Shown here: piece by piece, positions 1 through 64,000 of the stretch
Layout: each line of letters opens with the position of its first letter
Position numbering within the stretch: the stretch's first letter is position 1
Virus genome (UHGV): UHGV-0371278
Length of the DNA stretch: 64,000 nucleotides
Source of the DNA: a virus
Direction: 5' to 3' (one strand)
Notes under the pieces: model-generated
What the model was told of the DNA's origin: nothing
The model's database searches: none
Seen by the model: only the letters and a program-made list of their open reading frames with translations
Program-made: the position numbers and the translations under genes

Positions 1-1
1 C

Positions 2-541
2 GATATGTCGGATGATGAAATGCGGACGTTCCTGGACAATGATGGCGTGATTCTTTGTGCTTACAACAATACTCGCCGTCGCTTGAACGCACGCGCTCGC
101 CGAATCCTCGGCTACAAAGGTGCGCAGCCGGGAATCGGCGAGAAGCTGGTGTGCACTGGGAACCAGCACGAATATGGAATCATGAACGGCGAACAAGCCA
201 TTCTGCTGGACTTCAAGCCAGTTCCTGAAGGGCAAGAAGATGACGACGAGCCTGATGAAATGTTGTTCGCCAAAGTTCGCATTATCGGCACGAACTATGA
301 GCGCTGGGTGAAGTTCAACCCTCTGAGTTTTTCGGTCGAAGAAGACGTGCGGCTGGAGGCGCAGAAGGCCATTGGCGGATTCGACTTCGGCTGGGCGATG
401 ACGTTCCACAAGTCGCAGGGTTCAGAATGGAAACGGGTCGCCATGTTAGAAGAAAACTTGCCGTCCATCCCTTATAGTCAGTTGATGTATACTGGGATAA
501 CTCGCGCAATCGAATACTTACTGTTCTTGCGTAAAAGCTAG
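2..541 (+). CDS. Dda/RecD-like SF1 DNA helicase, C-terminal fragment (5' end lies outside/around the window edge)
   Basis: Reading frame open to window edge; motifs AMTFHKSQGSEW and YTGITRA resemble helicase motifs V/VI of RecD/Dda-type SF1 helicases; complements N-terminal fragment at 63629-64000. Confidence 0.7.
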   Translation, partial: DMSDDEMRTFLDNDGVILCAYNNTRRRLNARARRILGYKGAQPGIGEKLVCTGNQHEYGIMNGEQAILLDFKPVPEGQEDDDEPDEMLFAKVRIIGTNYERWVKFNPLSFSVEEDVRLEAQKAIGGFDFGWAMTFHKSQGSEWKRVAMLEENLPSIPYSQLMYTGITRAIEYLLFLRKS

Positions 542-700
542 GAACTTCTCGAACATAAATAAGTTCCCTAGAGTTTGGATTTTCCCGAAAGAAAATATTT
601 AGGAAAGTTCAGGCTAAGGTATTCCCTTCTTCAATTAGTTTAGAGATAATCCCCTCACAGGCCAATAAGCCATCCCTTTAAACATTCCCGGAGTAAGAAC

Positions 701-1546
701 ATGGAACAGAAGGACCAGAACGAACAGACCCAAGGCGAAGAGCTGACCAAGGAACAAGCCGCTGCCCTGCGCAAGGCCGAGAAGGCCGCTGAGCGCCAAC
801 GTAAAGAGCGCGAGCGCGCCGAGAAGGCCGAAGCCAAGGCCAAGGAAGCCGAGCAGAAGGAAGCCGAGCGCGCCGAGAAGGCGAAGGAAAAGGCCGCCGC
901 CAAGGAAGCCGAGCGTGCTGAAAAGGCCAAGGCGAAGGAAGCCGAGCAGGCCGAGAAGGCGAAGGCGAAGGAAGCCGAGCGCGAGCAGAAGAAGGCCGAG
1001 AAGGAAGCCGAGCGCGCCAAGAAGGCCGAAGAGAAGAAGGCCGCGCAGGAAGCCCAGAAGGCCGCCCGCGAAGAAGAGCGCAAGCGCCTGGCCGAAGAGA
1101 AGCAGGCAGAGCGCGAGGCCGAGAAGAAGCGTCGCAAGGAAGAGCAGGAAGAGCGCCGCGCGAAGGCCGAAGCCCGCCGCGAAGACCTGAAGTCCAATGG
1201 TTCGCGCCGTCCGCGTGCCACCCACTTCATCCCGACCGGCGACGGCCATGGAACCCCGCAGGCCTTCTCGACTCGCGGCAAGGTGTTTGCTTACATCAAC
1301 GAGCACTGCACCGTTGGTGAGCCGGTCGAAATCGAATCCTTCGGCGAGAAGGTGGCCCACCTGCTGTACGGCACCTCGGTTCGCAGCTATCTGAGCAAGC
1401 TGGAAATCATGGGCTGGGTCGATCTGGTTGCCATCGCTTCGAAGGAAGACGAAGCTGGCCAGGGCGATGACGAGAAGGCCGATGAAGGCCAGGAGCACGA
1501 CGGTGGTGATCAGGGCGCCGACGGTTCCGATGGTGAAGAAGAGTAA
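701..1546 (+). CDS. Lys/Ala/Glu-rich repeat protein (about 10 AEKAKAKEAE-like repeats) with a globular C-terminal domain and an acidic tail
   Basis: ORF with GGAG-type RBS 8 nt upstream; highly repetitive coding nucleotides 780-1190; opposite-strand ORFs are low-complexity poly-Leu artefacts. Confidence 0.55.
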   Translation: MEQKDQNEQTQGEELTKEQAAALRKAEKAAERQRKERERAEKAEAKAKEAEQKEAERAEKAKEKAAAKEAERAEKAKAKEAEQAEKAKAKEAEREQKKAEKEAERAKKAEEKKAAQEAQKAAREEERKRLAEEKQAEREAEKKRRKEEQEERRAKAEARREDLKSNGSRRPRATHFIPTGDGHGTPQAFSTRGKVFAYINEHCTVGEPVEIESFGEKVAHLLYGTSVRSYLSKLEIMGWVDLVAIASKEDEAGQGDDEKADEGQEHDGGDQGADGSDGEEE

Positions 1547-1583
1547 GCCGCCGCTCTTCTGAGACTGAATCGTCTAGCTCTTC

Positions 1584-1614
1584 AAGGGACTCATGAAAAT
1601 GGGTCCCTTTTTTA
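1584..1614 (+). terminator. putative rho-independent terminator
   Basis: stem aagggac/gtccctt followed by ttttta. Confidence 0.4.
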
Positions 1615-1650
1615 TCCTCTCAAGTTTTGTACACTCAGAAGGAACACATC

Positions 1651-2652
1651 ATGATTCCTGATCAGAAAGTCATCATCGTAGGTGCTGGACTCGCCGGACT
1701 GATCGCCGCGCATCGCTTTCCTCAAGCCCAAATCATCGACGCGGCGACGCGTGAGAACAAGGAACGTCACAACGCGCTCTTGCGATTCCGCTCACCAGTC
1801 ATCGGCCAGCTCACCGGCATCCCATTCCGCGAAGTCACCGTACACAAGGCCATCTACATTGACGGCGAGTTCGTTTCTCAGCCGCGCATCGACTACTGCA
1901 ACATGTACTCCAGGAAAGTAACGGGCGGCCTGTCGGATCGGTCCATCTGGAACATGGCGACCGAAAAGCGCTGGATCGCGCCGGCCGACTACTATGAGCA
2001 GCTGGTCGCTAAGCTGGCGAATCGCATCAGCTGGGGAAGGCCTTTCGACGCCTCTTTCTTCCAGTTCCTTCGCCGGCAAGACGATCACGTCAATATCATC
2101 AGCACGGCACCATTCCGCGCAAATCTGGCTGCGGCAGGGCTGGACCTGGGGATCGACCCGTCATTCGGCGAAGGAACCTCCATCGTCGTGAGTCGATACA
2201 AGCTTTCCATTCCTTGTGATGTCTTCCAGACGGTGTATTTCCCTGGTCCCGAAGTGGGAACGTTTCGAGCGTCCATCACCGGCGACACCCTTATCGTCGA
2301 ATCCGTTACTAAGGGCGTCGTGGAGACTGCAGATGGTGAAATCGAAACCATCGAATGGGACAGCAACTGGGACCTGGATGAAGTTTGCTCGGCCTTCGGC
2401 ATCAGGAAGAAGAATCTCATTCCGGACGGCGAGCCGACCGTCCAGACCAAGGGTAAAATCATTCCGCTCGGTCGCGACGAGCGCGAATCCATGATCTGGA
2501 ATCTCACCCATGAAGCCGGCATCTTCTCGCTCGGTCGGTTCGCGACCTGGCGAAACGTCCTTCTGGACGATCTGGTTTCGGACATGGACGTCATCGAGCG
2601 CCTGATGACTTCTTCGTCTTATCAGAAGGCCAAGAAGATGTTCGTGAAATAA
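1651..2652 (+). CDS. FAD/NAD(P)-binding Rossmann-fold oxidoreductase-like protein
   Basis: N-terminal VIIVGAGLAGLIAA dinucleotide-binding GxGxxG motif; AGGAA RBS 9 nt upstream of ATG at 1651 (ORF track start 1627 less likely). Confidence 0.5.
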   Translation: MIPDQKVIIVGAGLAGLIAAHRFPQAQIIDAATRENKERHNALLRFRSPVIGQLTGIPFREVTVHKAIYIDGEFVSQPRIDYCNMYSRKVTGGLSDRSIWNMATEKRWIAPADYYEQLVAKLANRISWGRPFDASFFQFLRRQDDHVNIISTAPFRANLAAAGLDLGIDPSFGEGTSIVVSRYKLSIPCDVFQTVYFPGPEVGTFRASITGDTLIVESVTKGVVETADGEIETIEWDSNWDLDEVCSAFGIRKKNLIPDGEPTVQTKGKIIPLGRDERESMIWNLTHEAGIFSLGRFATWRNVLLDDLVSDMDVIERLMTSSSYQKAKKMFVK

Positions 2653-2664
2653 TTTACACAAAGT

Positions 2665-2717
2665 GCTTTACTTCTGAGCCAGGTGAGAGTAGTATTCCCT
2701 CATCGAAACGCGAAACC
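2665..2717 (+). promoter_or_regulatory. phage promoter-family copy (TTTACT -35-like, 17 nt, TAGTAT -10-like, then conserved CATCGAAACGCGAAACC leader)
   Basis: motif shared with copies at 44451, 46604, 50408, 50728. Confidence 0.5.
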
Positions 2718-2741
2718 CTTCAACCAAAAGGAATCGACAAA

Positions 2742-2972
2742 ATGGCCCGCGAAGTAACCTTCTCCACCGACAAAAACACCACCAAGACCTACGCCACCAA
2801 GATCAACCTCGAACGCGCCATCGCCAAGGCCGAATGGCTCGGTGAAAGTGCACGCTACTTCATCCACATGACCGAGGATGGACGCCTGACCCCTGTATTC
2901 CTTCTTAACAGCCTTCCTGAGGGAGCTGGCGCGGTATGGTGCGCCCAGCACGGCTGGAACGTGGTAGGTTAA
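2742..2972 (+). CDS. hypothetical protein
   Basis: first ORF downstream of conserved promoter/leader; RBS aaggaa. Confidence 0.45.
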   Translation: MAREVTFSTDKNTTKTYATKINLERAIAKAEWLGESARYFIHMTEDGRLTPVFLLNSLPEGAGAVWCAQHGWNVVG

Positions 2973-3190
2973 TGGCAGTCGATCCTCGCGAGGCAGCGCT
3001 CAAGCGGGCGCTGCTGGCTTTCTTCAGGGACACGGATGCCCTTGGCGGCGGGAGTCTCACAATAACAGCCCGAATCGTCGGGCCAGAAGGCGACAGGAAG
3101 TTTCGCGCCAGTTATTTTCTGAACGGCGAGAAGTTAAGCCTGTCCGATATAATCGCTAAAGTGGAGGCCGAAGATGGGCCGGATCGTTAA
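2972..3190 (+). CDS. hypothetical protein
   Basis: TAATG stop/start overlap with preceding gene. Confidence 0.35.
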   Translation: MAVDPREAALKRALLAFFRDTDALGGGSLTITARIVGPEGDRKFRASYFLNGEKLSLSDIIAKVEAEDGPDR

Positions 3191-3392
3191 CATCAAAGTT
3201 GTCATTTCTCGCACGACAGAGCGCGACTTCATGGGTTCGCCGTACATCCATGAGTCTTATCGAACTTTCACCTTCGGCGCCGACACAACGATGGTTGCGG
3301 CAATCGACTGGGTGAAAAGCCAGTGCCCGGAAATCGTGGACATGCTCATCTACGAACCGGAAACAGTGGCCGCTCAGCAGGAGCGCTATTAA
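3174..3392 (+). CDS. hypothetical protein
   Basis: ORF overlapping preceding gene end; same strand tiling. Confidence 0.35.
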   Translation: MGRIVNIKVVISRTTERDFMGSPYIHESYRTFTFGADTTMVAAIDWVKSQCPEIVDMLIYEPETVAAQQERY

Positions 3393-3424
3393 TGTACTCA
3401 CCAGACCATCCTGAAGAGGTTCCC

Positions 3425-3658
3425 ATGTCTTTCCTCGAAATGCAAATCGACCCGCCGCAAACGCGACAGACAGCGCCGTCTTTCGTGCTGGTAGGCATCC
3501 TGTACCTGATCGGCGATGGGCGCCTGGACGATAAGCCTTTCACTTCGTTCAACCTGTCGTTCGGCAGTCGCGAAGAGGCCGAGCGCGCCCGCGACAAGAT
3601 TATTGAGCATTACCTGGACCGTCGCGATATTCGCGCCGAAATCATCCGCTGCTACTGA
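3425..3658 (+). CDS. hypothetical protein
   Basis: GAAGAGG RBS 5 nt upstream of ATG 3425 (alternative start 3392). Confidence 0.4.
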   Translation: MSFLEMQIDPPQTRQTAPSFVLVGILYLIGDGRLDDKPFTSFNLSFGSREEAERARDKIIEHYLDRRDIRAEIIRCY

Positions 3659-3665
3659 GGTCACC

Positions 3666-3872
3666 ATGTCGATTGAACTTGTGTACCGAACCTCTGATGG
3701 AACCGTCTTCTCATCCATTCAGGAGGCTGAAGAGTATGAGTCGCGTCTGGAGGCCTGCGAACTGCTCAAGGAAGAGATAGAGCAGTATGGCCTTCGTAAA
3801 GAGCAAGCCCAAGGCCTGGCCCTGGCTCTCACCGAAAAATTCCACTTCACACCAATTCCGGAAGATTTCTGA
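3666..3872 (+). CDS. hypothetical protein
   Basis: GAGGT RBS; internal start of ORF 3516-3872. Confidence 0.4.
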   Translation: MSIELVYRTSDGTVFSSIQEAEEYESRLEACELLKEEIEQYGLRKEQAQGLALALTEKFHFTPIPEDF

Positions 3873-4789
3873 TGAAGATTTCTCTGATCAGTTACACCCA
3901 GAACGCCTGGGAATTGCTCTTGGGAACGAAGTCCACCCGCATGCGCGGCCAAGACCCGGCGACCATGACCGAGGCCGAAAAGCTCGACCACTGGAAGTAC
4001 ATGCTGGACACCATCCGCTCGCCGTTCGAGTTCGTGGACTTCATTTTCCAGATCGAGGGTGTCAGCAAGAACTTCACCCATCAACTAGTTCGGACTCGTA
4101 CCGGGGCTTACCAGCAGGAAACCAGTCGCGCTCTGGAAATCAGCGCCGTCGTTCAGCCGGAAGCATTCCGCTGGGAATTCGACGAACCGGCTACGGTAAA
4201 TGGCGAGCCTGACCCGACCTACCATGTCCGCGAAGAGCTGAACCGTCTGTGGCATGACGCCATTGCCGACGCGCAAACCAGCTACCAGAAGCTTCTGGAG
4301 GCCGGCGCGTCGCTCCAGGACGCTCGTGCCATCATCCCTTCCAACATGGAAACGAAGATCGCGGCCAAGTTCAATCTGCGGACTCTCAGCGACATGGCGA
4401 AGGTTCGCCTGTGCGTTCGGACCCAGGGTGAATATCAGGAAGCGTTCCGCGAAATGCGCCGGCTGGTTCTGGAAGTCTATCCGATGTTCGACAGCCTGCT
4501 TCAGCCGCACTGCGTCGCCACCGGCTCCTGCGCCTTCCCGCGCTATGGGTCGAAGGTGATGAATGAAGAGGAAATCCAGCAGAAATCCTATGACCGGTTC
4601 ATGTCCGCTCTGGAGACGAAGCCCGGCCAGATTCCTGTGGTTGATGTTACGTTGGAACCTATCTACCAGTGCAAGTTCTATCGCCCCTGGATGGATCGCT
4701 CGGCCGAGCAGGAAGAGCTGCGCCGCGATTTCTGGGGATCGGAAAAACAGGAGGCCAACCCTGTGGCCGTCAACGGGAAGTCCATGTAA
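3872..4789 (+). CDS. thyX: flavin-dependent thymidylate synthase ThyX-like
   Basis: ThyX signature region FTHQLVRTRTGAYQQETSRAL (R-x-R...S...R pattern; the usual RHR is RTR here); start overlaps previous stop (TGATG). Confidence 0.55.
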   Translation: MKISLISYTQNAWELLLGTKSTRMRGQDPATMTEAEKLDHWKYMLDTIRSPFEFVDFIFQIEGVSKNFTHQLVRTRTGAYQQETSRALEISAVVQPEAFRWEFDEPATVNGEPDPTYHVREELNRLWHDAIADAQTSYQKLLEAGASLQDARAIIPSNMETKIAAKFNLRTLSDMAKVRLCVRTQGEYQEAFREMRRLVLEVYPMFDSLLQPHCVATGSCAFPRYGSKVMNEEEIQQKSYDRFMSALETKPGQIPVVDVTLEPIYQCKFYRPWMDRSAEQEELRRDFWGSEKQEANPVAVNGKSM

Positions 4790-4982
4790 CATGAAGATCA
4801 TTGTCGAGAAAGTTGGCGACATCGCACAAGTCGAAGTGACCAACGGCAGCGAATCCATTCGCATCACGATGAACGTGCAATCGTTCGATTTGGTTCAGAA
4901 CGGCGAAGTTTTCCGCCTCACTTCTGATGGGACGTTCATCGAGAAAACCGTCACCCAGAAAGCAACCACCAAGGAAATCTGA
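4790..4982 (+). CDS. hypothetical protein
   Basis: ATG directly after thyX stop. Confidence 0.4.
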
Positions 4983-4984
4983 AT

Positions 4985-6025
4985 ATGGAACGCAAACCCA
5001 AGAATGGCATCATCATCTTCGACCTGGACGGCTGCGTATTCGACGATAGCCACCGAAAGAGCTTCGCCTTGGAACGGCAATGGGACGAGTATCATTCTCG
5101 TCTCGACAAGGACGCTCTCAACCCGCACGCTGTAGGTCGCATCAGAAATGCCATCGACGCAGACCTCATGATCTTCTTCATCACCGGCCGAACCGACAAC
5201 AACTATTTCCAGACCAGGGCGAAAATCCATCGCGACCTGGGTATCGCCGAACATCGCGAATATGAGCTCATCATGCGGGAGTATGGAAACACCCAGCCGG
5301 CGCCGGAGTTCAAGCGCTCAGTCGCGCTAGATATTCTGAAGAAGATCGACGGCCTGACAAAGATCGTCGCGGCATTCGATGATCGCCAGGATATCATCGA
5401 CGCCTACAAGGGCCTGGGCATCGACGCCTACATTCTGGACCTGGAAGGCTGTAACGCGCCGTTCTTCGCCGTCGCGGCCGATAGCGACCCCGATAGCGAC
5501 CCCGGTAGCGCTCCCAACGACATGGCAGGCGAGACGATCGCCGCAGCCTCCTACTCCGCCCCTACTCTCGACGAGGCGCTTGCGCAGGCCCCGTCTCCGC
5601 TCTACGAAGCACCGGCCGAAGAGCAAGCCGAAGAGCCGACCGAAGACGCAGCAGCGCCGTTCGCCATGGAATCCGCCTGGCCTGGTGACGGTGATGCCGA
5701 TCCCGATGATTTCGTGGAGGATGTTCTCAACAACCTGTCCTCAGCCGCAGAAATTTTCCGCGACCGCCAGAGCGCTTATGGTCGAAATGATCTGATGTAT
5801 GGCAAGATCATGGAAATCCTCTTCCCGAATGGCATGGTGGCGAAGACCGCAGATGACCATCGGCTCGCCCTGTTCGTGATGCATACAGTTGGCAAACTCA
5901 CTCGCCTGGCGAATAGTGGGTTTGAGGATGACGATTCGGTATTTGACTTGATCAACTATTCAGCGTTTGTCCACGCCACCATGCACTCCGGCCGCATCAC
6001 GCCGAAAGACGGACAGAAGGCATAA
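4985..6025 (+). CDS. HAD-superfamily phosphatase-like protein with acidic Asp/Pro/Ser-rich C-terminal region
   Basis: N-terminal IIIFDLDGCVFDD (HAD motif I DxDG-type); 12-nt repeat x3 at 5479-5514. Confidence 0.5.
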   Translation: MERKPKNGIIIFDLDGCVFDDSHRKSFALERQWDEYHSRLDKDALNPHAVGRIRNAIDADLMIFFITGRTDNNYFQTRAKIHRDLGIAEHREYELIMREYGNTQPAPEFKRSVALDILKKIDGLTKIVAAFDDRQDIIDAYKGLGIDAYILDLEGCNAPFFAVAADSDPDSDPGSAPNDMAGETIAAASYSAPTLDEALAQAPSPLYEAPAEEQAEEPTEDAAAPFAMESAWPGDGDADPDDFVEDVLNNLSSAAEIFRDRQSAYGRNDLMYGKIMEILFPNGMVAKTADDHRLALFVMHTVGKLTRLANSGFEDDDSVFDLINYSAFVHATMHSGRITPKDGQKA

Positions 6026-6051
6026 CCCTGCGCCGTTGCGGTATACTCTTC

Positions 6052-6080
6052 AGGCCGGTCGCGAAAGCAGCCGGCCTTTC
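6052..6080 (+). terminator. putative hairpin (attenuator/terminator)
   Basis: ggccgg...ccggcc stem followed by tttcg. Confidence 0.3.
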
Positions 6081-6099
6081 GACATAAGAGGGAACAGAC

Positions 6100-6654
6100 A
6101 TGAGATTCGCCGTATGGGATACTGAGACCACAGGACTCCCGTTCCACCAAAGGGTAAGTCTGAGAAAGCAACCGAGGATCATTGAATTCGCCGGAGTGAT
6201 CACCGATGGCGAGACGATTTTGGATGAAGTAGAGTTCATCTGCAACCCTGGGATTGTGATCGAAGAAATCATTACAAAGATCACAGGCCTGAAGAATGAA
6301 GACTTAATCAAACACCCATCGTTCCTCGATCAACGCCAGAAAGTTCGCGATTTCTTTTCGAAGGCCGACGCAAATATTGCCCACAACCTTCCATTCGATA
6401 AATTCATGCTTACCTGCGATTTGGCTCGCGGAAAGCTCGGCCTGGAAGAAGTCAACTTCCCATCGCTCGATATCTGTACTGTAGAAGAGTCGGCACCATT
6501 GTTCGGCCACCGCATGCGGCTGCAGCATCTGTATGAGCACTACTGCGGCCCTTATGTTCAGAAGCACCGGGCATTGGACGACGTGCGGCTGCTCCACGAA
6601 GTATGCAAGCGCATGGGAGTATATCGGGCGTATCAAGCAATGGAGGCCGCATAA
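6100..6654 (+). CDS. DnaQ-like DEDDh 3'-5' exonuclease
   Basis: Exo I motif WDTETTG, Exo II HNLPFD, Exo III HRALDD. Confidence 0.75.
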   Translation: MRFAVWDTETTGLPFHQRVSLRKQPRIIEFAGVITDGETILDEVEFICNPGIVIEEIITKITGLKNEDLIKHPSFLDQRQKVRDFFSKADANIAHNLPFDKFMLTCDLARGKLGLEEVNFPSLDICTVEESAPLFGHRMRLQHLYEHYCGPYVQKHRALDDVRLLHEVCKRMGVYRAYQAMEAA

Positions 6655-9600
6655 TGTCTTTCCCTCAACTCCGCGTTCGCTCCGGCTACTCATACGGCGC
6701 CGCATATGGCAGGTTTCCGGAAATCATCGAGCGCGCCAAAGAAATCGAATCACCTTTTGTTGCCATCGTCGATGATGGGACCTGGGGTCACGTCCGCTGG
6801 GAGCAGGCAGCTACCAAAGCAGAATTGCCTCGCGGATTCGGCATGGAAATCCCGATCAAATGCGCCGATGATGGCGAAAAAGAGCTGAAGCTGAAGGCCT
6901 GGGCGCTAGCCAAAGATACCAGAAAATTCTATCGCCTTACTTCGAAGACTGTCCAGAATCAAGGCTTGTCGCCCAAAGAATTCCAGGATGCTGACGGCAT
7001 CATCAAGTTTGCCGGCGAGGCCTATGCCCACTTGGACTTGGCCGGAATCGACTACATTGACATCAATCCTGCGTCGATGGTCGCCGCGCACGGCGCCATG
7101 GAGACGGCCAGGGCGTTCGGCAAGCCTGTGGTGATTACCTCCTACAACGACATGCCGTCCATCGGCCATGTAGATTTTGCTTCGGCCTGGAAGGTTCGGG
7201 AATCGGTCGGACTTCGCCACATCGCGACTGAGGAAGAGTTGTGGACCCGTCTTCGCCATATCATGACCCGCGAAGAGTTCGACGAGGCCGTGGCCAATAC
7301 GCATGCGGTGGTCGAGCAGCTGGTCGATGTAAAACTGGCAAAAGCGCCAATGATCCACCTAGATGGTGATATCGTCGCCCTGGCTCGCGAGGGCCAAGCC
7401 TACCGTCTCAGTCGCGGCCACATCAAGGAATGGACCCAAGCTTACGAAGATCGGTTCCAGGAAGAAATCAAGCAAATTCAGCTGAAAGACTTCGACAGCT
7501 ACTTCCTGGTGGTAGCCGATCTGGTTGCGTTCGCCAAGAAGCACATGCTGGTCGGCCCGGCTCGCGGCTCTTCGGCCGGCTCTTTGGTCTGCTACCTGCT
7601 GGGTATTACCGAGGTTGATCCGCTCCCGCATCGCCTTCTCTTCCAGCGCTTTATCGACATTTCCCGTTCCGATCTTCCCGATATAGATATCGACTTCGCC
7701 GATACCCATCGCTATCTAGTGTTCGAATATCTCCAGCAGAAATACGGCACTTGGAACGTGGTGAAGCTCGGTAACATCAATACGCTGAAGGCCGCGTCGG
7801 TTATCGCTCACGTCGGGAAGCGCTTCGGCATTCCATTCCATGATACCGACAACATCAAAAACTCGATCATCGAATATACTTCGGCGGACGAACGATATGG
7901 AAAAGGATTGGAGGACACGTTCGAAAAAACTCAACCCGGCCGCGACTTCCGCGAAAAGTATGAGATTGCGTCCGCCTGCATGGGCGACCTCGAAATTCAC
8001 CCATCCCACTCTGGCGTCCACGCGGCAGGCATCCTGGTCTGCAACGATGAAGTAATCGATTTCTGTACGGTTACCTCTGAAGGCGTCGCGCAGCTCGACA
8101 AGCCTGATTCGGAATATTTGAATCTTCTCAAGATTGACGCGCTAGGCCTTCGAACTCTGGGCGTGATCCAAGATGCGAATTGTGTGACGGCGCAAGAGTT
8201 GTACGACTTGCCGCTGAACGACAAGGCGGTTTTGGATGTTCTGAACGAAGACAAGATGTCAGGCATCTTCCAGTTCGAAGGCCAGGCCGTCCGCTCAGTT
8301 GCCAATGCTATCAACATCACCGCGTTCGAAAACATCGACCACATTACGGCGCTCGCTCGTCCGGGTCCGTTGTCTTCGGGAATGGCCACTAAATACATCG
8401 AGCGCGTGGCCGGTCGCGAGCCTGTGACCTATACCATCCCGCAGGTCGAGCAGTATCTGTCTGGTACGTATGGCGTGTTCCTGTACCAAGAACAGATCAT
8501 GTCAATTGTGAAGGATATTGGCCAGTTCGACTGGGAACAAACGTCGGCGATCCGGAAAGCGATGTCGGCGCGGAAGGGCGAAGAGTTCTTCAACAAGCGC
8601 CGAGAATTGTTCATCGAGGGCGCCAAGACCATAGGCGTCGCCCCGGAAGACGCTCACCGAGTTTGGCAGGAAATGGTGACATTCGGCGCCTGGGGATTCA
8701 ACCGCTCCCACTCTGTAAGCTATGCCGTGGTGACGTACTGGACTTGCTACATGAAGCGGTATCATCGCCTGGAATACGCGGCCGCGTGTCTTCGGGCGGC
8801 GAAAGACGACCAGCAAACTGTGTCCATACTTCGCGAATTGGCCAAGGAAGGCGTAGAATATACGGCCCTGGACCCGGAGCATTCCGAACTTAACTGGGTA
8901 GTGGCGGATGGACGCTTGATCGGCGGCATCATGAACGCCAAAGGCTTCGGCCCGGCTAAGGCCGAGCGATTCTTGCGTCTTCGCGAGGAAGTCAAGGCCG
9001 CGAGGATCGCCCTGGCCAATTGCCCGATTTCGGCGCAGGATGTAGAGGATAAGGCCGATGACGTTGCCGCGCTGGAAGCCCAGATTCTTTCGGCGAAAGT
9101 AAGCAGAGACAAAGAACTGGAGAAGCTACTCAAAGCTGATCTCAAGGAGTTGAAAGCTGAACTGAAGGAGTTGAAGGCGCAATATAAAGAGCTGGCCGGC
9201 TCCCATCTTAAAACGCTTCAGGATTGGGAGAAAGTTGCCGCGAGTTTGTCAAATTCTGAGGTTCAATTCGCGGATTTGAATGAATCTCATACGCTCTGGG
9301 GTCATGCCTATGACAATCCTGAGTTGGTTGGGGTGACTTCCGGAAATCCCATTCAGAACATTCGTGATATCCGCGATGGCGACGATGGCCTAGTTATCGT
9401 CAAGCTGGTAAAGAAAGTTCTGTCGGATGAGAATGAACCGATCCGCCAGAAGAAGAGGGCTGACCAAGGAAAGAATCCGGTGTACAAAGGCCAGTCGCAG
9501 TTCCTCGATTTGATGTGCGTGGATGACTCGGTTGACCAACCGATTCGTTTCAGGATTCGCCCTGAAAAATATCTTCAGTACGGTAAGAATATCGCCGAAG

Positions 9601-9761
9601 GTACGCCGACCGGCTCTTGGTTCCTCATCAAAGGATGGAAGCTCAGCGGAATTGATATGTTCATCGTGAAGGCCGTCAAGCGGATATTGACCGAACGCGA
9701 GAAAGCAAAGTTGGCAGCGCAAGCAGAGAAAGATTCCGAAGAGGGGAATGGCGATGAATGA
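6654..9761 (+). CDS. dnaE: DnaE-type DNA polymerase III alpha-subunit-like replicative polymerase (N-terminal PHP domain)
   Basis: 1035-aa ORF; GSSAGSLVCYLLGITEVDP matches the DnaE polymerase core motif; start ATG overlaps exonuclease stop (TAATG); ORF track start 6603 is upstream in-frame extension. Confidence 0.85.
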   Translation: MSFPQLRVRSGYSYGAAYGRFPEIIERAKEIESPFVAIVDDGTWGHVRWEQAATKAELPRGFGMEIPIKCADDGEKELKLKAWALAKDTRKFYRLTSKTVQNQGLSPKEFQDADGIIKFAGEAYAHLDLAGIDYIDINPASMVAAHGAMETARAFGKPVVITSYNDMPSIGHVDFASAWKVRESVGLRHIATEEELWTRLRHIMTREEFDEAVANTHAVVEQLVDVKLAKAPMIHLDGDIVALAREGQAYRLSRGHIKEWTQAYEDRFQEEIKQIQLKDFDSYFLVVADLVAFAKKHMLVGPARGSSAGSLVCYLLGITEVDPLPHRLLFQRFIDISRSDLPDIDIDFADTHRYLVFEYLQQKYGTWNVVKLGNINTLKAASVIAHVGKRFGIPFHDTDNIKNSIIEYTSADERYGKGLEDTFEKTQPGRDFREKYEIASACMGDLEIHPSHSGVHAAGILVCNDEVIDFCTVTSEGVAQLDKPDSEYLNLLKIDALGLRTLGVIQDANCVTAQELYDLPLNDKAVLDVLNEDKMSGIFQFEGQAVRSVANAINITAFENIDHITALARPGPLSSGMATKYIERVAGREPVTYTIPQVEQYLSGTYGVFLYQEQIMSIVKDIGQFDWEQTSAIRKAMSARKGEEFFNKRRELFIEGAKTIGVAPEDAHRVWQEMVTFGAWGFNRSHSVSYAVVTYWTCYMKRYHRLEYAAACLRAAKDDQQTVSILRELAKEGVEYTALDPEHSELNWVVADGRLIGGIMNAKGFGPAKAERFLRLREEVKAARIALANCPISAQDVEDKADDVAALEAQILSAKVSRDKELEKLLKADLKELKAELKELKAQYKELAGSHLKTLQDWEKVAASLSNSEVQFADLNESHTLWGHAYDNPELVGVTSGNPIQNIRDIRDGDDGLVIVKLVKKVLSDENEPIRQKKRADQGKNPVYKGQSQFLDLMCVDDSVDQPIRFRIRPEKYLQYGKNIAEGTPTGSWFLIKGWKLSGIDMFIVKAVKRILTEREKAKLAAQAEKDSEEGNGDE

Positions 9762-10164
9762 TCGCGAAACGAAAGCCGCGAATGCGTTTAAGCAACGCTC
9801 GCTAGGCAGAATCCTGGTCGATTTCCTGGAGACGCGCCGGTCCGGCATGTCCGATTCGATCTGTCTGAATCGTCACGGTGTCCAGTTTTGGGTCGAGTTC
9901 AAGGCTCTGGAAGCTTGGCCAAAGCGCACCTCTACCTGCCCAATGGCGCGCTGTTTCGAGCCTGGGCAAATCCCTTTCCTTCGGGAGCGGATCGGCTGGG
10001 GTGGTCGAGGCTTCGTCCTGGCAAAAATCGGGACCGATTGGCTGCTTTTAAATCCCATGCTCGATCTGTTCGATCTTAACAGCCGCGACCTGGTGGAAGT
10101 TGCGAGCTATGCAGAAGGACTGGATAACATTGTTCAGTTCCTCGCCGATTTGGAGAACAAATGA
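9754..10164 (+). CDS. VRR-NUC domain (PD-(D/E)xK) nuclease-like protein
   Basis: LVDFLE...VEFK...EPGQIPFL pattern typical of VRR-NUC; immediately precedes SNF2 helicase (common pairing). Confidence 0.55.
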   Translation: MNDRETKAANAFKQRSLGRILVDFLETRRSGMSDSICLNRHGVQFWVEFKALEAWPKRTSTCPMARCFEPGQIPFLRERIGWGGRGFVLAKIGTDWLLLNPMLDLFDLNSRDLVEVASYAEGLDNIVQFLADLENK

Positions 10165-11726
10165 AAGCCAAAACCTATCCCGTCAAGGGCATGAAGACCG
10201 AGGCTATGCAGCACCAGTTCAATGCCCTGGAGGCTTCCCTTAACAAAAGGAATTTCGCATACCTGATGGAGCAAGGCACCGGGAAGACATGGACTACTTT
10301 GGCAGACTCAGTTAGGCTCTTCCTGCAAGGAAGGGTTGACGCGCTGCTCATCGTCGCCCCCAAGGGCGTACACACGAACTGGATTCTGCGCGAGATTCCC
10401 ACCCACGTTGCTATCAAGACTCTGTGCGTGGATTGGCGCGGCCGACCGACTTCCAAAAAGGCCAGGGCGCGTCTGGATCGTCTGTATGCCGAGACATTCG
10501 CTGATGAAAAAGTTCTTCGGGTCTTTGCCATAAACGTCGATGCCATCAACCACCAGGCTGGCTATGATGAGGTCGAGCGATTCCTTGATACATTCAAAGT
10601 TTGCGCAATTGTGGACGAGTCAACGAGGATCAAAAACCCACAAGCCAAGCGTGCGAAAAAGATCGTAAAGCTGGGCGAGAAGGCCGTGGCCCGTCGCATC
10701 CTTTCCGGAACTCCTCTGACGCGGGCACCGACCGATTTGTTCATGCAGTTCCAATTCTTGCGGAATGGAATTCTGGGGACTAAATCCTATCGGGCGTTTG
10801 TGGCCGAATTTTCCGTTCTGGTTCCCAGCGACGATCCGCGAATGGTCGCCATCATGCGCAAATTGGATGGGAAGAGTACAGTCCCCCCTCAGCTCGTCGA
10901 GAAAGACGATCTTGGACGACCAGTATTCCGAAATCTCGACAAACTGCGGTCCCTGATCGAGCCACACAGCTTCCGGGTCACGAAGAAAGAGGCATTACCA
11001 TTCCTGCCAGAAAAGGTTTACAAGCGCATATATTTCGAAATGTCGCCTGAGCAAAGGAAGGTTTATCAGCGAGTGGAAGAAGACTACCACTTCGTTCTCA
11101 AGAACGAAGACTTCATGCTGGACGTATCTTTCGATGCTGCGGCAGCGCGTTCGAAGCTCAAGCAAGTTGCATCCGGCTATATCAACGTCTATGGCGAGCC
11201 GGTGATCCTGCCGCCCGAAGACAACCCGCGATTCGCCGTGTTTACTGATCTTCTGGAGGGTCTGCTGGAGGAAGACCAGGAGCGCTCCATCATCATCTGG
11301 GCCATGCGCATTCAGGAAATCGACCAGATCAAGGCGTATCTGGAGGCCAAAGGAATTTCGTTTGGAGCCTATTATGGCGAGACCAAAGAGGCCGAGCGGG
11401 AAAAATTGATCGACGATTTCCAGGCCAAGCGCGTCCAGGTGTTCCTGGGCAACCCGGCCGCTGCTGGGATCGGAATCACGCTCACTGCCGCAGACGTGGC
11501 AATTTACTACACGACCGACGAAGACAACGAGTTGCGGATGCAGTCCGAAGACAGAAACCATCGCATCGGGACCATCAACTCTGTCCTGTACTTCGACCTC
11601 ATCTGTCTGGACTCCATCGACGAGAAAATCCAGGTTAGCTTGGAGTGGAAGCGCAATCTTGCGAGTTATGTCGTCGATGGAGTGTTCGAGGCTGACGTTA
11701 GCACTCGCGACGAATTTAATATGTAA
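10161..11726 (+). CDS. SNF2/Rad54-family DEAD-like helicase
   Basis: motif II IVDESTRIKN, C-terminal helicase domain; ATGA overlap with upstream gene. Confidence 0.8.
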   Translation: MKAKTYPVKGMKTEAMQHQFNALEASLNKRNFAYLMEQGTGKTWTTLADSVRLFLQGRVDALLIVAPKGVHTNWILREIPTHVAIKTLCVDWRGRPTSKKARARLDRLYAETFADEKVLRVFAINVDAINHQAGYDEVERFLDTFKVCAIVDESTRIKNPQAKRAKKIVKLGEKAVARRILSGTPLTRAPTDLFMQFQFLRNGILGTKSYRAFVAEFSVLVPSDDPRMVAIMRKLDGKSTVPPQLVEKDDLGRPVFRNLDKLRSLIEPHSFRVTKKEALPFLPEKVYKRIYFEMSPEQRKVYQRVEEDYHFVLKNEDFMLDVSFDAAAARSKLKQVASGYINVYGEPVILPPEDNPRFAVFTDLLEGLLEEDQERSIIIWAMRIQEIDQIKAYLEAKGISFGAYYGETKEAEREKLIDDFQAKRVQVFLGNPAAAGIGITLTAADVAIYYTTDEDNELRMQSEDRNHRIGTINSVLYFDLICLDSIDEKIQVSLEWKRNLASYVVDGVFEADVSTRDEFNM

Positions 11727-11750
11727 ATCAGTAGCCGTATCAAGGAAGAT

Positions 11751-11775
11751 GCGGCATAATATCTACTCAATACTT
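11751..11775 (+). promoter_or_regulatory. promoter-family copy (GCGGCATAATATCT variant)
   Basis: matches GGCATAATCTCTTCA -10 element of the family. Confidence 0.4.
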
Positions 11776-11813
11776 AGTTCAAGTAAGGGAACATCACTAA
11801 GTTGGAGGCTGAC

Positions 11814-12434
11814 ATGAGCGAGCAAGAATTGGAAGTTCCGGAGTATCTGAAGGACAATGCGCCGGGCGAAATTGACTATTTCGGCGTCATGGATGAAATG
11901 GCAGTCGAAGCTACCGACATTGGCCATCGACTGCTGAACTTGGTGGACAAGGCGTCTCAGCTGGACGGCGAAATCCTCGATTTACAAAAGGCGCTGGCCG
12001 AAAAAGAGGAAGAGCTGAAGACCCTCAAGCGCAACACCATTCCTGAGCTTCTGGAGGAACTCGGCCAGAAGACCACGACTCTGGCTGATGGCCGCACGGT
12101 AAAAGTCGAGCCGAAAGCCATCATTTCCGTCAAGGAAGAGAACAAGTCGAAGTTCTGGAAGTGGCTGGAAGACACAGACAACGACGGCATCATCAAGACC
12201 AAAGTTCTGGCAGAATTCGGTCGCGGAGAAATGGAAGATGCGAAGAAGGCGGCCGAAGCGATCATCGAAGCCGGCTATGACGCCACCATCAACCGCGATG
12301 TTCACTACCAGACCCTCCAGGCGTTCGGTCGCGAGTACCTGGAGAAGGGCGAAGAGTTGCCAGATTTCATCGGCGTGCACGAATACAAAGAGGCCAAAAT
12401 CACGAAACCGAAGGTGAAAAAGAGCAAATCTTAA
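11814..12434 (+). CDS. hypothetical coiled-coil protein
   Basis: GGAGG RBS; internal ATG of ORF 11802. Confidence 0.5.
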   Translation: MSEQELEVPEYLKDNAPGEIDYFGVMDEMAVEATDIGHRLLNLVDKASQLDGEILDLQKALAEKEEELKTLKRNTIPELLEELGQKTTTLADGRTVKVEPKAIISVKEENKSKFWKWLEDTDNDGIIKTKVLAEFGRGEMEDAKKAAEAIIEAGYDATINRDVHYQTLQAFGREYLEKGEELPDFIGVHEYKEAKITKPKVKKSKS

Positions 12435-12444
12435 TATGTAATTT

Positions 12445-12478
12445 GCTTTACTTAGTTGCAACTTCCGTTATTATAAAC
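12445..12478 (+). promoter_or_regulatory. promoter-family copy (GCTTTACT, 17 nt, ATTATA)
   Basis: -35/-10-like hexamers with 17-nt spacer upstream of 12523 gene. Confidence 0.45.
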
Positions 12479-12522
12479 CCACAGTTAGCGATAACTGAAA
12501 TTCGACAAACAAGGAGCCTAAC

Positions 12523-13422
12523 ATGGCTGGTAAGAAAACCGAAACTTCCGAAGCAACCGAAGAAACCAAGGCCGTAGCAGTTGCCACCGGTGGCGGCGCC
12601 GTCGCGACTACCGAAGTTCCCGACTTCATGGATTTGGGATCGTATGACGGCGCAGGCTTCGAAGGCGCCGATGCCGAGTCCTATGCCATCCCCTTCATCC
12701 AGGTTTTGCAGAAGATGTCTCCCCAGGTCGATGAAGATGACCCGAAGTACATCGAAGGCGCGAAGGCCGGCATGTTCCTGAACACAGTCACCGGCAAGGT
12801 TTACGACGGCAAGACCGGCCTGCTGATCATTCCGGCCGCGTACCGCCGCGAGTTCATCCGCTGGGCCGGTCGCGAGGCCGAGGGCGGTTTCAAGGGTGCC
12901 ATCAGCGTCGAAGACTTCAAGGAAATGATGAAAGACCCGACCAAGGTGAAGGAAGTCGAAGGACGCCTGTACGCGCCGAACGAAGACGGTTCGGTCAGCG
13001 ACAAGAAGTCTGACTACTTCGCCGACACCCGTGGTCATTACGTCATCGTCATCGATCCTGACACCGGCGATTTCGGCCAGGCTCTGATCTCCCTGTCGTC
13101 TTCGCAGATCAAGGCCTCGAAGAAGCTCATGACCGCGCTGTCCCAGAAAAAGGTTCAGACCCCGCAGGGCCTGCGCACCCCGCCGACTTTCGCCAACCTG
13201 GTCCGTATGACCACCGTAGGCATGTCGAACGACAAGGGCAGCTGGTCCGGCGTCCAGTTCGAGCTGGAAGGCCTGGTGAAGAACCCGGATCACTTCAAGG
13301 CTGCGGCCGACCTGTACAAGTCGTTCGTCGGCGGCGAGGTGAAGGTGGACTACAGCAAGCAGGAACAGCCTCGCAGTGACGCCGGTGGCGTCGGCGATGC
13401 GACCGAAGCCGAAGAGTTCTAA
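12523..13422 (+). CDS. putative ssDNA-binding protein (acidic C-terminal tail ending in Phe, as in T7 gp2.5/bacterial SSB)
   Basis: C-terminus ...GDATEAEEF; AAGGAG RBS; position in replication module. Confidence 0.4.
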   Translation: MAGKKTETSEATEETKAVAVATGGGAVATTEVPDFMDLGSYDGAGFEGADAESYAIPFIQVLQKMSPQVDEDDPKYIEGAKAGMFLNTVTGKVYDGKTGLLIIPAAYRREFIRWAGREAEGGFKGAISVEDFKEMMKDPTKVKEVEGRLYAPNEDGSVSDKKSDYFADTRGHYVIVIDPDTGDFGQALISLSSSQIKASKKLMTALSQKKVQTPQGLRTPPTFANLVRMTTVGMSNDKGSWSGVQFELEGLVKNPDHFKAAADLYKSFVGGEVKVDYSKQEQPRSDAGGVGDATEAEEF

Positions 13423-13436
13423 ATCACCGGCCGGAT

Positions 13437-13464
13437 AAAGGCGCTGTAATGGCGCCTTTCTTTT
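13437..13464 (+). terminator. rho-independent terminator
   Basis: aaaggcgc/gcgccttt stem + tcttttg. Confidence 0.6.
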
Positions 13465-13475
13465 GAGGAGTCAAA

Positions 13476-14085
13476 ATGGACTGGAAAGACATAGGTAGTA
13501 AGATCGGCGCGGCTGCCCCGGCTCTGGGGTCGCTCCTGGGTGGGCCTGCAGGCGCCGCCGTTGGCGCTATCGTCGCGACGGCGCTGGGGTCGAAGGCCGA
13601 CCCAGCCTCGGTCGCTAGCGCTCTAGACGCGAATCCGGAAGCTCTAGCGCGTCTCGCCGAACTCCAGAGCGCCGAGCGCGTTCGTCTCCAGGAGCTTGCG
13701 ATTCAAGCCGAACAAAATCGCCTTCAGTCTGAGCAGAACCAGCTCCATGCCGAGCTTAGCCAGTTCGCCGCAGAGGCGGCCGACAGGGATTCTGCGAGGA
13801 GGCTTGCGGCGGCGCAGCAGAACGATTTCGTTCGCCCGGCGATCAAATTCGCTCTTCTGACAGGCTCCATTCTCATCATCATCGCAATCTTCACATTCGG
13901 CCTGCGAGGCTCTGATGGACCCGACATCCTCGGTCGCCATCGGCACCATCATCGGCTATTGGTTCGCCGAGCTGAAGTCGGTAATGGCCTTCTACTTCGG
14001 CACAACCAAGGATGGATCGCGCCAGAGCACGGCGTCCATAATCAACGCAGTCAAATCCCAAATCCAAAAGGAATCGAAAGAATGA
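13476..14085 (+). CDS. GTA-type 3TM-holin-like protein, apparently disrupted by a +1 frameshift near 13925
   Basis: N-terminus MDWKDIGSKIGAAAPALGSLLGGPAGAA and ADRDSARR resemble the GTA-type 3TM-holin family; conserved C-terminal IIGYWF...YFGTTKDGS motif lies in the +1 frame ending at TGA 14083-14085 that overlaps the mazG ATG. Confidence 0.45.
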
Positions 14086-14636
14086 ATATCGAACAAATCA
14101 TGAGTCGCGAACTTCACGACCTGGTTGTTAAATGGGGTTCCGACCGGAACCTGATCAAAGGCTCTTCGGCCAAGGATCAATTCCTGAAGTTGGTCGAAGA
14201 GTTCGCAGAAGTTTGCGAAGCCTGGGTTTATAACAAACCAGTCGAGGTGAAAGACGGCATCGGCGACGTAATGGTGGTTGCCACGATCATGGCCGCGCAA
14301 CTCGGTGAAAATCTGTTCGATCATCTATCGGTCTTCAGCGAGACTGTCGAAGTTCATCCCACCTACGGCGACGATTTGCAGCACCTCGGACATCTGGCCG
14401 GCGCGCTGGCACGCGGAAATCATGGATTAGCCATCAAGAGCCTGGTCTTGGCCGTCATGACTCTGTTCGATGTGACGGAAGAGCACGACACTACCATGCT
14501 CGCCTGCTACGCTGCGGCCTACGACACCATCAAGGATCGCAAAGGCGTCATGTACGACGGCGTGTTCATCAAGGAGTCGGACGAGCGCTATGCGTCGATC
14601 ATGGCCGAACTGAACCACGCCAACGAAACCATCTGA
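14082..14636 (+). CDS. mazG: MazG-like nucleoside triphosphate pyrophosphohydrolase
   Basis: EExxE motif LVEEFAEVCEA and DGIGDVMVV; AAGGA RBS; internal start of ORF 13476-14636. Confidence 0.75.
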   Translation: MNIEQIMSRELHDLVVKWGSDRNLIKGSSAKDQFLKLVEEFAEVCEAWVYNKPVEVKDGIGDVMVVATIMAAQLGENLFDHLSVFSETVEVHPTYGDDLQHLGHLAGALARGNHGLAIKSLVLAVMTLFDVTEEHDTTMLACYAAAYDTIKDRKGVMYDGVFIKESDERYASIMAELNHANETI

Positions 14637-14654
14637 GCCGGCTTACCGCCATTT

Positions 14655-14680
14655 AGCCCGGTTCGCCGGGCTTCTTTTCT
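14655..14680 (+). terminator. rho-independent terminator
   Basis: agcccgg/ccgggct stem + tcttttct. Confidence 0.55.
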
Positions 14681-14690
14681 GGAGAACTGT

Positions 14691-15602
14691 ATGAAACCCA
14701 TGCTCGCATCGAATTTTGACCCGAAGCTGCTGGAAGGCCAACTGCCGATGTATTTCTCGCCGAAGATCGATGGATTTCGCTGCTTCGTATTCGAAGGTGA
14801 GGCGCTGACTCGTCAACTCAAGCGGCAGAACAATCAATCGATCTACGAATACCTCAGCGATAAACTGTTCAACGGCCTGGACGGCGAGCTGGTCTGCGGC
14901 GACATCAGCGACCCGAAAGTTTTCCAGAAGTCGTCCGGCGATCTTCGCCGCCACAGCGGTGAGCCGGACTGGTCTTTCCATGTGTTCGATGATTTCACCG
15001 ATCCTCGCGCACCGACCGAAGATCGCCTAGCCAGGGCGGCCGAGCGCGTGAACTTCCTTCGTCACTGCCTCGGCTATGAGAGGATTCACCTGGTCGAGCA
15101 GGAACTGGTGACTTCCATCGAACAGTTCAGCGAAGTCGAGCGCCGCCACACAATGCTGGGATTCGAAGGTTCCATGGGCAAGCGCGCTGATGGACTGTAC
15201 AAGTTCGGTCGCTCGACTGCCAAGGAAGGGCACTGTGTGAAAGTCAAGCGATACGACTACGATGAAGCTGAGATCATCGACGTGGAAGAGTTGATGCACA
15301 ACAACAATGAAGCTTTCATCAATGAACTTGGCCACACGGCCCGCTCCAGCCACGCAGAAAACCTGTCGCCGTCCGGAATGGTCGGTGCGTTCGTCTGCCG
15401 CAACGAACGTCTGTGGCCTGGAGTCACCTTCAACGTGTCGGCCTCCAGCCTGACCCACGATGAGAAACAGCGCCGCTGGAATGACAGGGAGTATCTCAAG
15501 GGCCAGGTCATCCGGTTCAAGCACTTCTCCCATGGCGCCAAGGACAAGCCGAGGCACGCCGTCTTCGACTGCTGGTTGGACGGATGGGGCGCGAGCCACT
15601 GA
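14691..15602 (+). CDS. ATP-dependent DNA ligase
   Basis: adenylation motif I SPKIDGFR (KxDG), ligase/OB-fold domain organisation. Confidence 0.8.
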   Translation: MKPMLASNFDPKLLEGQLPMYFSPKIDGFRCFVFEGEALTRQLKRQNNQSIYEYLSDKLFNGLDGELVCGDISDPKVFQKSSGDLRRHSGEPDWSFHVFDDFTDPRAPTEDRLARAAERVNFLRHCLGYERIHLVEQELVTSIEQFSEVERRHTMLGFEGSMGKRADGLYKFGRSTAKEGHCVKVKRYDYDEAEIIDVEELMHNNNEAFINELGHTARSSHAENLSPSGMVGAFVCRNERLWPGVTFNVSASSLTHDEKQRRWNDREYLKGQVIRFKHFSHGAKDKPRHAVFDCWLDGWGASH

Positions 15603-15610
15603 TTCTAGCG

Positions 15611-15678
15611 GACACTAGATCGAAATAAACCCGGACGCCTTATCCTAAAGGCGTCCGGGTTTATTTCGATCTAGTGTC
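15611..15678. terminator. bidirectional terminator, 29-bp perfect stem with 10-nt loop
   Basis: gacactagatcgaaataaacccggacgcc/ggcgtccgggtttatttcgatctagtgtc perfect inverted repeat; inner GC stem flanked by A/T runs. Confidence 0.7.
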
Positions 15679-15880
15679 GACAAATTAAGCCTTAGACCGG
15701 ACTCGGCCGCCAGAGTTCCTTGGCCAGAAAGAAGGCGATTTAATATCGCGGTGCGTATCGTTAAACAGTTAAGCGCGAGCATTTTCGTCGAGTTATAATA
15801 ACACCCGACCCTTCCGATTAACACAGCGCATCCCAAGCCATTATCGGGGTGAGGAGAAGACCGCAAACAGAGGACTAAAC

Positions 15881-16132
15881 ATGAAACGCAAAGAGCATCG
15901 CAAGCGCTTTCGGCCAAGAATAAGCCCAAGACTCCGGGAAGAGTTGATATCCGTTCTGACAAAGATCATAGGCGAGACAGTCAAGGACAAGGTGGTAAGA
16001 GCGCTGTTAATCGGCGTTCTGAGTTCGCTAGGGAACTATGTGGACTCGGTCACCCAGGAAGAGTCTGCCGCGCCTATTGAAGGCAGGACGATTGAAGAGG
16101 CAAAGCCGGAAAGCAAAAAGGCCGCTGAATAA
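15881..16132 (+). CDS. hypothetical small protein (possible single TM segment)
   Basis: GAGGAG RBS region; followed by terminator. Confidence 0.4.
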   Translation: MKRKEHRKRFRPRISPRLREELISVLTKIIGETVKDKVVRALLIGVLSSLGNYVDSVTQEESAAPIEGRTIEEAKPESKKAAE

Positions 16133-16148
16133 GCGGCCTTTTCTTTTA
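16120..16148. terminator. rho-independent terminator shared by convergent units
   Basis: ggccgct/agcggcc stem + ttttcttttag. Confidence 0.5.
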
Positions 16149-16155
16149 GGGAAGA

Positions 16156-16818
16156 TCAGGAGCCTTGACTGATAGCGGCGATGGTCTTCGTATAGCGGTT
16201 TATCCGGAGCTGACCGTGGTTCGCATCGTTCGGCGCGGCGCCGTTGATGGTCTTCACTACCATGGAGAAGTTGTTGGATTCCGCCATGGGGATACAGCGA
16301 TTGCGCCAGAAGAACCAGGCAGAAGACATCGACGCGCCGGCCGGAGTTTCCAGAAGCTCCGGTTTCTCCAGAACGTCCATGCCGGAGTCTTCGGCGAACA
16401 GGGCATAGTTCGATTTTCCGGTCAGCTGGATCAGGCCGCGACCGCGATACTTCCAGCCGTCCCCGTCCTGCTCGCAGCCATTACCCATGCGGTCAGCGTA
16501 CACGTTGTTGGCGATGGCGACCGGATTGCGAGCTAGGCGGTTCGCCAGAGCATTCGGGACATACGGGCGGACTCGCGGGTCTACTGCGTACCGGCGAGGC
16601 CAGGTGTTGGCCAGTCCTTGGGCGCTGTAGTTGAGATTTTCCACCAGACTCACCAGCCCACTGGATTCGACACCGATGTTGGCGAGGTAAGCCGCGATGG
16701 CTCGCGGCGACTCGATCTGGAATTTATCCATGGCCGCCTGGATGTCATCCAGCCACTTGATCGCCCGATCCGTGGTGCATCCGGTTCCTGTGATCAAAAT
16801 ATCCTTCGTTATTTTCAT
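16156..16818 (-). CDS. endolysin, glycoside hydrolase family 19 (chitinase-like)
   Basis: GH19 signature GRGLIQLTGKSNY and catalytic Glu context. Confidence 0.85.
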   Translation of the reverse strand: MKITKDILITGTGCTTDRAIKWLDDIQAAMDKFQIESPRAIAAYLANIGVESSGLVSLVENLNYSAQGLANTWPRRYAVDPRVRPYVPNALANRLARNPVAIANNVYADRMGNGCEQDGDGWKYRGRGLIQLTGKSNYALFAEDSGMDVLEKPELLETPAGASMSSAWFFWRNRCIPMAESNNFSMVVKTINGAAPNDANHGQLRINRYTKTIAAISQGS

Positions 16819-17237
16819 CAGTACTCCTGATTTTTGAACATTGTTTTCAAAGCCATGGGAAGTCGCGGCCGATCCCCGCTATTCCAATCGCGAATCTGCT
16901 GCCTCCAGTAAACAAGGGCTGCGATCAGCCCAGGTCCATCCGTGGGTTCGATACCCAGCCGCCTCTGCTCGTCGTGACGATCTATGGGCCAGCGGGTATC
17001 ACGAAGGATAGCCCGCTTTTCCCTGGCCCGTATAGCGTCCTGCTCCCGCTTCGCATCGACCGGGGCGATAGGTCCGTGCGCCCCGGATAGGATCGCAGCG
17101 TGGATGGCCCTTCCGTGGGCCTCCACGTCGTGCGGATTGGCGGTGAAAGGAACTTCCCCGATCCCATCGAAAGTCACCATGGCGTGGATGTTTGTTTCAT
17201 CCAGCCAACGAGGGTTTCTGATCCGCGTCCATTTCAT
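16818..17237 (-). CDS. tail fibre assembly chaperone
   Basis: C-terminal ...ALVYWRQQIRDWNSG resembles phage tail-fibre-assembly (Tfa) proteins; directly downstream of fibre gene. Confidence 0.6.
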   Translation of the reverse strand: MKWTRIRNPRWLDETNIHAMVTFDGIGEVPFTANPHDVEAHGRAIHAAILSGAHGPIAPVDAKREQDAIRAREKRAILRDTRWPIDRHDEQRRLGIEPTDGPGLIAALVYWRQQIRDWNSGDRPRLPMALKTMFKNQEY

Positions 17238-17238
17238 T

Positions 17239-19770
17239 TTACGTCACTCGCTGGAAAAGGGTCGCGGAGTCAGCAGTGTTGGCATCCCGGTTGACTACAT
17301 ATCCCATGCAGCGCCAAGTTCCGGCAGGCCTTTTACCGCTATTGTAGTTTGCGGCGCAAGACGAGTAGATGAGAATGGAACCGTCCACAACCACTCCCGG
17401 TTGAACGGTCGCGGTTCGAGCGCCATCGTCCAGAACCGCGAAAATGCCATAGGAGCCGACGCCTTTCAGACCGACCTGAACCAGCGCTTGATTGATGTAG
17501 TTGTTGTAGTTCCCGGCGTGGATGACTGGGTAGGCGTTTGCCCCTAGGTTTCCGCCACCTACTTTGAGAACGTTGTCGGCATCCAAGCCGAAGTTGACGA
17601 AGAAATCGCCGCCCCGGTCGAATGTTACGGCTGCGGCCGCGCCTGCCGCTGCGCCGTTCTGCAGGTTGATGGCACCGACTCGACCGGACGAAGCTATGTC
17701 GCTACCAGTTCCGGCGATGCGGTTGAAGACCATGTTTCCGTTGGTGGCGTTCGCGGCGTTCAAATCCACTTTCGTCGCCGGATCAAAGTTCCACGGCCCC
17801 CAGAATTCGTTTCCGCCCCAAACAGGAGTGCCAGCCATGGAATTCACGTGGGAACGAATGTTGGATTCGTCGGTAATCACGTAGGCGTTATTGCCGAGAG
17901 ACCAGCCGGCCCGCTTGAGCTGTCCATCCTTGTCCATCCCCAGATACCATCCTGTCTGGGAGTTGTCGAAATAAAGCGCGGCAGGCTCGCCACCATCTTT
18001 CCCGAAGATTTGAAGAGCAGCGTTTCCGTATGAAGCCGTCGTGGAACTGGAGCCCCATGTGTTCATGTTGCCGGTGTTGCCGTTTGTATTCCGAATCCCG
18101 GTCGGGCCGGCGATTCGGTTATTGGCATTCACAGTCAACTTGGTGGAGGGATCAAAGTTTCCAGAATCCCAAGGAGTGTATTGACCGGCAAACAGAGGGC
18201 GATTGTTGAATATGACGTTCGTGGACGCCCAGTCCCATCGCATGATTTGCGAGCGATAAGAGCCGTCAGGATTGGTGGTATTGACTGCGATCACCGCGTC
18301 GTTGTTGGCGCCCACGCCTTGTGTGAAGGTGAATTTCCAACCAGGCTGATCGGCAGTGGTGTTCTGCCAAAGGGGGCCAGAGTTCGCGATGTACGCGAGG
18401 TTTTTCGCAACATCCAGTCGCGGCTGGAGGAATGTAACATTCGACCTGCTGAACAGGATATCCTGGGTAGGACCAGCGGACCCCTGGCGAGAGTAGAACG
18501 CCATCGACCCATCAGCTTCAGAGATAAAGCGATAGTCGAAGTCTTTGGCGCGGTTGTTGTTGAAGTGGAAATCGATGAAAGGCCGAGCGTCAGACAACTC
18601 CAGATTGGCGAACCACGGCGTAGTGTCTTGGATAGCGACGTTCGGCTTGTTGATGACGTCAGCCCAGTCCACTGCATTCAGCTTTTGGGACGCGACGTAA
18701 TCCTTCACCTGTTTCCAGCTGGGGGCCTGGTAATCTTGATCGGCGTTGCCAACTTGGATGCGTGGCGCGCCTGCGAGGATTCTCCAGCGGTCGCCTGCTG
18801 CGTCGAATACAAGCTCAGCGATGAGTCCTTGGCCAAGTTCGCCGCCGGTGAGAGGGAAGTTGGCCGCGCCGACGATGGCTTTGGCGCCGAGTCCGGAGAC
18901 GTTGATGGTAGACGCGCCGGTGTTCATGGTGTTGAACTTGACCCGGAGAATCATGCCGTCCACCAGGCCGCCTTGGAGCTGCGGAACGAGAGTCAAGGTG
19001 TAGGCATTCGCCGGACCGGCCGCGATTCCATAGGTTACACGGCCGTGTTGGAGGGCCATGACGTTTACAGCGTACATCCAGTTGGTCCAGGCCCCGGCAT
19101 TGAGCCCGCGCACGGCGACGTTTCCGACGCGATCAGTGTAGCGTTGGACGCAGAACGTATTTGACCCGGACACCCAAGATTTCGCCTCCAGCATTCCAGC
19201 TGCTGCACCAGCCGAAGCGGGATATACGGGGGCGTTCTGAGAAGCGACGACCACTGAATCAGAGAAGAACTCCCACGTCCCATTCAACAGGTCATTGAAG
19301 TTGCGGCCGGTCGTGATGACTTCTCCGCCAGAAGATAGGCCTGGGCCTCCAGCTGGCATCGGTATGTTGGAGCGCATCACCGACCATGCGGGTTGTTCTT
19401 CCCAAGTCGTGCTGCTGAGAGGGTCTCTCACATTGGCATTCACCATGGAACGATAACGCCGCATTATGCCGTCATTGCCGACTCGCACGACTTCTGCATT
19501 CTGTTCGTAGCCGCCAGGCATGTCCTGAAACCACGGCGGCGCCATTTGCCGCTGCCACGCCTGTGCGTTCTGGGTCGCGATGAAGAAGAGTTGGTTTTGA
19601 ATTTTCCGCTCGACCGCTTTGGCCTGCGGGTTGTTCGACGCCAGACTGATTTCGTAGTCCGGCGTGTAGCCGTCGCGAAGGTTGGCAAAGCCAGTGGAAG
19701 AGGTCTGCGGGATCGGGTCTTTGTCGCCCTGCGCAGCAAACGGACTGGGTATCAGTTCGGGTGTGATCAC
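17239..19770 (-). CDS. tail fibre protein
   Basis: 843 aa, Gly/Asn/Ala-rich repeats, position between baseplate genes and Tfa. Confidence 0.7.
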   Translation of the reverse strand: MITPELIPSPFAAQGDKDPIPQTSSTGFANLRDGYTPDYEISLASNNPQAKAVERKIQNQLFFIATQNAQAWQRQMAPPWFQDMPGGYEQNAEVVRVGNDGIMRRYRSMVNANVRDPLSSTTWEEQPAWSVMRSNIPMPAGGPGLSSGGEVITTGRNFNDLLNGTWEFFSDSVVVASQNAPVYPASAGAAAGMLEAKSWVSGSNTFCVQRYTDRVGNVAVRGLNAGAWTNWMYAVNVMALQHGRVTYGIAAGPANAYTLTLVPQLQGGLVDGMILRVKFNTMNTGASTINVSGLGAKAIVGAANFPLTGGELGQGLIAELVFDAAGDRWRILAGAPRIQVGNADQDYQAPSWKQVKDYVASQKLNAVDWADVINKPNVAIQDTTPWFANLELSDARPFIDFHFNNNRAKDFDYRFISEADGSMAFYSRQGSAGPTQDILFSRSNVTFLQPRLDVAKNLAYIANSGPLWQNTTADQPGWKFTFTQGVGANNDAVIAVNTTNPDGSYRSQIMRWDWASTNVIFNNRPLFAGQYTPWDSGNFDPSTKLTVNANNRIAGPTGIRNTNGNTGNMNTWGSSSTTASYGNAALQIFGKDGGEPAALYFDNSQTGWYLGMDKDGQLKRAGWSLGNNAYVITDESNIRSHVNSMAGTPVWGGNEFWGPWNFDPATKVDLNAANATNGNMVFNRIAGTGSDIASSGRVGAINLQNGAAAGAAAAVTFDRGGDFFVNFGLDADNVLKVGGGNLGANAYPVIHAGNYNNYINQALVQVGLKGVGSYGIFAVLDDGARTATVQPGVVVDGSILIYSSCAANYNSGKRPAGTWRCMGYVVNRDANTADSATLFQRVT

Positions 19771-19774
19771 GTCA

Positions 19775-21289
19775 TTACTCCTGAATGACTTTTACATCGC
19801 AACCGGCGCAAGTCGGCATGATACCGACCGCCCGGTCATTCATGAGGTTGATCAATTGCGGCGACAAATTAAGCGCCGGACCAACTCTGTATTCTAGCTT
19901 GAACGCCCCACTAGTGGGTAGGCCGATGTATGCAGGACTGGACAAATTGAATGTATCTTGAATCCCATCCCCTACTGCGAATCTGGCCGGCTCGGCCGCA
20001 GTCCCACCTTTCCAGTCTCCAGTCCAATACGCTTCGGCTCCAGTCGGAAGAGGCTGGGTGAACTTGACCGTTCCGGTTTGGACGTTCTGCAGAACATAAT
20101 CGGTGATGGTGGCAGGGGTTCCTGTGGTCGCCAAGTATCCGGTTGGAGTATCACCCAGTTCGATCTGAGCACCCCAAATTAGGACATCAATCGCCCCGCT
20201 GGAACTCGAATCAATCCAGCTGAAGTTGGTTTCTGCCGGAGCGACGTAAGCAGCGCGGAACGAAGAACTGACGGTTTTGGTCGTGAGAACGCAACGCCAC
20301 CAGCCATCTTCCAAACGAATCATGCGAGCGCTTACCACGCTGCTGTCCAACATCTGATCGCTGATTACGTTCCCGGCGTCCAGATCGAAAACGGCATCGG
20401 CGCGACTAGGAAAGTCGGCAGCGGACTGGATTGCAATGAAACGGGTGGAGCCGGCTTTCGCGAAGAACGAGAATGTGACAGTTTTACCGGCCTCTAGCGG
20501 CCCATCTATCGACGCGGAGACGTAGGCGGTACTCCCGGCCGGCTTAGTAAGCTTGCACACCGTAGCGGAGCCGTCCGGGGCCGTAGCGGACGCCGTTTCG
20601 ACCGTTACCGGACGGCCGCTCGCGGCCGGATCGACACCAGGCCAATCAGCGTCACTGGCAGGGGTCGATATCAGCACATGGTTCGTCCTGGGCGAGCTAG
20701 ACAATAAAACCATCCCTTCCCAATCTTTCCGATATATGGCCAAGTTCTCCACAGGTCCATTCTCGCCGGTTGAGTCCATGAGATAGAAGTACAACCCGGC
20801 CGCCACGTCCCACGGCTCATCATCGTTGAATATGTAGCGAAGCATGCGATTGATATATGCAATCGAGCCGTTCGAAATCAGCGCTACATATCTTAGCTGA
20901 AGCACTTTCCTGATTTCGTCCAAGTTGAGGATTTCGGCATTGCCGCCACCGTAGAAGTTGCCGCCCGGCGATGCGTCTGCAGGCGGCGGAACCTGATTCC
21001 CGCTATAAACGAAGTTATGGCGCAGCCGACCGAACGCCCAAGAGCGGTTTTTTTGATACAGGCCGAAGCCTTTCGAAGGCGTGCCGAGGATGATGCACCA
21101 CACCACAAGGCCGAACGGGTTGGCAGTCTTCAAATTGAAAACGTCGCGCTCCCAGTTCACCCAAAATTGACGGCTGAAACGATCATACCATTGAGCTTTT
21201 CGCTGAACCAAGCCGGTGATCCCAGGAGCCTGGTTTTGGAGCCACTTCAGCGCCTGTTGAATATCGGAATTGTACGCAGGCAAAGTCAT
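19775..21289 (-). CDS. baseplate wedge/tail protein (P2 gpI / Mu gp48-like N-terminus) with C-terminal extension
   Basis: position after baseplate J; conserved N-terminal region. Confidence 0.45.
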   Translation of the reverse strand: MTLPAYNSDIQQALKWLQNQAPGITGLVQRKAQWYDRFSRQFWVNWERDVFNLKTANPFGLVVWCIILGTPSKGFGLYQKNRSWAFGRLRHNFVYSGNQVPPPADASPGGNFYGGGNAEILNLDEIRKVLQLRYVALISNGSIAYINRMLRYIFNDDEPWDVAAGLYFYLMDSTGENGPVENLAIYRKDWEGMVLLSSSPRTNHVLISTPASDADWPGVDPAASGRPVTVETASATAPDGSATVCKLTKPAGSTAYVSASIDGPLEAGKTVTFSFFAKAGSTRFIAIQSAADFPSRADAVFDLDAGNVISDQMLDSSVVSARMIRLEDGWWRCVLTTKTVSSSFRAAYVAPAETNFSWIDSSSSGAIDVLIWGAQIELGDTPTGYLATTGTPATITDYVLQNVQTGTVKFTQPLPTGAEAYWTGDWKGGTAAEPARFAVGDGIQDTFNLSSPAYIGLPTSGAFKLEYRVGPALNLSPQLINLMNDRAVGIMPTCAGCDVKVIQE

Positions 21290-22548
21290 ACGAAAGTCAC
21301 CCTAACGTTACCTACCGAAATGGTAGCCTGACCGAATGCGCTCATGACGTATTCTGGCGAGAAGTCGCCGGGAGCCGGGGCCGGCGATCCAGCCGCGACG
21401 CAAGCCACCTGGCATAGTTTGATGTAGATTCCGGGAATCTCGCGAGCGATGGCCCCGGCGACTTCGAATGCCGACAGGCTCGCGCCCACCACCAGCCCCT
21501 CTTCCCCTTCCACTTTCCCCTGGGCGTAATTGACCACTGCGTTCTGAATGGCTTCCGGAGCTACAGAGGAGGAACCTTGCTGGACTGTTACGTTAACATA
21601 TCCATCGTACATAATTGGAGTGGTCCACTTCACGACATACTTTCGACCGGACGCCGGATCGCGCACAGGAACGCCATTCGGACCGTCCACCGGGACGCCG
21701 TTGTTCGTCGCGCCATAGTCCCAGGGAGTTCCGCCGTTGTGGGCCGTCCACAAGGCATCTGCGACAGCCTGCTTATCCGGATTTCCGGCGACGCAGACCC
21801 ATACCGCATACGGAAGGGTGAAGGATACGCCATTAACCACTTGGACCGTGCCAGTGTTGTTTTCGATGACGTTAACCGAGGTGACGTTGGGCACGGCGCT
21901 AACATACGCCTTGATGGCCAGAGTCGAGTTGCGGCCTTGGAGGGCCAATCGATTCACGCGGGCATTCTTCAGCTCGGCATCGCTCATTTGGCGGCTGCCC
22001 GGATCGACGCGAGTGGAGGCGATGACTTTTGCTCCGGCCCAACCGATGGTTCCATCGATGATGATCAGATCTCCTACGGGAAGAGGGATGTTTCCATATT
22101 CCTGCGATTTTACGTCGATGGTGGCGACTCCGGTTGCCGGAATCAGAACGTCACTCATGACCGTGAAAATCGCTCCGGCCGGAGTCTGCACACGCGACCC
22201 GGTGGAAATTCGGGTCTGGCTGCGGCCGGTCACTTGGACGCCATAGCCGAACGTCGAAAGATCAGAGCCGCGCTCGATTCCCATCAGCGCACAGATGGCG
22301 TCCAGGAACGTCCCGAAGGAAACGTTTGGGTTGATGGTGTTGGCAATGCGAGCTTCATTCCTCATCACGCTAGAACGCGCAATGGTCTCAGCCGCGACCA
22401 GAGTTCCCTGGGGTGTTGAAGCCGCCAGGTTGATATTGGCGCCGAGGGCCGCTCTGAATTCCGCTTCAACGTCTTTCAAAACGTCAGCAGTATCGGCGAC
22501 TATGACTCCAGTACCTACTATGTAGTCATAATTAGCCATTACAACCAC
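21286..22548 (-). CDS. baseplate J-like protein
   Basis: size, position and sequence character of baseplate J (P2 gpJ / Mu gp47) family. Confidence 0.7.
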   Translation of the reverse strand: MVVMANYDYIVGTGVIVADTADVLKDVEAEFRAALGANINLAASTPQGTLVAAETIARSSVMRNEARIANTINPNVSFGTFLDAICALMGIERGSDLSTFGYGVQVTGRSQTRISTGSRVQTPAGAIFTVMSDVLIPATGVATIDVKSQEYGNIPLPVGDLIIIDGTIGWAGAKVIASTRVDPGSRQMSDAELKNARVNRLALQGRNSTLAIKAYVSAVPNVTSVNVIENNTGTVQVVNGVSFTLPYAVWVCVAGNPDKQAVADALWTAHNGGTPWDYGATNNGVPVDGPNGVPVRDPASGRKYVVKWTTPIMYDGYVNVTVQQGSSSVAPEAIQNAVVNYAQGKVEGEEGLVVGASLSAFEVAGAIAREIPGIYIKLCQVACVAAGSPAPAPGDFSPEYVMSAFGQATISVGNVRVTFV

Positions 22549-22593
22549 CCCGCTGTTAAATCAGAAAAATCAAAATTAGCCATGAAATTCTCC

Positions 22594-23283
<690 letters not shown>

Positions 23284-23314
23284 CTAGTATAGCCTTCCCA
23301 GGCTCGCTTAGGAA

Positions 23315-23848
23315 TTATCCCTTTTTGATTCTGTTCTGTGATGCTTCGGACGCTAGAGCCTCATTCACGCTCTTCGCCGTCATGATGTCAATCATCTTAA
23401 AGGCATCTTGAGTCGAATAATACTCTTCCAACTCGCGCATAGAGGCTGAGCCGTTCGCGACCAAGCTCGCAACTACAGAAGGTGAATGTGCCGTCTTCAC
23501 GCTTTTGATATCTTCGACAAATCTGGATGGAATCTTGACTCCGGTCCAGTCTTTGAGAAAACCAAAGTTCCAGTCGATTACCACTTCGGACAGAAGTGCA
23601 AGAACTTGTACGGGAGCTATTACTTTCGCTCGATCAACGACATAAAGATTGATGTTCGCAGCGGTCAAGGGAAGCCAAACGCCTTCCGGTTGTTCCTCCG
23701 TATGGGCCAACACGTCGGTCCCTTTGAGCAATTCTTCCGGAGGAACATCATGGATTCCCGACATCATCCTGAGTCCATCGACCGCAGAGAATTGCCGCGA
23801 GTTGTAGTGCACGCCGAACATATTGAATGATTTGATTTCCCTGGCCAT
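23315..23848 (-). CDS. baseplate-associated hypothetical protein
   Basis: synteny only. Confidence 0.35.
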   Translation of the reverse strand: MAREIKSFNMFGVHYNSRQFSAVDGLRMMSGIHDVPPEELLKGTDVLAHTEEQPEGVWLPLTAANINLYVVDRAKVIAPVQVLALLSEVVIDWNFGFLKDWTGVKIPSRFVEDIKSVKTAHSPSVVASLVANGSASMRELEEYYSTQDAFKMIDIMTAKSVNEALASEASQNRIKKG

Positions 23849-24711
23849 TACGCTGCTGGGCTCCCCATGACTTTGATATAGAACGGCCGATCCCGGCTGG
23901 CCAAATCATACTCTAGAGCGGTGATCACATAGTTGCCGTTGACGCTTGGATTCATGAGAGATTCGACCGCTACGCCTCCAGCCACACGAATCGATGGCTC
24001 AAACAGACACTGGAATTCCACGCCCCATTCAGACCAAGATGGAATTCCAACAAACGAGTTGACGTTGGTCACCTCATCCGGACGAATGACTTTATCGCGG
24101 TCCTTCACGATCAATATGTCATCATCGACGAACGCGGCCACGTCCGGCATGTACATATCCTGAATCGACGCCAGGATTGCCGACGCGACAGTGATAGACC
24201 GGCCCGGATTCTTCAGAACTTGATCGTTGTAACTGGTATCGCAGATGAAGTTCAATCCCATTTCGTTCGCGCCCCACTCGACGAACTTGACAAACGTCGT
24301 GTTGGCGGGCGGCATATTCCGAATGGTCTTCGTCCTGTCGATTTGCCTGGTATAGCACTGGATGCGGATTCCAATGTCAGGTGGCGGAGAAATGATATCG
24401 ACAATGGCAACTTCGCCGACAAAGACTCTGGAAACTTGCTCGCGCCCCTGGTCAGAGTAGCCGGCTTCCACCGACACCTTGATCATCAATTCATCTTCCC
24501 TGCCCACTTGACGTTGCCGGTGCTTCCACGCGGTGAACTGCGACAGAAGAGACTCGCGCAGCTGAGTGGTGAGGCCGAAAATTTCCATCGTCGCCCGGTT
24601 CTGAATCCGCAACGCAGCCTTCATAATCCGGACCCGAACATCCAGATCTTCGCGGATGACTTCGGGTCCATAAGGCATGTTGAATGTTACTCGCAGAATT
24701 CTCTTTTTCAT
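23848..24711 (-). CDS. putative baseplate hub/tail protein
   Basis: immediately downstream of tape measure gene (ATGA overlap); synteny. Confidence 0.35.
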   Translation of the reverse strand: MKKRILRVTFNMPYGPEVIREDLDVRVRIMKAALRIQNRATMEIFGLTTQLRESLLSQFTAWKHRQRQVGREDELMIKVSVEAGYSDQGREQVSRVFVGEVAIVDIISPPPDIGIRIQCYTRQIDRTKTIRNMPPANTTFVKFVEWGANEMGLNFICDTSYNDQVLKNPGRSITVASAILASIQDMYMPDVAAFVDDDILIVKDRDKVIRPDEVTNVNSFVGIPSWSEWGVEFQCLFEPSIRVAGGVAVESLMNPSVNGNYVITALEYDLASRDRPFYIKVMGSPAA

Positions 24712-27293
24712 CAGTAGAGTATCTTAGTTGCGGAATCGTTTTGAGCGTCCTGGATTGCCGTAGTCAGCTGGTCTGCAGTCTGCTTGCTGAATATCTCACG
24801 AGCCTCTTCCGGAGAATTCGCGCCGGTGACGTTGACCAACATGTCGATCCGACCGATGGTCAGCTCCTGGCCGCGCTCTGGAGCGCTCTTCAGAAGTTGC
24901 TCGCCGTACGTCCTGAGAATATCCATTTCTCGCGATGCGGCGTTCACCTTGGCCGTGGCTTCGGCAAGCTTGGCTGGAGACAGGAATACGTTGTTGGCTT
25001 CGGTCGCGGCGGCCTTGATCTCCTGTTGCTTGCCCAGGATGGCTTGGTTGTATCCGAACAGCAAGTCAGAACGGCTGATTTCGCGGCGCATGATCTGGTT
25101 GGGGTTAACGCCGATCACTTGCGCGATAGCTCCGGCAGTGAGTTGAGCCTGGATGTTCTGCTTGGTCTCGCCGCGAACTTGATTCGGGAACTTCCGGAAT
25201 CCAGAATCTGCCCGGTCGGCCTCTTGACGTCTAGACATCTTAAGGATTTCGCCGTCGCTGCGGTCTGGCATGCGGTCGATGATGCGAATTTCCGGTCGTA
25301 CAACCCTGTCGTCATATCGACGGGCTTCGCGGCGCTCATCTTCCTTCTTGCCCTGGTCTGGGGTTTCCAGTCGCCCGCCATCATAGGGACGAATGTCCAT
25401 GTCGCCGCCTTCCGGGGCGAACGTCTCGTTGGCGACGGTCATGGCCGCGGCCTTCTGCTTGCGCTGGGCTTCCTCCATCAGTTCAATTGGTGCGCTCATC
25501 ACCAAACCAGGATATGCGCGAGTCCTTGGTCCCCAGTTCTTCGGATCGAGTCCGCCATGATAGTAGGTCAAGGCCAACCGCATGTCGCCATTTGCTCGAT
25601 CTAGGTTTTCCCGCAGTAGGCGCGTTCCACCGAGGATGTTTTGGCGCGGGTCATACACATCGGTGATTCCATACGCCTTGGCGATTTCCGGCATCAGCTG
25701 CATGAGGCCTTTGGCTCCGGCTTCGCTGGTCGCTCTGGCATTGAATCGGCTTTCTGTGTATATGAGCTTCTTGATGTCCAGCTCAGGAACGTTGTACATC
25801 TTAGACGCATCTTTGATGATATCATTGATGTACGATGGGACATTTATCGGCTCGGCCTTGCGCTGCGGCGAGAACATACGATTGCGCAGAGACTGGGCGC
25901 CGATAGGCTCGCCGAATACTTGACCAGCCGCGCCACTCTTCGACTGATCGTAGATCGCGTGCGGATAAACCCCTGTGGCTCGCGAAGTCGGCGCGGTGCT
26001 TCCCATGCCAACTGCGCGCCCGATTTCCCCCGCCCATGCCGCCCATGCTTGACGCTCGTCAACTGCATTGGCGAACGATGATACGGCTCCGCTGAACATG
26101 TTGATCGCCACCGCAAAATCATTCGTTGACTTCGTAGTCTGGTCGGCCAATTTCTCCAGCTCTTTCATCGACTTCGTAGCTTTGTCCTGGTCTTCCTGTT
26201 TCTTGGCCAGGTCTTCGCTGGTTTGACCTTGGGAGCCTGGGACCTTCGACTTGTCGATTAATCCGGCCTCTTCCATGCCGCGCCGAGTACCCCAGGAAGC
26301 CAGGCGACCTAGCAGAGCACCAGGGCTGAGAAGGGACAGAATATCGCCGCCCACCGTAGCCTTTCCGGTGATTCCATCGTCCCAGCGGGCTTTCGTGTCC
26401 TTGGCGAATTCTTCCACTTCGTTGGGAATGGCCTGGACAATTTTGTCGATGATTTCGATCAGCTTGGTGAATGCAGGCGCGAGTTTTTCGCCAACGCGGT
26501 TTTCCAGAGTCGTGAAAGTTTGGTTGAGGTTTGCCAAAGCATCATTGAACTTCTGGATGTTTGACTCGCCCTTGACCCTGGCCTGAAGCTCTTCTGACGT
26601 CATTTCAGTGACTTTGCCCATGGCCGGGCCAATCTTCGCCAGGGTACTCAGGTAATCTCGCGAGACGCCGAGGGCATCAGCATAGGCCGAAATCTCGTCC
26701 GGTTTCAGCTTGGCCATCTTCGTGGCCAGCTCAGTGATTATGTCGTTGAGCGGCCGCATGCCCTTTTGGAAGCTCCCGACATCAACGCCGGCCATACGCA
26801 GAATTCGCGCTTCCGGGCCGACTCGCCCGATATCGCGATAAGCACGCCGGAAAGTGTCTGCCAGATTTTTGGTCATCTCCGCGCCCTGCTCGCGGCTGAT
26901 GGTTCCACCGGACTGGCGAACGAATTTTCTCTGGTACTCTTCCAAGCGTGCCGGGGCGATGCCGATGTCCATCGCCTGGATGCGCTGCTGATTGTACTGG
27001 TCCCTGGTGTTCATGAACGCCTTGACGCCGGCCGCGACCAGGGCCACGCCAGTGGCGCCTATCGCGAGCTGGGCGTTCATCCCGCGAATCGCGCTCGTCA
27101 CGGCATCAACCTGCGGAACCACGCGGCCGAGCTCAGTTGCCGCGCCGTCTGCGAAGTGGCGCAAATCTTGAAGGCCACTCGTCGATGCGCTGTTCACGCG
27201 CCTGATCTGGTTCTGGAGGCGCTCCAGATTGCGCTCGGCTCTGGCAGTATCGGCCTCATACCGAAGTATGAATTCATCCAAATCACTAGACAT
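24711..27293 (-). CDS. tail tape measure protein with internal soluble lytic transglycosylase (SLT) domain
   Basis: 860 aa, coiled-coil N-terminal half; SLT motif ESRFNARATSEAGAKGLMQLMP. Confidence 0.8.
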   Translation of the reverse strand: MSSDLDEFILRYEADTARAERNLERLQNQIRRVNSASTSGLQDLRHFADGAATELGRVVPQVDAVTSAIRGMNAQLAIGATGVALVAAGVKAFMNTRDQYNQQRIQAMDIGIAPARLEEYQRKFVRQSGGTISREQGAEMTKNLADTFRRAYRDIGRVGPEARILRMAGVDVGSFQKGMRPLNDIITELATKMAKLKPDEISAYADALGVSRDYLSTLAKIGPAMGKVTEMTSEELQARVKGESNIQKFNDALANLNQTFTTLENRVGEKLAPAFTKLIEIIDKIVQAIPNEVEEFAKDTKARWDDGITGKATVGGDILSLLSPGALLGRLASWGTRRGMEEAGLIDKSKVPGSQGQTSEDLAKKQEDQDKATKSMKELEKLADQTTKSTNDFAVAINMFSGAVSSFANAVDERQAWAAWAGEIGRAVGMGSTAPTSRATGVYPHAIYDQSKSGAAGQVFGEPIGAQSLRNRMFSPQRKAEPINVPSYINDIIKDASKMYNVPELDIKKLIYTESRFNARATSEAGAKGLMQLMPEIAKAYGITDVYDPRQNILGGTRLLRENLDRANGDMRLALTYYHGGLDPKNWGPRTRAYPGLVMSAPIELMEEAQRKQKAAAMTVANETFAPEGGDMDIRPYDGGRLETPDQGKKEDERREARRYDDRVVRPEIRIIDRMPDRSDGEILKMSRRQEADRADSGFRKFPNQVRGETKQNIQAQLTAGAIAQVIGVNPNQIMRREISRSDLLFGYNQAILGKQQEIKAAATEANNVFLSPAKLAEATAKVNAASREMDILRTYGEQLLKSAPERGQELTIGRIDMLVNVTGANSPEEAREIFSKQTADQLTTAIQDAQNDSATKILY

Positions 27294-27296
27294 GAA

Positions 27297-27725
27297 TCAC
27301 TCCGGCTTGTTGGCGAGTCCTTCGGCGATCTTCATTGCTGGACCAATGAGCTTGGACGCCTCGGCCAGAAATGCGATGGCCATCTGCGATCCGACTTGTT
27401 CCCAATAGTCCGGCCGGTCGGCGTGCGTTGTCGGATCGATGCCGTTGTGCTTGAGGACAGAATCGAAGACGAATTCAACGTTCTTCCAGTTGCCGAGGTG
27501 GTTGTTGATAACCGCAGCAGTAGTCAACGGAATTTCGGAATCATCGTCGCCAAGCAGCACTTTCGCATAGCTCAGGATTTCCATGGTGAAAGCGCGGCGG
27601 AAGTCGGCATCCTTGCTGACTGCGAACTCGACGAAACGGCGCTGGAGTTCCCAGCCGTCCAATGCCGACCACGCCTCGATTTGTACGCGAGTTTGACGGC
27701 CATCGGGAAGATTGATTTCAAGCAT
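27297..27725 (-). CDS. putative tail assembly chaperone
   Basis: gene immediately upstream of tape measure. Confidence 0.4.
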   Translation of the reverse strand: MLEINLPDGRQTRVQIEAWSALDGWELQRRFVEFAVSKDADFRRAFTMEILSYAKVLLGDDDSEIPLTTAAVINNHLGNWKNVEFVFDSVLKHNGIDPTTHADRPDYWEQVGSQMAIAFLAEASKLIGPAMKIAEGLANKPE

Positions 27726-27734
27726 GATACATCC

Positions 27735-28328
27735 TCAGAAGTAGCTGGTCACGCGATTATATAGCGATTTTGCGGCCGAAGATATCGAATCGCCGATGGC
27801 GCCCAAATCCAGCAAATTAGCATCAGAAAGAGATTGAATCTGTACCCCATAAGTCGGACTATCTTGAGGGAACGCAGGATCGAATTTATTCAATACTGGA
27901 GGCTCAACCTGCTCGAATTCCATATTGATCTCAGCCGCGTTCAACATGTCTGGAGACTGATCTACATCGAGCGCCATGATGGCCATTTTATCGGCCAATA
28001 TCGACTTAGAAGTGATAGCGAAAGTCGAGGTGTTATCATTGAAGGCGTTCATGATGCTTTCAACGGTGGACAGGTCCGGACAGATAGCATTGATGCGGAG
28101 TCGCACCGGTTGGATGATCTTTCCATTCTTCACATCAATGTCCAGAGCTTCGGTGTACACTTGAGCTTCCGTCTGGTCTTTCGTCGCCAGAGGTTTCGAC
28201 ACTACGGAAGCCGGCGAGTAAATTTCCACTTTCTTGACTTGAAGACTCTTCCAGACAGGAAGTTTGGTGACATCATCGCGTATGGTGAGAGTAGGCGTGT
28301 TGAGAATAGACTTGAGGAAAGAGTTCAA
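27735..28328 (-). CDS. hypothetical tail-module protein
   Basis: synteny. Confidence 0.4.
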   Translation of the reverse strand: MNSFLKSILNTPTLTIRDDVTKLPVWKSLQVKKVEIYSPASVVSKPLATKDQTEAQVYTEALDIDVKNGKIIQPVRLRINAICPDLSTVESIMNAFNDNTSTFAITSKSILADKMAIMALDVDQSPDMLNAAEINMEFEQVEPPVLNKFDPAFPQDSPTYGVQIQSLSDANLLDLGAIGDSISSAAKSLYNRVTSYF

Positions 28329-28336
28329 TTGGCACC

Positions 28337-28876
28337 TCAGAACAAGTCTGCGGCGTTCTGGACGCCGTTCACTGCGTAGTCGAACAGGTCACTGGCCGAG
28401 CCAACCACGTCTTCAGCTAGGGCCAGCCCTCGGTCGATCATAGAAGAGTCCCCTGCATTTCTGAACATTATAGGCTTGGGATTCTGGACGAGAACTTGGG
28501 AGAATGTCAGCCGCGCAGGAGTCGCCGATATCATATCCGGAGTCTGATTGAGCGCTTCGCTGGTACACATCATCCGTTCGAATACCATGCCGCGAGTGAT
28601 GACTTTGTACAGTGTGTCGCGATCCAGGAGCAATTGATTGATCTTATCGACGACATCAATTGAAGGGCAAAATACTTCGACGATGATTTCCATAGGGTGG
28701 ATCGTTCTGGAATCCATCTTGGTCGTACCATCTTCCAGCATGTGGCGTTGCCCTACAGAAGAAAACCGGGTGTTGGCCCGGCTTATCCTCAAATCCGCAG
28801 CAACTAGCTGGTTTGTGTTTTGGTCCACAATCGAAAAAGATCGCGAACTTAGGAGGCTGGTGAAAATCCCCAACAT
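28337..28876 (-). CDS. hypothetical tail-module protein
   Basis: synteny. Confidence 0.4.
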   Translation of the reverse strand: MLGIFTSLLSSRSFSIVDQNTNQLVAADLRISRANTRFSSVGQRHMLEDGTTKMDSRTIHPMEIIVEVFCPSIDVVDKINQLLLDRDTLYKVITRGMVFERMMCTSEALNQTPDMISATPARLTFSQVLVQNPKPIMFRNAGDSSMIDRGLALAEDVVGSASDLFDYAVNGVQNAADLF

Positions 28877-29379
28877 CAGACCACCTCCAGTACCGATTGG
28901 ATAACGTTAGAAATGGCTTGACGCGCAGTCTGGGCGCCAAGATAGCTACCGAAAACAAAAGTATACGTGTTGCCTTTGCGTCGTCCGTTGTTCTGTATGG
29001 TGTCGATGGCCGGACCCTTGATGATAGTCCCATTGGACAGAACGGTGCGGCCGCCATCAGGAAGAGTGGCCACGAGAGTCGTCATATCCGGGATGATGCC
29101 CGGAAGAAATCGGAATGATCCCTTTTTGGAATTGAGAAGGATGCGAAGGTTAATATCATCCTCGCTCCCTGCGATGACGGATACAGATACTTCCAGAGGA
29201 GCAGCCTTGTCAAAGGCGAATAGGCCGCCGTCATAAAGCATCTCATATCCGAACGGCTCCAGCTCTTTGGAGGATATAGGACTCTCATCATCAGCGAACT
29301 TCGACAAGGAAAACCCCATCGGGAACGATGAGGCGGAAACTATTACAATTCCTGTGCCGAAGCCGCTGACGTTGATCAT
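28876..29379 (-). CDS. tail tube-fold paralogue (second copy)
   Basis: clear homology to 30492-30944 product: MINVSGFG...FPMGFSLSKFADDESPI...PDGGRTVLSNGTIIKG vs MINISAFG...FPNGFTVTEFADDADPI...PDGSKITCTNGTPIDG. Confidence 0.55.
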   Translation of the reverse strand: MINVSGFGTGIVIVSASSFPMGFSLSKFADDESPISSKELEPFGYEMLYDGGLFAFDKAAPLEVSVSVIAGSEDDINLRILLNSKKGSFRFLPGIIPDMTTLVATLPDGGRTVLSNGTIIKGPAIDTIQNNGRRKGNTYTFVFGSYLGAQTARQAISNVIQSVLEVV

Positions 29380-29388
29380 GTCGATTCC

Positions 29389-29820
29389 TTACTTGCTGGT
29401 GGTTTTGCGAGAGGTGGCCTTGGCGGGAGCCGGGGTTTCCTCTTCAGCGGCCGGCGAGGCCGTTTCCTCGGCCTTTTCTACTTGGGCGGTAGTCGGGGCT
29501 TCCTCGGCGCCTTTCTCGTCGCCTTGGCCCGCTGCAGGAGCTTCCTGGGCGCCTTCCGGGGCCGATTCGGCCGCAGGAGCGTCGGTCGATACCGGAGCCG
29601 GGATGGTTCCGCCGTTGTCGACATTGGAATCGACGTTTACCGGGGGAACGGGAAGACCGGCCGGCGAGGAGTCGCCCTTGTCTGTGTTCTTTTCGCGGTC
29701 CAGGCCTTCCAGGTCTTCGACCGACGGGTTGAAAGAAGGAAGCGGGTCCAGGAGCGGCGGGTTTTTGCCGTCCAAGAATAGTTGGGTGCCGTTGGCGTAT
29801 TGGATGCGGATGTTACTCAT
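29389..29820 (-). CDS. Pro/Ala/Glu-rich hypothetical protein
   Basis: ORF in operon context. Confidence 0.4.
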   Translation of the reverse strand: MSNIRIQYANGTQLFLDGKNPPLLDPLPSFNPSVEDLEGLDREKNTDKGDSSPAGLPVPPVNVDSNVDNGGTIPAPVSTDAPAAESAPEGAQEAPAAGQGDEKGAEEAPTTAQVEKAEETASPAAEEETPAPAKATSRKTTSK

Positions 29821-29821
29821 T

Positions 29822-30172
29822 TCAAACTCCTGCAGTTACAGGTCCGTGGATGGTGATGACTTTCGCATCGACGCCGAAGACTTCACCGGTGATGTCGATG
29901 TCAAGTTGCTCGATGCCGGTCACGTCCGGCGATGACAAAATCGCATCGGCGATGGATTTTCGAGCGTCATCATAACTCTTCTGCGGCGAGAAGATGTATT
30001 CGAAATATCCCACGCCGGCGTTCACATCGAAAATGTTTTCGCCGGTGCGCATGAGCATCGCCGCCCGAACGTCCTGGGCACACGCTTCTACATCCCTGAG
30101 AATGACCATGTTTCCATTGTCGTCCAAAAGGATGTCATTGTTCGCCCCGGTTCTGATCGTTGATGTGCTCAT
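29822..30172 (-). CDS. small baseplate/tail-module protein
   Basis: internal ATG (MSTSTIRTG) adjacent to upstream stop; ORF track start 30259 would overlap neighbour by 90 nt. Confidence 0.4.
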   Translation of the reverse strand: MSTSTIRTGANNDILLDDNGNMVILRDVEACAQDVRAAMLMRTGENIFDVNAGVGYFEYIFSPQKSYDDARKSIADAILSSPDVTGIEQLDIDITGEVFGVDAKVITIHGPVTAGV

Positions 30173-30492
30173 TCTTTCCTCGTGGCCAGCGCCTGATATT
30201 CTGCGAACTCGACACCGTCCAGATAGAACAGGTTTATGCCGTCGCCGAACAACGTCCAATCGGCGTCACGGTCGAAAACGAAATTGCCATAGTCGGGTCG
30301 GTACTGGTGACTATACTGGAGAAGCGGAATTCCGCCGAAGCAGCGAACCCCATGGCAAACGATCACGTTGTCGCGGCTGATATCGGCATTCATCATATCC
30401 AGATTCTGGTACAGACGAATCTTCCAATAGCTGCTGCCGGCGTTAAATGAGATCGCCTGATTCGGGACTGCTGTCAGCGGAATCTTCTTCAT
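30169..30492 (-). CDS. hypothetical tail-module protein
   Basis: synteny. Confidence 0.4.
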   Translation of the reverse strand: MKKIPLTAVPNQAISFNAGSSYWKIRLYQNLDMMNADISRDNVIVCHGVRCFGGIPLLQYSHQYRPDYGNFVFDRDADWTLFGDGINLFYLDGVEFAEYQALATRKE

Positions 30493-30944
30493 CAGCTAGT
30501 ACCGGCTTTGACCACTTTCTCGAAACGGAATCGATACGGCTTTGTCTTCAGGCGACCGACGCTCGCCACCGCATTGATCAGAACGCCGTCGATTGGAGTG
30601 CCGTTGGTACAGGTGATTTTGCTACCGTCCGGCATCGCCACGACCAGGCCGATGACATCACGAGCACCCGACTTGTCTTTTCCGGTGCGGTTGGCATCCA
30701 GCAGGACGGCCAAGTTGCGCTCGCCCTCGGTGTTCGGGATGACGTTGACGACGACTTCCAGGATGTTGGCCCGGTTCCAAACCACCATATCGCCATTCAG
30801 GCCGACGCCGGTATCGGCCGCAGTGAACGGCGGGCTGTCGATGGGGTCCGCATCATCAGCGAACTCGGTCACGGTGAATCCGTTCGGGAAGGTTCTGCTT
30901 GCCGTGAATTGGGCAATCGAGCCGAACGCAGAAATGTTGATCAT
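30492..30944 (-). CDS. tail tube protein
   Basis: 150 aa directly downstream of sheath gene. Confidence 0.6.
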   Translation of the reverse strand: MINISAFGSIAQFTASRTFPNGFTVTEFADDADPIDSPPFTAADTGVGLNGDMVVWNRANILEVVVNVIPNTEGERNLAVLLDANRTGKDKSGARDVIGLVVAMPDGSKITCTNGTPIDGVLINAVASVGRLKTKPYRFRFEKVVKAGTS

Positions 30945-31001
30945 TGCTTATTCCTCACTCCATTCATGGAAGGTTGCGGCGGTCGAGTCCGCCGCAAACC
31001 G

Positions 31002-32516
31002 TTAGATCATTACATCCGATCCTTCGACGAAGCGGATTGCATCGCCCTTCGAATAGATCAGGGTGTAGTTGGCCTTCCACTCGGTCAAGCCGGTGTTGCT
31101 GTTGGTATAGCTGGAGAAGGTGATGTTGATCCAATAACCCAAGGTTTGGACTTGACGCCAGGCGCGACGATCACCGGTGATTTGGGTGATGTACTGCTGT
31201 TGAACGGCGCTGATGTCCTTGCCATAGGTGAAAGTGCCGTTGGAAGTCGCCTTGTCCAGAACCGGCTGGAGGACGGCCAGAGTCATCGCTTCGCCTACCA
31301 TGCTGGCCGGAACGGCGTTCACATTCAGGAAAAGATCCAGAAGAGCCTGGGCGATGGCGGACTTCAGCCAGATTTCGTTGGCGTAGACGTTCATGTCCAC
31401 CGCATCGGTCGGACCGCCACACAGAATGCCGCGCTGGTAGAACGCGAGCTGTTGGCCGTTGGCCTGGGTGACGCCGATGTAGTTGCCACGGCTCTTGTCG
31501 ACGGTGTTCGCAACGGTATCGTCGGACACGGTTATGTTGCGGCCAGGGAACTGATAGTACATGTAGTTCTGCGAAGCGCCCGGCTCGTCATAGTTGGTAG
31601 CAGCCAGGATTTCGCTGGGGCACTGCTCAACGAAGTCGTTGGAGGCAGTAGCAGACAGAACGTTCAACGCGGTTCCGGAGTTACCCTTCACCAAGTCGAA
31701 AAGAGCGCCGAGATTCGCCAGAGAGGTCGCAACCGTATAGATGAACTGGTTATTCTGAGCCGCGTTCCAGGTCGACACGGCCTTGATCTGATCGTTGTCG
31801 AGGGTCGCCCCGGCGAACAGGAACGAGCCGAAGTTGTTGCTGACATTGGTGCTCTTGGCCACAGCCGCGTCGGGAAGATCGGCCGCCTGGCCGGCGACGT
31901 TCGTGACGTTGGAGGTGGACCAGCCGAGGGCGGTAGACATGTCCTGCGGATCGGCCGATTTCGCCACGGCCAGAACGCCGGTGCCGATGGTAGCGCCGAC
32001 CAAGGTGAACTGGTTGGTGTTCGGGTTCCAGGTGACGGTGGCTTGGGCCAACTGCGGATTGGTGTTCTTGCGGATTTCGGTCTGAATGATCGACGCCACG
32101 TTGTCCATGGAAGTCGCGGCGGACGTATCGATGGCCGTGATGTTTTTCTCAGCCGCGCCGACCATGATGGTCAGAACGCCTGCGGAAAAGCCGGCGAAGT
32201 CGGCGATGGTTTTCGGCAGGTTGTCACCAACTACCATCGGCGCGATGGCGGTGTTGACCCAGCGAGCGAAGCTGATGCTGGATGGTGAATTGACGCTCTT
32301 GCTGATGAACTTGAAGTAGGCCGCAGCACGCTGGTATTCTTCAGACTGGGCGCCGAAGTAAGACAGCACCGCGTTGGCATTGTCGAACTCGATGACGATT
32401 CCAGGCGGAATGACGTTGTTGGTGGTCATGACGCGCAGAATCAGCTTTCGGCCTGCGACCGGAGCGCCTGCGCCTACGCCGGAAATGATCCGGATATAAC
32501 GGCTCTGACTGATCAC
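31002..32516 (-). CDS. contractile tail sheath protein
   Basis: 504 aa, sheath-like N-terminus, followed by tube gene. Confidence 0.8.
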   Translation of the reverse strand: MISQSRYIRIISGVGAGAPVAGRKLILRVMTTNNVIPPGIVIEFDNANAVLSYFGAQSEEYQRAAAYFKFISKSVNSPSSISFARWVNTAIAPMVVGDNLPKTIADFAGFSAGVLTIMVGAAEKNITAIDTSAATSMDNVASIIQTEIRKNTNPQLAQATVTWNPNTNQFTLVGATIGTGVLAVAKSADPQDMSTALGWSTSNVTNVAGQAADLPDAAVAKSTNVSNNFGSFLFAGATLDNDQIKAVSTWNAAQNNQFIYTVATSLANLGALFDLVKGNSGTALNVLSATASNDFVEQCPSEILAATNYDEPGASQNYMYYQFPGRNITVSDDTVANTVDKSRGNYIGVTQANGQQLAFYQRGILCGGPTDAVDMNVYANEIWLKSAIAQALLDLFLNVNAVPASMVGEAMTLAVLQPVLDKATSNGTFTYGKDISAVQQQYITQITGDRRAWRQVQTLGYWINITFSSYTNSNTGLTEWKANYTLIYSKGDAIRFVEGSDVMI

Positions 32517-32532
32517 TGGATGATCTCCTGGT

Positions 32533-33114
32533 TTATGTTACTCTGCTGCTAATCGACTGGAGCATGTGAGCCGTATCGACCAGCGGTCTGTTGAAACCCT
32601 TTCTCCTGACCGTAGATGCTGAGTTAGCAACCCATGGCCCGGTCCTTATGCTTCTGGCTATGTATCCTTCCAACGCCAGGCCAATCTGGGCAAGAGCTTG
32701 ATCCGGCGTTATTTGTCCTCTGGCCAGCCTCATGGCTATTCGATTTTGGATCGCGGCGCGATCTGCTGAAAACAAGTTCCAAGCATATCGCATAAACGGT
32801 CGAGCCGGGATTGTGATCCGGTGAGGTTTTGTCACCTCGGTTTCTCCCGGAAAATCGTTTCTGACGAACCGAACGCCAACAAACCGACCCCGAACAATGG
32901 CGTCCCTAATATACCTGGTCCCGCCCGGATGGTCGATAGTTCCGCCGTACTCATTGAGGCGCGCGATTCTCGCGACTTGTATTCCGACCGATCCACCCGC
33001 CTTATCAGGATATCGAGCGGTGGAATACCATCCGGCCGAAACGGACCTGCCGCGCATGGCTCTTAACATCTGTAGGTGTGCGGCGATCAGTTCTGAATCG
33101 CGTCTCAGGCTCAT
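32533..33114 (-). CDS. putative tail completion/neck protein
   Basis: synteny between capsid and sheath. Confidence 0.35.
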   Translation of the reverse strand: MSLRRDSELIAAHLQMLRAMRGRSVSAGWYSTARYPDKAGGSVGIQVARIARLNEYGGTIDHPGGTRYIRDAIVRGRFVGVRFVRNDFPGETEVTKPHRITIPARPFMRYAWNLFSADRAAIQNRIAMRLARGQITPDQALAQIGLALEGYIARSIRTGPWVANSASTVRRKGFNRPLVDTAHMLQSISSRVT

Positions 33115-33662
33115 ATGCCTATCAATACCCCATCGGCCGAATATGCTGCGTTTTCGTGCAGACGAATATACTGATTGTAAGTGACAACCATGTCAAAACT
33201 TGGGTGGAATTCGAATTGATGATTGTCGTTTTCGAATGCCTCGTTGGATATATGAGACACGCGAAGGATAAGGAAGTCCAGTTCCTTGACTCGCTGAATG
33301 GTTGAACGAGCCTGGAAATAAGCTCTCACATAATTGGCGATATCGGCTGCCGTGACTACATGATCCAGATCAGGATTTTGCCAATGAAGGGAACTTATCT
33401 GAAAAGTCGTCTCGACATGCTGTCGAGTGATTTCTACATATTTTCTGGTTGCGTTGTCCAGATGCCAATCGGTTGCCGGCCAGCCGCGAGGGATGTCAAA
33501 CAGCTTCTGGAAGAAGATGGTAGGCTTGGTTGACGTGCCCTGTTGGGTCGGCTGGGCTTTCTGCACAACCTCAAAATCAGGAAGCTGCAAAGTTTCTTTG
33601 GCAGACGTCATGGCGGCAGTAAGCTCGACCACCAATTTTTCTATCAGTTCGCCGTCAAACAT
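33111..33662 (-). CDS. hypothetical head-tail joining protein
   Basis: synteny; ATGA overlap with downstream gene. Confidence 0.35.
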   Translation of the reverse strand: MFDGELIEKLVVELTAAMTSAKETLQLPDFEVVQKAQPTQQGTSTKPTIFFQKLFDIPRGWPATDWHLDNATRKYVEITRQHVETTFQISSLHWQNPDLDHVVTAADIANYVRAYFQARSTIQRVKELDFLILRVSHISNEAFENDNHQFEFHPSFDMVVTYNQYIRLHENAAYSADGVLIGI

Positions 33663-33669
33663 ACACCAC

Positions 33670-34041
33670 CTAGAAAGTCGGTTTCCCGTCATCGGTGAAC
33701 TTGGCAGCACCGATATCCACGGCTAAGCAGACTCCCCAGCCGTCCTGATAAAACCAAGAGCCTTGAGACTCTAGTTGAAAAACCCTTCCGGTCCAGATAA
33801 ACTGGTCACCGGCCAAATCTCGATCCAAGTTAACCATCTCAAAGTTGGCGAAGATCATGACGTAATTTCGTTGAAACTCCAGATTGAACTGGACATACTG
33901 ATCGCGACGAACCCTTTGGATGGAAGCGGCCAATTGGAATGGTTCGCCAAACACAGAAACGTACTGCGCCTGGCTATTCTTCGTCCTCTGCTCGAATTTG
34001 CGATACTGAACGAGCTGCGTTCCTATGACGCTAAATGCCAT
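33670..34041 (-). CDS. hypothetical head-tail joining protein
   Basis: internal ATG chosen to avoid 138-nt overlap. Confidence 0.3.
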   Translation of the reverse strand: MAFSVIGTQLVQYRKFEQRTKNSQAQYVSVFGEPFQLAASIQRVRRDQYVQFNLEFQRNYVMIFANFEMVNLDRDLAGDQFIWTGRVFQLESQGSWFYQDGWGVCLAVDIGAAKFTDDGKPTF

Positions 34042-34064
34042 ACGCAGCAGATTCGCTCCAGGGA

Positions 34065-34532
34065 TCACCAGAACGTCCCTCCAACCTTCCGGAACCCTCG
34101 GCGTTCTGGAAGGCCGCCGATGTAGAATCCGCCAACGGCCTTGACACTCAGAAGCGCCCACAGTTCCTGACCGTAAGGCGTCCCGGAAAGCCACCACTGC
34201 CAACCATTCTTGGCAGGGGGCGCGAGCTTGGCAACGCTAACCTCGCCGACCGTAGCGCTAGTGATGAAACCGCCTTGGGTCCCACCTGCTGTGACCCCGC
34301 CACCGGCCGCGCCCTGAACTTGCATCGTCGACAGCGAAAGGAGGTGGGCCGTCAGAAGATACAGACAGGCCTCCAAAGCTTTGCCATTGAGAATTCGGTA
34401 TGGAGAATCTCGATCAGAAATGAATTCGCACGCAATGTCGAAATAAAGCTGCAGGCGCACAGCCGGATAGGACTCTTGGTCAGCAAACTCCGGAAACAGC
34501 GTGCGAAACTTTTGCTCGTCGAAAATTACCAT
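34065..34532 (-). CDS. putative head-tail connector protein
   Basis: synteny. Confidence 0.35.
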   Translation of the reverse strand: MVIFDEQKFRTLFPEFADQESYPAVRLQLYFDIACEFISDRDSPYRILNGKALEACLYLLTAHLLSLSTMQVQGAAGGGVTAGGTQGGFITSATVGEVSVAKLAPPAKNGWQWWLSGTPYGQELWALLSVKAVGGFYIGGLPERRGFRKVGGTFW

Positions 34533-34546
34533 ACCGAAACCCTCGG

Positions 34547-34984
34547 TTAAACCCGGAACTCTTGTTCCTGGGAAGCGCTGGCAGTAGTCACTTTAATCTT
34601 CTGCTTCAGGCGAGCAGAATCCAGAGGCTGAAAACCATCGCGCTCCATGGTGCGAGTCTCTTTCGCAATCCGCTGGTGGTCATTGGTGATGTCGGTTTTC
34701 ACGACTCGCAGATAACCTTTCTCCATGTGCCGCATGAAGATTTTGTTGGTCTGGAGCAGTTCGAAATCGGAATCGCTCACCGCCGTGCAATCGCCCTGCG
34801 GCGTCCAGATCGGGCGCCCGGATGCGTCGGAAATCATGTCGCCGAAGCCGGATGTTTCGGATGCAATGCCAGCGCGGCCGCGAATCAGCACCTTTCTCTG
34901 GAGACGAGGGTTGGACGGATCAGAGGTGTCATACGCATTGTAAGACACGGATTGAGTCATTGCGGAAACGATGTAAACAGTCAT
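34547..34984 (-). CDS. hypothetical protein
   Basis: synteny. Confidence 0.35.
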   Translation of the reverse strand: MTVYIVSAMTQSVSYNAYDTSDPSNPRLQRKVLIRGRAGIASETSGFGDMISDASGRPIWTPQGDCTAVSDSDFELLQTNKIFMRHMEKGYLRVVKTDITNDHQRIAKETRTMERDGFQPLDSARLKQKIKVTTASASQEQEFRV

Positions 34985-35045
34985 TGGCGTAGTCCTATTA
35001 ATTATGCCCTAACCGGCCCCTACAACCGAGTCAGAGTCAGAGTGA

Positions 35046-35071
35046 ACAAAGGCCGGAAGCCCGGCCTTTGG
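35046..35071 (-). terminator. hairpin terminator/attenuator downstream of major capsid gene
   Basis: aaaggccgg/ccggccttt stem directly after capsid stop. Confidence 0.5.
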
Positions 35072-35085
35072 TGAGTCAGCATCGG

Positions 35086-36234
35086 TTAGATGCCGAGGTA
35101 GCGCACCACAGCCCAAGGGCGTTTGCAAAGAGCACCGGCAGTGCCGTTGGAGAAATCCTCCACATACGACTTCGCCCGCTTTTCGACGCCAAGGGTGATG
35201 AACTTGCTCTGAACCAGCTGGCTGAACACGCTGCCGCCATCGGTGCTGCCATCGACGGACGCGTCCACTTCTTCGACGAAGAGGACCAGGGCGTCTTCCG
35301 GCGTTTGGCCCTGCATCTGGATGCCGGACAGCTCCGGAGCCGACACGATCCGCATCTTCGGATAGGTCTGTTCGATCCAGTCAGAAACCGAAATGCCGTA
35401 AGGCGTGGTCACCGACAGGTAGTCCACCTTGCTGGTGGCCAGGGCCATGGTGATCTTCTCGGCCTTCGGGTCGATCTGGTCTTGGCTCTGGATGCGCAGC
35501 TGGCGGACGGCCTCACGGATATCCCCGATGATACCCGCCCAATCGGCAGTGGCCCAGCCCTGGCTCGGCGGAGTCTGGAACGGCGGCAGGTGGGGGTCAT
35601 TCAGGAAACCATAGGTGCGGTTGCCCAGGCCGCTCTGCCAGCCGTAAAAACCGATGGCGTTGCGGAAGATTTCCAGACCGATGGCCGCCTGCTGACGCTT
35701 GGTCTCTGCGCTGTTCAGTCGAATGGCCGAAGCGCGGCCCTCTTCCAGAGTACCCACGAGCAGACCCAGCTCACCACGAACGATGGTGCGGCGCTCGAAG
35801 TTGGCGTTCCAACTGGTCAGCGGGATGTTGGTGTGGTCACCGTATTCCACCGCAGTGCCGGCCGGCTCAACGATACCCTGAACGATTTCCTGGTCTTCCC
35901 AGGAGCCAACGGTGTCGATGCCGATGATCTCATCGATTTTCCGCGCGGCGGTCATGACCTTCACGAACCCAGGCAACCAGGTCTGAAGGAACTGGATGGG
36001 GGTCGGGATGGACGGCGTAGTCACCGGGGCGGTGAAGTTGCTGTCCATGGCCGAGCCGGAACGGAATGCGCCGGCCTTCGCCAAGGCCTTGATCTGGTCC
36101 TGGACGACGGCGTGATCGAATACCAGGCCGATGCGACCCAGGGCGGCCACGGCTTCGTGGGTGATGTTCTTCAGGTCGAATGGCCTTGCGTGACGGCCTG
36201 CGAGGCGCGAATGGGTCTTACTGATATGGCTCAT
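35086..36234 (-). CDS. major capsid protein
   Basis: 382 aa, strong AAGGAGG RBS, followed by terminator, located after protease/scaffold gene. Confidence 0.75.
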
Positions 36235-36243
36235 GACGCCTCC

Positions 36244-36879
36244 TTACTGCGTGAGCTGGACGATGGTAACGCCAGCCACCAGATTTCCCGCCGACTGGGC
36301 GGGCAGGCTGATGGAATTGACGATACGCGCGTTGGGGATTTGAACCAGGCCGGTTGGCATGGCGCCGGCCTTGAAACCGACCAGGGCGCCGGCCGGCAGG
36401 CCCAGGGCATTGTCGGCGGTAGGCAGTCTGTTCGGTACATATGCCACCGGATCGCCGTAACTCAAATCCAGAGCGGTGGCGGCGCCGTTGAAGATTTCGA
36501 CAACCAGGCCGGTGGCCATGTCGAAGAACTCGCCTTCGGAACCATCGGGCAGGTCATAGCTGGGGGCCAGGGAATCGCCGGCCGACCCGTACAAAGCATA
36601 ATGCTTCGGGTGGCCGAGGATGCCGAAGAAGGTTGCGCCGCCGACCACGACTTCAGAAGCGCGCGCGGCAACGGTCTTCGGCTGGCCTTCACCGAGGGAG
36701 CCGACATCACCTGCGTAGCCAAACGCGCGACTGATACGGTTGGGTCCGGTGGCAGTAGCGGCCGGAGTGACGGATGCCAGCGCCATGATCCGACCCGGCC
36801 GCGCCCGCTTCGGGCCGTCCTCGATCAGATCACCAGGAAAACCAGGAGTGTACTGGCGATAGACTTGTTTCTGGAACAT
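36244..36879 (-). CDS. putative head decoration/minor capsid protein
   Basis: position between scaffold and capsid genes. Confidence 0.35.
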   Translation of the reverse strand: MFQKQVYRQYTPGFPGDLIEDGPKRARPGRIMALASVTPAATATGPNRISRAFGYAGDVGSLGEGQPKTVAARASEVVVGGATFFGILGHPKHYALYGSAGDSLAPSYDLPDGSEGEFFDMATGLVVEIFNGAATALDLSYGDPVAYVPNRLPTADNALGLPAGALVGFKAGAMPTGLVQIPNARIVNSISLPAQSAGNLVAGVTIVQLTQ

Positions 36880-36882
36880 GGG

Positions 36883-38325
36883 TTACTCCCCCTTCAGGTA
36901 ACTGTCCAGCTCGGCGCACTGCGGAGCAGAACTGGCCGAATCCTGGGCTTTCGATTGACGGCTGGCCGCGCCACGAGCAGCTTCGACGCCTTTCAGGTAC
37001 ATGTCGAGCGCCAGAACTTCCTGGCCCTTCTCACAGCGGATCGCCAGCTTCTTCACGCCGTAAACAGCGACTTCAGCCGAGTCCATAGCTCGGTGATCGA
37101 ACGCACCAACCACGGAACTAAGACGCTTGTAGAGGCGATCTTTAGCAGCAATGTCGCGATAGAGACCGCGAATTGCTGCATCTTGCGCGTTCTTCTGTGC
37201 CATTTCAGGAAGTTCCTCGCTGTTATCCTTGCTCTCACCACCATCGTCGCTGGCTGTTTGCGAGCCGCTGAGGCTGCTCTGCTCCTCCAAACCCTCGACG
37301 ACATCTTGGCCTTCGCCATGTTCTTCGTCCGCCTCTTCGGCTACCGTGCCTTCCAGTCGAGCCAGAATGGCTTTGACCTGAGAGATCAGTTCGGCGACTT
37401 CGCCTTCACCGGACATTTCGGATGCGGCGCTTTCTTGATGCTCCGGCTCGACGGCGGCCACGGCCGGATCGACAACGGAAGGCTCCTCTTCCTGCTCTTC
37501 GTCGTCCTTCTGGGCACCTTCCAGAGTCGGATGCTCGGTCAGGTGCTCGCTGTCGGTCGGTTCGGCCGGAGCGGCTGCGCCTTCTTGGTGCTCCGGCTCC
37601 TGCGCCTGCGCCTCTTCGCCCAGGAACTTCTGGACAGATGCAGAGAGCTTCGGCCACAGGGCGCGCAACTCTTCGACCGCCGAATCAGCAGCTTGTCCTG
37701 CGCGCTGGACAGGAGTCTTCTGCTTGGCTTTCTTGAGACCCATTTCATTACCCTCATCGGATGGTCTGAAATCAAAACTGAGATGGTCAAAGCACAGACC
37801 ATCCAATACTCTGGCCCCCGGCACACGACCCTCTTTTACCAGGGCGATGTGGTTGCCGCGCATCTTGTCCTGGACGACTTCATAAGGCGTTCCATTCCAG
37901 ATGCCGGGTTGCTCAGTGTAGCGGCAACTATAGCCTAGGGACAGATCTTCCTTGCCCCTTTCCAGCTGATTCTGCATGTTGCGGGAATAGATGCGGATAT
38001 CGCCGCGAGCCCATGGAGCTTCGTAGTAGGCGTTGGCTGTGATGATGCCTTCCACGCCTTTGTCTTCGGGAGCCACGCCGTCGTCATCGCCGTCGAATCC
38101 CGACAGCATTTCGTGCTCGTCGATCAGCGGGAGATTCTTCAGAGATTCGATGTACTCAGGATCGCTAACGGCAGACTCCGGACGATACACGTTGACAATC
38201 CGCATCGGATCGCCCGGAAGACCGAGTTGACCGGCAGAATATTGGAAAATGCCATAAGAGCTGATTGGACAACCCTCGATGGTCATATATCCATTTTCGT
38301 CAATTTTTCTTTTCGACTTTGCCAT
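36883..38325 (-). CDS. prohead protease/scaffolding fusion-like protein (DUF2213-like N-terminus, long acidic coiled-coil middle)
   Basis: N-terminal domain typical of phage prohead protease-like DUF2213, acidic E/A-rich scaffold-like region. Confidence 0.55.
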   Translation of the reverse strand: MAKSKRKIDENGYMTIEGCPISSYGIFQYSAGQLGLPGDPMRIVNVYRPESAVSDPEYIESLKNLPLIDEHEMLSGFDGDDDGVAPEDKGVEGIITANAYYEAPWARGDIRIYSRNMQNQLERGKEDLSLGYSCRYTEQPGIWNGTPYEVVQDKMRGNHIALVKEGRVPGARVLDGLCFDHLSFDFRPSDEGNEMGLKKAKQKTPVQRAGQAADSAVEELRALWPKLSASVQKFLGEEAQAQEPEHQEGAAAPAEPTDSEHLTEHPTLEGAQKDDEEQEEEPSVVDPAVAAVEPEHQESAASEMSGEGEVAELISQVKAILARLEGTVAEEADEEHGEGQDVVEGLEEQSSLSGSQTASDDGGESKDNSEELPEMAQKNAQDAAIRGLYRDIAAKDRLYKRLSSVVGAFDHRAMDSAEVAVYGVKKLAIRCEKGQEVLALDMYLKGVEAARGAASRQSKAQDSASSAPQCAELDSYLKGE

Positions 38326-38339
38326 CGTTAATTCGAAGA

Positions 38340-38870
38340 GTCGTGGACTATGGCTGTATTATATACGCAGGACATCCAAGGGTAAATAAGCGGAACAATA
38401 ATTAGATGTAGCCGCGACTGTTAATTTACACTAGAATCTGTATTGTGATCTAATTACCGGATTTCCTCAGCCGCGAAACTGGTAACTTGGTTTCGGAAAT
38501 TTGACGGGATTTGTCTAAGCCTACTGCCGCAAGACTTTCAATCTTTAAACTAATCCAAATTACCAATTTACCAATTAAAAATTGAATTTCAATACGTATA
38601 TAGCATATAGATTGACGTTATATTATAACGTTCCTTATAGATGGATTCTATTAGAACGCTACTCCTAATTTCTCATGCTATATACTTTTGCAGCATGCGG
38701 CGAAATCGGAAATTAGGAATTTAGCATGTTAAAGCCTTGCGGCAGTAGGCTTTCCAAATTACCGCTATTTCCCCAGAAACGGTAATTTGCGGCTATCCGG
38801 ACCCGAATTTTTATTCAGAATCCGGATTTTCGCGGCATCATCAGCCGAAAGCAATCAGGATTGAGACGCC
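38340..38870. repeat. noncoding element A: AT-rich core flanked by a perfect 15-bp inverted repeat (gcctactgccgcaag 38519-38533 / cttgcggcagtaggc 38746-38760), contains a 17-bp palindrome acgttatattataacgt (38625-38641)
   Basis: no ORFs; homologous to element B at 56630-56900. Confidence 0.6.
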
Positions 38871-38978
38871 GATGATGGCCAGATCAACGGCGGCAAACTT
38901 CAAGCTGAAGAATCCGCCATGGATATTGGCCCTTATCACATCGGCCACGAGTCGGCGCGCGTATGTTTTTCGGTTCAT
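38841..38978 (-). CDS. small hydrophobic protein (45 aa), not in ORF track
   Basis: ATGA overlap with upstream gene stop (38975-38978); GAGG RBS; C-terminal TM-like segment. Confidence 0.35.
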
Positions 38979-39181
38979 TTCACGAGCCTCGACAGAGCGT
39001 CCACCAGGGCGCGAAGATCGGCGACGAGCTCAGGCGAACAATCTTTCGCCTTCTTCCCTTTCTCGCTGCGCTGGACAGAATAGGCTATGGCGGCTGCCTG
39101 TTTCGGGTCTTTCCCTGCTTCAATCTCCCGCTTGATGTTTTCAGAACGGGCTTCATTGGAAGTTCCATGGACTAACGGCAT
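38975..39181 (-). CDS. hypothetical small protein
   Basis: ORF in head operon. Confidence 0.4.
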
Positions 39182-39200
39182 ATCGCACTCCTATCGACGA

Positions 39201-40040
39201 CTAAATGATTGGGATTTTTCTGCACCGGCAGTTAATCGCCCAACCTGGCGGTCCTTGGTCGGCCTTTGGACCTTCCCAAAGTCTAGGGTCATTCAGTTTG
39301 AATCTTTTCCCGTCCTTTTCCAGGTGGGTATGGCGAGGTGTCTTTCCTGCCGAAGAGTGCATCCATTCAAACTCTTCGACTCCATTCTCTGCCATTCTCT
39401 CATCACTCAACGAGCTGTAAAGTTTACTGGTTTGATCTCTTGCGATGAGTTCGATTCGGTTTTCAGAAAACTTTCCGACTTCTCTAAGTGCATTTGTTAT
39501 CCCGGAAGTTCCTTGCTCCTCTGGGTTTGGAGAAGTCAGCGACAACATCACAGATGTGTAAATTTTCTCGTGGACTTCCTCTTGAATGTTGGTGATGAGG
39601 GTATGGTTGTAAGTAGTCGCGGCTTCCAGGGTGTTCCTGACGCTTTCGTTGTATGAAGCTCGCGGCTGATCGACACCAGCCACCGACAGGCTATGCAGAG
39701 TCGCAGCGGTCGCGGCTTCGTCGGCCAGATTGACGAACTCCGGGGCGATCTTGGCCGCGAAACCTTCAAAGATGCGATTCCATCGCTGCTGAAGGCTTCG
39801 CAGAGTCATCTTGAACAGGACGTTCACAGATTCGTCTTTCGCGAAGAACCGTTCGGCCGCAGGCTGGGATAAGGCCTTTTCAATTTCACTTCGATAATCG
39901 GCGATCATGAGTTTGGTAATATCCTTCATTTGCTTTCGATACCAGGCTTCGATTCCAGCAGAAGGAATTATGGGCTTGCCTCTTCCGACTGGAAGAGGCG
40001 CCCGGCGTTCGCGTTTCTTGGAGGCTTTGAACGCCATCAC
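39201..40040 (-). CDS. head morphogenesis protein, Mu gpF / SPP1 gp7-like
   Basis: C-terminal ...GWAINCRCR motif characteristic of the Mu-F-like family; ATGA overlap with portal. Confidence 0.7.
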   Translation of the reverse strand: MMAFKASKKRERRAPLPVGRGKPIIPSAGIEAWYRKQMKDITKLMIADYRSEIEKALSQPAAERFFAKDESVNVLFKMTLRSLQQRWNRIFEGFAAKIAPEFVNLADEAATAATLHSLSVAGVDQPRASYNESVRNTLEAATTYNHTLITNIQEEVHEKIYTSVMLSLTSPNPEEQGTSGITNALREVGKFSENRIELIARDQTSKLYSSLSDERMAENGVEEFEWMHSSAGKTPRHTHLEKDGKRFKLNDPRLWEGPKADQGPPGWAINCRCRKIPII

Positions 40041-42334
40041 TTACCTCCAAATGGCTTCGTCGTGTCGCCATTTGCCAGCCAACGACGGAAGGCGGGCAGA
40101 TCAACTTCATGGATGGAGCCGAGTCCATCCCAGCCCGGACGGAAGCAAGACAGATATCCAGACTTGGCGTCGTTAATGTTGTTGAAGCCGAGCATACACT
40201 TGTGCTCGTCAAACTGACCTTCCTTGTTCACCTGGTTGACGACGAAGACCCGTTTGGATCCCAGATTCGGACCGACGAAGCAATCGACTTCATCCCCATC
40301 AGCGCCTTTCGTTCCCTTGATGAACCCGTAGTGGTGCTTCATCTGGACTCGCCAGCTCCCGTCCTTCCCTTGCCGGATGCTTCCGCGCGGATTTTCGATC
40401 AAGGTGGTTATTCCATTCACCTTGATTCTCTGGAGTTCCGAATGATCACGAGGCCCGACGATGCGGTTGGACGAAAACACTGAAGGCTCCATGCCAGACA
40501 CGCCAGGTTTGGACGTGCGCTTTAAGCCAGGCGCATCATTGTGCTCTATGTCTACGCCGTCCGGCGCCTTAATGTCGTCCAGGTCTTGGAGCTTCGACAA
40601 AAGATCGACCAACAAGTTCCGCAGCTCGGCCTTGGGGTCCGGCCGCGACGGCGGTTCAGCGGCCTCGCTGGCCCCTTCCTCGGCCGCTTTCGCGAGGGGC
40701 TTAGTCGCGCGTGGAGCGGCGGGAACCGGGCCGCCTGCGCCCTCTACGGCTCCCGCCTGGGCTTCGGCTCGCTCGGCTTCGCCTTTCGCCTTGACCGACT
40801 GTGCACCGGCCTTCTCGAATTCGGCCAGGTTTTCCGGAGACATGCCCGGTTCGGTTTCTGCCTGATCGTCGGTGAGTCGGTTGTAGCCGGAACGCGGATC
40901 GTCGCGCAGACGCTCGCGAACTTCATCCGGAGACACAACGCCAGAGTTGATGTAGATTTCGTCGGTAGCGGCTTTCTTGTTGTTCAATTCGGCTTGTTGC
41001 TGGCTGGACGTGGAGTCTACAGGATTCCAGACGATTTCCAGCTGCACATCGATTTCTTCCGACTTCGCCAGAAGCAAATAGTGACGTTCGAGAAGTGGGT
41101 CGAATATGTGCTCCTGAATGGATTCCAACTCTTCGTGATAAGAAATCGTCTCATGCTCGCCAGTAGCATTGAAACCTTTCGGCGAAGTGCCGAGCAACTT
41201 CGTGGCTGGAGTCTTGGCGATGGCTGCGACCAGCTGATATTGGTTCATGATGACGCTGTCGAAGTCGGCCAAGTTCGTATCGAACTGCTCCATGGCTTCA
41301 TCAATACCCAAAACTTTCACGCCGTGGTTATCGCGATTGGCGATCCAGAACGCCAGGCGGGCGTTGAAGGCATCTTCATTCGCAATGGCCTTTTCCACAT
41401 CAACATGAATGGTGCTGGTTCGCTTCGACATCGCCAGCAGCGGCGCTTCGTTCGCGGTCCGCTCGGCCGCATATACGCGCTCATAAATGCGCTGGGTAAG
41501 CGGGATGCCGCCGAAGAGATATGTTGGCTTCAGGATATCTGGCGGCTGCGGCCCGCGAACGACTACCAGGTGGCTGCGGTGATATTTCTTCCCGCTGATG
41601 ATCCAAAAATCGGGCTCATAGAAGTGTTCTGCAGACGGGTCGGCCGTCGAGGCTGCTGTGAGCTGCGGCATCGCCCAATACGGGTCTATCTGGGAGATTC
41701 CCTTGTAAGAGCCGGGGGTGATTCCATCGGGGTTGAATGGCTTCTCATAGTAGTCCGGATCGTCGGACTCAACGACGAACAGTGCGATGCGAACGCCGAA
41801 GACGTTTTTGAATCGGTTCAACTCGACGATGTTGTCTTTGACGCGAAACTCCATGTCGCGCCGAGCGATCAGCGCGCTTTGCTCATCGGATAGCTTCCGG
41901 CCGTCCGACTTGAGTTCCCATCCGTTCCGTGCTGCGTCTTCGCCTGACATGGAGCAGGCTTTGTCCACCAACCAGTGCTGAGAAATGATGGCGCAAGCTT
42001 GGTGTCCGATGAAGCCTTGGGAGTTGTACCAGTCCTGCAACATGGTCGGAACTACATAGGGATTCTGGCCGCCCGCAGCAGCCTTCGCGGCCGGAGTCGG
42101 TCCGTCACCATACGCGCTGTCCATTGCGACGGATAGGCCCGGTTCCAGAAAATCCTTCACGCTACGGATGACCGGGGTTTTCTCCGGCTCGACGTTCCAG
42201 CCGCGAATCCTTCCCAGCTTGATCATGGGGTCGAGCGGATCGTGTTGAGGGATTTGTGCGACTTTCTCCGGCGCCGATTCAGAACAGGCAGCATTATCCT
42301 TTTTGCGCCCGAATATCCAGGAAAGTTTAAACAT
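40037..42334 (-). CDS. portal protein with C-terminal family I inorganic pyrophosphatase-like domain
   Basis: 765 aa; N-terminal about 450 aa portal-like; C-terminal about 150 aa (about 40040-40510) align to E. coli Ppa including YGFI and DGDEVDCFV (DGDPVDVLV) catalytic Asp cluster. Confidence 0.7.
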   Translation of the reverse strand: MFKLSWIFGRKKDNAACSESAPEKVAQIPQHDPLDPMIKLGRIRGWNVEPEKTPVIRSVKDFLEPGLSVAMDSAYGDGPTPAAKAAAGGQNPYVVPTMLQDWYNSQGFIGHQACAIISQHWLVDKACSMSGEDAARNGWELKSDGRKLSDEQSALIARRDMEFRVKDNIVELNRFKNVFGVRIALFVVESDDPDYYEKPFNPDGITPGSYKGISQIDPYWAMPQLTAASTADPSAEHFYEPDFWIISGKKYHRSHLVVVRGPQPPDILKPTYLFGGIPLTQRIYERVYAAERTANEAPLLAMSKRTSTIHVDVEKAIANEDAFNARLAFWIANRDNHGVKVLGIDEAMEQFDTNLADFDSVIMNQYQLVAAIAKTPATKLLGTSPKGFNATGEHETISYHEELESIQEHIFDPLLERHYLLLAKSEEIDVQLEIVWNPVDSTSSQQQAELNNKKAATDEIYINSGVVSPDEVRERLRDDPRSGYNRLTDDQAETEPGMSPENLAEFEKAGAQSVKAKGEAERAEAQAGAVEGAGGPVPAAPRATKPLAKAAEEGASEAAEPPSRPDPKAELRNLLVDLLSKLQDLDDIKAPDGVDIEHNDAPGLKRTSKPGVSGMEPSVFSSNRIVGPRDHSELQRIKVNGITTLIENPRGSIRQGKDGSWRVQMKHHYGFIKGTKGADGDEVDCFVGPNLGSKRVFVVNQVNKEGQFDEHKCMLGFNNINDAKSGYLSCFRPGWDGLGSIHEVDLPAFRRWLANGDTTKPFGGK

Positions 42335-42500
42335 TTTAATTCCATGCGGTTGCTGGTTGTGTGCACTTATTATAGGGGAAACATCAAACGTTCAAAAGAG
42401 ATTCAAACATATACATCACATTAACAGTCGCAACTAATCAGTTATGAGAAAATAATTCTTACGGGAACTTTTCGGCAGATTAGACTCTAATTATCAACCA
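42335..42500. promoter_or_regulatory. AT-rich divergent promoter region (late portal operon leftward, accessory island rightward)
   Basis: 166-bp AT-rich spacer between divergent genes; TATAAT-like hexamer on minus strand. Confidence 0.4.
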
Positions 42501-42914
42501 ATGGAGATTAACATGAATCCTCTTCTTCCTATCGTACATATCGTGTTGAAGGACGGCGAAGTTCTGGGCGTGTTCGATTGCGACAAGTCGGCGCGTCTGT
42601 ACTGTAACGTGAAAGATGGCGTTTTGGATTCCTGGGTGGTGGAATCGCCGAATAGCTCGCGCTCGCGCCTCGTCACGAAAGAGCGCTATGAAGTTGGCGA
42701 TCACGTCATGTATCGCGACGAGCATGGAGAAGGACACGGCCGCATCCTGGCGGTCGAGCCTCGCGGCGAACGTGCTCGTGATGAGAAAGAGCTGTACAAC
42801 CTGTATCAGATCAGCAGCGACGATCCATCTGTGGAAATTTGGATGCTCGACGCAGACATCATCGGCATTTATCCCGACGAAAAGCGCTTCACTTCTGAAG
42901 AGCAGATGGAATAA
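42501..42914 (+). CDS. hypothetical protein
   Basis: GGAG RBS. Confidence 0.45.
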   Translation: MEINMNPLLPIVHIVLKDGEVLGVFDCDKSARLYCNVKDGVLDSWVVESPNSSRSRLVTKERYEVGDHVMYRDEHGEGHGRILAVEPRGERARDEKELYNLYQISSDDPSVEIWMLDADIIGIYPDEKRFTSEEQME

Positions 42915-42945
42915 AATCTGCTCATCTACCAAAGAGGGTGACGAA

Positions 42946-43269
42946 ATGGCAAGCATCACAGTATGGATCGCCACTGCTTTCCTTTGTACTGGCGATGGCT
43001 GTGTCCAGATGCCGGATCATACCAGCAGACGGTTCGACAGCAAAGCTCAGTGCGAAGACGTCATGCTAAGAGCGATTGATAAGATGTGGGAGCGACATCA
43101 GCTGGTTGTTCGGGCCGTTTGCACACCTTATTTCCTCAGCAGTACAGAAGTTCCCGGTTTTTACAGTCCGCCGCCCCAGCCGCCCACTGGTCTGAACCAT
43201 ATGTGGGACAGTTGGATTCGCGGCGGCAGCATCCCGTCTTATGAGCCGGGAAGGGGTTGGAGCGAATGA
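42946..43269 (+). CDS. hypothetical protein with N-terminal hydrophobic segment
   Basis: AGAGGG RBS; internal start of ORF 42616. Confidence 0.4.
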   Translation: MASITVWIATAFLCTGDGCVQMPDHTSRRFDSKAQCEDVMLRAIDKMWERHQLVVRAVCTPYFLSSTEVPGFYSPPPQPPTGLNHMWDSWIRGGSIPSYEPGRGWSE

Positions 43270-43469
43270 AGCCGCGCCGACCGGAAGTGCGGGTCAGCCT
43301 GGAAACTGCCCTGTGGATGTCGACATCCGCTGCTCTGCTCGCGGCGATAATCGCCGGCGCGGTTTTCCCGCCTTCGACGATTCAGTGTCCGGAAGAAAGA
43401 CCGCCTGCGGCCGAGCGCTTCCACCATCCGGAAAACAGCAAATTCTTCCCTCACACACAAAAAGGATAG
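43266..43469 (+). CDS. small membrane protein
   Basis: ATGA overlap with previous stop; GGAGCG RBS. Confidence 0.35.
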   Translation: MKPRRPEVRVSLETALWMSTSAALLAAIIAGAVFPPSTIQCPEERPPAAERFHHPENSKFFPHTQKG

Positions 43470-43474
43470 TGAGT

Positions 43475-43786
43475 ATGAAGTATGTAGTCCTGAAGATGAC
43501 TGTTCGTGGCATGTCGCGTGAAGTTCCTGTGATCTTCCCCGATCTAATCAGTCACGTGAACATGGCCGCGAGTGCGGTTGTGGCCCTCGATGCTGAGTGC
43601 GAAGGTTTCAAGAAAGCCGGCGACAAAGTTGACATCGCGGTGGTGTCGGCAGGCTTTCTGTCTTCGATGGATATCGATGCGAAATGCGACGGCCAGTCGG
43701 ACTCTTTGGGAGGTCTGAAGTCGAGGGAATCAGAGGACGACGAACTCATTCGCATGATCGACTACACCCATGGTTACGTCGGTTAA
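43475..43786 (+). CDS. hypothetical protein
   Basis: AAGGA RBS. Confidence 0.4.
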   Translation: MKYVVLKMTVRGMSREVPVIFPDLISHVNMAASAVVALDAECEGFKKAGDKVDIAVVSAGFLSSMDIDAKCDGQSDSLGGLKSRESEDDELIRMIDYTHGYVG

Positions 43787-44027
43787 GGCTCGCTGCCTTT
43801 CCTGCGACAGACGCGCCGTCCTGGACGAACGAAAACTGAAGTCGAAACGCCCACCAGCATGTAGGTGGTGTGGAGGATCGACATGGCGAATCGTCAAAGA
43901 AGTTACTTGTTACAGTTCGTGCAGGCATTATCCCCATAGGGCAGGATCGGTCGGATGCATCCTCGACCGCTCAGGCTCAACAACAATCGTCGAGCTTCCT
44001 GGAGTTCCAGACGATTTTCCTTTCTGA
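43770..44027 (+). CDS. putative zinc-ribbon protein
   Basis: CxxC...CxxC spacing; start uncertain. Confidence 0.3.
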   Translation: MVTSVKARCLSCDRRAVLDERKLKSKRPPACRWCGGSTWRIVKEVTCYSSCRHYPHRAGSVGCILDRSGSTTIVELPGVPDDFPF

Positions 44028-44034
44028 GGTAAGT

Positions 44035-44298
44035 ATGGCTACTAAGGCCGATTTGGAATTTGAAGTTCAGCAGCTTCGACGAGTCGTCAAATCTCGCGAA
44101 CGCGAAATTGAAGAGCTGCAGAGCCGACTGGAGCGCCATCGCGATATGATTCGCCGGGTCCGGCTCTATCTTTGGAGCCGTTTGCTGATCCATCGTCGGA
44201 CCGCCGAAACCCTGGAAGTCGGCGACAGCATTGCCAAGACCATCGCCGCGAAGCGTCACAGGTCGCGAACGACGTTCTTGGAATCATCCAGCATATGA
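44035..44298 (+). CDS. hypothetical coiled-coil protein
   Basis: GAGGT RBS. Confidence 0.35.
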   Translation: MATKADLEFEVQQLRRVVKSREREIEELQSRLERHRDMIRRVRLYLWSRLLIHRRTAETLEVGDSIAKTIAAKRHRSRTTFLESSSI

Positions 44299-44436
44299 AT
44301 GACTATTGCGACAGTTATGCTGAGTATGATTACAACGACGGCGCTGAGCATGGGTTCAAGATCGGCAGCGACATTTATTGATTGCCTGTGACCCGACGAA
44401 CGGTAGTGCGAAAGTGCTACCGTTTTTCCATTTCTG

Positions 44437-44463
44437 GCGTATAGTCAGCTCATCGAAACGAAC
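44437..44463 (+). promoter_or_regulatory. promoter-family copy (TATAGT ... TCATCGAAACGAAC)
   Basis: shared leader motif. Confidence 0.45.
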
Positions 44464-44484
44464 TTTCCAAACAGGAGAATCGAT

Positions 44485-45414
44485 ATGAACGCAGCAGCCA
44501 CCTTCAGCGGTTTCGACGATCTGGAATCCGAAATTGGATCCATCGAAATCTCGTCCGAAAAGCCCGCCACTCTGGAAGATGCGTCCATGGGTGCCAAAGA
44601 GAATCCATTCAAAGCGGTCAAGATGTACCGCGAAAAATGCATGAAGTGCGCAGGCACTGGAATATATCGCGGACCTTCCTCCTATGGGCACCAGTGCTTC
44701 GCCTGCGGCGGCGTCGGCTACAAAGAGTACAAAACCAGCCCCGAAGCACGCGCCAAGAGCCGGTCGAAGGCGGCTGAGAAGCGCCAGCAGAAACGCATGT
44801 CGGCCTTTGAGGCGAAACAAGCCAGCATCGCCAAGTTCGAGCAGGATCACCCGGACATCATCGAATGGTGGAGCGACAACAATTTCAGTTTCGCCTGCAG
44901 CCTTCGCGATTCGCTGTATCAGTGGGGTCGCCTGTCCGACAACCAGATTGCCGCCGCGAAACGCTCCATCGAGAGTCTGGCTAAGCACCGCGAAGAGCAA
45001 AAGGCGAAAGTCGAGGCTCTTCCGACCCTGGACACTTCCGGCATCGAAGAGGCTTTCGATAAGGCCAAAAATTCCGGCATCAAAAGCCCGAAGCTGCGCC
45101 TGGCCGGCGAAGGCGAAGACCCGTTGCTTGTGGTGATCAAAGAAGCGAGCGTAAACAGCCGCAACTACGGAAGCTTGTACGTCATCGGCGATGTGTACCT
45201 GGGCAAGATCACTGGCGGCAAGTTCATCAAAAGCCGCGACTGCACCGACACTGAGAACGAAGAGATTCTGAAGATGTTCGAAAGGCCAATGGAATCGGCA
45301 GTCGCCTACGGTCGGAAGACTGGTCAATGCTCCTGCTGCGGTCGCGAGTTGACCAACCACGCATCCATCGAAATGGGAATCGGCCCTATCTGCGCCGGAA
45401 AGTTCTTCGGATGA
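44485..45414 (+). CDS. DnaJ-type zinc-finger (CxxCxGxG x2) protein
   Basis: CMKCAGTG...CFACGGVG and C-terminal CSCCGRE...PICAGK. Confidence 0.5.
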   Translation: MNAAATFSGFDDLESEIGSIEISSEKPATLEDASMGAKENPFKAVKMYREKCMKCAGTGIYRGPSSYGHQCFACGGVGYKEYKTSPEARAKSRSKAAEKRQQKRMSAFEAKQASIAKFEQDHPDIIEWWSDNNFSFACSLRDSLYQWGRLSDNQIAAAKRSIESLAKHREEQKAKVEALPTLDTSGIEEAFDKAKNSGIKSPKLRLAGEGEDPLLVVIKEASVNSRNYGSLYVIGDVYLGKITGGKFIKSRDCTDTENEEILKMFERPMESAVAYGRKTGQCSCCGRELTNHASIEMGIGPICAGKFFG

Positions 45415-45515
45415 TCCATCTTACAATCAAAGTCACGGCCTGGTTCGCCCTTCTATGGGCGACCGGCTTGGCCCTCATAACCTTTGCCATCCACTTCTGC
45501 TACTGAGGATTATCC

Positions 45516-46004
45516 ATGGATACCGTCGCTGATCCGATGAAGGACAAAATCACGCTGCAAGGCCTGGGCTTCATCCAGGTCCAGCTTCCGGCAGGCCGCC
45601 TCCATGTATGGCATCCGGAGCTGCCGCGCCGGATTTGCTTCCATCACTCTTCCATCCACGATCATCGATTCGATTTCGAGTCCTTGGTTCTGGTTGGGTC
45701 TATGGAGAACATAAACTATTACGTTGACCGTTCGGCGCGCCTCTGTGAATTGACTCATGAAGGGTATGAGCACTCTTCGGCTCGCCAGGCCTGTGGCGGT
45801 CGCGGTTGGGAGCCTGTAGGCTCTGTATGCCTGCGCCAGAGGCAAGAATTCATCATCGGCGCCGGACAGCAATACTCGATGTCGGCTTATGTCCCTCACA
45901 GGACGAATCCGCTCGGTGACGGTCGCGTGGCCACTCTCATTCGAAAGGGCGCCGTTCACAAATGGCCGGCCACTTCCTATGTGACCCTGGGAGTCGACCA
46001 CTGA
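45516..46004 (+). CDS. cupin-like metal-binding protein
   Basis: HDHRFDFESLVLVG fits cupin motif 1 HxH(x)4E(x)5G. Confidence 0.35.
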   Translation: MDTVADPMKDKITLQGLGFIQVQLPAGRLHVWHPELPRRICFHHSSIHDHRFDFESLVLVGSMENINYYVDRSARLCELTHEGYEHSSARQACGGRGWEPVGSVCLRQRQEFIIGAGQQYSMSAYVPHRTNPLGDGRVATLIRKGAVHKWPATSYVTLGVDH

Positions 46005-46119
46005 AACCGACTTCGACCGTTATCAGTGGTCGGCTCCGACGCTCTGGGAAGTCGTCACTGATGTCCTCGGCGGCGCAGAGTTCCAAATCCCATCCATTCC
46101 TTGACCGAAGGAACCTAAA

Positions 46120-46557
46120 ATGAAGAAATTCTGTATCGACATCACCAATGGTCTGGCCGGCTTCATCATCTGGGGCGGCGCCATCGTCCTAGCGGCTTCC
46201 GTCTTCATCATCGGTCCGCTGGCGCTCCTGCTGACCGGCGCCTGGGTCGTTTGCACGGCAGTGGTGTTCGCACTCTGGTTCGCCGTCGCCGGCATCTACG
46301 AAGAGTCGCAAAAGCAGACCGAGTATTTGAAATCCATAGCATCTATCCAGGCACGCGAGCGCGGCGCCGGCTTTGGTCCAGAAGACTCCGGGCCAAGCAC
46401 CAGCGCTCCGGCGAATCCGGTAGAGCCAAAACTCAGCCACCCCAAGCTGAAGCCTGGCGCACAATTGGCCTCTGCAGTTGTGTTCTTCGCAGTTATCGTC
46501 GTTGTCCTGGCCGCAGGCGACTGGATCTGGAACTATTTCCAGGCTCTTACGAAATAA
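46120..46557 (+). CDS. membrane protein (2+1 TM segments)
   Basis: hydrophobic helices. Confidence 0.45.
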   Translation: MKKFCIDITNGLAGFIIWGGAIVLAASVFIIGPLALLLTGAWVVCTAVVFALWFAVAGIYEESQKQTEYLKSIASIQARERGAGFGPEDSGPSTSAPANPVEPKLSHPKLKPGAQLASAVVFFAVIVVVLAAGDWIWNYFQALTK

Positions 46558-46568
46558 TGGAAGAAAAT

Positions 46569-46620
46569 GCTTTACTCCACTCTGGATGAAGGCAGAATAG
46601 CTCCATCGAAACGCGAAACC
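46569..46620 (+). promoter_or_regulatory. promoter-family copy
   Basis: GCTTTACT ... CATCGAAACGCGAAACC. Confidence 0.5.
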
Positions 46621-46641
46621 TTCAAACAAAAGGAACCGACC

Positions 46642-47421
46642 ATGACCGACCAGAACGAATTCACTCCTGAAGCCATCGAGAAGGCGAAAGATCGCATTCG
46701 CAAGCTGACCGCAATGGCGGCCGACTCGTCCAGTCCGCACGAAGCGGCCATCGCGGCCGAGCGGGTGAAGAAGTTAAAGGACAAATATGATCTTCACGAC
46801 TTCGAAGCGACCGGCGAGATTCGCGAAGAATTCGACGAGCAAATTGCTACCCGTTACTATTCCGCAATCCCGAACTGGATGAAGTTCTTCTCGGTGGCCG
46901 TGGCGACGTACAATGATTGCATCATGGATTTCGTCGGCGGCATCAACAATCACCGAGCATCGGCTAAGGCGTCCAGGAGCGCTCGCGACGGCAGCACCAC
47001 CAAGCGCTGGGGTCATGCCGTTCGATTTAAAGGCTACAAATCTGACGTTGAGCTGGCGGTAAACATGTTCAACTCCCTGGTCGATGCAGTAGACCGTCTG
47101 TGCCGGGAATATCAGAAGGCTCAAGGTTTCGAGCGGTTCAACGTCAAGGTCGCCGCGCAATTTAAGCTCGCCGCGACCCAGGAAATCAGCTATCGCCTCC
47201 AATCCATCACCCGGAAACGTATGGAGCTGGTTTCTTCGGCCGGAACGTCTCTGGTGGTGGTTAAGGAAGCTGCGGTCCACGAACATTTCGGCGATCCGGG
47301 TTACAAGAAGTCGAATGTTACCAAACTCATGCGTCTGGACGACAGCGACGGTCGGCGCGCCTACACTGCCGGGACCAATGCCGGTCGCAACATGGAAATC
47401 GTTCGGTCGGTGGAGGATTAA
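46642..47421 (+). CDS. DUF2786-like N-terminal domain protein
   Basis: N-terminal KAKDRIRKLTAMAADSSSPHEAAIAAERVKKL pattern. Confidence 0.45.
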   Translation: MTDQNEFTPEAIEKAKDRIRKLTAMAADSSSPHEAAIAAERVKKLKDKYDLHDFEATGEIREEFDEQIATRYYSAIPNWMKFFSVAVATYNDCIMDFVGGINNHRASAKASRSARDGSTTKRWGHAVRFKGYKSDVELAVNMFNSLVDAVDRLCREYQKAQGFERFNVKVAAQFKLAATQEISYRLQSITRKRMELVSSAGTSLVVVKEAAVHEHFGDPGYKKSNVTKLMRLDDSDGRRAYTAGTNAGRNMEIVRSVED

Positions 47422-47423
47422 CC

Positions 47424-47858
47424 ATGGGCTTTCCTAGCGACAAAGTGATGCTGCGAATCGTCCAGTCCATCCTCGCGATCCTCATCGGGATCGCTTGGGC
47501 CTGCGCCGACTATGGAGTCGTGGCCGCCGAACTTCCTCCATCGCTGCAGGCCCATCCCGCAAGGCCAGGGTACAGCGAAGTCTCGGCCCGCGACCCTAGG
47601 CTGGTCGAGGCCGAAAAAGCGCGGGAAGAGGCCTTAGAATATGTCCTGTCGCTGCGCCCGGAAGTTATCGAGGCGAAAGCCCGCTTCGCGGCCGAGGCGG
47701 CGCAGCAAGGAATGTCCACTAAGAAGTATGCTGAGGTGCATAGCCAAGCCAGAATGCTCACAGGAACGCTATTGGCGTTTGCAGTATTTATGTTGGCTGG
47801 AACGCTATTGACGTTTGCAGTCTTCTTGTTCATCTTCATCAAAACGACCAGGCTTTGA
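47424..47858 (+). CDS. membrane protein
   Basis: internal 23-bp direct repeat encoding GTLLAFAVF/GTLLTFAVF. Confidence 0.4.
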   Translation: MGFPSDKVMLRIVQSILAILIGIAWACADYGVVAAELPPSLQAHPARPGYSEVSARDPRLVEAEKAREEALEYVLSLRPEVIEAKARFAAEAAQQGMSTKKYAEVHSQARMLTGTLLAFAVFMLAGTLLTFAVFLFIFIKTTRL

Positions 47859-47903
47859 ATAGGCCTGGGCGGACCACAAACCCCCAGCCAAAAGAGAATC
47901 ACC

Positions 47904-48254
47904 ATGAAGAAAGAACCGATTCACCTCAGCTCTATGGCCTCGGCCCGCGCCATCGATGCGGAATTCGCATTCCGGATGGACGAGTTCATGGCGCGCGTAG
48001 CGAAAGAGCACGAAGCGCTCGCCGCTCGTCTGAATGCCGAGAATGAAGCGCTCTGGGGCGAAATCCGCGCTGTCGCCGGCCTGAGTGCCACCGACTTCCC
48101 GAACATCGCCATGGCGCACGACACTTCCGATGGGAAGCTCTATGTCATGGACGCCGACGAGTTGGAGCGCGTCCGCCAGGCCTGCCCGTGCCCGGACTGC
48201 GCATCCGCTCGCGCAGAAAGAATGCCGTCGCAAGCCAGTGGAGGGATTCACTAA
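47904..48254 (+). CDS. hypothetical protein
   Basis: ORF tiling. Confidence 0.35.
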   Translation: MKKEPIHLSSMASARAIDAEFAFRMDEFMARVAKEHEALAARLNAENEALWGEIRAVAGLSATDFPNIAMAHDTSDGKLYVMDADELERVRQACPCPDCASARAERMPSQASGGIH

Positions 48255-48472
48255 TGGCTCTGAAGCTATCTTCCGTTCACGTTCGAATCGACGGACCTGA
48301 CGGAAAGGTTCTGTCGGAAGGCCGCGCAGAGTTCTCCGGAACTGCATTTTGGATCGCTGCGCAACGCGAAATGCAGCTCAGGCACCTCGTCGGAACTTCA
48401 TTCGAAGGTGCCCTGACCTATTTGGCCGATAACGGCTATAACGTAACATTCAGCAAAGGTGAAAAGCGATGA
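48254..48472 (+). CDS. hypothetical protein
   Basis: TAATG overlap. Confidence 0.35.
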   Translation: MALKLSSVHVRIDGPDGKVLSEGRAEFSGTAFWIAAQREMQLRHLVGTSFEGALTYLADNGYNVTFSKGEKR

Positions 48473-48852
48473 TCGAAAGACACATTGTGGATGCGGAAGT
48501 CGTCGAGCGGATTCGTTCTCTTCGCATGCGACTCAACGTCCTGGATGAAACCCTGCAACGGGCCGTCGACATGGCGATGCTCAGCCACCAGAAATCTCTG
48601 CAAGACCTTCGAACCTATGAAGCTCAGCTCTGGGATGCTCTCAATGCACGTTACGGCCTGTCCGTCGAGAAGACATATGACCTGCGTTTCGAGGGCGAAG
48701 AAGCCGTGCTGGTAGAGGTTCCGCCCGGCGACGGCCAAGGCGATGATTTCATCGTCGAGTCGGAAGCCGAAGCGCTCGCGGCCGGCCAGGAAGCCCTGGG
48801 AGTCGGCGAGGCCGTTGCGTCGACACTCAGCACCAGGAACCACACCGAGTAA
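48469..48852 (+). CDS. hypothetical acidic protein
   Basis: ATGA overlap. Confidence 0.4.
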   Translation: MIERHIVDAEVVERIRSLRMRLNVLDETLQRAVDMAMLSHQKSLQDLRTYEAQLWDALNARYGLSVEKTYDLRFEGEEAVLVEVPPGDGQGDDFIVESEAEALAAGQEALGVGEAVASTLSTRNHTE

Positions 48853-48857
48853 GACCC

Positions 48858-48886
48858 GAAGCCCGGAGCGATCCGGGCTTTTCTAT
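48858..48886. terminator. terminator between convergent units
   Basis: agcccgga/tccgggct stem + ttttc. Confidence 0.6.
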
Positions 48887-48888
48887 GT

Positions 48889-50271
48889 TTAGAAGTCGAA
48901 GAAGCCTTTGGGCTTCCGGATCGGCAGAATGGCCGACATAATCACCGAGTCAGCGATGTTCGGCGACTTGATCTTGCGTTTCTCGCGCATATCCTTCTTG
49001 GACTCGACTTTGAACCGGCCGTTCATGTCCAGGTCTTTGCGCGGCGACGAAAGTTCGATACACAGCTGATTTAGTTTGTCCGGGTGAATCGTTTCAGAGT
49101 TGATCGAGATCAATTCGTCAAATGGATAAACCTTTCCATGCTCAACCGCTTCATAAGTCTTCCGGAATCTGGTCGCGACTTCTTCCCACTTCTGCGCCTT
49201 GATGTTGCTGAAGTGGTCTTTGTTCTTGATCGTCGTGTGCGGCAGCTTCATGTAAACGTCATCAGGCTTATCGACAGCGCCACCCGCATTGAATGGATCA
49301 TAGATCAGTTTGAAGTCGGGGCTGGCATCGTTCAACTCGGCAAACTTCGAACCGACGTGGGCGCCGACGCCGATGGAGTCATAAGTGACCGAGGCGCCTT
49401 TCATCTTCGCAAGATTGTAAACGCGACTGGACGACTTAAGCAGCTCATCTTCCAGACCATCCCATTCGTCCACTTCCATGATGACGTTGCCGTGCATGAG
49501 AGTAGTGGCGTTCGCATCCTCGCCGTCGTCCGCAACGTCGAAGCCGATGCGCTTCGATCCGGCCGGCTCCCAGCCGAGTTTCTTGTGGGCGTCGATGGCC
49601 GCGAAAATGAACTTGAGGTTGATGACGGATTTGTCGCCTCCAGTCTTCGGAATCCCGCCATAAATGTGCTCGGCCTGCTCCCGGTCGCGTTCATAGGCTT
49701 CGTGAATCACTTTGAGCATCGTCTCGCTTAGGAACGGATTTTCGTTCCAGTTGATCATCTTGACGCAGGAGTCTTTCGGTGGTTTGACCACGAAGTTCTG
49801 ATACACGAAATCGGTGACTTCGTTAGGGTTGAAGATGATCCAGATTTCAGAGTTTTCTTTCCGGATGGTCGGCTCGATAACTTCCCACTGCTCCTGTGTC
49901 AGGTAGTGAGCTTCCTCAAGCCAGAGAATGTCGATGCCTTCGGTGGACTTGATTTCCGACAGGTTACGGGCGATCCCATAAAACAGGAACTCTGAGCCGG
50001 TAATCTTGTGCTTGATGGAGTTCTTGGTGAAGATGAATTCGCCATTATACTCTGAGTTTTCGATCTTGTCCTTGACCAACGTGTAGACCGATTCGCTGAT
50101 GCGGTTCTGAAACTGGCGAGCACAGAGGAACTTGAGTCTATAGTTGGCCGCGAGGTAAACGGCGATACCGCCTGCGTCGTGTGACTTCGAAGACGCCCGG
50201 CCGCCATAAATGACTTTGTAACGGGCGCGAGTTCGCCAGACCGCTCGCAGTGCAGGGTTGAGTTTGTACAT
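48889..50271 (-). CDS. terminase large subunit
   Basis: Walker A YGGRASSKSHD, ATPase plus nuclease domains; ATG at MYKL (ORF track start 50334 is GTG). Confidence 0.85.
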   Translation of the reverse strand: MYKLNPALRAVWRTRARYKVIYGGRASSKSHDAGGIAVYLAANYRLKFLCARQFQNRISESVYTLVKDKIENSEYNGEFIFTKNSIKHKITGSEFLFYGIARNLSEIKSTEGIDILWLEEAHYLTQEQWEVIEPTIRKENSEIWIIFNPNEVTDFVYQNFVVKPPKDSCVKMINWNENPFLSETMLKVIHEAYERDREQAEHIYGGIPKTGGDKSVINLKFIFAAIDAHKKLGWEPAGSKRIGFDVADDGEDANATTLMHGNVIMEVDEWDGLEDELLKSSSRVYNLAKMKGASVTYDSIGVGAHVGSKFAELNDASPDFKLIYDPFNAGGAVDKPDDVYMKLPHTTIKNKDHFSNIKAQKWEEVATRFRKTYEAVEHGKVYPFDELISINSETIHPDKLNQLCIELSSPRKDLDMNGRFKVESKKDMREKRKIKSPNIADSVIMSAILPIRKPKGFFDF

Positions 50272-50372
50272 TCTAATCAATCCGGTGTTAGCAATAGGTC
50301 GAGTATATCGACGCCGCAACAGACGGTCGAGCACAACCGTTCGTCGGTGAAAATAATTTTCTCACTCAGACA

Positions 50373-50426
50373 CTTTACTTCCATTCTGACCAACGGCATA
50401 ATCTCTTCATCGAAACGAACAAACAC
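50373..50426 (+). promoter_or_regulatory. promoter-family copy (TTTACT, 17 nt, CATAAT, CTCTTCATCGAAACG)
   Basis: consensus-like. Confidence 0.55.
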
Positions 50427-50441
50427 CTGGAGGGTAAGACG

Positions 50442-50600
50442 ATGAACGCAAACCAGCAAATAGAAGCATTCTTCCTGGCTCGCAAAGCGGAAGGGTGCGG
50501 CAATAGCAGAGCCTTGGATGCGACCGTCGAGCACTTCGCACAATACAACCCTATGTACGTGCGGACTCACATTCGCCACTGCGCGCTTTGGGATACCTAA
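50442..50600 (+). CDS. small protein (52 aa), not in ORF track
   Basis: GGAGGG RBS 8 nt upstream; downstream of promoter copy. Confidence 0.35.
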   Translation: MNANQQIEAFFLARKAEGCGNSRALDATVEHFAQYNPMYVRTHIRHCALWDT

Positions 50601-50691
50601 TCAACATTCGGATGCGGACACGCCTTCCATGGGAGGAAATATTCCTGACGAACAGACCGCTCGTCCACTTTGAGAAATATTTCACAATTCT

Positions 50692-50744
50692 GCTTTACTT
50701 CCATTCTGAATAGCGTCATAATCTCTTCATCGAAACGCGAAACA
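50692..50744 (+). promoter_or_regulatory. promoter-family copy
   Basis: GCTTTACTTCCATTCTGAATAGCGTCATAATCTCTTCATCGAAACGCGAAAC. Confidence 0.55.
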
Positions 50745-50767
50745 CTCCAAAACAGAGGAACGCAGAA

Positions 50768-51019
50768 ATGACCAAATCCAAATGGAACATCGGCAGAAAC
50801 GACACCATCGCAGTCGAGGCCGTAAACAGCCGCGAAGACTTCCGCTGGAATGGCAAGATTCGCGTCATCCACTACAGCGCCGGTCAAATCGTCAACATCA
50901 TCGAGTTCTATCACCACGACCTGGACTGGGCGATCAAGAATTTCGGCATCAAGCTCAAGGCCATCTCCAAGGGCCTGGAAATCCTCCACACCTGCTACTT
51001 CGGGAAGTATGTCAAGTGA
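50768..51019 (+). CDS. hypothetical protein
   Basis: first ORF after promoter. Confidence 0.45.
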   Translation: MTKSKWNIGRNDTIAVEAVNSREDFRWNGKIRVIHYSAGQIVNIIEFYHHDLDWAIKNFGIKLKAISKGLEILHTCYFGKYVK

Positions 51020-51216
51020 TCGTCCAATTCGATTCCCAAGAAGAGAAAATCATCAGCCTGAGAACGCTGTCCAAGTATCGTCGCGCCGGTGGCAAGTTCG
51101 CGCCGGTGGACGGAACTCAGACCGGTCCCTGGGGTCCAGTAGACAACGCGCTCTGGGCGAAGTTCGAAGCCGAAGTCAGGGCAGAATACATCCGCAAACA
51201 GGAGCGTAAAGCATGA
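51016..51216 (+). CDS. hypothetical protein (GTG start overlapping previous TGA)
   Basis: GTGA overlap; C-terminal part of ORF 50782-51216. Confidence 0.3.
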   Translation: MIVQFDSQEEKIISLRTLSKYRRAGGKFAPVDGTQTGPWGPVDNALWAKFEAEVRAEYIRKQERKA

Positions 51217-51428
51217 TCAAGCAAGACCTGTACAAGCAGATCGCCTTCGCGGCGATTGGCTCCGGCATCAAGATGTTCGTCAAGCTGTACTGCAACGACA
51301 CCATCCTGGAAGTCATCGGCGTCGAGGAAGCCCACATTGATGGGACGACTCGGCTTCGTTACACTGGCTACGCAGATGGAATTGGTTTTAACTTCTTCGC
51401 CGACGAAATTGACGTGGTGATGGTATGA
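51213..51428 (+). CDS. hypothetical protein
   Basis: ATGA overlap. Confidence 0.4.
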   Translation: MIKQDLYKQIAFAAIGSGIKMFVKLYCNDTILEVIGVEEAHIDGTTRLRYTGYADGIGFNFFADEIDVVMV

Positions 51429-51637
51429 GTTGCCATTCGATGTTCGACTTTGAAGTCGATTTCAATAGCGCCACCAATAGCGCCACCAATAGCGCCACCA
51501 TGGAGATCGATCCCGGCTCATTCTATGTAGGCTTCGGGTTTGGCGCGACTGCTCTGTCAGTCCTGATCTATGTAGATGGAGTATGGGTGAGCGAACGGAC
51601 GGCATGGATTCCAGATCCAAAGGAAATATCGCCATGA
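51425..51637 (+). CDS. hypothetical protein with SATN tandem repeat
   Basis: ATGA overlap; 12-nt x3 repeat 51466-51500. Confidence 0.4.
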   Translation: MSCHSMFDFEVDFNSATNSATNSATMEIDPGSFYVGFGFGATALSVLIYVDGVWVSERTAWIPDPKEISP

Positions 51638-51846
51638 GCAAGCGCAAAAACGATCAAGGCGGCTGGGCGCAACCCGGCGCTGCTCGCAAAGTCCACTTCT
51701 TCACGGCGGACGGCCGCAGTCTGTGCAAGCGCTGGCTGTACTTCGGCAAGATTTACAACGAGCTGCCTGATCTGGAAATCACCTGCGCGATATGCGAGAA
51801 GAAGCGCCAGAGTCCTTTCGAGAAATACTGCGACACCATTCTCTAA
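51634..51846 (+). CDS. putative zinc-ribbon protein
   Basis: ATGA overlap; CKRW...CAICEKK. Confidence 0.4.
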   Translation: MSKRKNDQGGWAQPGAARKVHFFTADGRSLCKRWLYFGKIYNELPDLEITCAICEKKRQSPFEKYCDTIL

Positions 51847-51877
51847 CTTTCAAATCTTCCAAAACCGAGGAACAGTT

Positions 51878-52522
51878 ATGAAACTCTACCATGCAAAAGT
51901 CAGCCCTCCATCCTTCTATCGCCACAACCAGACCGACGAAGAGCGGAAAGCCTTGGAAGCGGAATATGTCAGCAAGCTCCATGTTCTACTGGGGAACCTG
52001 GAAGGCGTAACAATCGGGAATCCTGGTGAGCGGAACTGGGAGCCGTCCACCTGGAGCAACGACGTTCCCGTGGTGTGTAATGAAATCGGCCTGGGCCGTC
52101 TGACCGCTTCAGCCTGGGATCTGGACAATGACTATCCGTACACCATCATCAGCCTGGTCCTTCTCTGGGACGACGTTGACCCGGAAGCTGCTCTGCGACC
52201 CATGTTGGAACGCCTGGAGCTGGCCGCGAGCCGGTTGGCTGGCAGGTCCGAAGGCTACATCAACCAACCGCAGATGGTGCACGGAATCGAGGGCTGGAAT
52301 TCACTCACCGGTTCGGCTATTCCTGGCCCGAACCTCCAGAACGTCAACCGTCTTCTGCTCAAGGAAGACTGCTGCACGGACGAACTCCAGAATGCCCTGG
52401 ACGCAGGATGGCGCCTTCTCGCCGTATGTCCGCAGGAAGCGCGTCGGCCCGACTACATCCTGGGTCGATTCGATCCTGTCCCGCCGACCGGACCGCGTGG
52501 TGCGGACAGGAGCATCGATTAA
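51878..52522 (+). CDS. hypothetical protein
   Basis: GAGGAAC RBS. Confidence 0.45.
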   Translation: MKLYHAKVSPPSFYRHNQTDEERKALEAEYVSKLHVLLGNLEGVTIGNPGERNWEPSTWSNDVPVVCNEIGLGRLTASAWDLDNDYPYTIISLVLLWDDVDPEAALRPMLERLELAASRLAGRSEGYINQPQMVHGIEGWNSLTGSAIPGPNLQNVNRLLLKEDCCTDELQNALDAGWRLLAVCPQEARRPDYILGRFDPVPPTGPRGADRSID

Positions 52523-52849
52523 ATGACCATGGTAGGCCCGGCTGGCAAGCGCTACTGGCTTCGGTATGAAACCAGATACTGGGAGTGTCTTGACGGACAA
52601 ACCCTGCGGCTGGTCTTCGTCATCAACGGTCGCCGGTACGAGGTCAATCGACGAGTGAATGTCGACATCCTGTCCAGTCGGCGCAGGTTTGAATCTTTCG
52701 GCCGAGTCCTGGCAAGGATGGAAATAAGCTTGTGGTTCGCAGTGTGCGAGCAAGAAGGTCCATGGCGCGGTAGCGTAGCCATAAGCGATACCGCACTTTG
52801 GTTCCACCTGACGGGAGAATTGGTACACAAATGCTTTACTCGGCGGTGA
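52523..52849 (+). CDS. hypothetical protein
   Basis: adjacent start. Confidence 0.4.
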   Translation: MTMVGPAGKRYWLRYETRYWECLDGQTLRLVFVINGRRYEVNRRVNVDILSSRRRFESFGRVLARMEISLWFAVCEQEGPWRGSVAISDTALWFHLTGELVHKCFTRR

Positions 52850-52880
52850 GAATCATGGCATAATCTCTTCACCGGCTGAG
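52834..52880 (+). promoter_or_regulatory. promoter-family copy (variant leader)
   Basis: GCTTTACT ... GGCATAATCTCTTCACCGG. Confidence 0.45.
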
Positions 52881-52914
52881 AAGTCGGACCCGAAGTCCAA
52901 AAAGGAATCTCGAA

Positions 52915-53139
52915 ATGTACAGAACTCCCTCGTCCAAATTCACGTTCATCTGCAACGGACTCGCCCAGAGTACTGAAGTGACGGTCCTGCTCCGGACGCA
53001 GAAACCGGAAGACGTATGGGTGGTGGACGAAGCTCCATCCGCTGATCTGATTCGTATTCACGAACGCAGCAACAAACGCCGTCGCCGTACCATCAAAATC
53101 ATCGACGTGGACTCCGTGTCCATCCTTCACAAACGTTAA
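52915..53139 (+). CDS. hypothetical protein
   Basis: AAGGAA RBS. Confidence 0.4.
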   Translation: MYRTPSSKFTFICNGLAQSTEVTVLLRTQKPEDVWVVDEAPSADLIRIHERSNKRRRRTIKIIDVDSVSILHKR

Positions 53140-53191
53140 TCCATCGGCGCGGTCGGGATCGTTCTGGCCGCGCCTTCCACAGGAGGTTATT

Positions 53192-53419
53192 ATGGCCAAG
53201 GTTATGTTGGCTTGTGAACTGACCGTAGGCGACGAAATACTCACCCATGTGGACGACAGTGACCCCATTCGGCGTCGAGCCATAGTCCTGCGCACCAGTC
53301 CTGCTCCGAACAACAAAATAAGCGTCGGACTGTCAGCACTTATCGGCGGTGAGTGGAAGGACTTCGGGATTAAACTCAGAAGTGACTACCCAACCATCAT
53401 CTGGAACTCAATCGAATAG
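53192..53419 (+). CDS. hypothetical protein, tandem paralogue 1
   Basis: MAKVMLACELTVGDEIL...RRRAIVL vs MAKVVRVDELKTGDEIL...RNRAIVL. Confidence 0.45.
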   Translation: MAKVMLACELTVGDEILTHVDDSDPIRRRAIVLRTSPAPNNKISVGLSALIGGEWKDFGIKLRSDYPTIIWNSIE

Positions 53420-53428
53420 GAGAACGAC

Positions 53429-53650
53429 ATGGCAAAAGTAGTAAGGGTGGACGAACTCAAAACGGGCGACGAGATTCTGATCAAGCTCAGTCCCGACAGC
53501 GCAGCAAGGAACAGGGCCATCGTCCTGTCGGTCGAACTATGGCGTGGTGAAGTAACTCTGGAGTTGACCTGCCCGGTCGGCGACTACTGGGAAGACTGGC
53601 GCGGGAAATATGTCGAGTACACCAAAGTCGTCCTGATGAAGCGCGACTAA
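53429..53650 (+). CDS. hypothetical protein, tandem paralogue 2
   Basis: see paralogue 1. Confidence 0.45.
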   Translation: MAKVVRVDELKTGDEILIKLSPDSAARNRAIVLSVELWRGEVTLELTCPVGDYWEDWRGKYVEYTKVVLMKRD

Positions 53651-53695
53651 CGACTAGCCTCTGCCATTCGGTGGAGGCTTCACCATGGGAGATCA

Positions 53696-54016
53696 TTGAT
53701 GCCTGACAAAGAACAAACAGCAAATGCTCATTACTGGGTGACGGTCAGTCCGACCGATCTGTCAAGCGCGTCGGCCGCGCAGCGACTCTGCGAAACGATC
53801 AATCTGAACATGACGCGAGGCGTCGCAGCCTACATCAAGTTCTACGGCTCGAAAGGCGAAGCATTGGTGACGCGAGTCATTCCGCACCAGTGCGAACTCT
53901 TCGTGAATGACGAGTCCGGAACGAATCGTCGCCGGACTGCGATGATGATCGAGTACATACGCTTCAAAGTTCCGGCCGGAATGTCTCTGGTCGAGCATAC
54001 CAAGCAACCTTACTGA
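53696..54016 (+). CDS. hypothetical protein
   Basis: ORF tiling. Confidence 0.4.
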   Translation: MMPDKEQTANAHYWVTVSPTDLSSASAAQRLCETINLNMTRGVAAYIKFYGSKGEALVTRVIPHQCELFVNDESGTNRRRTAMMIEYIRFKVPAGMSLVEHTKQPY

Positions 54017-54025
54017 GGGCGCATC

Positions 54026-54631
54026 ATGCTATACATCTGGGAAGATCAAGATATCCATCACGGAACTGAAACTCTGGCGTTCGTCGGCGAGGAAAAGTCA
54101 CCCTTTTGGATCACGGAATTCAAACGCGGTAATCTGTTCGCCATCATCGAGGATGGAACCGGCCATATCATGGTTGGTCCGTTGACCAGCGAAGCGACAG
54201 CGGAATGGCTAACGCTGAACGGCCACGTGCCTGCCGAGATTAGCCACGGTCCTGGGAAGTACAAGAACCCGTATGTATGGGCAGATTCCATCGCCCTGAA
54301 AACGCTGGCGAACCATCAGAACATGCGCTGCGTCACCAGGCCAATCGTTGGCGTCGATCCCGCAGAACCGGGCAACGACACGACAGTTCACTACGAGCCG
54401 AAAGAACCGAGCCTTCCCGACCTCCCAGAAGGGCCGATGTCTCCACCAGCTCCGCCCGCGCCTCCAGTGCCGAAAGCACCAAAAGCTCCGCCCGCGCCTC
54501 CGGCACCGCAGGTAAGCAGGCGGCCTGAACCGCTGGGGCTTCGGTCCGGGGCCATCCCGTCCAGTCCGTCGCCCGCGTCGGACAACGATAAGCCTGGCGA
54601 CCTGCCTGTCGAGCCGATCCCGACCTTCTGA
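54026..54631 (+). CDS. hypothetical protein with Pro-rich (PPAPPAP) C-terminal region
   Basis: ORF; followed by terminator. Confidence 0.45.
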   Translation: MLYIWEDQDIHHGTETLAFVGEEKSPFWITEFKRGNLFAIIEDGTGHIMVGPLTSEATAEWLTLNGHVPAEISHGPGKYKNPYVWADSIALKTLANHQNMRCVTRPIVGVDPAEPGNDTTVHYEPKEPSLPDLPEGPMSPPAPPAPPVPKAPKAPPAPPAPQVSRRPEPLGLRSGAIPSSPSPASDNDKPGDLPVEPIPTF

Positions 54632-54650
54632 CCGTCGCAGCATCGTCCAG

Positions 54651-54681
54651 AAAACACCGCAGCCTGTCCTGCGGTGTTTTC
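54651..54681 (+). terminator. rho-independent terminator
   Basis: aacaccgcag/ctgcggtgtt stem + tttt. Confidence 0.6.
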
Positions 54682-54730
54682 ACATCCGACAACCGTTCGT
54701 CGGGTTCGTCGTCATTATGCTGAAATAAAT

Positions 54731-54772
54731 GTAGACACGCAGCATCGACCTAGGCATAATCTCTTTCAACGG
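54731..54772 (+). promoter_or_regulatory. promoter-family copy (TAGACA, 17 nt, CATAAT variant)
   Basis: TAGGCATAATCTCTTTCAACGG. Confidence 0.45.
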
Positions 54773-54822
54773 GGCGACAAACTGAAGCCCGAACGAAATC
54801 TTCCAAAACAGAGGATCGCAAA

Positions 54823-55437
54823 ATGACCAACTCCATCAAAACCTTCGGCGACATCCAGAACGCAGAAATGAAAGAACTGGTCGCCTTCTACAACGCCCAC
54901 AACGCCGATGCGACTGTCAAGCGCTTCTCCGACCGCAAGACCGCCGAGCGTCGCTGCCTCGCCATCCTGAACGCTCTGCCGGCCGAGGAAGAAGCCTTCC
55001 AGGAAGAGGAAGTCCCGGCAAAGGTTTACAAAACCCGCACTTCCAAGAAGAAGGAAGAAGAGAAGGCCGAGGAAGAAAATCTGAAGCCGGAGGAAGAGGT
55101 CACCGAAGAGGAAGCGCTGGAAGAAATCCGGAAGATGCGCGAAGAGGCGAAGAAAGCGCCAGAGAAGGTCAAAGAGACCAAAGACCTGTCAGCAGCCATC
55201 GCCAACTCCTGGAAAGACACGGAAGTCGCCCGCAAGCGCACCCAGCGTCATGGCGTGGCTGTAACCGTCAAAGGTAAACGCGGTGAGTTCCGGTCCACCA
55301 ACGCAGCATTCATCGAGTTCGGCCTGCCCTCTTCGAAGCACATCCGCTTCCGCATGCAGCTGAAGGGGGCCGGCAAATTGACCTTCGAGCACGAAGGCGT
55401 CAAATACAACTTCGAAATCATCGAAGCTGGAGAATAA
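54823..55437 (+). CDS. hypothetical protein with acidic KEEE-rich central region
   Basis: GAGGA RBS; bracketed by promoter and terminator. Confidence 0.5.
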   Translation: MTNSIKTFGDIQNAEMKELVAFYNAHNADATVKRFSDRKTAERRCLAILNALPAEEEAFQEEEVPAKVYKTRTSKKKEEEKAEEENLKPEEEVTEEEALEEIRKMREEAKKAPEKVKETKDLSAAIANSWKDTEVARKRTQRHGVAVTVKGKRGEFRSTNAAFIEFGLPSSKHIRFRMQLKGAGKLTFEHEGVKYNFEIIEAGE

Positions 55438-55448
55438 GAAACCCAAAA

Positions 55449-55490
55449 GAAAGCCCCGGATTCTGAACTAGAGTCCGGGGCTTTGTCGCT
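55449..55490. terminator. bidirectional terminator
   Basis: aagccccgga/tccggggctt stem with A-run upstream and T-run downstream. Confidence 0.65.
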
Positions 55491-55604
55491 TCTGATCGTT
55501 ATTGGTCGGCTTCCTAGAACAGCCCTAGAATCGTTTTTCGTCCCTTCCCGCTACCGTCGCCTTAGTTCGGTCCGATTCGGGCCTAGAACGATGTTATTTT
55601 ATGT

Positions 55605-56177
55605 CTAAATGGGGTTGGCGCGGTCTTCCTCGGTCGGTTCCGGCGTCGGGGACGGGAAATCGCCCTCTTCGCCGTTCTGTACATAGCCATTGGCTTCGGC
55701 CGCTGCAGCGACGGTCGCGGTTTGAGCCTCGGCTTCCGATGCGTAGAAGTCTGCCAATCCGCGACCGATCCTGGTTTTGCCAGACTCGTCAACGAACGTG
55801 ATTTCGGCCAGAACGTTCAATTCCTTGATGGCCGACAGACGGCTGGAGTCCTTGACAGTGGGATCGCGAACCATCTGGAGAAGTTCGTGAAGCGCCGTCT
55901 TTGGGTTCCACAGATCTGCTGTTCTGGTCGCATTCAGCTTGGCCTTGAACTGCTTGCGATAGTACGGGTTGGACTCCATTGCGAAGATGCGAGCCTGGGC
56001 CGGTCCGTCCATATGCTCTTCGCCCCAGATCGCCCGGAAGACCCGCCAGGAGCTATAGCCTTGAACGCGCAGGTCGATGTACAGATCGAAACGCTTCTGG
56101 TTGATCGCCGCGAACTGCGGATCAGCGAATTCTTGTGGCGTGACTAAATCGTCGGGTCTGTAGGATTTGGCGGTCAT
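55605..56177 (-). CDS. helix-turn-helix-like DNA-binding protein, possible terminase small subunit
   Basis: size and WNPKTALHELLQM...SRLSAIKELNVL region reminiscent of small terminases; first ATG of a GTG-led ORF; location is atypical (5 kb from TerL). Confidence 0.3.
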   Translation of the reverse strand: MTAKSYRPDDLVTPQEFADPQFAAINQKRFDLYIDLRVQGYSSWRVFRAIWGEEHMDGPAQARIFAMESNPYYRKQFKAKLNATRTADLWNPKTALHELLQMVRDPTVKDSSRLSAIKELNVLAEITFVDESGKTRIGRGLADFYASEAEAQTATVAAAAEANGYVQNGEEGDFPSPTPEPTEEDRANPI

Positions 56178-56261
56178 TTGTTGCTGCGTCCCTGGAGTTC
56201 GATTCTTGGACCATCGCGGTGGCTTGTTTGGCGGATGGGGCCTGGTGCTTTGCCGCGACAC

Positions 56262-57094
56262 TGAGTATGGCGCGATTGTACTATGGGGCCAGGGAGCACG
56301 TCTATGGGCTGCTGGTGGTTGGCCTGTAGGTCTGGGTGGGTTTGATGGTGAATGAGTGTTAGGTGGTGTTATAGGATGTTATATGGGCGGTCCGCTGGCG
56401 AGTGAGGATCGGATTGGCTGGTGGCGGGCGATGGTGGCGGTGAGTGTTTGGATTGAATGTTAAATCGAATGTTAGGAATATGTCCAGATGAGCGATTCTG
56501 CCTTGTGGCCAAATTTCCGGTTCCGCTCGTCGAGTTTTGGTCACTGCCGCTTAGTCCGCCGTGGTGTTGCCGCTGCCCATGGTTTGGAAGGACGGAAGTT
56601 TCCGGCGACCCTGCCGCGAGTTGAGCGGAATCGGAAACTTGACTGGTAGTGTACAGGCTTAGTGCCGCGAGGCTTTCAAACCTAAAACCATAACAAATTA
56701 CCAAATTCCCATTAATTTTATTAATTTTAAAGATAGGTAACGTACGTGATAGATTTTTTCTATTAGGATTGTGCAATCGATTTTCGCTGTAGAATAGTTT
56801 TAAACCATGCTCGGAAAACTGGGAATTCGGGAAAACGGCCGCAAACCCACGCGGCAGTAGGCCTCCCGAATTCCCAGTCAGAATAGCAATCCAGGAATTT
56901 GCGGCTATTTCCCACAAAAAATCCACCTCAAACCCACAATTTCTCAACATTTCACGCAAAATCCAACCATCATACACTCCAGACCAATACCGAAAATCTA
57001 TCAATTCCCCACAATACACCGCCGCCACAACACCCTAATTCCCACATAGCTTTCGAACCTCACCCGTTCACAGGCTAAATTAATGTTCTCCGCG
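56262..57094. repeat. noncoding element B: strand-skewed iteron-like GT-rich (56300-56490) and CA-rich (56911-57055) arms around an AT-rich core bounded by imperfect inverted repeats gcttagtgccgcgag (56657-56671) / cgcggcagtaggc (56850-56863); candidate replication origin
   Basis: about 830 bp without credible ORF; homologous to element A; adjacent to primase genes. Confidence 0.5.
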
Positions 57095-57122
57095 CCAAAG
57101 AAAAGACCGCCCGAAGGCGGCC
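57095..57122 (-). terminator. terminator after primase operon
   Basis: ccgcc cgaa ggcgg stem followed (minus strand) by ttttctttgg. Confidence 0.45.
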
Positions 57123-57148
57123 TAATCCAATCCATCTGCATCAGTACA

Positions 57149-58879
57149 CTAGAAATCCTCGCCCAATATCTTGGCTCGCTCTGCCTTGACCCTGCGGATA
57201 TGCGACATTGCGTCATCATCAGAGACAGCGGCGTCATTCTTCCTGACCATATATATCAGCGCATCGTTGAATGACGGCAAGGACCCAATCATTTCCTGAC
57301 CGGCAACTTTATCAGCAGGCAGTAGCCATCCATTCAGGCCGTTCTTATTCGGAATGAATCCAAGCGATTTCAGGTGTGGAGTTAAATGGCGAGAAATCGG
57401 CTTCTTCCTGGCGAGAATATCGAACCACTTCAAGATTTCCACCGTATTGACACGCCACCCAGGAGTCTTGGAATTCCCACCAGGCTTAATCTCTTCAAAC
57501 TCGCAACTGATCAGGACATTGATCAGATACATATCAATCGTATCGTCGCGAACCACGCCACGCGCATTCTCCATTTCCGAAATAGAGAAGTTCTGGACTT
57601 CGCGGTTTGCTTCCGACACCATATTCAGGTAGCCATCGACGCCATGCTCTTCGATCCAGGCGCGGCACTCGGCCATCGCTTGCCAGAATTTGCGGCCGAA
57701 GTCGGTGAAGTCCACTTTGAACGGTTCGTTGCCGTCGCCTGGCTTTACCCAGTTCGGCTTTCCATCCTCATCGGGCAGTTGCGCCACGAACATTGGATAG
57801 AAACGGCGGTTACCAGAGTCGTCCCGCTGGAGTCCATCGTAGCCGTTGCCGTCCATGATGGTGATCCATTGTCGCTTGATCGTCTCGCCCGGCTCAAACT
57901 TCTGGTCGAATGTATCAGAAGATCGCACCAGGAACTCTTTGATGCGTTCCATGTCGCCCTTTTTGAAGCCGGACATTTCACCGACGTTCGCAATAACCGA
58001 GTTACCGGTGATGTTGCGCAGGAATGGTGTCTGGTCATGCCGGCTCAGGTCGAGCTGGACTGGAGCCAGATCGCGACCGCCCGACAGTTCCTTGCATATC
58101 AGCAAGCCGAAATAGGATTTACCCGCATCTTGCCCACCAATCAACGCCAGAGAAATCGGCGCCGAAATTCCCGGATAATTGATGCGACAGTACAGGCTCA
58201 GCCAGAAATACTTGCTCACCATCCGGTTCAATTCGGTGTCGAACGGCTTAAACAGATCGATCAGCAGCGTGCCAATTCGCTCTTCGCCGTCCCACTCCGG
58301 TATCTTCTTCTCAAACGTCTCGATCAGAGAGTTGCGGCGATATCGACGCGCCCAAACGCAGCAAGTCTCAATCGTCTTCTTGATCGAGGGATCGTCCAAG
58401 GCCGCAGCCGCGAGGGCGCCCATCAGGTCAATCGGGTCGAGGGTCTTGTTGTTGAACGCTACGCCGCGATGGTCCACCAGCCGGCCGCGAAACTCATCGA
58501 AGTGCGGATGCGGGACGGTTCCATCGCCCTTGCAGAACAAAGTATCGTACACCGCGAGATAGTTGCTGTCGGAAGTCGAGCTGTATTTCGTGATGAAGTC
58601 ATCGAACGGCCCTTTCACGACCCGGCTGACCGGAAGATCGAACGCCTGGTCGAGCATCAACAACCGCGCTCGCTTCCTCAAGTCTGGTTCCGCATACGCC
58701 TCGGCGTATCTTGCCGCCTTTTGTGCGCGATGCGTTTCGTTCCTCGCAATCGCATCATCGGCCGCCTTGCTCGCGGCGGTCATCAAAGGGTCCATTCCAG
58801 CATCTTCTATCTGTGTGAGATCAAACTCACTGGACCCTGATTCGCCATCATCAAAAATATTATCTTCGTCGATAATCAT
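57149..58879 (-). CDS. VirE-family P-loop protein (phage primase C-terminal domain-like)
   Basis: Walker A GGQDAGKSYFG inside a Virulence-associated E-like region. Confidence 0.65.
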   Translation of the reverse strand: MIIDEDNIFDDGESGSSEFDLTQIEDAGMDPLMTAASKAADDAIARNETHRAQKAARYAEAYAEPDLRKRARLLMLDQAFDLPVSRVVKGPFDDFITKYSSTSDSNYLAVYDTLFCKGDGTVPHPHFDEFRGRLVDHRGVAFNNKTLDPIDLMGALAAAALDDPSIKKTIETCCVWARRYRRNSLIETFEKKIPEWDGEERIGTLLIDLFKPFDTELNRMVSKYFWLSLYCRINYPGISAPISLALIGGQDAGKSYFGLLICKELSGGRDLAPVQLDLSRHDQTPFLRNITGNSVIANVGEMSGFKKGDMERIKEFLVRSSDTFDQKFEPGETIKRQWITIMDGNGYDGLQRDDSGNRRFYPMFVAQLPDEDGKPNWVKPGDGNEPFKVDFTDFGRKFWQAMAECRAWIEEHGVDGYLNMVSEANREVQNFSISEMENARGVVRDDTIDMYLINVLISCEFEEIKPGGNSKTPGWRVNTVEILKWFDILARKKPISRHLTPHLKSLGFIPNKNGLNGWLLPADKVAGQEMIGSLPSFNDALIYMVRKNDAAVSDDDAMSHIRRVKAERAKILGEDF

Positions 58880-59026
58880 GTTAGGGTTGCCGCCTTCTGC
58901 TTTACATGATCGGATTCAACATTGCCTCTACATATTGAGGCGAAAGGGACTGTTATTATCTCCTACCTAAACCGGCATAGCTAATAAGTTCCGTCCCCAT
59001 CCGAAAATTTCTGTACCGTTCGTCGA

Positions 59027-59212
59027 TTAAAATACGTCAAACGCAACGACGAACCAGAACGTCAAAGCGGAAAGACCGAAGAAGAAGCACAGAAGCGACG
59101 CGAGGAAGTTTGCGACTTGTATTTTCCACCCCTTTAGGCCTTCGAAGAAGATGATAAGGCCGAGGAACAGCAAGCCGATGGCGGTAATCAGAATTCCAGG
59201 ATCATTTTGCAT
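59027..59212 (-). CDS. small membrane protein (2 TM)
   Basis: hydrophobic 61-aa ORF. Confidence 0.4.
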   Translation of the reverse strand: MQNDPGILITAIGLLFLGLIIFFEGLKGWKIQVANFLASLLCFFFGLSALTFWFVVAFDVF

Positions 59213-59217
59213 AGTTA

Positions 59218-60294
59218 CTACTCCTCGCCGATATGACGGCGGTTGATGCGTTCAAGTTGTTCGACAATATACGGCAGGACGACTTCATCGGTGAAGGCCG
59301 CCCATGTCCGTCGATGCTCTTTGCGGCAAGTATCGTGCCCGCATCCGAACACATATTCGTGCTCGGCGCCAGGTATCGGTCCGCGAAAGTATGCGCCGAA
59401 AGGATCGCCATTTGTGTGCTCGTCGCCCCAGGGACAGCGGATGCGGTATTTGCCGGACATATTCTGCTGGACCTGGCCGCCTGCCGCTTCTCCCATCTTG
59501 TATTTCGTGCAGATGTGCTCGGCATACTTCAACCATACTTGGTCATACAACCAATCGTCGCGGTTTATCTCCACCTTCTTCATCTGTGGCATGATGATGC
59601 GGACGCCAAAGGCCTGGGCGATTTCCTCTGGTGAGTAGCGCTTGGAATAGTCTGCGTGATACAGGCGAACCAGTTCGGGCTTGCCGTTTTCGTCTGCATA
59701 TTTGAAGTTGCCGTCTTTCCCGCGCTTGTTGTTGAAGCCGAAAGGCATGCGACCATAACGGCTGACGTCTTTGACGGTGTTGTCGCCGCCTTTCTTTAGC
59801 ACCTGGTCCACGAACGAATAGAGCAGCGCCTTGAACTGGAGCATGTGGGCCATCGGCTCTTTGAAGAAATACCAGAACTGGTAGTTGTTCGGCGAAGTCT
59901 CCACAATCGCGGTCGGCTCCAGGCGTTCGCGGAACTCGTCGCGGTCGAAGTCGCCTTTGGAACCTTTGCCGGAGCCGATGTCATCGACCATTAACGCCAG
60001 GCCGTGGCCGAAAGAGGCCTCGCCGCGCCAGTATCGCATCTGGCCGGTCTTCGGGTTGGGCGTCTTGATGGATGACGAGATACAGGCATATGCGTTGGAT
60101 CTGGAATTGATGTACTTGCCTTCCTTCCAGGGAACTGGCCACCAGCCTGCGTTGAGCTTGCGGCCGTTTTCGTCGGTCTGGACTGTGGCCTCTTCAGCGT
60201 AGCCGACCATCACCCGTTCGTCGTCCGGAATCCCTCTGCCGAGTTCTCGCAGGAATTCTTCGGCCTGAGCCAGTCTTATTTCGTGAGGCTTCAT
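59218..60294 (-). CDS. archaeo-eukaryotic primase (prim-pol)-like protein with Cys/His zinc motif
   Basis: LALMVDDIGSGKG (DxD-type) and CPWGDEHT...CGHDTC; ATG at MKPHE overlaps upstream stop (ATGA). Confidence 0.5.
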   Translation of the reverse strand: MKPHEIRLAQAEEFLRELGRGIPDDERVMVGYAEEATVQTDENGRKLNAGWWPVPWKEGKYINSRSNAYACISSSIKTPNPKTGQMRYWRGEASFGHGLALMVDDIGSGKGSKGDFDRDEFRERLEPTAIVETSPNNYQFWYFFKEPMAHMLQFKALLYSFVDQVLKKGGDNTVKDVSRYGRMPFGFNNKRGKDGNFKYADENGKPELVRLYHADYSKRYSPEEIAQAFGVRIIMPQMKKVEINRDDWLYDQVWLKYAEHICTKYKMGEAAGGQVQQNMSGKYRIRCPWGDEHTNGDPFGAYFRGPIPGAEHEYVFGCGHDTCRKEHRRTWAAFTDEVVLPYIVEQLERINRRHIGEE

Positions 60295-60740
60295 GCAAGT
60301 CGCTCCGGGCGCCCCTTGCGTCGAGGCACTTCCACGAACTGTCGCGCAGCACTCGCCTTTCTGGCGGAGTTTAGTCCATCTTCGTGGACCCGACTCCATG
60401 CTTCCATGATCTTGTGCTGCCGCGCCTTTTCGAGCGCCGGGGGAATCTTCGCATCGTCGATGCCGCGCACCCACATGAACATCAGGAACGTCGCCAGGTC
60501 CAAGAGGTTGTTCTCATTTCCCTTCAGCGCATGTTCGGCGAATCCGTTGATCAGAATATCTTCGTCGCAGTCGATCCAGCCGCCTCGGCCTTTATCGCGG
60601 GAGCGCTGTAACTTCTGGCGGATCGCCGTTGCGAACATGGACAGGGCATACTCGTCCTGAGCTTCAGGCTTTGCCTTCCTGAGAACGTCGAGGCTGGTCA
60701 TGATGACTCCATCTACTGGTGAAGGTTTCTTCTGTTCCAT
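60291..60740 (-). CDS. hypothetical protein
   Basis: ORF in operon. Confidence 0.4.
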   Translation of the reverse strand: MEQKKPSPVDGVIMTSLDVLRKAKPEAQDEYALSMFATAIRQKLQRSRDKGRGGWIDCDEDILINGFAEHALKGNENNLLDLATFLMFMWVRGIDDAKIPPALEKARQHKIMEAWSRVHEDGLNSARKASAARQFVEVPRRKGRPERLA

Positions 60741-60895
60741 TACATGAATTCCTTACTTGGCACTTACCGCTCGCACCCGCAGCGGGCAGGATGGGCCTGT
60801 GGTTGCTGGCACGGCTGAGGATGCGCGGCCGGATCGATGGGTGAGGGAGCTACGGCGAGCATTTGCCGTAAATCTCGCCGATGCTGTTTACCGCG

Positions 60896-61273
60896 TCATA
60901 ACGCAGGGACTGACCGACATAGGTCATCTGCGATGTCGGGTCCATCGGTACGAGCTTCCACCCCCTCCGGCACGCTGTGCTGAGCCGAGCTGCCGGGCGC
61001 GGCGATAAACTTCCCATCTTCAAACGCCGTAGCCAATTCGGTCGCTACCCGCTGACACTGCTTCAAGTGGCCGACGAACAGTTCACGCGTTCCATCCCCC
61101 GCACGCACGCAGTATGGCCAGAAACCCTTCCCAGTTTTTTCTACGCGGTACCGCTCAAGCCCGAACACCTCCGGCACAACATCCGCCCTTGCGCGCAGTG
61201 CTGCGACTTCCTGCCTTAGCGCCTGGGCCTCGACCTGCCGGCGGCGCTCTGCCTGCACGTCGAGGCCCAGGCG
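60896..61273 (-). CDS. C-terminal continuation of the DnaJ-zinc-finger repeat protein, separated from it by an in-frame TAG
   Basis: same reading frame as 61274-62257; contains the third AAPGSSAQHSVPEG repeat. Confidence 0.35.
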   Translation of the reverse strand, partial: RLGLDVQAERRRQVEAQALRQEVAALRARADVVPEVFGLERYRVEKTGKGFWPYCVRAGDGTRELFVGHLKQCQRVATELATAFEDGKFIAAPGSSAQHSVPEGVEARTDGPDIADDLCRSVPAL

Positions 61274-62257
61274 CTAAGGCACCGAGTTGCCGGGCGCGGC
61301 GGCGAGCAGTTCGCGAGCCGCCAACAGAACCTGCTCTGTAGCCTCCATGCTCGTGGTGTATTCCGTCCGACTCGCTGCAAGATCGGTAACACGCTCGACG
61401 AACCGGTAGTCGAGAGTCCAGCCCTGTTCTTTTTCCTGCTCAGAAGCTTCCGGCACGCTGTGCAGGGCCTGGGTGAGCACGTCGGCGGATATGGCGCGCA
61501 AAAAGTTCTGAATTGCTCGCATATCTTCCTCGCTGGGTTCGTTACGCAGATACAGCACTACAGCTCTGGGATGTTCGGCATCGCGACCGATGCCAGATAT
61601 TTCCGGCACGCTGTGCTGAGCCTTGGCGACCGCTAGCGCCTCGTTGAGCCGGAACCCTTCGTGCACCCAGTCCGTCAACTTCCCTTCCAGCTCCGCGACC
61701 CTGGCCAAGGCGGCGTCGCGTTCCACTTTATAACGACAATAAGGATGGCCGTATTCATCGCCGACTACGCCGTCACAATAGCTCGCGGCCAGCTCGCTCC
61801 CGCGCTTTTCGGATTCGGCCAGTGCCTTTTCCAGCCGGCCGATTTCTTCAATGGCGTCTGCAAGCCTATTCGCATCGGTCTTTTCGAACTTAGGGGCAAT
61901 TTGAGGATTATCTTCGATTGGCTTCTGCGACCATTCGCTGATCCACCCCTGGCCGCGGCCATTGCAAACAGTACACTTCCCCCGAAGCAACGTCTGACCG
62001 ATTCCCTTGCAAGCGGCGCACTTCCCCAGAAACCCGACTTCGACGCGCTCAATCCCGGCCTTGGTGAGCGTCCATTCCATCCTAAGATGGCCGGTGCCTG
62101 CCCAGTTTTCGAATTTTTTCGCCTTTACATACCCCATCTGCCGAAGTTCATTTAGCGCCTGATTGTTGGGGCCTGTGAAGGCCGGCTGATCGGGATTGTT
62201 ATACAGATATAACAATGCGGTTTGATGGTGGTGATTCAAAGTCGGTTTATTATACAT
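61274..62257 (-). CDS. DnaJ-type zinc-finger (CAACKGIG/CTVCNGRG) protein with AQHSVPE repeats, ends at in-frame amber 61274-61276
   Basis: GAGGTG RBS upstream of ATG at 62257; CxxCxGxG x2. Confidence 0.45.
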   Translation of the reverse strand: MYNKPTLNHHHQTALLYLYNNPDQPAFTGPNNQALNELRQMGYVKAKKFENWAGTGHLRMEWTLTKAGIERVEVGFLGKCAACKGIGQTLLRGKCTVCNGRGQGWISEWSQKPIEDNPQIAPKFEKTDANRLADAIEEIGRLEKALAESEKRGSELAASYCDGVVGDEYGHPYCRYKVERDAALARVAELEGKLTDWVHEGFRLNEALAVAKAQHSVPEISGIGRDAEHPRAVVLYLRNEPSEEDMRAIQNFLRAISADVLTQALHSVPEASEQEKEQGWTLDYRFVERVTDLAASRTEYTTSMEATEQVLLAARELLAAAPGNSVP

Positions 62258-62267
62258 GCCATTCACC

Positions 62268-63053
62268 TCAATTACAGATGGCGATGTTGAGAACTTTATC
62301 GCGCCCGGCCGCGAACTTCTCCAGGAAGTCCACCAGGTCATTCAGGATGGTCCCCGCTCGACCTAGCTTGTGGCCGATCAGGAGCTGCGCGACTCGGTGT
62401 CCGACGAATTTCCCCGAAGGAATCTTCGGCCATGTTTCGCCGATGCTTTTGAGTACTGCATCAGTATAGGTTTTGTCCGCGCCGACTTTGTGGTGATCGA
62501 GGATCGTGCGATCACGAACGTATCGATTGATGATCCGCCGCAGGAACTCGTCTTCAGTCCCGGCCAGGGCGCCGCACTCGCGGAGTTGGCGCAGGAGACG
62601 CCACCCCAAGTTCCGCTCCCACTTTTCGGCGAACTCTTCGGCTTCGGCGAATGACGCTCGCATGATGTGATCGACTGGAATAATGACGGCGCCGCCTTCT
62701 TTCGTTCCGGCTTCCATGACCGCCCATTCGCCATGCTCGCGATGCTCGATGAAGCCGATCAGCATGCCGATGAAAGCTCCATCTTCCGGAACTCCGGTCA
62801 CGCGAACGACGGAATGGCGCGGGAAGGCTTTCGATCCATAAAGGCTGGACTGTGAATTGACCCATCCGGCCTTGGCCAAGTCGGATGCTTCGGCGTGGAT
62901 CAGCTCGCGACGGATGCGAACGGCCAGCGCCGGGTCCAGCTCGCGGCTGCGACGCAGGAAACCGGGCTTAAGGTTCGGGTCGCGGGTCTTGTCGACATTG
63001 GGATTCGGATTACCGACCGGGAGTTGGTCGCGGGAAATCTTGCATTCTTGCAT
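62268..63053 (-). CDS. hypothetical protein
   Basis: first gene of leftward early operon. Confidence 0.45.
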   Translation of the reverse strand: MQECKISRDQLPVGNPNPNVDKTRDPNLKPGFLRRSRELDPALAVRIRRELIHAEASDLAKAGWVNSQSSLYGSKAFPRHSVVRVTGVPEDGAFIGMLIGFIEHREHGEWAVMEAGTKEGGAVIIPVDHIMRASFAEAEEFAEKWERNLGWRLLRQLRECGALAGTEDEFLRRIINRYVRDRTILDHHKVGADKTYTDAVLKSIGETWPKIPSGKFVGHRVAQLLIGHKLGRAGTILNDLVDFLEKFAAGRDKVLNIAICN

Positions 63054-63219
63054 TTAATGTATCCTCTGTTTTGGAGGGCAGTGCAGGGCGGCGCTAGTAT
63101 CGGCCACTTTCCTGCCGAAGTAAAGTTGGATTAAATTCGCTCGCTTTGGCGAGTCAGCTGATAGTATACTCTTCCTGCGCAGAGGTAAAGCATAACTGTA
63201 CGTTATAAAGGAACATTCG
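63054..63219. promoter_or_regulatory. divergent promoter region
   Basis: 166-bp spacer between divergent genes; TAGTAT-like hexamers; small CTCGC-tttg-GCGAG palindrome. Confidence 0.35.
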
Positions 63220-63642
63220 ATGGCGGAACATATTTTAACTCACGAAGGCGCTGTGGTGTTCGAGGGGCGATCCCGAACGGTCAAGCTCCGGCGCGGCAAC
63301 CACCACTGGGTAGACTTCGATAGACATCGCTATAGCCCAAAGGACGGCCGCGCCGCTTCCCAGGCTATTAAGGGGGCGGTCCTGGTCCTTTCGACCGTCC
63401 GCTGGCTCCCTGGGGCCAAGGAGGCCGCAGAGCAGGCGAAGGCCTTCCCATATAAAGGAAGAGTCCACGCGCTCGGCGCCGCTTGGCATTATGTTCTGCT
63501 GCGGCGCACGAAGAACTTCTATGTCGATCCGCAAGGCCGCAAGTATCGTCGTGATACTGGATGGTCTGTGGACGGCTTGCTTAAACTGAGTCCCAATTCA
63601 ATTAAACCTAGCGTTGGAGAACGCAAATATGTCAGCATCTAA
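63220..63642 (+). CDS. hypothetical basic protein
   Basis: AAGGAA RBS. Confidence 0.45.
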   Translation: MAEHILTHEGAVVFEGRSRTVKLRRGNHHWVDFDRHRYSPKDGRAASQAIKGAVLVLSTVRWLPGAKEAAEQAKAFPYKGRVHALGAAWHYVLLRRTKNFYVDPQGRKYRRDTGWSVDGLLKLSPNSIKPSVGERKYVSI

Positions 63643-64000
63643 CTTCACCGTCGATCAGATCGAAGAGCGATTCGGATTCCGACCCAATAGCCAGCAGATC
63701 GACGCGATTAATTCCGTCGTTAACTGGTATCGTGGTTGGTGTGATCGAGCGCACCGCCGCCAGGTCTATCGACTCGCCGGTTTTGCCGGAACTGGTAAGA
63801 CTTCCATTGCGAAAATCATCGCCGAACTTTGCTGCTCGATGGACTGGACTGTTTTCATCGCGCCGACCGGAAAGGCCGCCGCGCGTCTTCGTGAGAAAGG
63901 CTGCGTCAATGCCAGGACTCTTCACAGCTTTATCTATCGACCGATTGGTGAAGATGAAGACGGCGAAATCATGTTCGCCAACAAAGACTCGCTTGACGAG
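63629..64000 (+). CDS. Dda/RecD-like SF1 DNA helicase, N-terminal fragment (runs off window end; not in ORF track)
   Basis: ATG 63629 overlapping previous gene; Walker A GFAGTGKTS and motif Ia APTGKAA; frame open to position 64000. Confidence 0.7.
   Translation, partial: MSASNFTVDQIEERFGFRPNSQQIDAINSVVNWYRGWCDRAHRRQVYRLAGFAGTGKTSIAKIIAELCCSMDWTVFIAPTGKAAARLREKGCVNARTLHSFIYRPIGEDEDGEIMFANKDSLDE

What the first reader, a model, noticed from the sequence alone, without database searches (positions are those of the whole stretch)
38340..38870. Noncoding element A inside the late head operon: perfect 15-bp terminal inverted repeats, AT-rich core and a 17-bp palindrome
A 530-bp ORF-free stretch lies between the small-protein gene and the protease/scaffold gene.

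It contains:
- gcctactgccgcaag at 38519-38533 and its exact reverse complement at 38746-38760, flanking about 210 bp of AT-rich DNA
- a 17-bp palindrome acgttatattataacgt at 38625-38641 within that core
- further dyads (cctaatttc ... gaaattagg)

The left arm and core are recognisably homologous to element B at 56630-56900 (for example cggaaatttgacggg...gcctactgccgcaagactttcaa...aaattaccaa versus cggaaacttgactgg...gcttagtgccgcgaggctttcaa...aaattaccaa).

A duplicated element of this kind is more than a simple promoter. It could be a second origin, a packaging site, a protein-recognition site shared by two genome locations, or a small MITE-like insertion.
Basis: seen in the sequence. Interest (0 to 1): 0.7.

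Follow-up and report, generated by a model that had tools for sequence, protein, structure and literature searches.

The report
Uncut twin of a phage packaging/origin site
The noncoding stretch in front of the head-protease gene of this Pseudomonas PB1-like phage is a conserved second copy of the control region where these phages start packaging their DNA and probably start copying it; this copy is not cut, so it most likely serves as an extra docking site for a replication or packaging protein.

Summary
The window is a Pbunavirus (PB1-like Pseudomonas aeruginosa myophage). The described features are real; two sub-coordinates are off by 10 nt. Element A (38493-38797) is a true paralogue of element B (56631-56909) and is intact in 295 of 297 Pbunavirus records, so it is not a mobile insertion.

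B lies between a helicase gene (homologue of the SaPI self-loading Rep) and the small-terminase gene. Its AT-rich core holds the packaging (pac) DNA end. JG024 nanopore read starts (59,376), the fixed read ends that set nucleotide 1 of Ab27, and the first base of at least eight named GenBank records all map to window 56779, or within 2 nt of it. That base lies inside an invariant AATCGATT palindrome. B also carries a mapped sigma-70 promoter for terS.

A and B share opposed YGCGGC-containing repeats, including the 22-bp arms, around the two most AT-rich 100-bp stretches of the window. This is the build of a SaPI-type origin. A lacks the cleavage palindrome, is not a DNA end, and is a ~290-bp quasi-palindrome.

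Best reading (inferred, ~0.4): a second helicase-loading, origin-like site. Rivals: an uncut terminase-binding site, a promoter/operator region, an RNA hairpin.

The parts
38326..38840 (.). Intergenic region between the 45-aa ORF and the head maturation protease gene; contains element A
   Evidence: ORF list and annotation of phage antinowhere; PHROG matches for the flanking genes
38493..38797 (-). Element A proper: the block homologous to element B (sense = window minus strand); a ~290-bp quasi-palindrome
   Evidence: Alignments; BLAST E 1.4e-12; self-reverse-complement score 32 vs 15.1+/-3.1; single-strand fold z -6 to -11 in all 10 phages tested
38517..38538 (.). Inverted-repeat arm (downstream arm in gene sense): AAGCCTACTGCCGCAAGACTTT; contains one GCCGCAA repeat
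   Evidence: the repeat finder I1, 22 nt at 95%; A-U<->G-C compensatory change between phage clades
38731..38752 (.). Inverted-repeat arm (upstream arm in gene sense): AAAGCCTTGCGGCAGTAGGCTT; contains one TTGCGGC repeat
38411..38476 (+). Two outer GCCGCGA repeats (38411-38417, 38470-38476), same polarity as the one in the arm at 38526-38532
   Evidence: arrangement not reached in 5000 shuffles
38787..38836 (+). Two outer TYGCGGC repeats (38787-38793, 38830-38836), opposite polarity to the left set; with 38737-38743 they mirror the left set around ~38624-38635
   Evidence: (I4, I10)
38615..38631 (.). 17-bp palindrome ACGTTATATTATAACGT at the centre of symmetry; B has only the half-site ACGTTA
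38637..38651 (.). Dyad ATAGA-N5-TCTAT; this pattern occurs only here and in B (56749-56763) in the whole window
   Evidence: conserved in all A and B copies
38556..38572 (-). Tandem GGTAAATTG-GGTAATTTG 9-mers. Further copies as a small inverted pair at 38755-38763 (-) and 38781-38789 (+)
   Evidence: 18 hits (<=1 mismatch) in the window vs 9.4 expected; 7 in A and 3 in B; I6/I11
38358..38386 (-). Sigma-70 promoter TTTACC-17-TATAAT for the head protease gene; start site ~38350. Lies outside the A/B homology block
   Evidence: Scan 10/12; same sequence as 14-1 P014, start site 13257, mapped by ONT-cappable-seq (bioRxiv 10.1101/2023.10.13.562163 Table S3; alignment)
38565..38592 (-). Predicted but unconfirmed promoter TTGAAA-16-TAAATT inside element A
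   Evidence: annotated as promoter in CEB_DP1; no start site reported there in 14-1
36883..38325 (-). Head maturation protease gene, downstream of A
   Evidence: PHROG 3778, E 7e-223; annotation
56631..56909 (-). Element B, the paralogue of A. Arms at 56655-56676 and 56843-56864; GCCGCG at 56613 and 56664, GCGGC at 56851 and 56901, both pairs centred on ~56759
56775..56782 (.). AATCGATT palindrome in the B core holding the packaging DNA end. The 5' end of the minus strand is at 56779 (CGATTGC...)
   Evidence: JG024 read starts at 59,376 +/-5 plus a pac fragment (PMC10913387), mapped exactly by alignment. Ab27 nucleotide 1 was set from fixed read ends (PMC4482731; sequence). BrSP1, PA11P1, PAP8, Pa204, SIIA-P1, PaP1_EPu-2019 and vB3530 start at or within 2 nt of this base
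56749..56763 (.). Dyad ATAGA-N5-TCTAT of B, 16 nt downstream of the cut in gene sense
56675..56720 (-). Equivalent of 14-1 promoter P040 (sigma-70; start site at the first A of the arm, ~56675). The -10 is weakened to TATGGT in this phage
   Evidence: Table S3 of 10.1101/2023.10.13.562163; alignments; not picked up by the consensus scan in this window
55605..56174 (-). Small terminase (TerS) gene, first gene downstream of B
   Evidence: phmmer vs PDB: 7UXE, E217 small terminase, E 5e-119
57149..58879 (-). VapE-like SF3 helicase, homologue of the SaPI self-loading Rep initiator; its stop codon is 370 bp upstream of the cut
   Evidence: Pfam PF05272; 7PDS E 1e-13; model pLDDT 88, and the best PDB fold matches are all six 7PDS chains, E 2e-16 over ~490 columns; 7PDS = SaPI1 Rep1-DNA
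59218..60474 (-). RepB-type primase gene upstream of the helicase gene
   Evidence: Pfam PF16793, E 1.4e-59
57104..57123 (-). Intrinsic terminator after the helicase gene
   Evidence: the same sequence is listed for JG024 at 59033-59059 (PMC3008698)

Best explanation
Element A is a conserved, uncut, palindromised paralogue of the control region that lies between the Rep-like helicase gene and the small-terminase gene of Pbunaviruses (element B).

Shown:
- B carries the packaging (pac) DNA end and a sigma-70 promoter for terS.
- B has the build of a SaPI-type replication origin: short GC-rich repeats (YGCGGC, two of them inside the 22-bp arms) in two opposed sets around the most easily melted DNA of the genome.
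- B sits directly downstream of a homologue of the SaPI self-loading Rep helicase.
- A keeps that build, with three plus three opposed repeats, an AT-rich centre, the ATAGA-N5-TCTAT dyad and GGTAATTTG 9-mers.
- A lacks B's AATCGATT cleavage palindrome and is not used as a DNA end.

Inferred:
- The shared module is a loading site for the protein that reads the repeats, most likely the Rep-like helicase through its C-terminal domain.
- On this reading A is a second origin or an origin helper. It sits just upstream of the sigma-70 promoter that drives the protease-capsid genes.

That A is a paralogue of the pac/terS control region is near certain. That it works as an origin-like site is an inference.
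For: Paralogy and conservation:
- A is intact in 295/297 records at 87-100% identity.

B holds the pac end:
- The DTR boundary of the related Serratia phage MyoSmar lies 377 bp after its helicase gene and ~390 bp before its terS homologue.

B's neighbours: TerS, helicase = SaPI Rep homologue, RepB primase.

SaPI origin rule, from PMC9371898: iterons lie directly downstream of rep, the centre is AT-rich, and at least two iterons on each side point in opposite directions. Against that rule:
- In this window such an arrangement exists only at A and B, and in 0 of 5000 shuffles.
- In Xanthomonas phage XcP1 it exists at only one place in 61.8 kb. That place is directly after the helicase gene, has the same polarity, is the most AT-rich spot of that genome, and is 3 kb from its terS.
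- The A and B cores are the two most AT-rich 100-bp stretches of the window.

A lacks the cut palindrome.

Precedents for two homologous origin-type sites in one phage genome, from my own knowledge and not tested here: SPP1 oriL/oriR and P4 ori/crr.
Against: - There is no replication data for any Pbunavirus.
- The only published skew analysis places the minima inside the DNA polymerase and replication genes, not at A or B (PMC12390725).
- YGCGGC is short and common in this 55% GC genome (5.6 GCGGC/GCCGC per kb).
- In about 40% of the B copies examined, including this window's, the two arms differ at two positions. Strict arm complementarity is therefore not required.
- B copies do not share A's extended palindromy (fold z -0.5 to -4.3).
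- The one function experimentally tied to the shared region is packaging, not replication.
- A lies in the head operon, far from the replication genes.
Confidence: 0.4

Rival explanations
1. A is an auxiliary terminase site: a pac-like sequence that is bound by the small terminase, or the holoenzyme, but not cut. It could concentrate terminase on concatemers or pair with the true pac site in B. T4 gp16 has been proposed to synapse the related sequences in genes 16 and 19 (own knowledge).
For: - The only experimentally anchored function of the homologous region is packaging initiation.
- B lies just upstream of terS.
- pac sites of SPP1 and P1 have repeated motifs on both sides of a central cut (own knowledge), as A and B do.
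- One record, E215, is opened inside A, 14 nt from the position equivalent to the B cut and in the same orientation.
Against: - A is unbroken in 295/297 records, while an estimated 20-25 records start at or near the B cut.
- JG024 long reads showed one start site only.
- A lacks AATCGATT and differs by ~35% from the 110 bp that are invariant in B.
- E217 TerS showed no appreciable DNA binding in vitro (PMC9611059).
- In XcP1 the element stays with the helicase gene, 3 kb from terS.
Confidence: 0.2
2. A is a transcription control region for the head operon. It would be a duplicated promoter cassette with an AT-rich UP-like upstream region. The arms and 9-mers would act as operators for a phage or host regulator, possibly looping the ~190 bp between the arms.
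For: - In 14-1 the B copy contains the active sigma-70 promoter P040. Its start site is the first base of the arm, and the GTAATTTG repeats lie in its spacer.
- A has promoter-like hexamers at and near the equivalent place.
- The mapped protease promoter lies 130 bp downstream of A.
- Earlier genome papers listed these AT-rich boxes as possible regulatory motifs (PMC3008698).
Against: - No start site was detected inside A in 14-1.
- At the P040-equivalent position the -10 of A is degenerate (GATTAG).
- 300 bp of conserved sequence, nested symmetry and 3+3 opposed repeats are far more than a sigma-70 promoter needs.
- The homology block ends before the real protease promoter.
Confidence: 0.2
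3. A acts as RNA. In read-through transcripts of the head operon it would fold into a ~290-nt hairpin closed by the 22-bp arms. That hairpin would act as a processing site (for example RNase III), a stability element or an attenuator between the portal-side genes and the protease gene.
For: - The sense-strand fold is -107 kcal/mol, z -8.4.
- All 10 A copies fold with z -6 to -11, and the sense strand is always more stable than the antisense.
- There is one A-U<->G-C compensatory change in the arm and one in the small upstream hairpin.
Against: - The same alignment folded as antisense gives a similar count of 'kept' pairs.
- A strand-neutral structure shows 9 sense-compatible against 10 antisense-compatible transitions. 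There is therefore no strand-specific covariation.
- There is no Rfam match and no terminator-like tail.
- B does not fold, although the sequence is conserved there too. Any DNA palindrome folds well on both strands.
Confidence: 0.1
4. A is a MITE-like mobile insertion with terminal inverted repeats.
For: 17-22-bp inverted repeats flank a ~190-bp AT-rich core, and there are two copies in the genome.
Against: - It is present at the same two sites in essentially all of ~297 Pbunaviruses.
- No target-site duplication is visible next to the arms.
- Homology between A and B continues ~25-45 bp outside both arms.
- A pattern scan of 2.9 million viral contigs found true homologues only in Pbunavirus contigs.
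Confidence: 0.02

Closest known systems
SaPI (staphylococcal pathogenicity island) pri-rep-ori replicon
   Same: - Gene order is primase, then self-loading SF3-like helicase/initiator, then a noncoding site directly downstream.
- That site has short repeats in two opposed sets around an AT-rich centre (PMC9371898).
- The phage helicase is a sequence and fold homologue of SaPI1 Rep.
   Different: - Binding of the helicase to the repeats is untested.
- The repeats here are embedded in longer 17-22-bp arms.
- The site in B starts ~240 bp after the stop codon and also holds a pac end and a promoter.
- There is a second copy (A) 18 kb away in the head operon (about 20 kb in the direction of packaging). 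No such second copy appears in the SaPI origin description I read.
pac sites of headful phages (SPP1 pacL/pacC/pacR, P1 pac, P22 pac) - own knowledge
   Same: - It is a few hundred bp close to terS.
- Repeated short motifs lie on both sides of a central cleavage point, in bendable AT-rich DNA.
- B shows a fixed DNA end plus a permuted genome.
   Different: This applies to B. A lacks the cleavage palindrome and is not an end. TerS binding is unproven and was not seen in vitro for E217 TerS.
Paired homologous cis sites in one phage genome: SPP1 oriL/oriR, P4 ori/crr, T4 gene 16/gene 19 pac-related sequences - own knowledge
   Same: There are two diverged copies of one recognition module, kilobases apart. 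One lies next to the gene of the protein that reads it, and the other in a late region.
   Different: No sequence relationship exists with any of these. Which protein reads A and B is unknown, and there is no functional test.
Predicted sigma-70 promoters and 'AT-rich boxes' of PB1-like phages (Ceyssens 2009 as cited in Garbe 2010, PMC3008698; annotations of LBL3 and CEB_DP1)
   Same: These are the same DNA. JG024's predicted ORF22 promoter covers the 17-bp palindrome. LBL3 and CEB_DP1 annotate promoters inside A and B.
   Different: Those predictions inside A were not borne out by start-site mapping in 14-1. In the papers and annotations I could read, nobody stated the paralogy of the two regions, or their link to the pac end and to an origin-like build. 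Only bare 'repeat_region' features exist.

Membership tests
SaPI-type origin (pri-rep-ori) | Initiator is a self-loading Rep helicase of the VapE/SF3-like kind | tested here: met
   PF05272; phmmer 7PDS E 1e-13; Foldseek best hits are all six 7PDS chains, E 2e-16 over ~490 columns, model pLDDT 88
SaPI-type origin (pri-rep-ori) | The site lies immediately downstream of the rep ORF | tested here: inconclusive
   B: met approximately (block starts ~240 bp after the stop, centre at 370-390 bp). XcP1: met. A, the element under review: not met, because it lies upstream of the head protease gene
SaPI-type origin (pri-rep-ori) | AT-rich centre with at least two short repeats on each side pointing in opposite directions | tested here: met
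   A has 3+3 and B has 2+2 GCCGCR / YGCGGC; these are the only two such places in the window; 0/5000 shuffles; the cores are 22% and 25% GC
SaPI-type origin (pri-rep-ori) | Rep binds the repeats and melts the centre; the site supports replication | not testable with these tools
   Needs EMSA or footprinting, a plasmid origin assay, or marker-frequency sequencing
pac site of a headful phage | A preferred, fixed DNA end in virion DNA of a circularly permuted genome | tested here: not met
   For A: 295/297 records are unbroken and only E215 is opened there; JG024 reads show one site, which is in B. For B the feature is met
pac site of a headful phage | Location in or next to terS | tested here: not met
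   A is ~17.5 kb from terS in the window. B is ~460-730 bp upstream of terS
pac site of a headful phage | Specific binding by the small terminase | not testable with these tools
   In vitro, E217 TerS showed no appreciable DNA binding (PMC9611059)
MITE / small non-autonomous transposon | Terminal inverted repeats at the element ends with flanking target-site duplication | tested here: not met
   Inverted repeats are present, but homology with B runs past both arms and no direct repeat flanks them
MITE / small non-autonomous transposon | Presence/absence polymorphism or many dispersed copies | tested here: not met
   Two fixed sites in ~297 genomes; no copies outside Pbunavirus contigs
Known structured RNA family (Rfam) | Covariance-model match | tested here: not met
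   No hit at gathering scores in the window. The only hit at E<=1 is a spurious AT-rich match, E 0.77
Sigma-70 promoter | Mapped transcription start with -35/-10 hexamers | tested here: inconclusive
   The mapped start (14-1 P014) lies outside the homology block, at ~38350. Only predicted hexamers lie inside A. The B copy has a mapped start (14-1 P040)

The most novel reading that the evidence does not exclude
A and B form a two-site system that couples replication and packaging. The Rep-like helicase would load at both copies (dual origins), while terminase cuts only at B. Alternatively the two copies are brought together, T4-style, to sense concatemers. A would then be an essential cis element that synthetic Pbunavirus genomes must keep. 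The YGCGGC/AT-rich module would be the ancestral origin of the whole PB1-like group, since it is already present as a single copy in Carpasinavirus.
Probability: 0.15. Interest if true: 0.75.

Novelty: new variant of a known kind. Interest (0 to 1): 0.55.

Why it matters
Pbunaviruses are among the most used therapeutic phages against Pseudomonas aeruginosa, and they are now being rebuilt synthetically. Their genome ends have been disputed for 15 years, and no origin is known.

This analysis pins the packaging end to one nucleotide in a named motif, using several independent public data sets. It shows that the region has the build of a SaPI-type origin next to a SaPI-Rep-like helicase gene. It also reveals a conserved second copy in the head operon, and I found nothing in the literature I could read that interprets it.

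The result is a concrete, testable pair of cis elements for replication and packaging studies. It is also a practical warning for genome engineering: do not split or delete 38493-38797 or 56631-56909 without testing.

Tried and rejected
- Rfam search at gathering and permissive thresholds: nothing real.
- Strand-specific covariation for an RNA hairpin. RNAalifold gave many G-U-compatible changes, but the antisense control gave about as many. A strand-neutral structure gave 9 vs 10, so this is not evidence.
- Pattern scan of IMG/VR for the shared motif. 59 loci were returned, and only the Pbunavirus contigs were true homologues.
- Search for a copy of the helicase-downstream element in front of the protease gene of Xanthomonas phage XcP1: none. 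That gap holds a hairpin and a promoter only.
- The same repeat motif was not found after the helicase gene in E. coli WFC, Burkholderia Maja or Serratia MyoSmar. Tabernarius gave a single hit of opposite polarity.
- Ceyssens 2009 and Lokareddy 2022 could not be read.
- The BAPR transcriptome preprint said nothing about the element.
- Cumulative GC skew of the window is dominated by gene orientation and local C/A-rich tracts, so it was not used as origin evidence.
- DnaA-box, sigma-54 and IHF consensus matches were looked for by eye only, and nothing convincing was seen.
- The E215 record break inside A was checked. It is a plain opening of a circular assembly with no redundancy, and it is a single case.

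Full report
**What the window is**
BLAST of 38300-38900 finds 299 phage records, essentially all Pbunavirus (PB1-like myophages of Pseudomonas aeruginosa). Identity is 100% to PSA09 and about 88-98% to the rest. Genes around the finding are on the window's minus strand. In sense orientation the order is portal-side genes, a 68-aa ORF, a 45-aa ORF (38841-38978), the noncoding stretch, then the head maturation protease (36883-38325) and the capsid genes.

**Check of the observation**
Every feature exists, but two coordinates are 10 nt too high.
- The arms are 38517-38538 and 38731-38752 (22 nt, 95%; 17 nt perfect).
- The 17-bp palindrome is at 38615-38631.
- The cctaatttc/gaaattagg dyad is at 38663-38672 / 38709-38718.
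- Homology to 56630-56900 is real: 70% over 100 bp (E 1.4e-12) plus 60% over 172 bp. There is no third copy in the window.
- The A core (38540-38639, 22% GC) and the B core (56685-56784, 25% GC) are the two most AT-rich 100-bp stretches of a ~55% GC window. The dyad ATAGA-N5-TCTAT occurs only in these two places.

**Anatomy from 10 A and 12 B copies**
In sense orientation both elements read as follows:
1. a small inverted pair of GGTAATTTG-like 9-mers;
2. arm 1;
3. about 60 variable nt;
4. a conserved core with the ATAGA-N5-TCTAT dyad and ACGTTA;
5. an A/T run;
6. tandem GTAATTTGGTAATTTGG;
7. a -10-like hexamer;
8. TTGAAAG;
9. arm 2;
10. ACA..CCGTCAAGTTTCCGA.

Homology therefore runs beyond both arms.

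GGTAATTTG (up to one mismatch) has 18 hits in the window against 9.4 expected, seven of them in A and three in B.

The arms carry a shorter repeat. On the plus strand GCCGCRA occurs at 38411, 38470 and 38526, and TYGCGGC at 38737, 38787 and 38830, mirrored around ~38624-38635. In B, GCCGCG lies at 56613 and 56664 and GCGGC at 56851 and 56901, with both pairs centred on 56759. Two opposed sets around an AT-rich centre were found in 0 of 5000 shuffles of either element, and nowhere else in the 64 kb.

A as a whole is a ~290-bp quasi-palindrome. Its self-reverse-complement score is 32 against 15.1 +/- 3.1 in shuffles. Either strand folds far better than shuffles in all 10 phages (z -6 to -11 sense, -4.4 to -9.2 antisense). 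B copies do not (z -0.5 to -4.3).

**What B is**
The first gene downstream of B is the small terminase (7UXE, E217 TerS, E 5e-119). The gene upstream is a VapE-like helicase (PF05272), preceded by a RepB-type primase (PF16793).

Four independent lines put a physical DNA end in the B core:
1. In JG024, 36 of 161 nanopore reads longer than 30 kb start at 59,376 +/- 5. An extra restriction fragment fits a pac fragment, and the genome is circularly permuted (PMC10913387).
2. [quoted passage not shown]
3. An alignment shows that JG024 59,376, nucleotide 1 of Ab27, and nucleotide 1 of BrSP1 and PA11P1 are the same base. It is the C of CGATTGC, which is window 56779 on the minus strand.
4. In a ranked sample of 60 of 297 records, the last five rows all begin at record position 1 within 2 nt of that base: PAP8, Pa204, SIIA-P1, PaP1_EPu-2019 and vB3530. 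I extrapolate roughly 20-25 such records overall.

The end lies in an 8-bp palindrome, AATCGATT (56775-56782). This palindrome is invariant in all B copies and sits inside ~110 bp that barely vary, although the flanks differ by ~20%.

Two further observations agree:
- In the related Serratia phage MyoSmar, the PhageTerm terminal-repeat boundary lies 377 bp after the helicase gene and ~390 bp before its terS homologue (42% identity). That is the same place.

B also holds a mapped sigma-70 promoter. This is 14-1 P040, whose start site is the first A of arm 2, about 103 bp downstream of the cut (bioRxiv 10.1101/2023.10.13.562163 Table S3).

**B also looks like an origin**
The helicase matches SaPI1 Rep (7PDS) by sequence (E 1e-13). 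A confident model (pLDDT 88) has all six 7PDS chains as its best PDB matches (E 2e-16, ~490 aligned columns). These rank ahead of other SF3 primase-helicases and papillomavirus E1.

SaPI origins are described as follows. Iterons lie immediately downstream of rep, the centre is AT-rich, and at least two iterons on each side point in opposite directions. Rep is thought to load one ring on each side (PMC9371898). B fits that description.

In Xanthomonas phage XcP1 (Carpasinavirus; helicase ~40-44% identical across the aligned part) the same motif arrangement occurs at only one place in 61.8 kb. That place is directly after the helicase gene, has the same polarity, is centred on that genome's most AT-rich spot, and is 3 kb from its terS. 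The element therefore travels with the helicase gene. XcP1 has no second copy in front of its protease gene, so A is a duplication specific to the Pbunavirus lineage.

**What A is and is not**
A is present and unbroken in 295 of 297 records at 87-100% identity. This rules out a mobile insertion. So do the absence of target-site duplications and the absence of copies elsewhere.

A is not a packaging end:
- At the position of the cut it reads GAAATTAGGAG instead of AAAATCGATTG.
- Only one record (E215) is opened inside A, 14 nt from the equivalent position.
- JG024 reads showed a single start site.

The mapped promoter for the protease gene (14-1 P014) corresponds to 38358-38386 with a start at ~38350. 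This is outside the homology block, and no start site was reported inside A.

An RNA role is possible but unsupported. The apparent excess of G-U-compatible changes disappears in the antisense and strand-neutral controls, and Rfam gives nothing.

The arms do show one A-U<->G-C double change between A clades. Arm variants also match between the two arms in A (CCTACTGCCGC) and in one group of B copies (CTTAGTGCCGC). In this window's B, however, arm 1 is of the A type and arm 2 of the B type. That points to exchange between the two elements, and it shows that exact complementarity is not required.

**Interpretation**
What A shares with B is the origin-like build, not the cleavage motif. I therefore favour a second loading site for the Rep-like helicase, acting as a second origin or an origin helper. 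My confidence is about 0.4.

The main rivals:
- an uncut terminase-binding site (0.2);
- a promoter/operator region for the head operon (0.2);
- an RNA hairpin in read-through transcripts (0.1);
- a MITE (about 0.02).

None of the functional steps for A is shown. They follow from architecture, synteny and analogy.

**Novelty**
The pac position in B and its AT-rich nature are already in the literature. So are predicted promoters in both regions.

I did not find the following in the papers and annotations I could read. Only bare 'repeat_region' features come close.
- The paralogy of A and B.
- The nucleotide-level agreement of the independent end data on the AATCGATT palindrome.
- The SaPI-origin-like repeat architecture, conserved into Carpasinavirus.
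- The fact that the head-operon copy is an uncut, palindromised twin.

I rate this as a new variant of known kinds of cis element, of moderate interest.

Noticed in passing
window 56775-56782 (cut at 56779): Many GenBank Pbunavirus records from different laboratories begin at the same nucleotide, or within 2 nt of it, inside the palindrome AATCGATT (a ClaI-like ATCGAT core). This could serve as a common zero point for the genus.
   Followed up: yes
window 56262-56630 and 56910-57148: B is flanked by strongly skewed tracts. GC skew is +0.20 to +0.23 at 56001-56800 and -0.39 at 56801-57200. As a result the ~500-nt leader of terS is C/A-rich and G-poor. XcP1 has four tandem CCCCAGAACAA repeats at the matching place. 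The function is unknown.
   Followed up: partly
window 56817-56878: In this phage a perfect 15-bp hairpin (ACTGGGAATTCGGGA / TCCCGAATTCCCAGT) encloses arm 1 of B. It is imperfect in close relatives such as L013.
   Followed up: partly
window 56843-56864 vs 56655-56676: This window's B is chimeric: arm 1 has the A-type sequence (CCTACTGCCGC) and arm 2 the B-type (CTTAGTGCCGC). Other phages (14-1, LBL3) have B-type in both. This suggests gene conversion between A and B.
   Followed up: partly
NC_042080.1 (E215) record ends; equivalent to window 38653/38654: The E215 record is opened inside element A (...AACGTTC | CAATAGAATTCATCTAT...), without redundancy. It has the same orientation as the records that start at the B cut. 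It could be an assembly break at the palindrome or a rare end.
   Followed up: partly
L081 (Serratia phage MyoSmar) 3940: The boundary of the PhageTerm-predicted 3,559-bp direct terminal repeat lies 377 bp after the helicase gene. In Pbunavirus the pac cut lies 370 bp after it. The terminus position looks conserved across different packaging styles.
   Followed up: partly
ON857938.1 (FBPa35, 62,320 bp): The 601-bp A query matched this record only over 79 bp, probably through cross-matching to B. A may be deleted there, or the record may be incomplete.
   Followed up: no
L080 (Pseudomonas phage tabernarius) ~3461-3910: A single window after its helicase gene shows the YGCGGC / GCCGCR sets in the opposite polarity to Pbunavirus and XcP1.
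   Followed up: no
window 42362-42461: This is the third most AT-rich spot of the window (30% GC). It is the divergent promoter region corresponding to 14-1 P012/P013, and it shares no homology with A or B.
   Followed up: no

What the first reader, a model, noticed from the sequence alone, without database searches (positions are those of the whole stretch)
50373..50744. Phage-specific promoter plus conserved transcribed leader, at least 9 copies, all on the plus strand
A composite motif recurs upstream of plus-strand genes: a -35-like GCTTTACT, about 17 nt, then a -10-like CATAAT/TAGTAT, then within 5 nt the block (C)TCTTCATCGAAACG(C)GAAAC.

Copies:
- 2665-2717
- 44437-44463
- 46569-46620
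- 50373-50426
- 50692-50744
- variants at 11751-11775, 12445-12478, 52834-52880 and 54731-54772

The block downstream of the -10 would be the first 15-20 nt of each transcript. That suggests a conserved 5' leader, possibly an RNA element or a binding site for a phage regulator, in addition to a shared promoter class. Each copy sits in front of a block of translationally coupled small genes.
Basis: seen in the sequence. Interest (0 to 1): 0.6.

Follow-up and report, generated by a model that had tools for sequence, protein, structure and literature searches.

The report
Host-type early promoter cassettes with shared leader
The repeated motif is real, but it is a family of ordinary host-RNA-polymerase (sigma-70) early promoters of a PB1-like Pseudomonas phage, already mapped in a close relative, each followed by a shared unstructured 5' leader whose first nine bases are oddly invariant and which also marks where early-gene modules are swapped or deleted between related phages.

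Summary
The window is almost a whole Pbunavirus (PB1-like Pseudomonas aeruginosa myovirus) genome. All nine claimed sites exist. Each is the orthologue of a transcription start site mapped by ONT-cappable-seq in Pbunavirus 14-1 (Putzeys 2024).

Five sites carry the block. CATCGAAACG occurs 5 times, all on the plus strand, against 0.36 expected.

"Phage-specific" is wrong. The promoters are sigma-70 type. A -49..+1 fragment of the 14-1 orthologue, without the block, is strongly active in uninfected E. coli and P. aeruginosa.

New here:
- ATCGAAACG (+1..+9) is 100% identical among paralogues. The -10 is 67% and the spacer 41%.
- The leaders are unstructured and match no Rfam family.
- Across 11 phages the cassettes are the joints of mosaic early-gene modules, like T4 PeSLs. 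This phage carries a ~1.7 kb deletion between two cassettes.
- The same 16-mer follows sigma-70 promoters in two unrelated phages.

What the block itself does is unresolved. The promoters are known; the cassette's recombination role is a new member of a known kind.

The parts
2642..2744 (+). Cassette 1, the 14-1 P028 orthologue. A/T-rich upstream region 2642-2664; -35 GCTTTACT 2665-2672; -10 TAGTAT 2690-2695; discriminator TCCCTC; +1 A at 2702; block ATCGAAACGCGAAAC 2702-2716; Shine-Dalgarno AAAGGAA; ATG at 2742. It heads the thymidylate synthase / PNK / exonuclease / DNA polymerase / helicase operon.
44398..44487 (+). Cassette 2, the 14-1 P009 orthologue. Intrinsic terminator hairpin 44398-44425 overlaps a weak -35; -10 TATAGT 44440-44445; +1 A at 44452; block variant ATCGAAACGAAC; ATG at 44485. 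The downstream gene is the gp12 homologue, which carries DUF6011. This is the only copy with a PeSL-like terminator-plus-promoter layout.
   Evidence: (14-1 T004)
46545..46644 (+). Cassette 3, the 14-1 P006 orthologue. -35 GCTTTACT 46569-46576; -10 CAGAAT 46593-46598; +1 A at 46605; block 46605-46619; ATG at 46642. The downstream gene encodes a DUF2786/DUF7168 protein.
   Evidence: annotated as a MEME promoter in the phiKT28 GenBank record
50350..50444 (+). Cassette 4, the positional orthologue of 14-1 P001. -35 CTTTACT 50373-50379; -10 CATAAT 50397-50402; discriminator CTCTTC; +1 A at 50409; block variant ATCGAAACGAACAAAC; ATG at 50442. The downstream ORF (52 aa, 50442-50600) is an accessory gene that varies between phages.
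50665..50770 (+). Cassette 5. The promoter core is of the Pa-A 'cassette 2' type. -35 GCTTTACT 50692-50699; -10 CATAAT 50717-50722; +1 A at 50729; block 50729-50743; ATG at 50768. The recombinant junction lies in codons 3-4 of the first ORF. From there on the cargo is the gp88-type block of translationally coupled small genes.
52834..52917 (+). Promoter of the same class without the block, the 14-1 P048 orthologue. -35 CTTTACT; 18-nt spacer; -10 CATAAT 52859-52864; expected +1 at 52871; the orthologue of the mapped 5' end is at 52880. The leader starts with the hairpin CCGGCUGAGAAGUCGG. ATG at 52915.
54731..54825 (+). Promoter without the block, the 14-1 P043 orthologue. -35 TAGACA 54732-54737; -10 CATAAT 54755-54760; +1 A at 54768; a 5' hairpin leader; Shine-Dalgarno region CCAAAACAGAGGA shared with cassette 5; ATG at 54823.
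12445..12525 (+). Promoter without the block, the 14-1 P024 orthologue. -35 GCTTTACT; 16-nt spacer; -10 TATTAT 12469-12474; +1 A at 12481; a 5' hairpin at +2; ATG at 12523.
11735..11816 (+). Promoter without the block and without a good -35, the 14-1 P025 orthologue. -10 CATAAT 11755-11760; +1 at about 11767; ATG at 11814.

Best explanation
These are paralogous, portable early-expression cassettes of about 100 bp in a Pbunavirus.

Anatomy. Each cassette has an A/T-rich upstream region, a sigma-70-type promoter ((G)CTTTACT, 17 nt, then CATAAT / TATAGT / CAGAAT / TAGTAT), and a 6-nt pyrimidine-rich discriminator ending in C. The start is at A. A 36-42 nt A/C-rich, unstructured leader follows, beginning AUCGAAACG(CGAAAC) and ending in a Shine-Dalgarno sequence.

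Shown by orthology to 14-1:
- The host RNA polymerase with sigma-70 fires these promoters without any phage factor.
- The block is the first 15 nt of the mRNA.
- The block is not needed for promoter strength.

Shown here:
- +1..+9 is the most conserved part of the cassette.
- Because the cassettes are repeated, they are the crossover points at which accessory early-gene modules are inserted, replaced or deleted between related phages.
- The 320-bp spacing of the two copies at 50373 and 50692 results from such a deletion.

Inferred. The block acts after promoter recognition, as the fixed 5' end of an unstructured, efficiently translated early leader or as a short tag read by some factor. Selection and recombinational homogenisation together keep it uniform. 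I cannot say which post-initiation step it serves.
For: Identity of the genome: Pbunavirus, about 94% identical to Pa-A and Ab28.

Promoter function:
- The TSS of 14-1 P001, P006, P009, P028 and P049 fall on the A of cA|TCGAAACG. All nine sites map to 14-1 TSS; eight are typed sigma70 and P048 is untyped.
- The P001 -49..+1 oligo fragment is strongly active in uninfected E. coli and PAO1.
- The sigma-70 consensus scan hits the sites.
- The region -60..-38 is 64% A+T against 45% for the genome.

Block:
- It is never found without a promoter and never on the other strand.
- Mean pairwise identity among the five paralogues: +1..+9 1.00, -10 0.67, -35 0.47, spacer 0.41.
- The leaders are unstructured: MFE -2 to -8 kcal/mol, and z >= 0 for four of the five copies (the 50729 copy gives z = -1.2).
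- No Rfam family matches.

Recombination:
- In 11 phages, 6 upstream types, 3 promoter cores and 10 cargo types give 14 combinations. One upstream-plus-promoter pair is joined to 6 different cargos.
- Breakpoints lie right after +9, after +15/16, or at the -35.
- The window's 50692 cassette equals Pa-A cassette 2 up to codon 4 of the first ORF and Pa-A cassette 3 cargo thereafter.

Outside the genus: Serratia phage MyoSmar, a distant relative, has its own differently sequenced cassette family.
Against: - The TSS and reporter data come from 14-1, not from this phage. The reporter tested only one of the five block-bearing promoters.
- Perfect invariance of nine bases is more than a generic unstructured leader needs. 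It is not what promoter-escape studies predict: YG steps such as the CG at +3/+4, +8/+9 and +10/+11 tend to slow escape (PMC5961368).
- Nine to 15 identical bases is short for homologous recombination, so homogenisation alone is a weak explanation.
- Some cassettes in other phages tolerate C3U, or replacement of everything after ATCGA.
- Early timing of these promoters was not checked against time-resolved data.
Confidence: 0.75

Rival explanations
1. The block is a sequence-specific regulatory tag. It would be either a DNA operator at +1..+15 or a 5'-terminal RNA motif. A phage-encoded or host factor would read it to switch off, stabilise or process all early transcripts together at the early-to-middle transition.
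For: - +1..+9 is invariant among paralogues whose -10, -35 and spacers differ.
- The block is dispensable for promoter activity, so its conservation needs another reason.
- Its position is strictly fixed at +1.
- It has a direct-repeat form, CGAAAC-G-CGAAAC.
- The identical 16-mer sits in the same register after sigma-70 promoters in two unrelated phages: L013 and Aeromonas phage phiAS5. That is 2 of 6 independent non-Pbunavirus families, against 1 of 117 bacterial chance hits and 0 of 92 viral hits that match only the 14-mer.
Against: - No candidate binding protein was identified. The first genes after the cassettes have no DNA- or RNA-binding Pfam domain.
- There is no palindrome.
- No complementary RNA is encoded in the genome.
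- Four promoters of the same strand lack the block.
- Variants with C3U, or with the part after +5 replaced, exist in related phages.
- The two outside phages each show one copy in the DNA held.
- MyoSmar lacks the block.
Confidence: 0.2
2. The block has no function of its own. It is simply part of a recently duplicated promoter segment and is kept identical by gene conversion between copies.
For: - The cassettes clearly recombine.
- The 50373 and 50692 copies are 91% identical over 45 nt, spacer included.
- Each lineage has its own cassette sequence, as MyoSmar shows.
- The reporter works without the block.
Against: - Spacers of the paralogue classes have diverged to near-random identity (0.37-0.41) while +1..+9 stays at 1.00.
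- Conversion tracts confined to 9-15 nt are implausible.
- The block recurs in unrelated phages.
Confidence: 0.15
3. The block is an initially transcribed sequence optimised for start-site choice and fast promoter escape by the host polymerase. On this view it is a downstream part of the promoter itself.
For: - It lies at +1..+15 and is purine-rich (10 of 15).
- It starts with AU, as do the strong early coliphage promoters T7 A1 and A3. T7 A1 starts AUCGAGAGGG and T7 A3 starts AUGAAACGACAG.
- Initially transcribed sequences can change promoter output more than 10-fold (PMC5961368).
Against: - The P001 fragment ending at +1 is already among the strongest promoters tested.
- The block holds three CG steps, a class reported to slow escape.
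- Escape shows no strict sequence motif, yet the block is invariant.
Confidence: 0.15
4. One reading: a phage-specific promoter class that needs a phage-encoded sigma factor or cofactor.
For: Older genome papers speculated that conserved intergenic motifs of PB1-like phages might be sites for a phage sigma factor (PMC3008698).
Against: - The hexamers and spacing are sigma-70-like.
- SAPPHIRE classes eight of the nine 14-1 orthologues as sigma70; P048 has no assigned type.
- P001 is active in uninfected E. coli and P. aeruginosa.
- The promoters of 14-1 that do look phage-dependent carry a different motif, CTGGG near the TSS, and are inactive in uninfected cells.
Confidence: 0.03

Closest known systems
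Sigma-70-like host-dependent promoters of Pbunavirus 14-1 (P001, P006, P009, P024, P025, P028, P043, P048, P049; Putzeys et al. 2024, PMC10914365, Table S3)
   Same: They are direct orthologues: same positions, same hexamers, same strand logic. The TSS are mapped to the base, and one promoter (P001) is validated in vivo in two hosts.
   Different: That study analysed only -50..+1. It therefore did not describe the conserved +1..+15 block, the shared leader, or the two leader classes (unstructured versus 5' hairpin). This phage also has a different number and arrangement of cassettes between the terminase gene and the gp88 block.
PeSL (promoter-early stem-loop) cassettes of T4-like phages (Arbiol et al. 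2010, PMC2839356; Comeau et al. 2014, PMC4122927)
   Same: Both are repeated small cassettes with an A/T-rich upstream region, a strong sigma-70-like early promoter, a Shine-Dalgarno sequence and a start codon. Both sit in front of small genes of unknown function in plastic regions. In both, indels and replacements between close relatives are bounded by the cassettes.
   Different: PeSLs are defined by an integral stem-loop terminator or attenuator, which only the 44398-44487 copy has. PeSLs have no reported invariant transcribed block. Mini-circle formation is unknown here. The phage lineage and host also differ.
Morons of temperate phages (a gene with its own promoter and terminator inserted between two genes; from my own knowledge, not checked here)
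   Same: Both are autonomously expressed accessory genes that are added to or removed from a conserved backbone.
   Different: These cassettes sit in a lytic phage's early region, often head multi-gene operons, and share one promoter-leader sequence.
T7 early promoters A1 and A3
   Same: Both are strong host-polymerase early promoters that start with A. A1 transcribes AUCGAGAGGG and A3 transcribes AUGAAACGACAG, which resemble AUCGAAACG.
   Different: The shared stretches are only 5-7 nt long and were noticed after the fact. There is no evidence of common descent or of a shared mechanism.

Membership tests
Host sigma-70-dependent promoter | -35 and -10 hexamers resembling TTGACA and TATAAT, 16-18 nt apart | tested here: met
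   TTTACT-17-CATAAT and similar pairs score 9-10 of 12 at 50374, 50694, 52835 and 54732. The other copies use TAGTAT, TATAGT or CAGAAT. The 44452 and 11767 copies have a poor -35.
Host sigma-70-dependent promoter | Transcription starts 6-8 nt downstream of the -10 | tested here: met
   Shown by orthology only. The 14-1 TSS from ONT-cappable-seq map onto the window 7 nt after the -10. The exception is P048, which is about 16 nt after it. Not measured in this phage.
Host sigma-70-dependent promoter | Active with host polymerase alone, with no phage factor | not testable with these tools
   Published for one orthologue: the 14-1 P001 -49..+1 fragment is strongly active in uninfected E. coli and PAO1. 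The other copies are untested.
Phage-specific promoter (needs a phage RNAP, sigma factor or cofactor) | Sequence unlike the host consensus, and inactive in uninfected cells | tested here: not met
   The sequence is sigma-70-like and the P001 orthologue is active without phage. The CTGGG-type TSS of 14-1 behave as phage-dependent, and they are a different motif.
PeSL-type mobile regulatory cassette | Repeated strong sigma-70-like early promoter with an A/T-rich upstream region, a Shine-Dalgarno sequence and a start codon | tested here: met
PeSL-type mobile regulatory cassette | An integral stem-loop that acts as terminator or attenuator | tested here: not met
   Only the copy at 44398-44487 overlaps a terminator hairpin (14-1 T004). 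The other four have none, and their leaders are unstructured.
PeSL-type mobile regulatory cassette | Insertions, deletions and replacements between close relatives are bounded by the cassettes | tested here: met
   14 upstream/promoter/cargo combinations in 11 phages. A deletion junction lies inside the 50692 cassette and its first ORF. Only one genome region and 11 genomes were examined.
PeSL-type mobile regulatory cassette | Excision of cassette-bounded mini-circles | not testable with these tools
   This needs PCR or deep sequencing of infected cells or virions.
Structured cis-regulatory RNA leader (riboswitch, attenuator or other Rfam family) | A conserved secondary structure, or a match to a curated RNA family | tested here: not met
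   No Rfam match in the whole window at gathering thresholds. Leader MFE is -2 to -8 kcal/mol; four of the five are no more stable than shuffles and the 50729 copy is marginally so (z = -1.2).
Sigma-70-dependent promoter-proximal pause / Q-type antitermination site | A -10-like element (TAnnnT) in the initially transcribed region | tested here: not met
   Direct reading: ATCGAAACGCGAAAC contains no TAnnnT. No Q-like gene was looked for.

The most novel reading that the evidence does not exclude
The invariant AUCGAAACG(CGAAAC) at the 5' end of five early transcripts is a sequence-specific tag, either a DNA operator at +1 or a 5'-terminal RNA motif. A so far unknown host or phage factor would read it to control the whole early regulon after initiation. 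Its exact recurrence after sigma-70 promoters in a T4-like Aeromonas phage and in an unrelated metagenomic phage would then point to a host-side reader shared among gamma-proteobacteria.
Probability: 0.15. Interest if true: 0.6.

Novelty: new member of a known kind. Interest (0 to 1): 0.3.

Why it matters
The promoters themselves are known, so the practical gain is modest. This phage's early transcription units can be annotated base-accurately by transfer from 14-1.

Two points go beyond the literature I could read.

1. A 9-15 nt transcribed block is more conserved than the sigma-70 hexamers, yet it is dispensable for promoter activity. That makes it a cheap, well-defined target for testing post-initiation control of early phage genes. 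It is also relevant to using these strong promoters as Pseudomonas expression parts.

2. Pbunaviruses are among the most widely used therapeutic P. aeruginosa phages. They appear to shuffle and lose early accessory genes at these cassettes, as T4-like phages do at PeSLs. This would help explain the variable genome ends seen in every Pbunavirus comparison and predicts where engineered inserts will be unstable.

Tried and rejected
- Rfam scan of the whole window: nothing at gathering thresholds. tRNA and tmRNA scan: none.
- Folding of the leaders: four of the five have no structure beyond shuffles; the 50729 copy is marginal (z = -1.2). The leader is therefore not a riboswitch or attenuator.
- Search for a complementary 'anti-block' that could be a phage sRNA partner: none with up to 1 mismatch to the last 11 nt or up to 2 to the full 15 nt.
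- Promoter-less copies of the block in front of internal genes, which would indicate a translation enhancer: none. One exact ATCGAAACG 9-mer at 56085 lies inside a minus-strand gene and looks like chance.
- Deep conservation: the distant relative Serratia phage MyoSmar has sigma-70 early promoters but a different discriminator and leader family.
I used it as a control: 1 of 117 hits has promoter context. No P. aeruginosa match appeared in the rows returned.
- Wider family in phages: a scan with the 14-mer prefix was cut at 120 rows and added no new promoter-context case outside Pbunavirus (0 of 92).
- Pfam on the first genes behind the cassettes: DUF6011, DUF2786/DUF7168, or nothing. No regulator was evident.
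- Considered by eye and dropped: a boxA/nut site (about 7 of 12 matches to the rrn boxA), Hfq (ARN)n or Crc CA motifs in the block, an NAD-capping consensus (-1 and +2 do not fit), and IHF or Fis sites. These comparisons rest on my memory of the consensus sequences.
- Ceyssens et al. 2009 (Environ Microbiol), the first PB1-like comparative paper, could not be read.

Full report
**What the window is.** A 12-kb stretch around the finding matches 303 phage records, almost all Pseudomonas phages of the genus Pbunavirus (PB1-like myoviruses of about 66 kb). The best matches are Pa-A and vB_PaeM_C1-14_Ab28 at about 94% identity. Mapping the 50 published transcription start sites (TSS) of Pbunavirus 14-1 onto the window places 48 of them. 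The window is therefore almost a whole, circularly permuted genome, in the opposite orientation to the 14-1 record.

**Checking the observation.**
- CATCGAAACG occurs five times, always on the plus strand. Shuffles give 0.36 expected and none of 100 reaches five.
- The 15-mer ATCGAAACGCGAAAC is exact at 2702, 46605 and 50729. The copies at 44452 and 50409 continue ATCGAAACGAAC.
- An unbiased repeat search recovers the 45-nt family (D4).
- The four 'variants' (11751, 12445, 52834, 54731) share only promoter features.

**What the sites are.** Putzeys et al. 2024 (PMC10914365; Table S3 in the bioRxiv supplement) mapped primary 5' ends in 14-1 by ONT-cappable-seq.
- Each of the nine sites is the orthologue of one of their TSS: P028, P025, P024, P009, P006, P001, P049, P048 and P043.
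- Eight are typed 'sigma70' by the Pseudomonas promoter predictor. P048 is untyped, and its 5' end lies about 10 nt further downstream than expected.
- For the five block-bearing promoters the TSS is exactly the A of cA|TCGAAACG.

**Why 'phage-specific' is not right.**
- The hexamers ((G)CTTTACT, 17 nt, then CATAAT, TATAGT, CAGAAT or TAGTAT) meet a sigma-70 consensus scan.
- The region -60..-38 is 64% A+T in a 45% A+T genome.
- The paper reports that 14-1 P001 has 'potent activity' in uninfected E. coli and P. aeruginosa.
- The oligonucleotides used for that construct span only -49 to +1. The promoter therefore works with host polymerase alone, and the block is not needed for that activity.
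- The 14-1 start sites that do look phage-dependent carry a different motif (CTGGG about 5 bp from the TSS) and were inactive in uninfected cells.
- Older genome papers had seen conserved intergenic motifs in PB1-like phages and speculated about a phage sigma factor (PMC3008698). The phiKT28 GenBank record already annotates the P006-type site as a MEME-derived promoter.

**Anatomy of the cassette.** I aligned 50 distinct copies from 11 Pbunaviruses. The high-information stretches are the -35 GCTTTACT, the -10, the last bases of a 6-nt pyrimidine-rich discriminator, and above all cATCGAAACG. Downstream the leader stays A/C-rich, reaches a Shine-Dalgarno sequence (AAAGGAA or AGAGGA), and reaches the start codon at +34 to +41.

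Mean pairwise identity among the five copies in this window:

| Segment | Identity |
|---|---|
| +1..+9 | 1.00 |
| -10 | 0.67 |
| discriminator | 0.50 |
| -35 | 0.47 |
| +10..+15 | 0.45 |
| spacer | 0.41 |
| upstream region | 0.31 |

- The block-bearing leaders are unstructured: MFE is -2 to -8 kcal/mol. Four of the five are no more stable than shuffles; the 50729 copy is marginally so (z = -1.2).
- Three of the block-less promoters (12481, 52871, 54768) instead start with a hairpin at +2.
- No Rfam family matches anywhere in the window.
- The block never occurs without a promoter, on either strand.
- No complementary sequence is encoded in the genome.

**Recombination joints.** The region between the terminase gene and the gp88-type gene block holds two to four cassettes, depending on the phage. 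I classified the DNA upstream of each cassette, the promoter core, and the DNA downstream.
- This gave 6, 3 and 10 types respectively, in 14 combinations. The same upstream-plus-promoter pair is joined to six different cargos.
- Sequence comparison puts the switches right after +9 (ATCGAAACG|AAC... versus |CGAAAC...), after +15/16, or at the -35.
- In this window the 50692 cassette is identical to Pa-A's second cassette from the -35 to the fourth codon of its ORF. It then continues as the cargo of Pa-A's third cassette.
- That is the footprint of a roughly 1.7-kb deletion by recombination between two cassettes, and it explains why the two copies in the reported interval are only 320 bp apart.
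- This behaviour matches the PeSL cassettes of T4-like phages (PMC2839356, PMC4122927). PeSLs, however, are defined by an integral stem-loop, which only the 44398-44487 copy has.

**Beyond the genus.**
- Serratia phage MyoSmar, a distant PB1-like phage, has sigma-70 early promoters followed by its own, different shared discriminator and leader. The block is therefore lineage-specific rather than ancient.
- A scan of IMG/VR for CATCGAAACGCGAAAC found the Pbunavirus contigs and a few coding-sequence families. It also found two unrelated phages in which the 16-mer sits in the same register after a near-consensus sigma-70 promoter:
  - a 47.7% G+C metagenomic contig (L013: TTGACA, spacer, TACAAT, CTACT, then the 16-mer);
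  - Aeromonas phage phiAS5, which is T4-like (L017).
- As controls, 1 of 117 matches in bacterial genomes has promoter context. None of 92 further viral matches to the 14-mer prefix outside Pbunavirus has it.
- Two of six independent families is unlikely by chance (about 1e-3). Both scans were truncated, however, and each outside phage shows a single copy in the DNA held.
- The T7 early promoters start AUCGAGAGGG (A1) and AUGAAACGACAG (A3). This resemblance was noticed after the fact and I do not rely on it.

**How it most likely works.**
- Shown, by orthology and published assays: host sigma-70 holoenzyme starts at the A, and the block is transcribed and is not required for promoter strength.
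- Shown here: the block is the most conserved element, the leader is unstructured, and the cassettes are mosaic joints.
- Inferred: the block acts after promoter recognition, as the fixed 5' end of an open, translatable early leader or as a short tag for a factor. Its uniformity reflects selection helped by recombination between copies.
- A pure promoter-escape role is unattractive. The fragment ending at +1 is already very strong, and CG steps are reported to slow escape (PMC5961368).
- Pure hitch-hiking is unattractive because the spacers have randomised while +1..+9 has not.
- I put about 0.75 on the cassette description as a whole, and well under 0.5 on any single account of what the block does.

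**Verdict.** The invariant transcribed block and the PeSL-like recombination role are, as far as I could read, undescribed for this genus but belong to known kinds of element. Interest is modest (0.3).

Noticed in passing
window 38493-38592 and 56631-56730 (read on the minus strand): Two A/T-rich segments of about 100 nt are 70% identical. Each has short TTGGTAA(A)TTTGG direct repeats followed by AAAG(C/T)CT(C/T)GCGGCA... Position 56676(-) is the orthologue of the mapped 14-1 TSS P040, which starts a roughly 500-nt untranslated transcript ahead of the gp76 homologue. The other copy lies upstream of the head-protease promoter and has no reported TSS. This could be a second promoter-plus-leader family, iterons, or a non-coding RNA.
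   Followed up: partly
window 12481, 52871, 54768 (+): Same-strand sigma-70 promoters that lack the ATCGAAACG block begin their transcripts with a 5'-terminal hairpin at +2 (MFE about -12 kcal/mol over 60 nt). The block-bearing leaders are unstructured. There are therefore two leader classes, which might differ in mRNA stability.
   Followed up: partly
L013 (IMGVR_UViG_3300032312_002125, minus strand around 10725-10740) and L017 (Aeromonas phage phiAS5, NC_014636, around 24.3 kb): The exact 16-mer CATCGAAACGCGAAAC follows near-consensus sigma-70 promoters in the same register in two phages unrelated to Pbunavirus. In each it precedes a small gene with weak, sub-threshold helix-turn-helix matches.
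   Followed up: partly
window 310, 1420, 3315, 12867, 15162, 42638, 47013, 53159, 53593, 53740, 55122 (+): The orthologues of the 14-1 'other motif' start sites (CTGGG about 5 bp upstream of the 5' end) map onto this phage, most of them with the motif intact. They lie mostly inside genes and were inactive as promoters in uninfected cells in the published assay. They could be phage-dependent promoters or RNA processing sites.
   Followed up: no
window 750-1180 (+), inside ORF 701..1546: 33-nt tandem repeats encode a Lys/Glu/Ala-rich stretch (AKEAEKAEK-like). A reported 14-1 5' end (P033) falls inside the repeat.
   Followed up: no
L166/L167 (Serratia phage MyoSmar), e.g. record positions 30821, 59737, 62178 (+): This distant relative has its own family of near-identical early cassettes: TTGAC(G/T), 17 nt, TATTAT, TTA(A/T)(C/T)TC..., then AACCTTTAAGAGGATTT. 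Lineage-specific homogenised promoter-leader cassettes may be common in this phage group.
   Followed up: partly
window 63088-63178 (both strands): A compact divergent promoter region, orthologous to 14-1 P036, P037 and P038, has overlapping back-to-back sigma-70 promoters. Two of them have the same CTTTAC -35 on the minus strand.
   Followed up: no

What the first reader, a model, noticed from the sequence alone, without database searches (positions are those of the whole stretch)
61259..61300. In-frame amber codon splits a repeat-containing DnaJ-zinc-finger gene; the paralogous repeat has GAG (Glu) at that position
ORFs 61274-62257 and 60896-61258 are in the same frame, separated only by TAG at 61274-61276. 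The peptide before the stop is ...LAAAPGNSVP*, and the downstream repeat reads AAPGSSAQHSVPEG. Nucleotide alignment of the two repeat copies (61262-61299 versus 60962-61000) puts the TAG opposite GAG, so a single G-to-T change created the stop.

Possible explanations are a nonsense (amber) mutation as in classical phage amber mutants, a recent pseudogenisation, a sequencing error, or regulated readthrough.

The gene also carries four copies of a roughly 22-bp nucleotide repeat TTCCGGCACGCTGTGCTGAGCC (60962, 61448, 61596 and a degenerate copy at 61262) encoding AQHSVPE.
Basis: seen in the sequence. Interest (0 to 1): 0.55.

Follow-up and report, generated by a model that had tools for sequence, protein, structure and literature searches.

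The report
Hairpin-templated amber stop in phage gene
The in-frame amber stop is real in this assembled Pseudomonas phage genome, but it was made when a 13-base patch was copied from the opposite arm of a nearby imperfect hairpin, which truncates an already decaying accessory gene; it is an ordinary mutational scar, not a regulated signal.

Summary
The window is a nearly complete, metagenome-assembled Pbunavirus (PB1-like Pseudomonas aeruginosa phage). The TAG at 61274-61276 (minus strand) is present and lies in frame between the two ORFs, as reported. The proposed origin, GAG to TAG by one G-to-T change, is wrong.

Orthologues read GTG CCG CAG GCA TGG CTC GAC (V P Q A W L D). The window reads GTG CCT TAG CGC CTG GGC CTC GAC. 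That is three substitutions plus three inserted bases in one 13-nt patch, with 100% identity to phage BrSP1 on both sides. The patch is the exact reverse complement of a sequence 36 nt downstream that every relative carries. It turns an imperfect inverted repeat into a perfect 23-bp one. This is the signature of a quasipalindrome template-switch mutation.

The allele was found in no other public sequence searched. TAG is a normal stop in this genome, no tRNA is encoded, and the downstream GTG has no ribosome-binding site and sits at the base of the new hairpin.

The same gene also carries a +1 G and a -1 base that put its conserved C-terminus out of frame. The gene is a highly mosaic accessory gene of unknown function and is not a DnaJ. 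Three other window-specific hairpin-perfecting changes exist, and one creates a TGA in another gene. An in-vitro artefact cannot be excluded.

The parts
61274..61276 (-). In-frame amber codon (TAG). The orthologous codon in relatives is CAG (Gln).
61265..61277 (-). 13-nt templated patch TTAGCGCCTGGGC. It replaces the ancestral 10 nt GCAGGCATGG, by three substitutions plus three inserted bases. The net gain of 3 nt keeps the reading frame.
   Evidence: BrSP1 is identical over 211 nt except in this patch. The 13-mer occurs exactly twice in the window, here and as its reverse complement at 61216-61228.
61259..61281 (-). New arm of the perfect 23-bp inverted repeat, TGCCTTAGCGCCTGGGCCTCGAC. The flanking CTCGAC (61259-61264) and TGCC (61278-61281) were already complementary to the other arm in relatives, and are the likely switch and return points.
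61212..61234 (-). Donor arm GTCGAGGCCCAGGCGCTAAGGCA, which encodes V E A Q A L R Q. It is present unchanged in all Pbunavirus relatives that carry this module.
61235..61258 (-). 24-nt spacer of the hairpin, itself partly self-complementary. Its first three bases are the GTG (61256-61258) that opens the downstream ORF.
61277..62257 (-). Truncated 327-aa product. It contains an N-terminal winged-helix-like region, two CxxCxGxG motifs, long helices and two internal modules.
   Evidence: The exact 327-aa sequence is present in ENA and Logan assemblies. The AlphaFold model has low confidence.
60764..61273 (-). Remainder of the ancestral gene, now untranslated or poorly translated. It runs in frame as far as the TGA at 60896-60898. 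That TGA is reached only because of a +1 frameshift. The ancestral stop is the TAA at 60764-60766.
   Evidence: The gene caller used for the source contig called no gene here.
60961..60965 (-). G-run with 5 G in the window. Six relatives have 4 G, and PA4 has 3. The extra G is a +1 frameshift that removes the conserved C-terminal module GWKLVPMDPTSQ...GCER.
60868..60869 (-). Site of a 1-nt deletion (ACCGG to ACGG in the gene sense). It is unique to the window and restores the ancestral frame, but only after the premature TGA.
60965..60986 (-). Copy 1 of the 22-bp linker repeat encoding AQHSVPE.
61448..61469 (-). Copy 2 of the linker repeat, encoding ALHSVPE. It marks the left boundary of the roughly 190-bp module that 14-1 and JG024 lack.
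61601..61622 (-). Copy 3 of the linker repeat, encoding AQHSVPE. Relatives read AQPSVPE at this position.

Best explanation
**What happened.** The amber codon is a by-product of a quasipalindrome-associated template-switch mutation in a Pbunavirus genome.

**Ancestral state.** The ancestral sequence is kept in BrSP1, ph0031 and several P. aeruginosa prophage-like contigs. It was an imperfect inverted repeat: TGCC-GCAGGCATGG-CTCGAC, then 24 nt, then GTCGAG-GCCCAGGCGCTAA-GGCA.

**Proposed steps (inferred).**
1. The window + strand was being synthesised.
2. The nascent 3' end GTCGAG (61259-61264) mispaired with the CTCGAC it had just made (61229-61234), or with the equivalent on the other parental strand.
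3. It copied 13 nt from that wrong template.
4. It returned to the correct template through the 4-bp GGCA/TGCC match.

**Result.** The codons Q A W (CAG GCA TGG) were replaced by * R L G (TAG CGC CTG GGC). This is a net +3 nt, so the frame is preserved. A perfect 23-bp hairpin was created.

**Consequence.** Translation stops after residue 327. Re-initiation at the GTG 18 nt downstream is unlikely, because there is no Shine-Dalgarno sequence and the site is buried in a very stable stem. Two further indels have already broken the C-terminal part. In this lineage the gene is therefore a truncated or decaying copy of a dispensable, highly mosaic accessory gene.

**Shown versus inferred.**
- Shown: the stop, the frame, the templated nature of the patch, its uniqueness among the sequences searched, and the absence of any recoding signal.
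- Inferred: that the switch happened in vivo during phage replication, which strand was involved, and the loss of function.
For: **The patch is templated.**
- BrSP1 is 100% identical to the window for 83 nt upstream and 115 nt downstream of the site. It differs only within the 13-nt patch (codons).
- The patch TTAGCGCCTGGGC occurs exactly twice in 64 kb, once at the site and once as the reverse complement 36 nt away. The chance expectation is 0.03.
- The result is a perfect 23-bp inverted repeat, the second longest in the window.
- The DNA hairpin is -43.1 kcal/mol (z -6.5), against -26.9 (z -0.8) in BrSP1. As RNA the values are -73 and -45 kcal/mol.

**Direction of change.**
- The ancestral form ...SVP(Q/K)AWLDVQAERRRQ is present in more than 100 Pbunavirus records.
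- It is also present in 7 IMG/VR contigs in which the donor arm is absent.

**Uniqueness.** The derived allele is absent from GenBank phages, IMG/VR, GTDB genomes and JGI metagenomes.

**The change is present in the sequenced DNA.** The exact 327-aa product is recorded from both an ENA assembly and a Logan assembly.

**No recoding.** No tRNA is encoded, and TAG terminates 7 of 85 conserved genes.

**The gene is decaying.**
- The +1 G and the -1 base are unique to the window.
- Viable isolates also carry broken copies: JG024, PA4 and Wadjak 6.

**The mechanism is established.** Quasipalindrome mutations make an inverted repeat 'perfect or more perfect', and were first seen in T4 rIIB (PMC7202029). 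Template switching creates perfect hairpin stems in evolution (PMC8794818).

**The same signature recurs in this contig.** It is seen at 45998-46000, 15648-15678 and 56820/56868-56870.
Against: - No reads are available, so allele frequency and coverage at the site are unknown.
- The ENA and Logan assemblies probably derive from the same reads. They are therefore not independent confirmation.
- Four hairpin-perfecting changes occur in one contig, and two of them create stops in conserved ORFs. The contig also has unique 1-nt indels. Together these could point to an in-vitro process such as amplification or library preparation rather than evolution.
- The enrichment of window-unique differences in perfect inverted-repeat arms is only moderate: 12 observed against 3.2 expected for arms of 12 nt or more.
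- Loss of function is inferred, because nothing is known about what the protein does.
Confidence: 0.7

Rival explanations
1. The patch is an in-vitro or computational artefact. A polymerase switched templates at the quasipalindrome during whole-genome amplification, PCR or library preparation, and the product reached the assembly consensus. The phage itself would carry the intact CAG GCA TGG sequence.
For: - The contig is a metagenome assembly with a MEGAHIT-style name, k141_251156.
- It carries four window-unique hairpin-perfecting changes.
- It also carries several unique 1-nt indels that break conserved ORFs.
- Library preparation and multiple displacement amplification are documented to create opposite-strand chimeras at inverted repeats (PMC6941819, PMC10908179, PMC1855051).
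Against: - Those artefacts are reported at low allele frequency, and mostly as fold-back chimeras. They are not usually precise double switches that return to the template.
- A de Bruijn assembler needs k-mers spanning the patch and both flanks, so molecules carrying the complete patch must have dominated the reads.
- Collapse of the two arms by the assembler is implausible. The pre-existing shared stems are 4 and 6 bp, far below k of 21 to 141. This is an inference.
- Two assemblies give the same product.
- Pa-A, an isolate genome, also shows clustered unique changes in inverted-repeat arms. This suggests the process is natural in these phages.
Confidence: 0.22
2. One reading: a single G-to-T substitution converted a GAG (Glu) codon, still visible in the paralogous repeat, into TAG.
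For: Aligning the two intragenic repeat copies puts TAG opposite GAG.
Against: - Orthologues have CAG at this codon, not GAG.
- They differ from the window at six positions in a 13-nt patch that includes three inserted bases.
- Every one of these differences equals the complement of the nearby arm.
Confidence: 0.01
3. The stop is functional. One version is that it is read through, bypassed or suppressed to make a full-length protein. The other is that it deliberately separates two genes, with the second starting at the GTG at 61258.
For: - The two ORFs share a frame.
- A very stable hairpin surrounds the stop. This is superficially reminiscent of recoding signals.
Against: - The stop is in no relative.
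- No suppressor tRNA is encoded.
- TAG is a normal terminator in this genome.
- There is no Shine-Dalgarno sequence before the GTG, and the GTG lies at the base of the stem.
- The gene caller used on the source contig did not call the downstream ORF.
- A full-length product would still hit the frameshift-induced TGA at 60896.
Confidence: 0.03
4. The patch was imported by recombination from another phage or prophage allele that already carried this sequence.
For: The gene is extremely mosaic. Modules are exchanged with temperate P. aeruginosa phages at conserved linkers.
Against: - No donor allele exists in any collection searched.
- The flanks are 100% identical to BrSP1 right up to the patch.
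- Exact complementarity to the adjacent arm would be an unexplained coincidence.
Confidence: 0.03

Closest known systems
Quasipalindrome-associated template-switch mutations (Ripley 1982: T4 rIIB and yeast CYC1; E. coli thyA and lacZ QP reporters from the Lovett laboratory; PMC7202029)
   Same: - An imperfect inverted repeat becomes perfect.
- A clustered multi-base change, including indels, is confined to one arm.
- Every changed base equals the complement of the other arm.
- Short perfect stems flank the patch and can serve as switch and return points.
   Different: - This case is inferred from comparative genomics of a metagenome-assembled phage, not from a selected mutant.
- The patch is relatively long at 13 nt, and the spacer is 24 nt.
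- An in-vivo origin has not been shown.
Short template-switch mutations that create or maintain hairpins in evolution (PMC8794818; PMC7954356; PMC8604942)
   Same: - One event explains a mutation cluster.
- The event produces a long perfect stem.
- It affects coding sequence.
   Different: Here the outcome is a premature stop in a phage accessory gene, not a conserved RNA structure or a protein innovation.
Classical phage amber (nonsense) mutants
   Same: An in-frame TAG truncates a phage protein. The phenotype would be suppressor-dependent if the gene mattered.
   Different: - The stop arose by a templated patch, not a point mutation.
- It was not selected in the laboratory.
- The gene is apparently dispensable and is additionally frameshifted.
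DnaJ / Hsp40 cysteine-rich zinc-finger domain (Pfam PF00684)
   Same: Two CxxCxGxG motifs are present: CAACKGIG and CTVCNGRG.
   Different: - The score is below the Pfam threshold.
- DnaJ has four such motifs; this protein has two.
- There is no J domain and no DnaJ C-terminal domain.
- The family is PHROG phrog_5310, of unknown function.

Membership tests
Quasipalindrome template-switch mutation | A pre-existing imperfect inverted repeat in the ancestral sequence | tested here: met
   BrSP1 and ph0031 carry TGCC...CTCGAC / GTCGAG...GGCA, with a partly complementary interior.
Quasipalindrome template-switch mutation | The changed bases are clustered in one arm, and each equals the complement of the other arm | tested here: met
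   All 6 differences from BrSP1 in 211 nt lie in the 13-nt patch, which is the exact reverse complement of 61216-61228.
Quasipalindrome template-switch mutation | [quoted passage not shown] | tested here: met
   The arms are a perfect 23 bp. The DNA hairpin is -43.1 against -26.9 kcal/mol.
Quasipalindrome template-switch mutation | It arose during DNA replication in vivo | not testable with these tools
   This needs raw reads, an isolate, or a mutation-accumulation experiment.
Stop-codon reassignment or suppressor-dependent recoding of TAG | TAG is avoided as a terminator, in-frame TAGs occur in many genes, and a suppressor tRNA is encoded | tested here: not met
   TAG ends 7 of 85 conserved genes. 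There are 0 tRNA genes. Only this gene showed an in-frame TAG in the comparison with Epa13 proteins.
Programmed readthrough or translational bypass | The stop and its flanking signal are conserved in relatives | tested here: not met
   The allele is absent from all collections searched. Relatives have an uninterrupted ORF.
DnaJ / Hsp40 | A J domain with an HPD motif | tested here: not met
   No PF00226 hit at E of 0.1 or better. The NCBIfam DnaJ_bact model scores 18.9 bits on a homologue against a cut-off of 377.
DnaJ / Hsp40 | A cysteine-rich domain with four CxxCxGxG motifs that passes the Pfam threshold | tested here: not met
   Only two motifs are present. The score is 16.5 bits against a cut-off of 32.7.
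PHROG phrog_5310 (Pbunavirus mosaic accessory protein, function unknown) | A full-length match to the family profile | tested here: met
   14-1 ORF70 matches at E = 3.7e-206 over positions 1-434. The window's 327-aa product matches at E = 2.9e-134 over profile positions 1-303 of 384.

The most novel reading that the evidence does not exclude
Hairpin-perfecting template switching may be an unusually active mutational process in this phage lineage, or in Pbunaviruses generally. Possible reasons include their replication mode, or exposure to agents such as fluoroquinolones that stimulate quasipalindrome mutagenesis. On this reading the process repeatedly knocks out accessory genes. The recurrent independent disruptions of this mosaic gene (this contig, JG024, PA4, Wadjak 6) would then reflect selection for its loss, for example escape from a host defence that senses it, rather than neutral decay.
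Probability: 0.1. Interest if true: 0.55.

Novelty: new member of a known kind. Interest (0 to 1): 0.3.

Why it matters
- **For annotation.** The two ORFs should be treated as one disrupted gene, that is a pseudogene or truncated allele. They are not two genes and not a recoding site. The 'DnaJ' label should be dropped.
- **For mutation biology.** This is a clean natural example of a single template-switch event that looks like six independent changes and creates a nonsense codon. Three further examples lie in the same 64-kb genome. Clustered differences next to inverted repeats in phage and metagenome assemblies should be checked for this signature before they are read as selection, recombination or recoding.
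- **As a quality flag.** If the changes are artefacts, this pattern offers a diagnostic for amplified or enzymatically fragmented virome libraries.

Tried and rejected
- **Recoding or suppression.** Rejected: no tRNA is encoded, and TAG is used as a terminator.
- **Restart at the GTG at 61258 or other in-frame starts.** Rejected: no credible Shine-Dalgarno sequence, and the site is buried in the stem. No promoter or terminator was called on the gene strand.
- **Searches for the derived allele elsewhere.** All came back with nothing: GenBank phages, IMG/VR, GTDB genomes and JGI metagenomes.
- **Function of the gene.**
  - Pfam, NCBIfam and PHROGs gave only a family of unknown function and a sub-threshold DnaJ zinc-finger motif.
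  - The AlphaFold model of the 327-aa product was too poor for a fold search, with mean pLDDT 50.
- **Assembler collapse of the two arms.** Considered and judged implausible, because the shared stems (4 and 6 bp) are far shorter than any k used. This is an inference.
- **Candidate inverted repeats that turned out not to be window-specific.**
  - 20830-20891 and 11611-11683 are shared with 33-36 relatives.
  - The arms of 54650-54681 are the same in Epa13.
- **Source sample.** A literature search for the accession found nothing.
- **T4 gene 60-like bypass.** Considered and dismissed: the stop is not conserved, and no matching landing codon exists in frame.
Full report
**What the window is**

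Megablast of 60000-63000 finds 343 phage records, nearly all Pseudomonas aeruginosa PB1-like phages of the genus Pbunavirus. Proteins of phage Epa13 map along almost the whole window. The window is 100% identical to ENA metagenome contig ERZ27230454:k141_251156 (64,416 nt) and wraps around it, so it is an essentially complete circular assembly. No GenBank phage is closer than about 94% identity overall. The gene in question, however, is 98-99% identical to several isolates.

**Checking the observation**

On the minus strand, an ORF starting at ATG 62257 runs to TAG at 61276-61274. The same frame continues through R L G L D to a GTG at 61258, and on to TGA at 60898-60896.

The 22-bp repeat is real in three copies, at 60965, 61448 and 61601, with none expected by chance. 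The 'fourth copy' shares only the preceding GCCGCGCCCGGCA(A/G)CTCGG stretch.

**What relatives have at this position**

The gene is a single uninterrupted CDS in three relatives:
- 14-1 ORF70, 434 aa
- BrSP1 ORF-90, 509 aa
- ph0031

BrSP1 is identical to the window for 211 nt around the site except in one patch:
- Window: GTG CCT TAG CGC CTG GGC CTC GAC
- BrSP1: GTG CCG CAG GCA TGG CTC GAC, encoding V P Q A W L D

That is three substitutions and three inserted bases. The net gain of 3 nt explains why the two ORFs share a frame. The ancestral codon is therefore CAG, not GAG, and the change is not a point mutation.

**Where the patch came from**

The 13-mer TTAGCGCCTGGGC occurs exactly twice in the 64-kb window. 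One copy is at the site (61265-61277, minus strand). The other is its reverse complement at 61216-61228, 36 nt downstream in the gene. The chance expectation is 0.03.

The downstream copy encodes part of ...V E A Q A L R Q... and is unchanged in every relative that has this module. In relatives the two regions already form an imperfect inverted repeat, with perfect CTCGAC/GTCGAG and TGCC/GGCA stems around a mismatched interior. In the window the interior has been rewritten as the exact complement. This gives a perfect 23-bp inverted repeat with a 24-nt spacer, the second longest perfect inverted repeat in the window.

Predicted hairpin stability rises accordingly:

| Molecule | Window | BrSP1 |
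|---|---|---|
| DNA | -43.1 kcal/mol (z = -6.5) | -26.9 kcal/mol (z = -0.8) |
| RNA | -73 kcal/mol | -45 kcal/mol |

This is the defining signature of a quasipalindrome-associated template-switch mutation. In that mechanism a nascent strand transiently copies the other arm, and the repeat becomes 'perfect or more perfect'. It was first described in T4 rIIB (PMC7202029) and is known to create long perfect stems in evolution (PMC8794818).

**Direction and uniqueness**

The ancestral motif ...SVP(Q/K)AWLDVQAERRRQ... is found in more than 100 Pbunavirus records. It is also found in 7 IMG/VR contigs, in most of which the donor arm is absent because a different module follows. The window allele is therefore the derived one.

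The derived allele was not found in GenBank phages, IMG/VR, one genome per GTDB species or JGI metagenomes. The exact 327-aa truncated product is recorded from both the ENA assembly and a Logan assembly. Molecules carrying the patch therefore dominated those reads. The two assemblies probably share the same reads, though, so they are not independent evidence.

**Is the stop functional?**

Nothing suggests that it is.
- No tRNA is encoded.
- TAG terminates 7 of 85 conserved genes, including the primase and a helicase.
- The GTG at 61258 has no Shine-Dalgarno sequence and lies at the base of the new stem.
- The gene caller used on the source contig did not call the downstream ORF.
- No terminator or promoter is predicted on the gene strand.

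**Further damage to the same gene**

Compared with seven relatives, the window has two more lesions:
- An extra G in a G-run (60961-60965: 5 G here, 4 in six relatives, 3 in PA4).
- One base missing at 60868/60869.

Neither indel is seen in about 150 relatives. Between the two indels the frame is shifted and hits TGA at 60896. The conserved C-terminal module, GWKLVPMDPTSQ...AHPARCGCER, therefore cannot be made even if the TAG were read through.

Independent disruptions of this gene exist in viable isolates:
- JG024: an A-run shortened by one base, annotated as two CDSs.
- PA4: the same G-run shortened by one base, annotated as two CDSs.
- Wadjak 6: a 303-aa product ending in a frameshifted tail.

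**What the gene is**

It belongs to PHROG phrog_5310, of unknown function. There is no significant Pfam or NCBIfam hit. The 'DnaJ' label rests on two CxxCxGxG motifs scoring 16.5 bits against a cut-off of 32.7, with no J domain. The AlphaFold model is poor (pLDDT 50), with a winged-helix-like N-terminus and long helices.

Homologues range from 195 to 571 aa and are strikingly mosaic:
- There are two alternative N-termini.
- There are two alternative C-termini.
- A variable set of internal modules is also shared with temperate P. aeruginosa phages and prophages.
- Modules are joined by the short linker A-Q-(H/P)-S-V-P-(E/K/D/Q).

The roughly 190-bp difference between the window/ph0031 type and the 14-1/JG024 type begins and ends at such linkers. 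They look like recombination junctions.

**The same signature elsewhere in the contig**

Three more inverted repeats are perfect here but imperfect in all relatives found. In each case the window-specific bases equal the complement of the other arm.
- **45995-46004 / 46023-46032.** GATC-CTGA became GACCACTGA. This is unique among 79 relatives and creates an in-frame TGA that truncates a conserved 195-aa protein at residue 163.
- **15611-15641 / 15648-15678.** A 31-bp perfect inverted repeat lies after the ligase gene, with about 7 changes in one arm. The best of 198 relatives is 95.5% identical.
- **56818-56832 / 56864-56878.** The only four differences from DL60 in 116 nt all perfect the repeat.

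Perfect-arm lengths in the window are 31, 23, 15, 13, 13 and shorter. The maximum is 11 in Epa13, 13 in Pa-A and 12 in shuffled sequence.

In a three-genome comparison, window-unique differences are enriched in perfect arms of 12 nt or more: 12 observed against 3.2 expected, p about 1e-4. The effect is moderate. Pa-A also shows clustered unique changes in inverted-repeat arms. Other candidates proved to be shared alleles.

The contig also has a unique 1-nt insertion at 13903 that breaks a conserved 201-aa gene.

**Interpretation**

The templated origin of the amber codon is very well supported. Whether the template switch happened in the phage or in a test tube cannot be settled without reads.

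In favour of a real mutation:
- Molecules carrying the complete patch with both flanks must have dominated the reads.
- Known library and amplification artefacts at inverted repeats are of low frequency and are usually fold-back chimeras (PMC6941819, PMC10908179, PMC1855051).
- Assembler collapse is implausible with 4-6 bp shared stems.
- An isolate genome shows similar inverted-repeat-associated clusters.

In favour of an artefact:
- Four such events plus unique indels sit in one metagenomic contig.
- Two of the events give immediate stops in conserved ORFs.

I put about 0.7 on a genuine mutation in a dispensable, decaying accessory gene, and about 0.2 on an in-vitro artefact.

**Verdict**

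This is a new instance of a well-known mutational mechanism, not a recoding or regulatory element. It is of modest interest, mainly as a clean natural example and as a caution for annotation and quality control.

Noticed in passing
window 45993-46032: A second window-specific hairpin-perfecting patch. Arm GATC-CTGA became GACCACTGA, the exact complement of TCAGTGGTC 18 nt downstream. It creates an in-frame TGA (V D H *) that truncates a conserved 195-aa hypothetical protein (Epa13 gp33, DL60 gp07) at residue 163. It is unique among 79 relatives.
   Followed up: yes
window 15611-15678: The longest perfect inverted repeat in the window: 31-bp arms with a 6-nt loop, in the intergenic region just after the DNA ligase gene. 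Relatives (PaW12, DRL-P1, Epa13, Pa-A) share an imperfect version with about 7 differences, all in the second arm. The best of 198 records is 95.5% identical. The RNA hairpin is -59 kcal/mol here against -35 in relatives.
   Followed up: partly
window 56818-56878: A perfect 15-bp inverted repeat with a 31-nt loop, containing GAATTC. The only four differences from the nearest relative DL60 in 116 nt (C>T in arm 1, ATC>GAA in arm 2) all make the repeat perfect. It is unique among 68 relatives.
   Followed up: partly
window 13903: A single T insertion (GGCCGCGAGG became GGCCTGCGAGG) splits a conserved 201-aa gene (Epa13 gp83). It is absent from all 210 relatives matched. It also extends a small GCC/GGC stem to GCCT/AGGC.
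   Followed up: partly
window ~44260: A 1-nt difference from Epa13 (CACAAGG against CACAGG) shifts the frame of a 115-aa hypothetical gene. The same length variant appears in phages TH15 and PSA09, so it is a shared natural allele rather than a defect of this contig.
   Followed up: partly
window 60764-62257, and proteins P0002-P0121: The gene family (phrog_5310) is extremely mosaic. It has two alternative N-termini, two alternative C-termini and many internal modules joined by the linker A-Q-(H/P)-S-V-P-(E/K/D/Q). The modules are shared at 92-100% nucleotide identity with temperate P. aeruginosa phages and prophages (DO4, JBD88b, PAShipCat1, PA_L9, PaMx31). The linkers look like intragenic recombination junctions.
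   Followed up: partly
window 60961-60965; L002 (JG024); L016 (PA4); P0037 (Wadjak 6): Homopolymer runs in this gene differ between isolates: a G-run of 3, 4 or 5; an A-run of 5 or 6 in JG024; and another G-run in Wadjak 6. This gives independently frameshifted copies in viable phages. It could reflect recurrent loss of the gene or sequencing errors.
   Followed up: partly
window 61610-61618: The window reads CAG CAC (AQHSVPE) where 14-1, JG024 and ph0031 read CAA CCC (AQPSVPE). This two-base cluster makes this linker copy identical to the copy at 60965-60986. That could be conversion between direct repeats or recombination with a prophage allele.
   Followed up: no
window ~50600-51016: Four consecutive Epa13 genes (gp42-gp45, including one annotated as a tape-measure protein fragment) have no counterpart in the window. 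This points to an accessory-gene indel region after the large terminase gene.
   Followed up: no
window ends (1 and 64000): The Dda-like helicase gene runs off the end of the window and resumes at its start, with about 275 nt missing. This is consistent with a circular 64,275-bp genome (a 64,416-nt contig minus a 141-nt k-mer overlap).
   Followed up: yes
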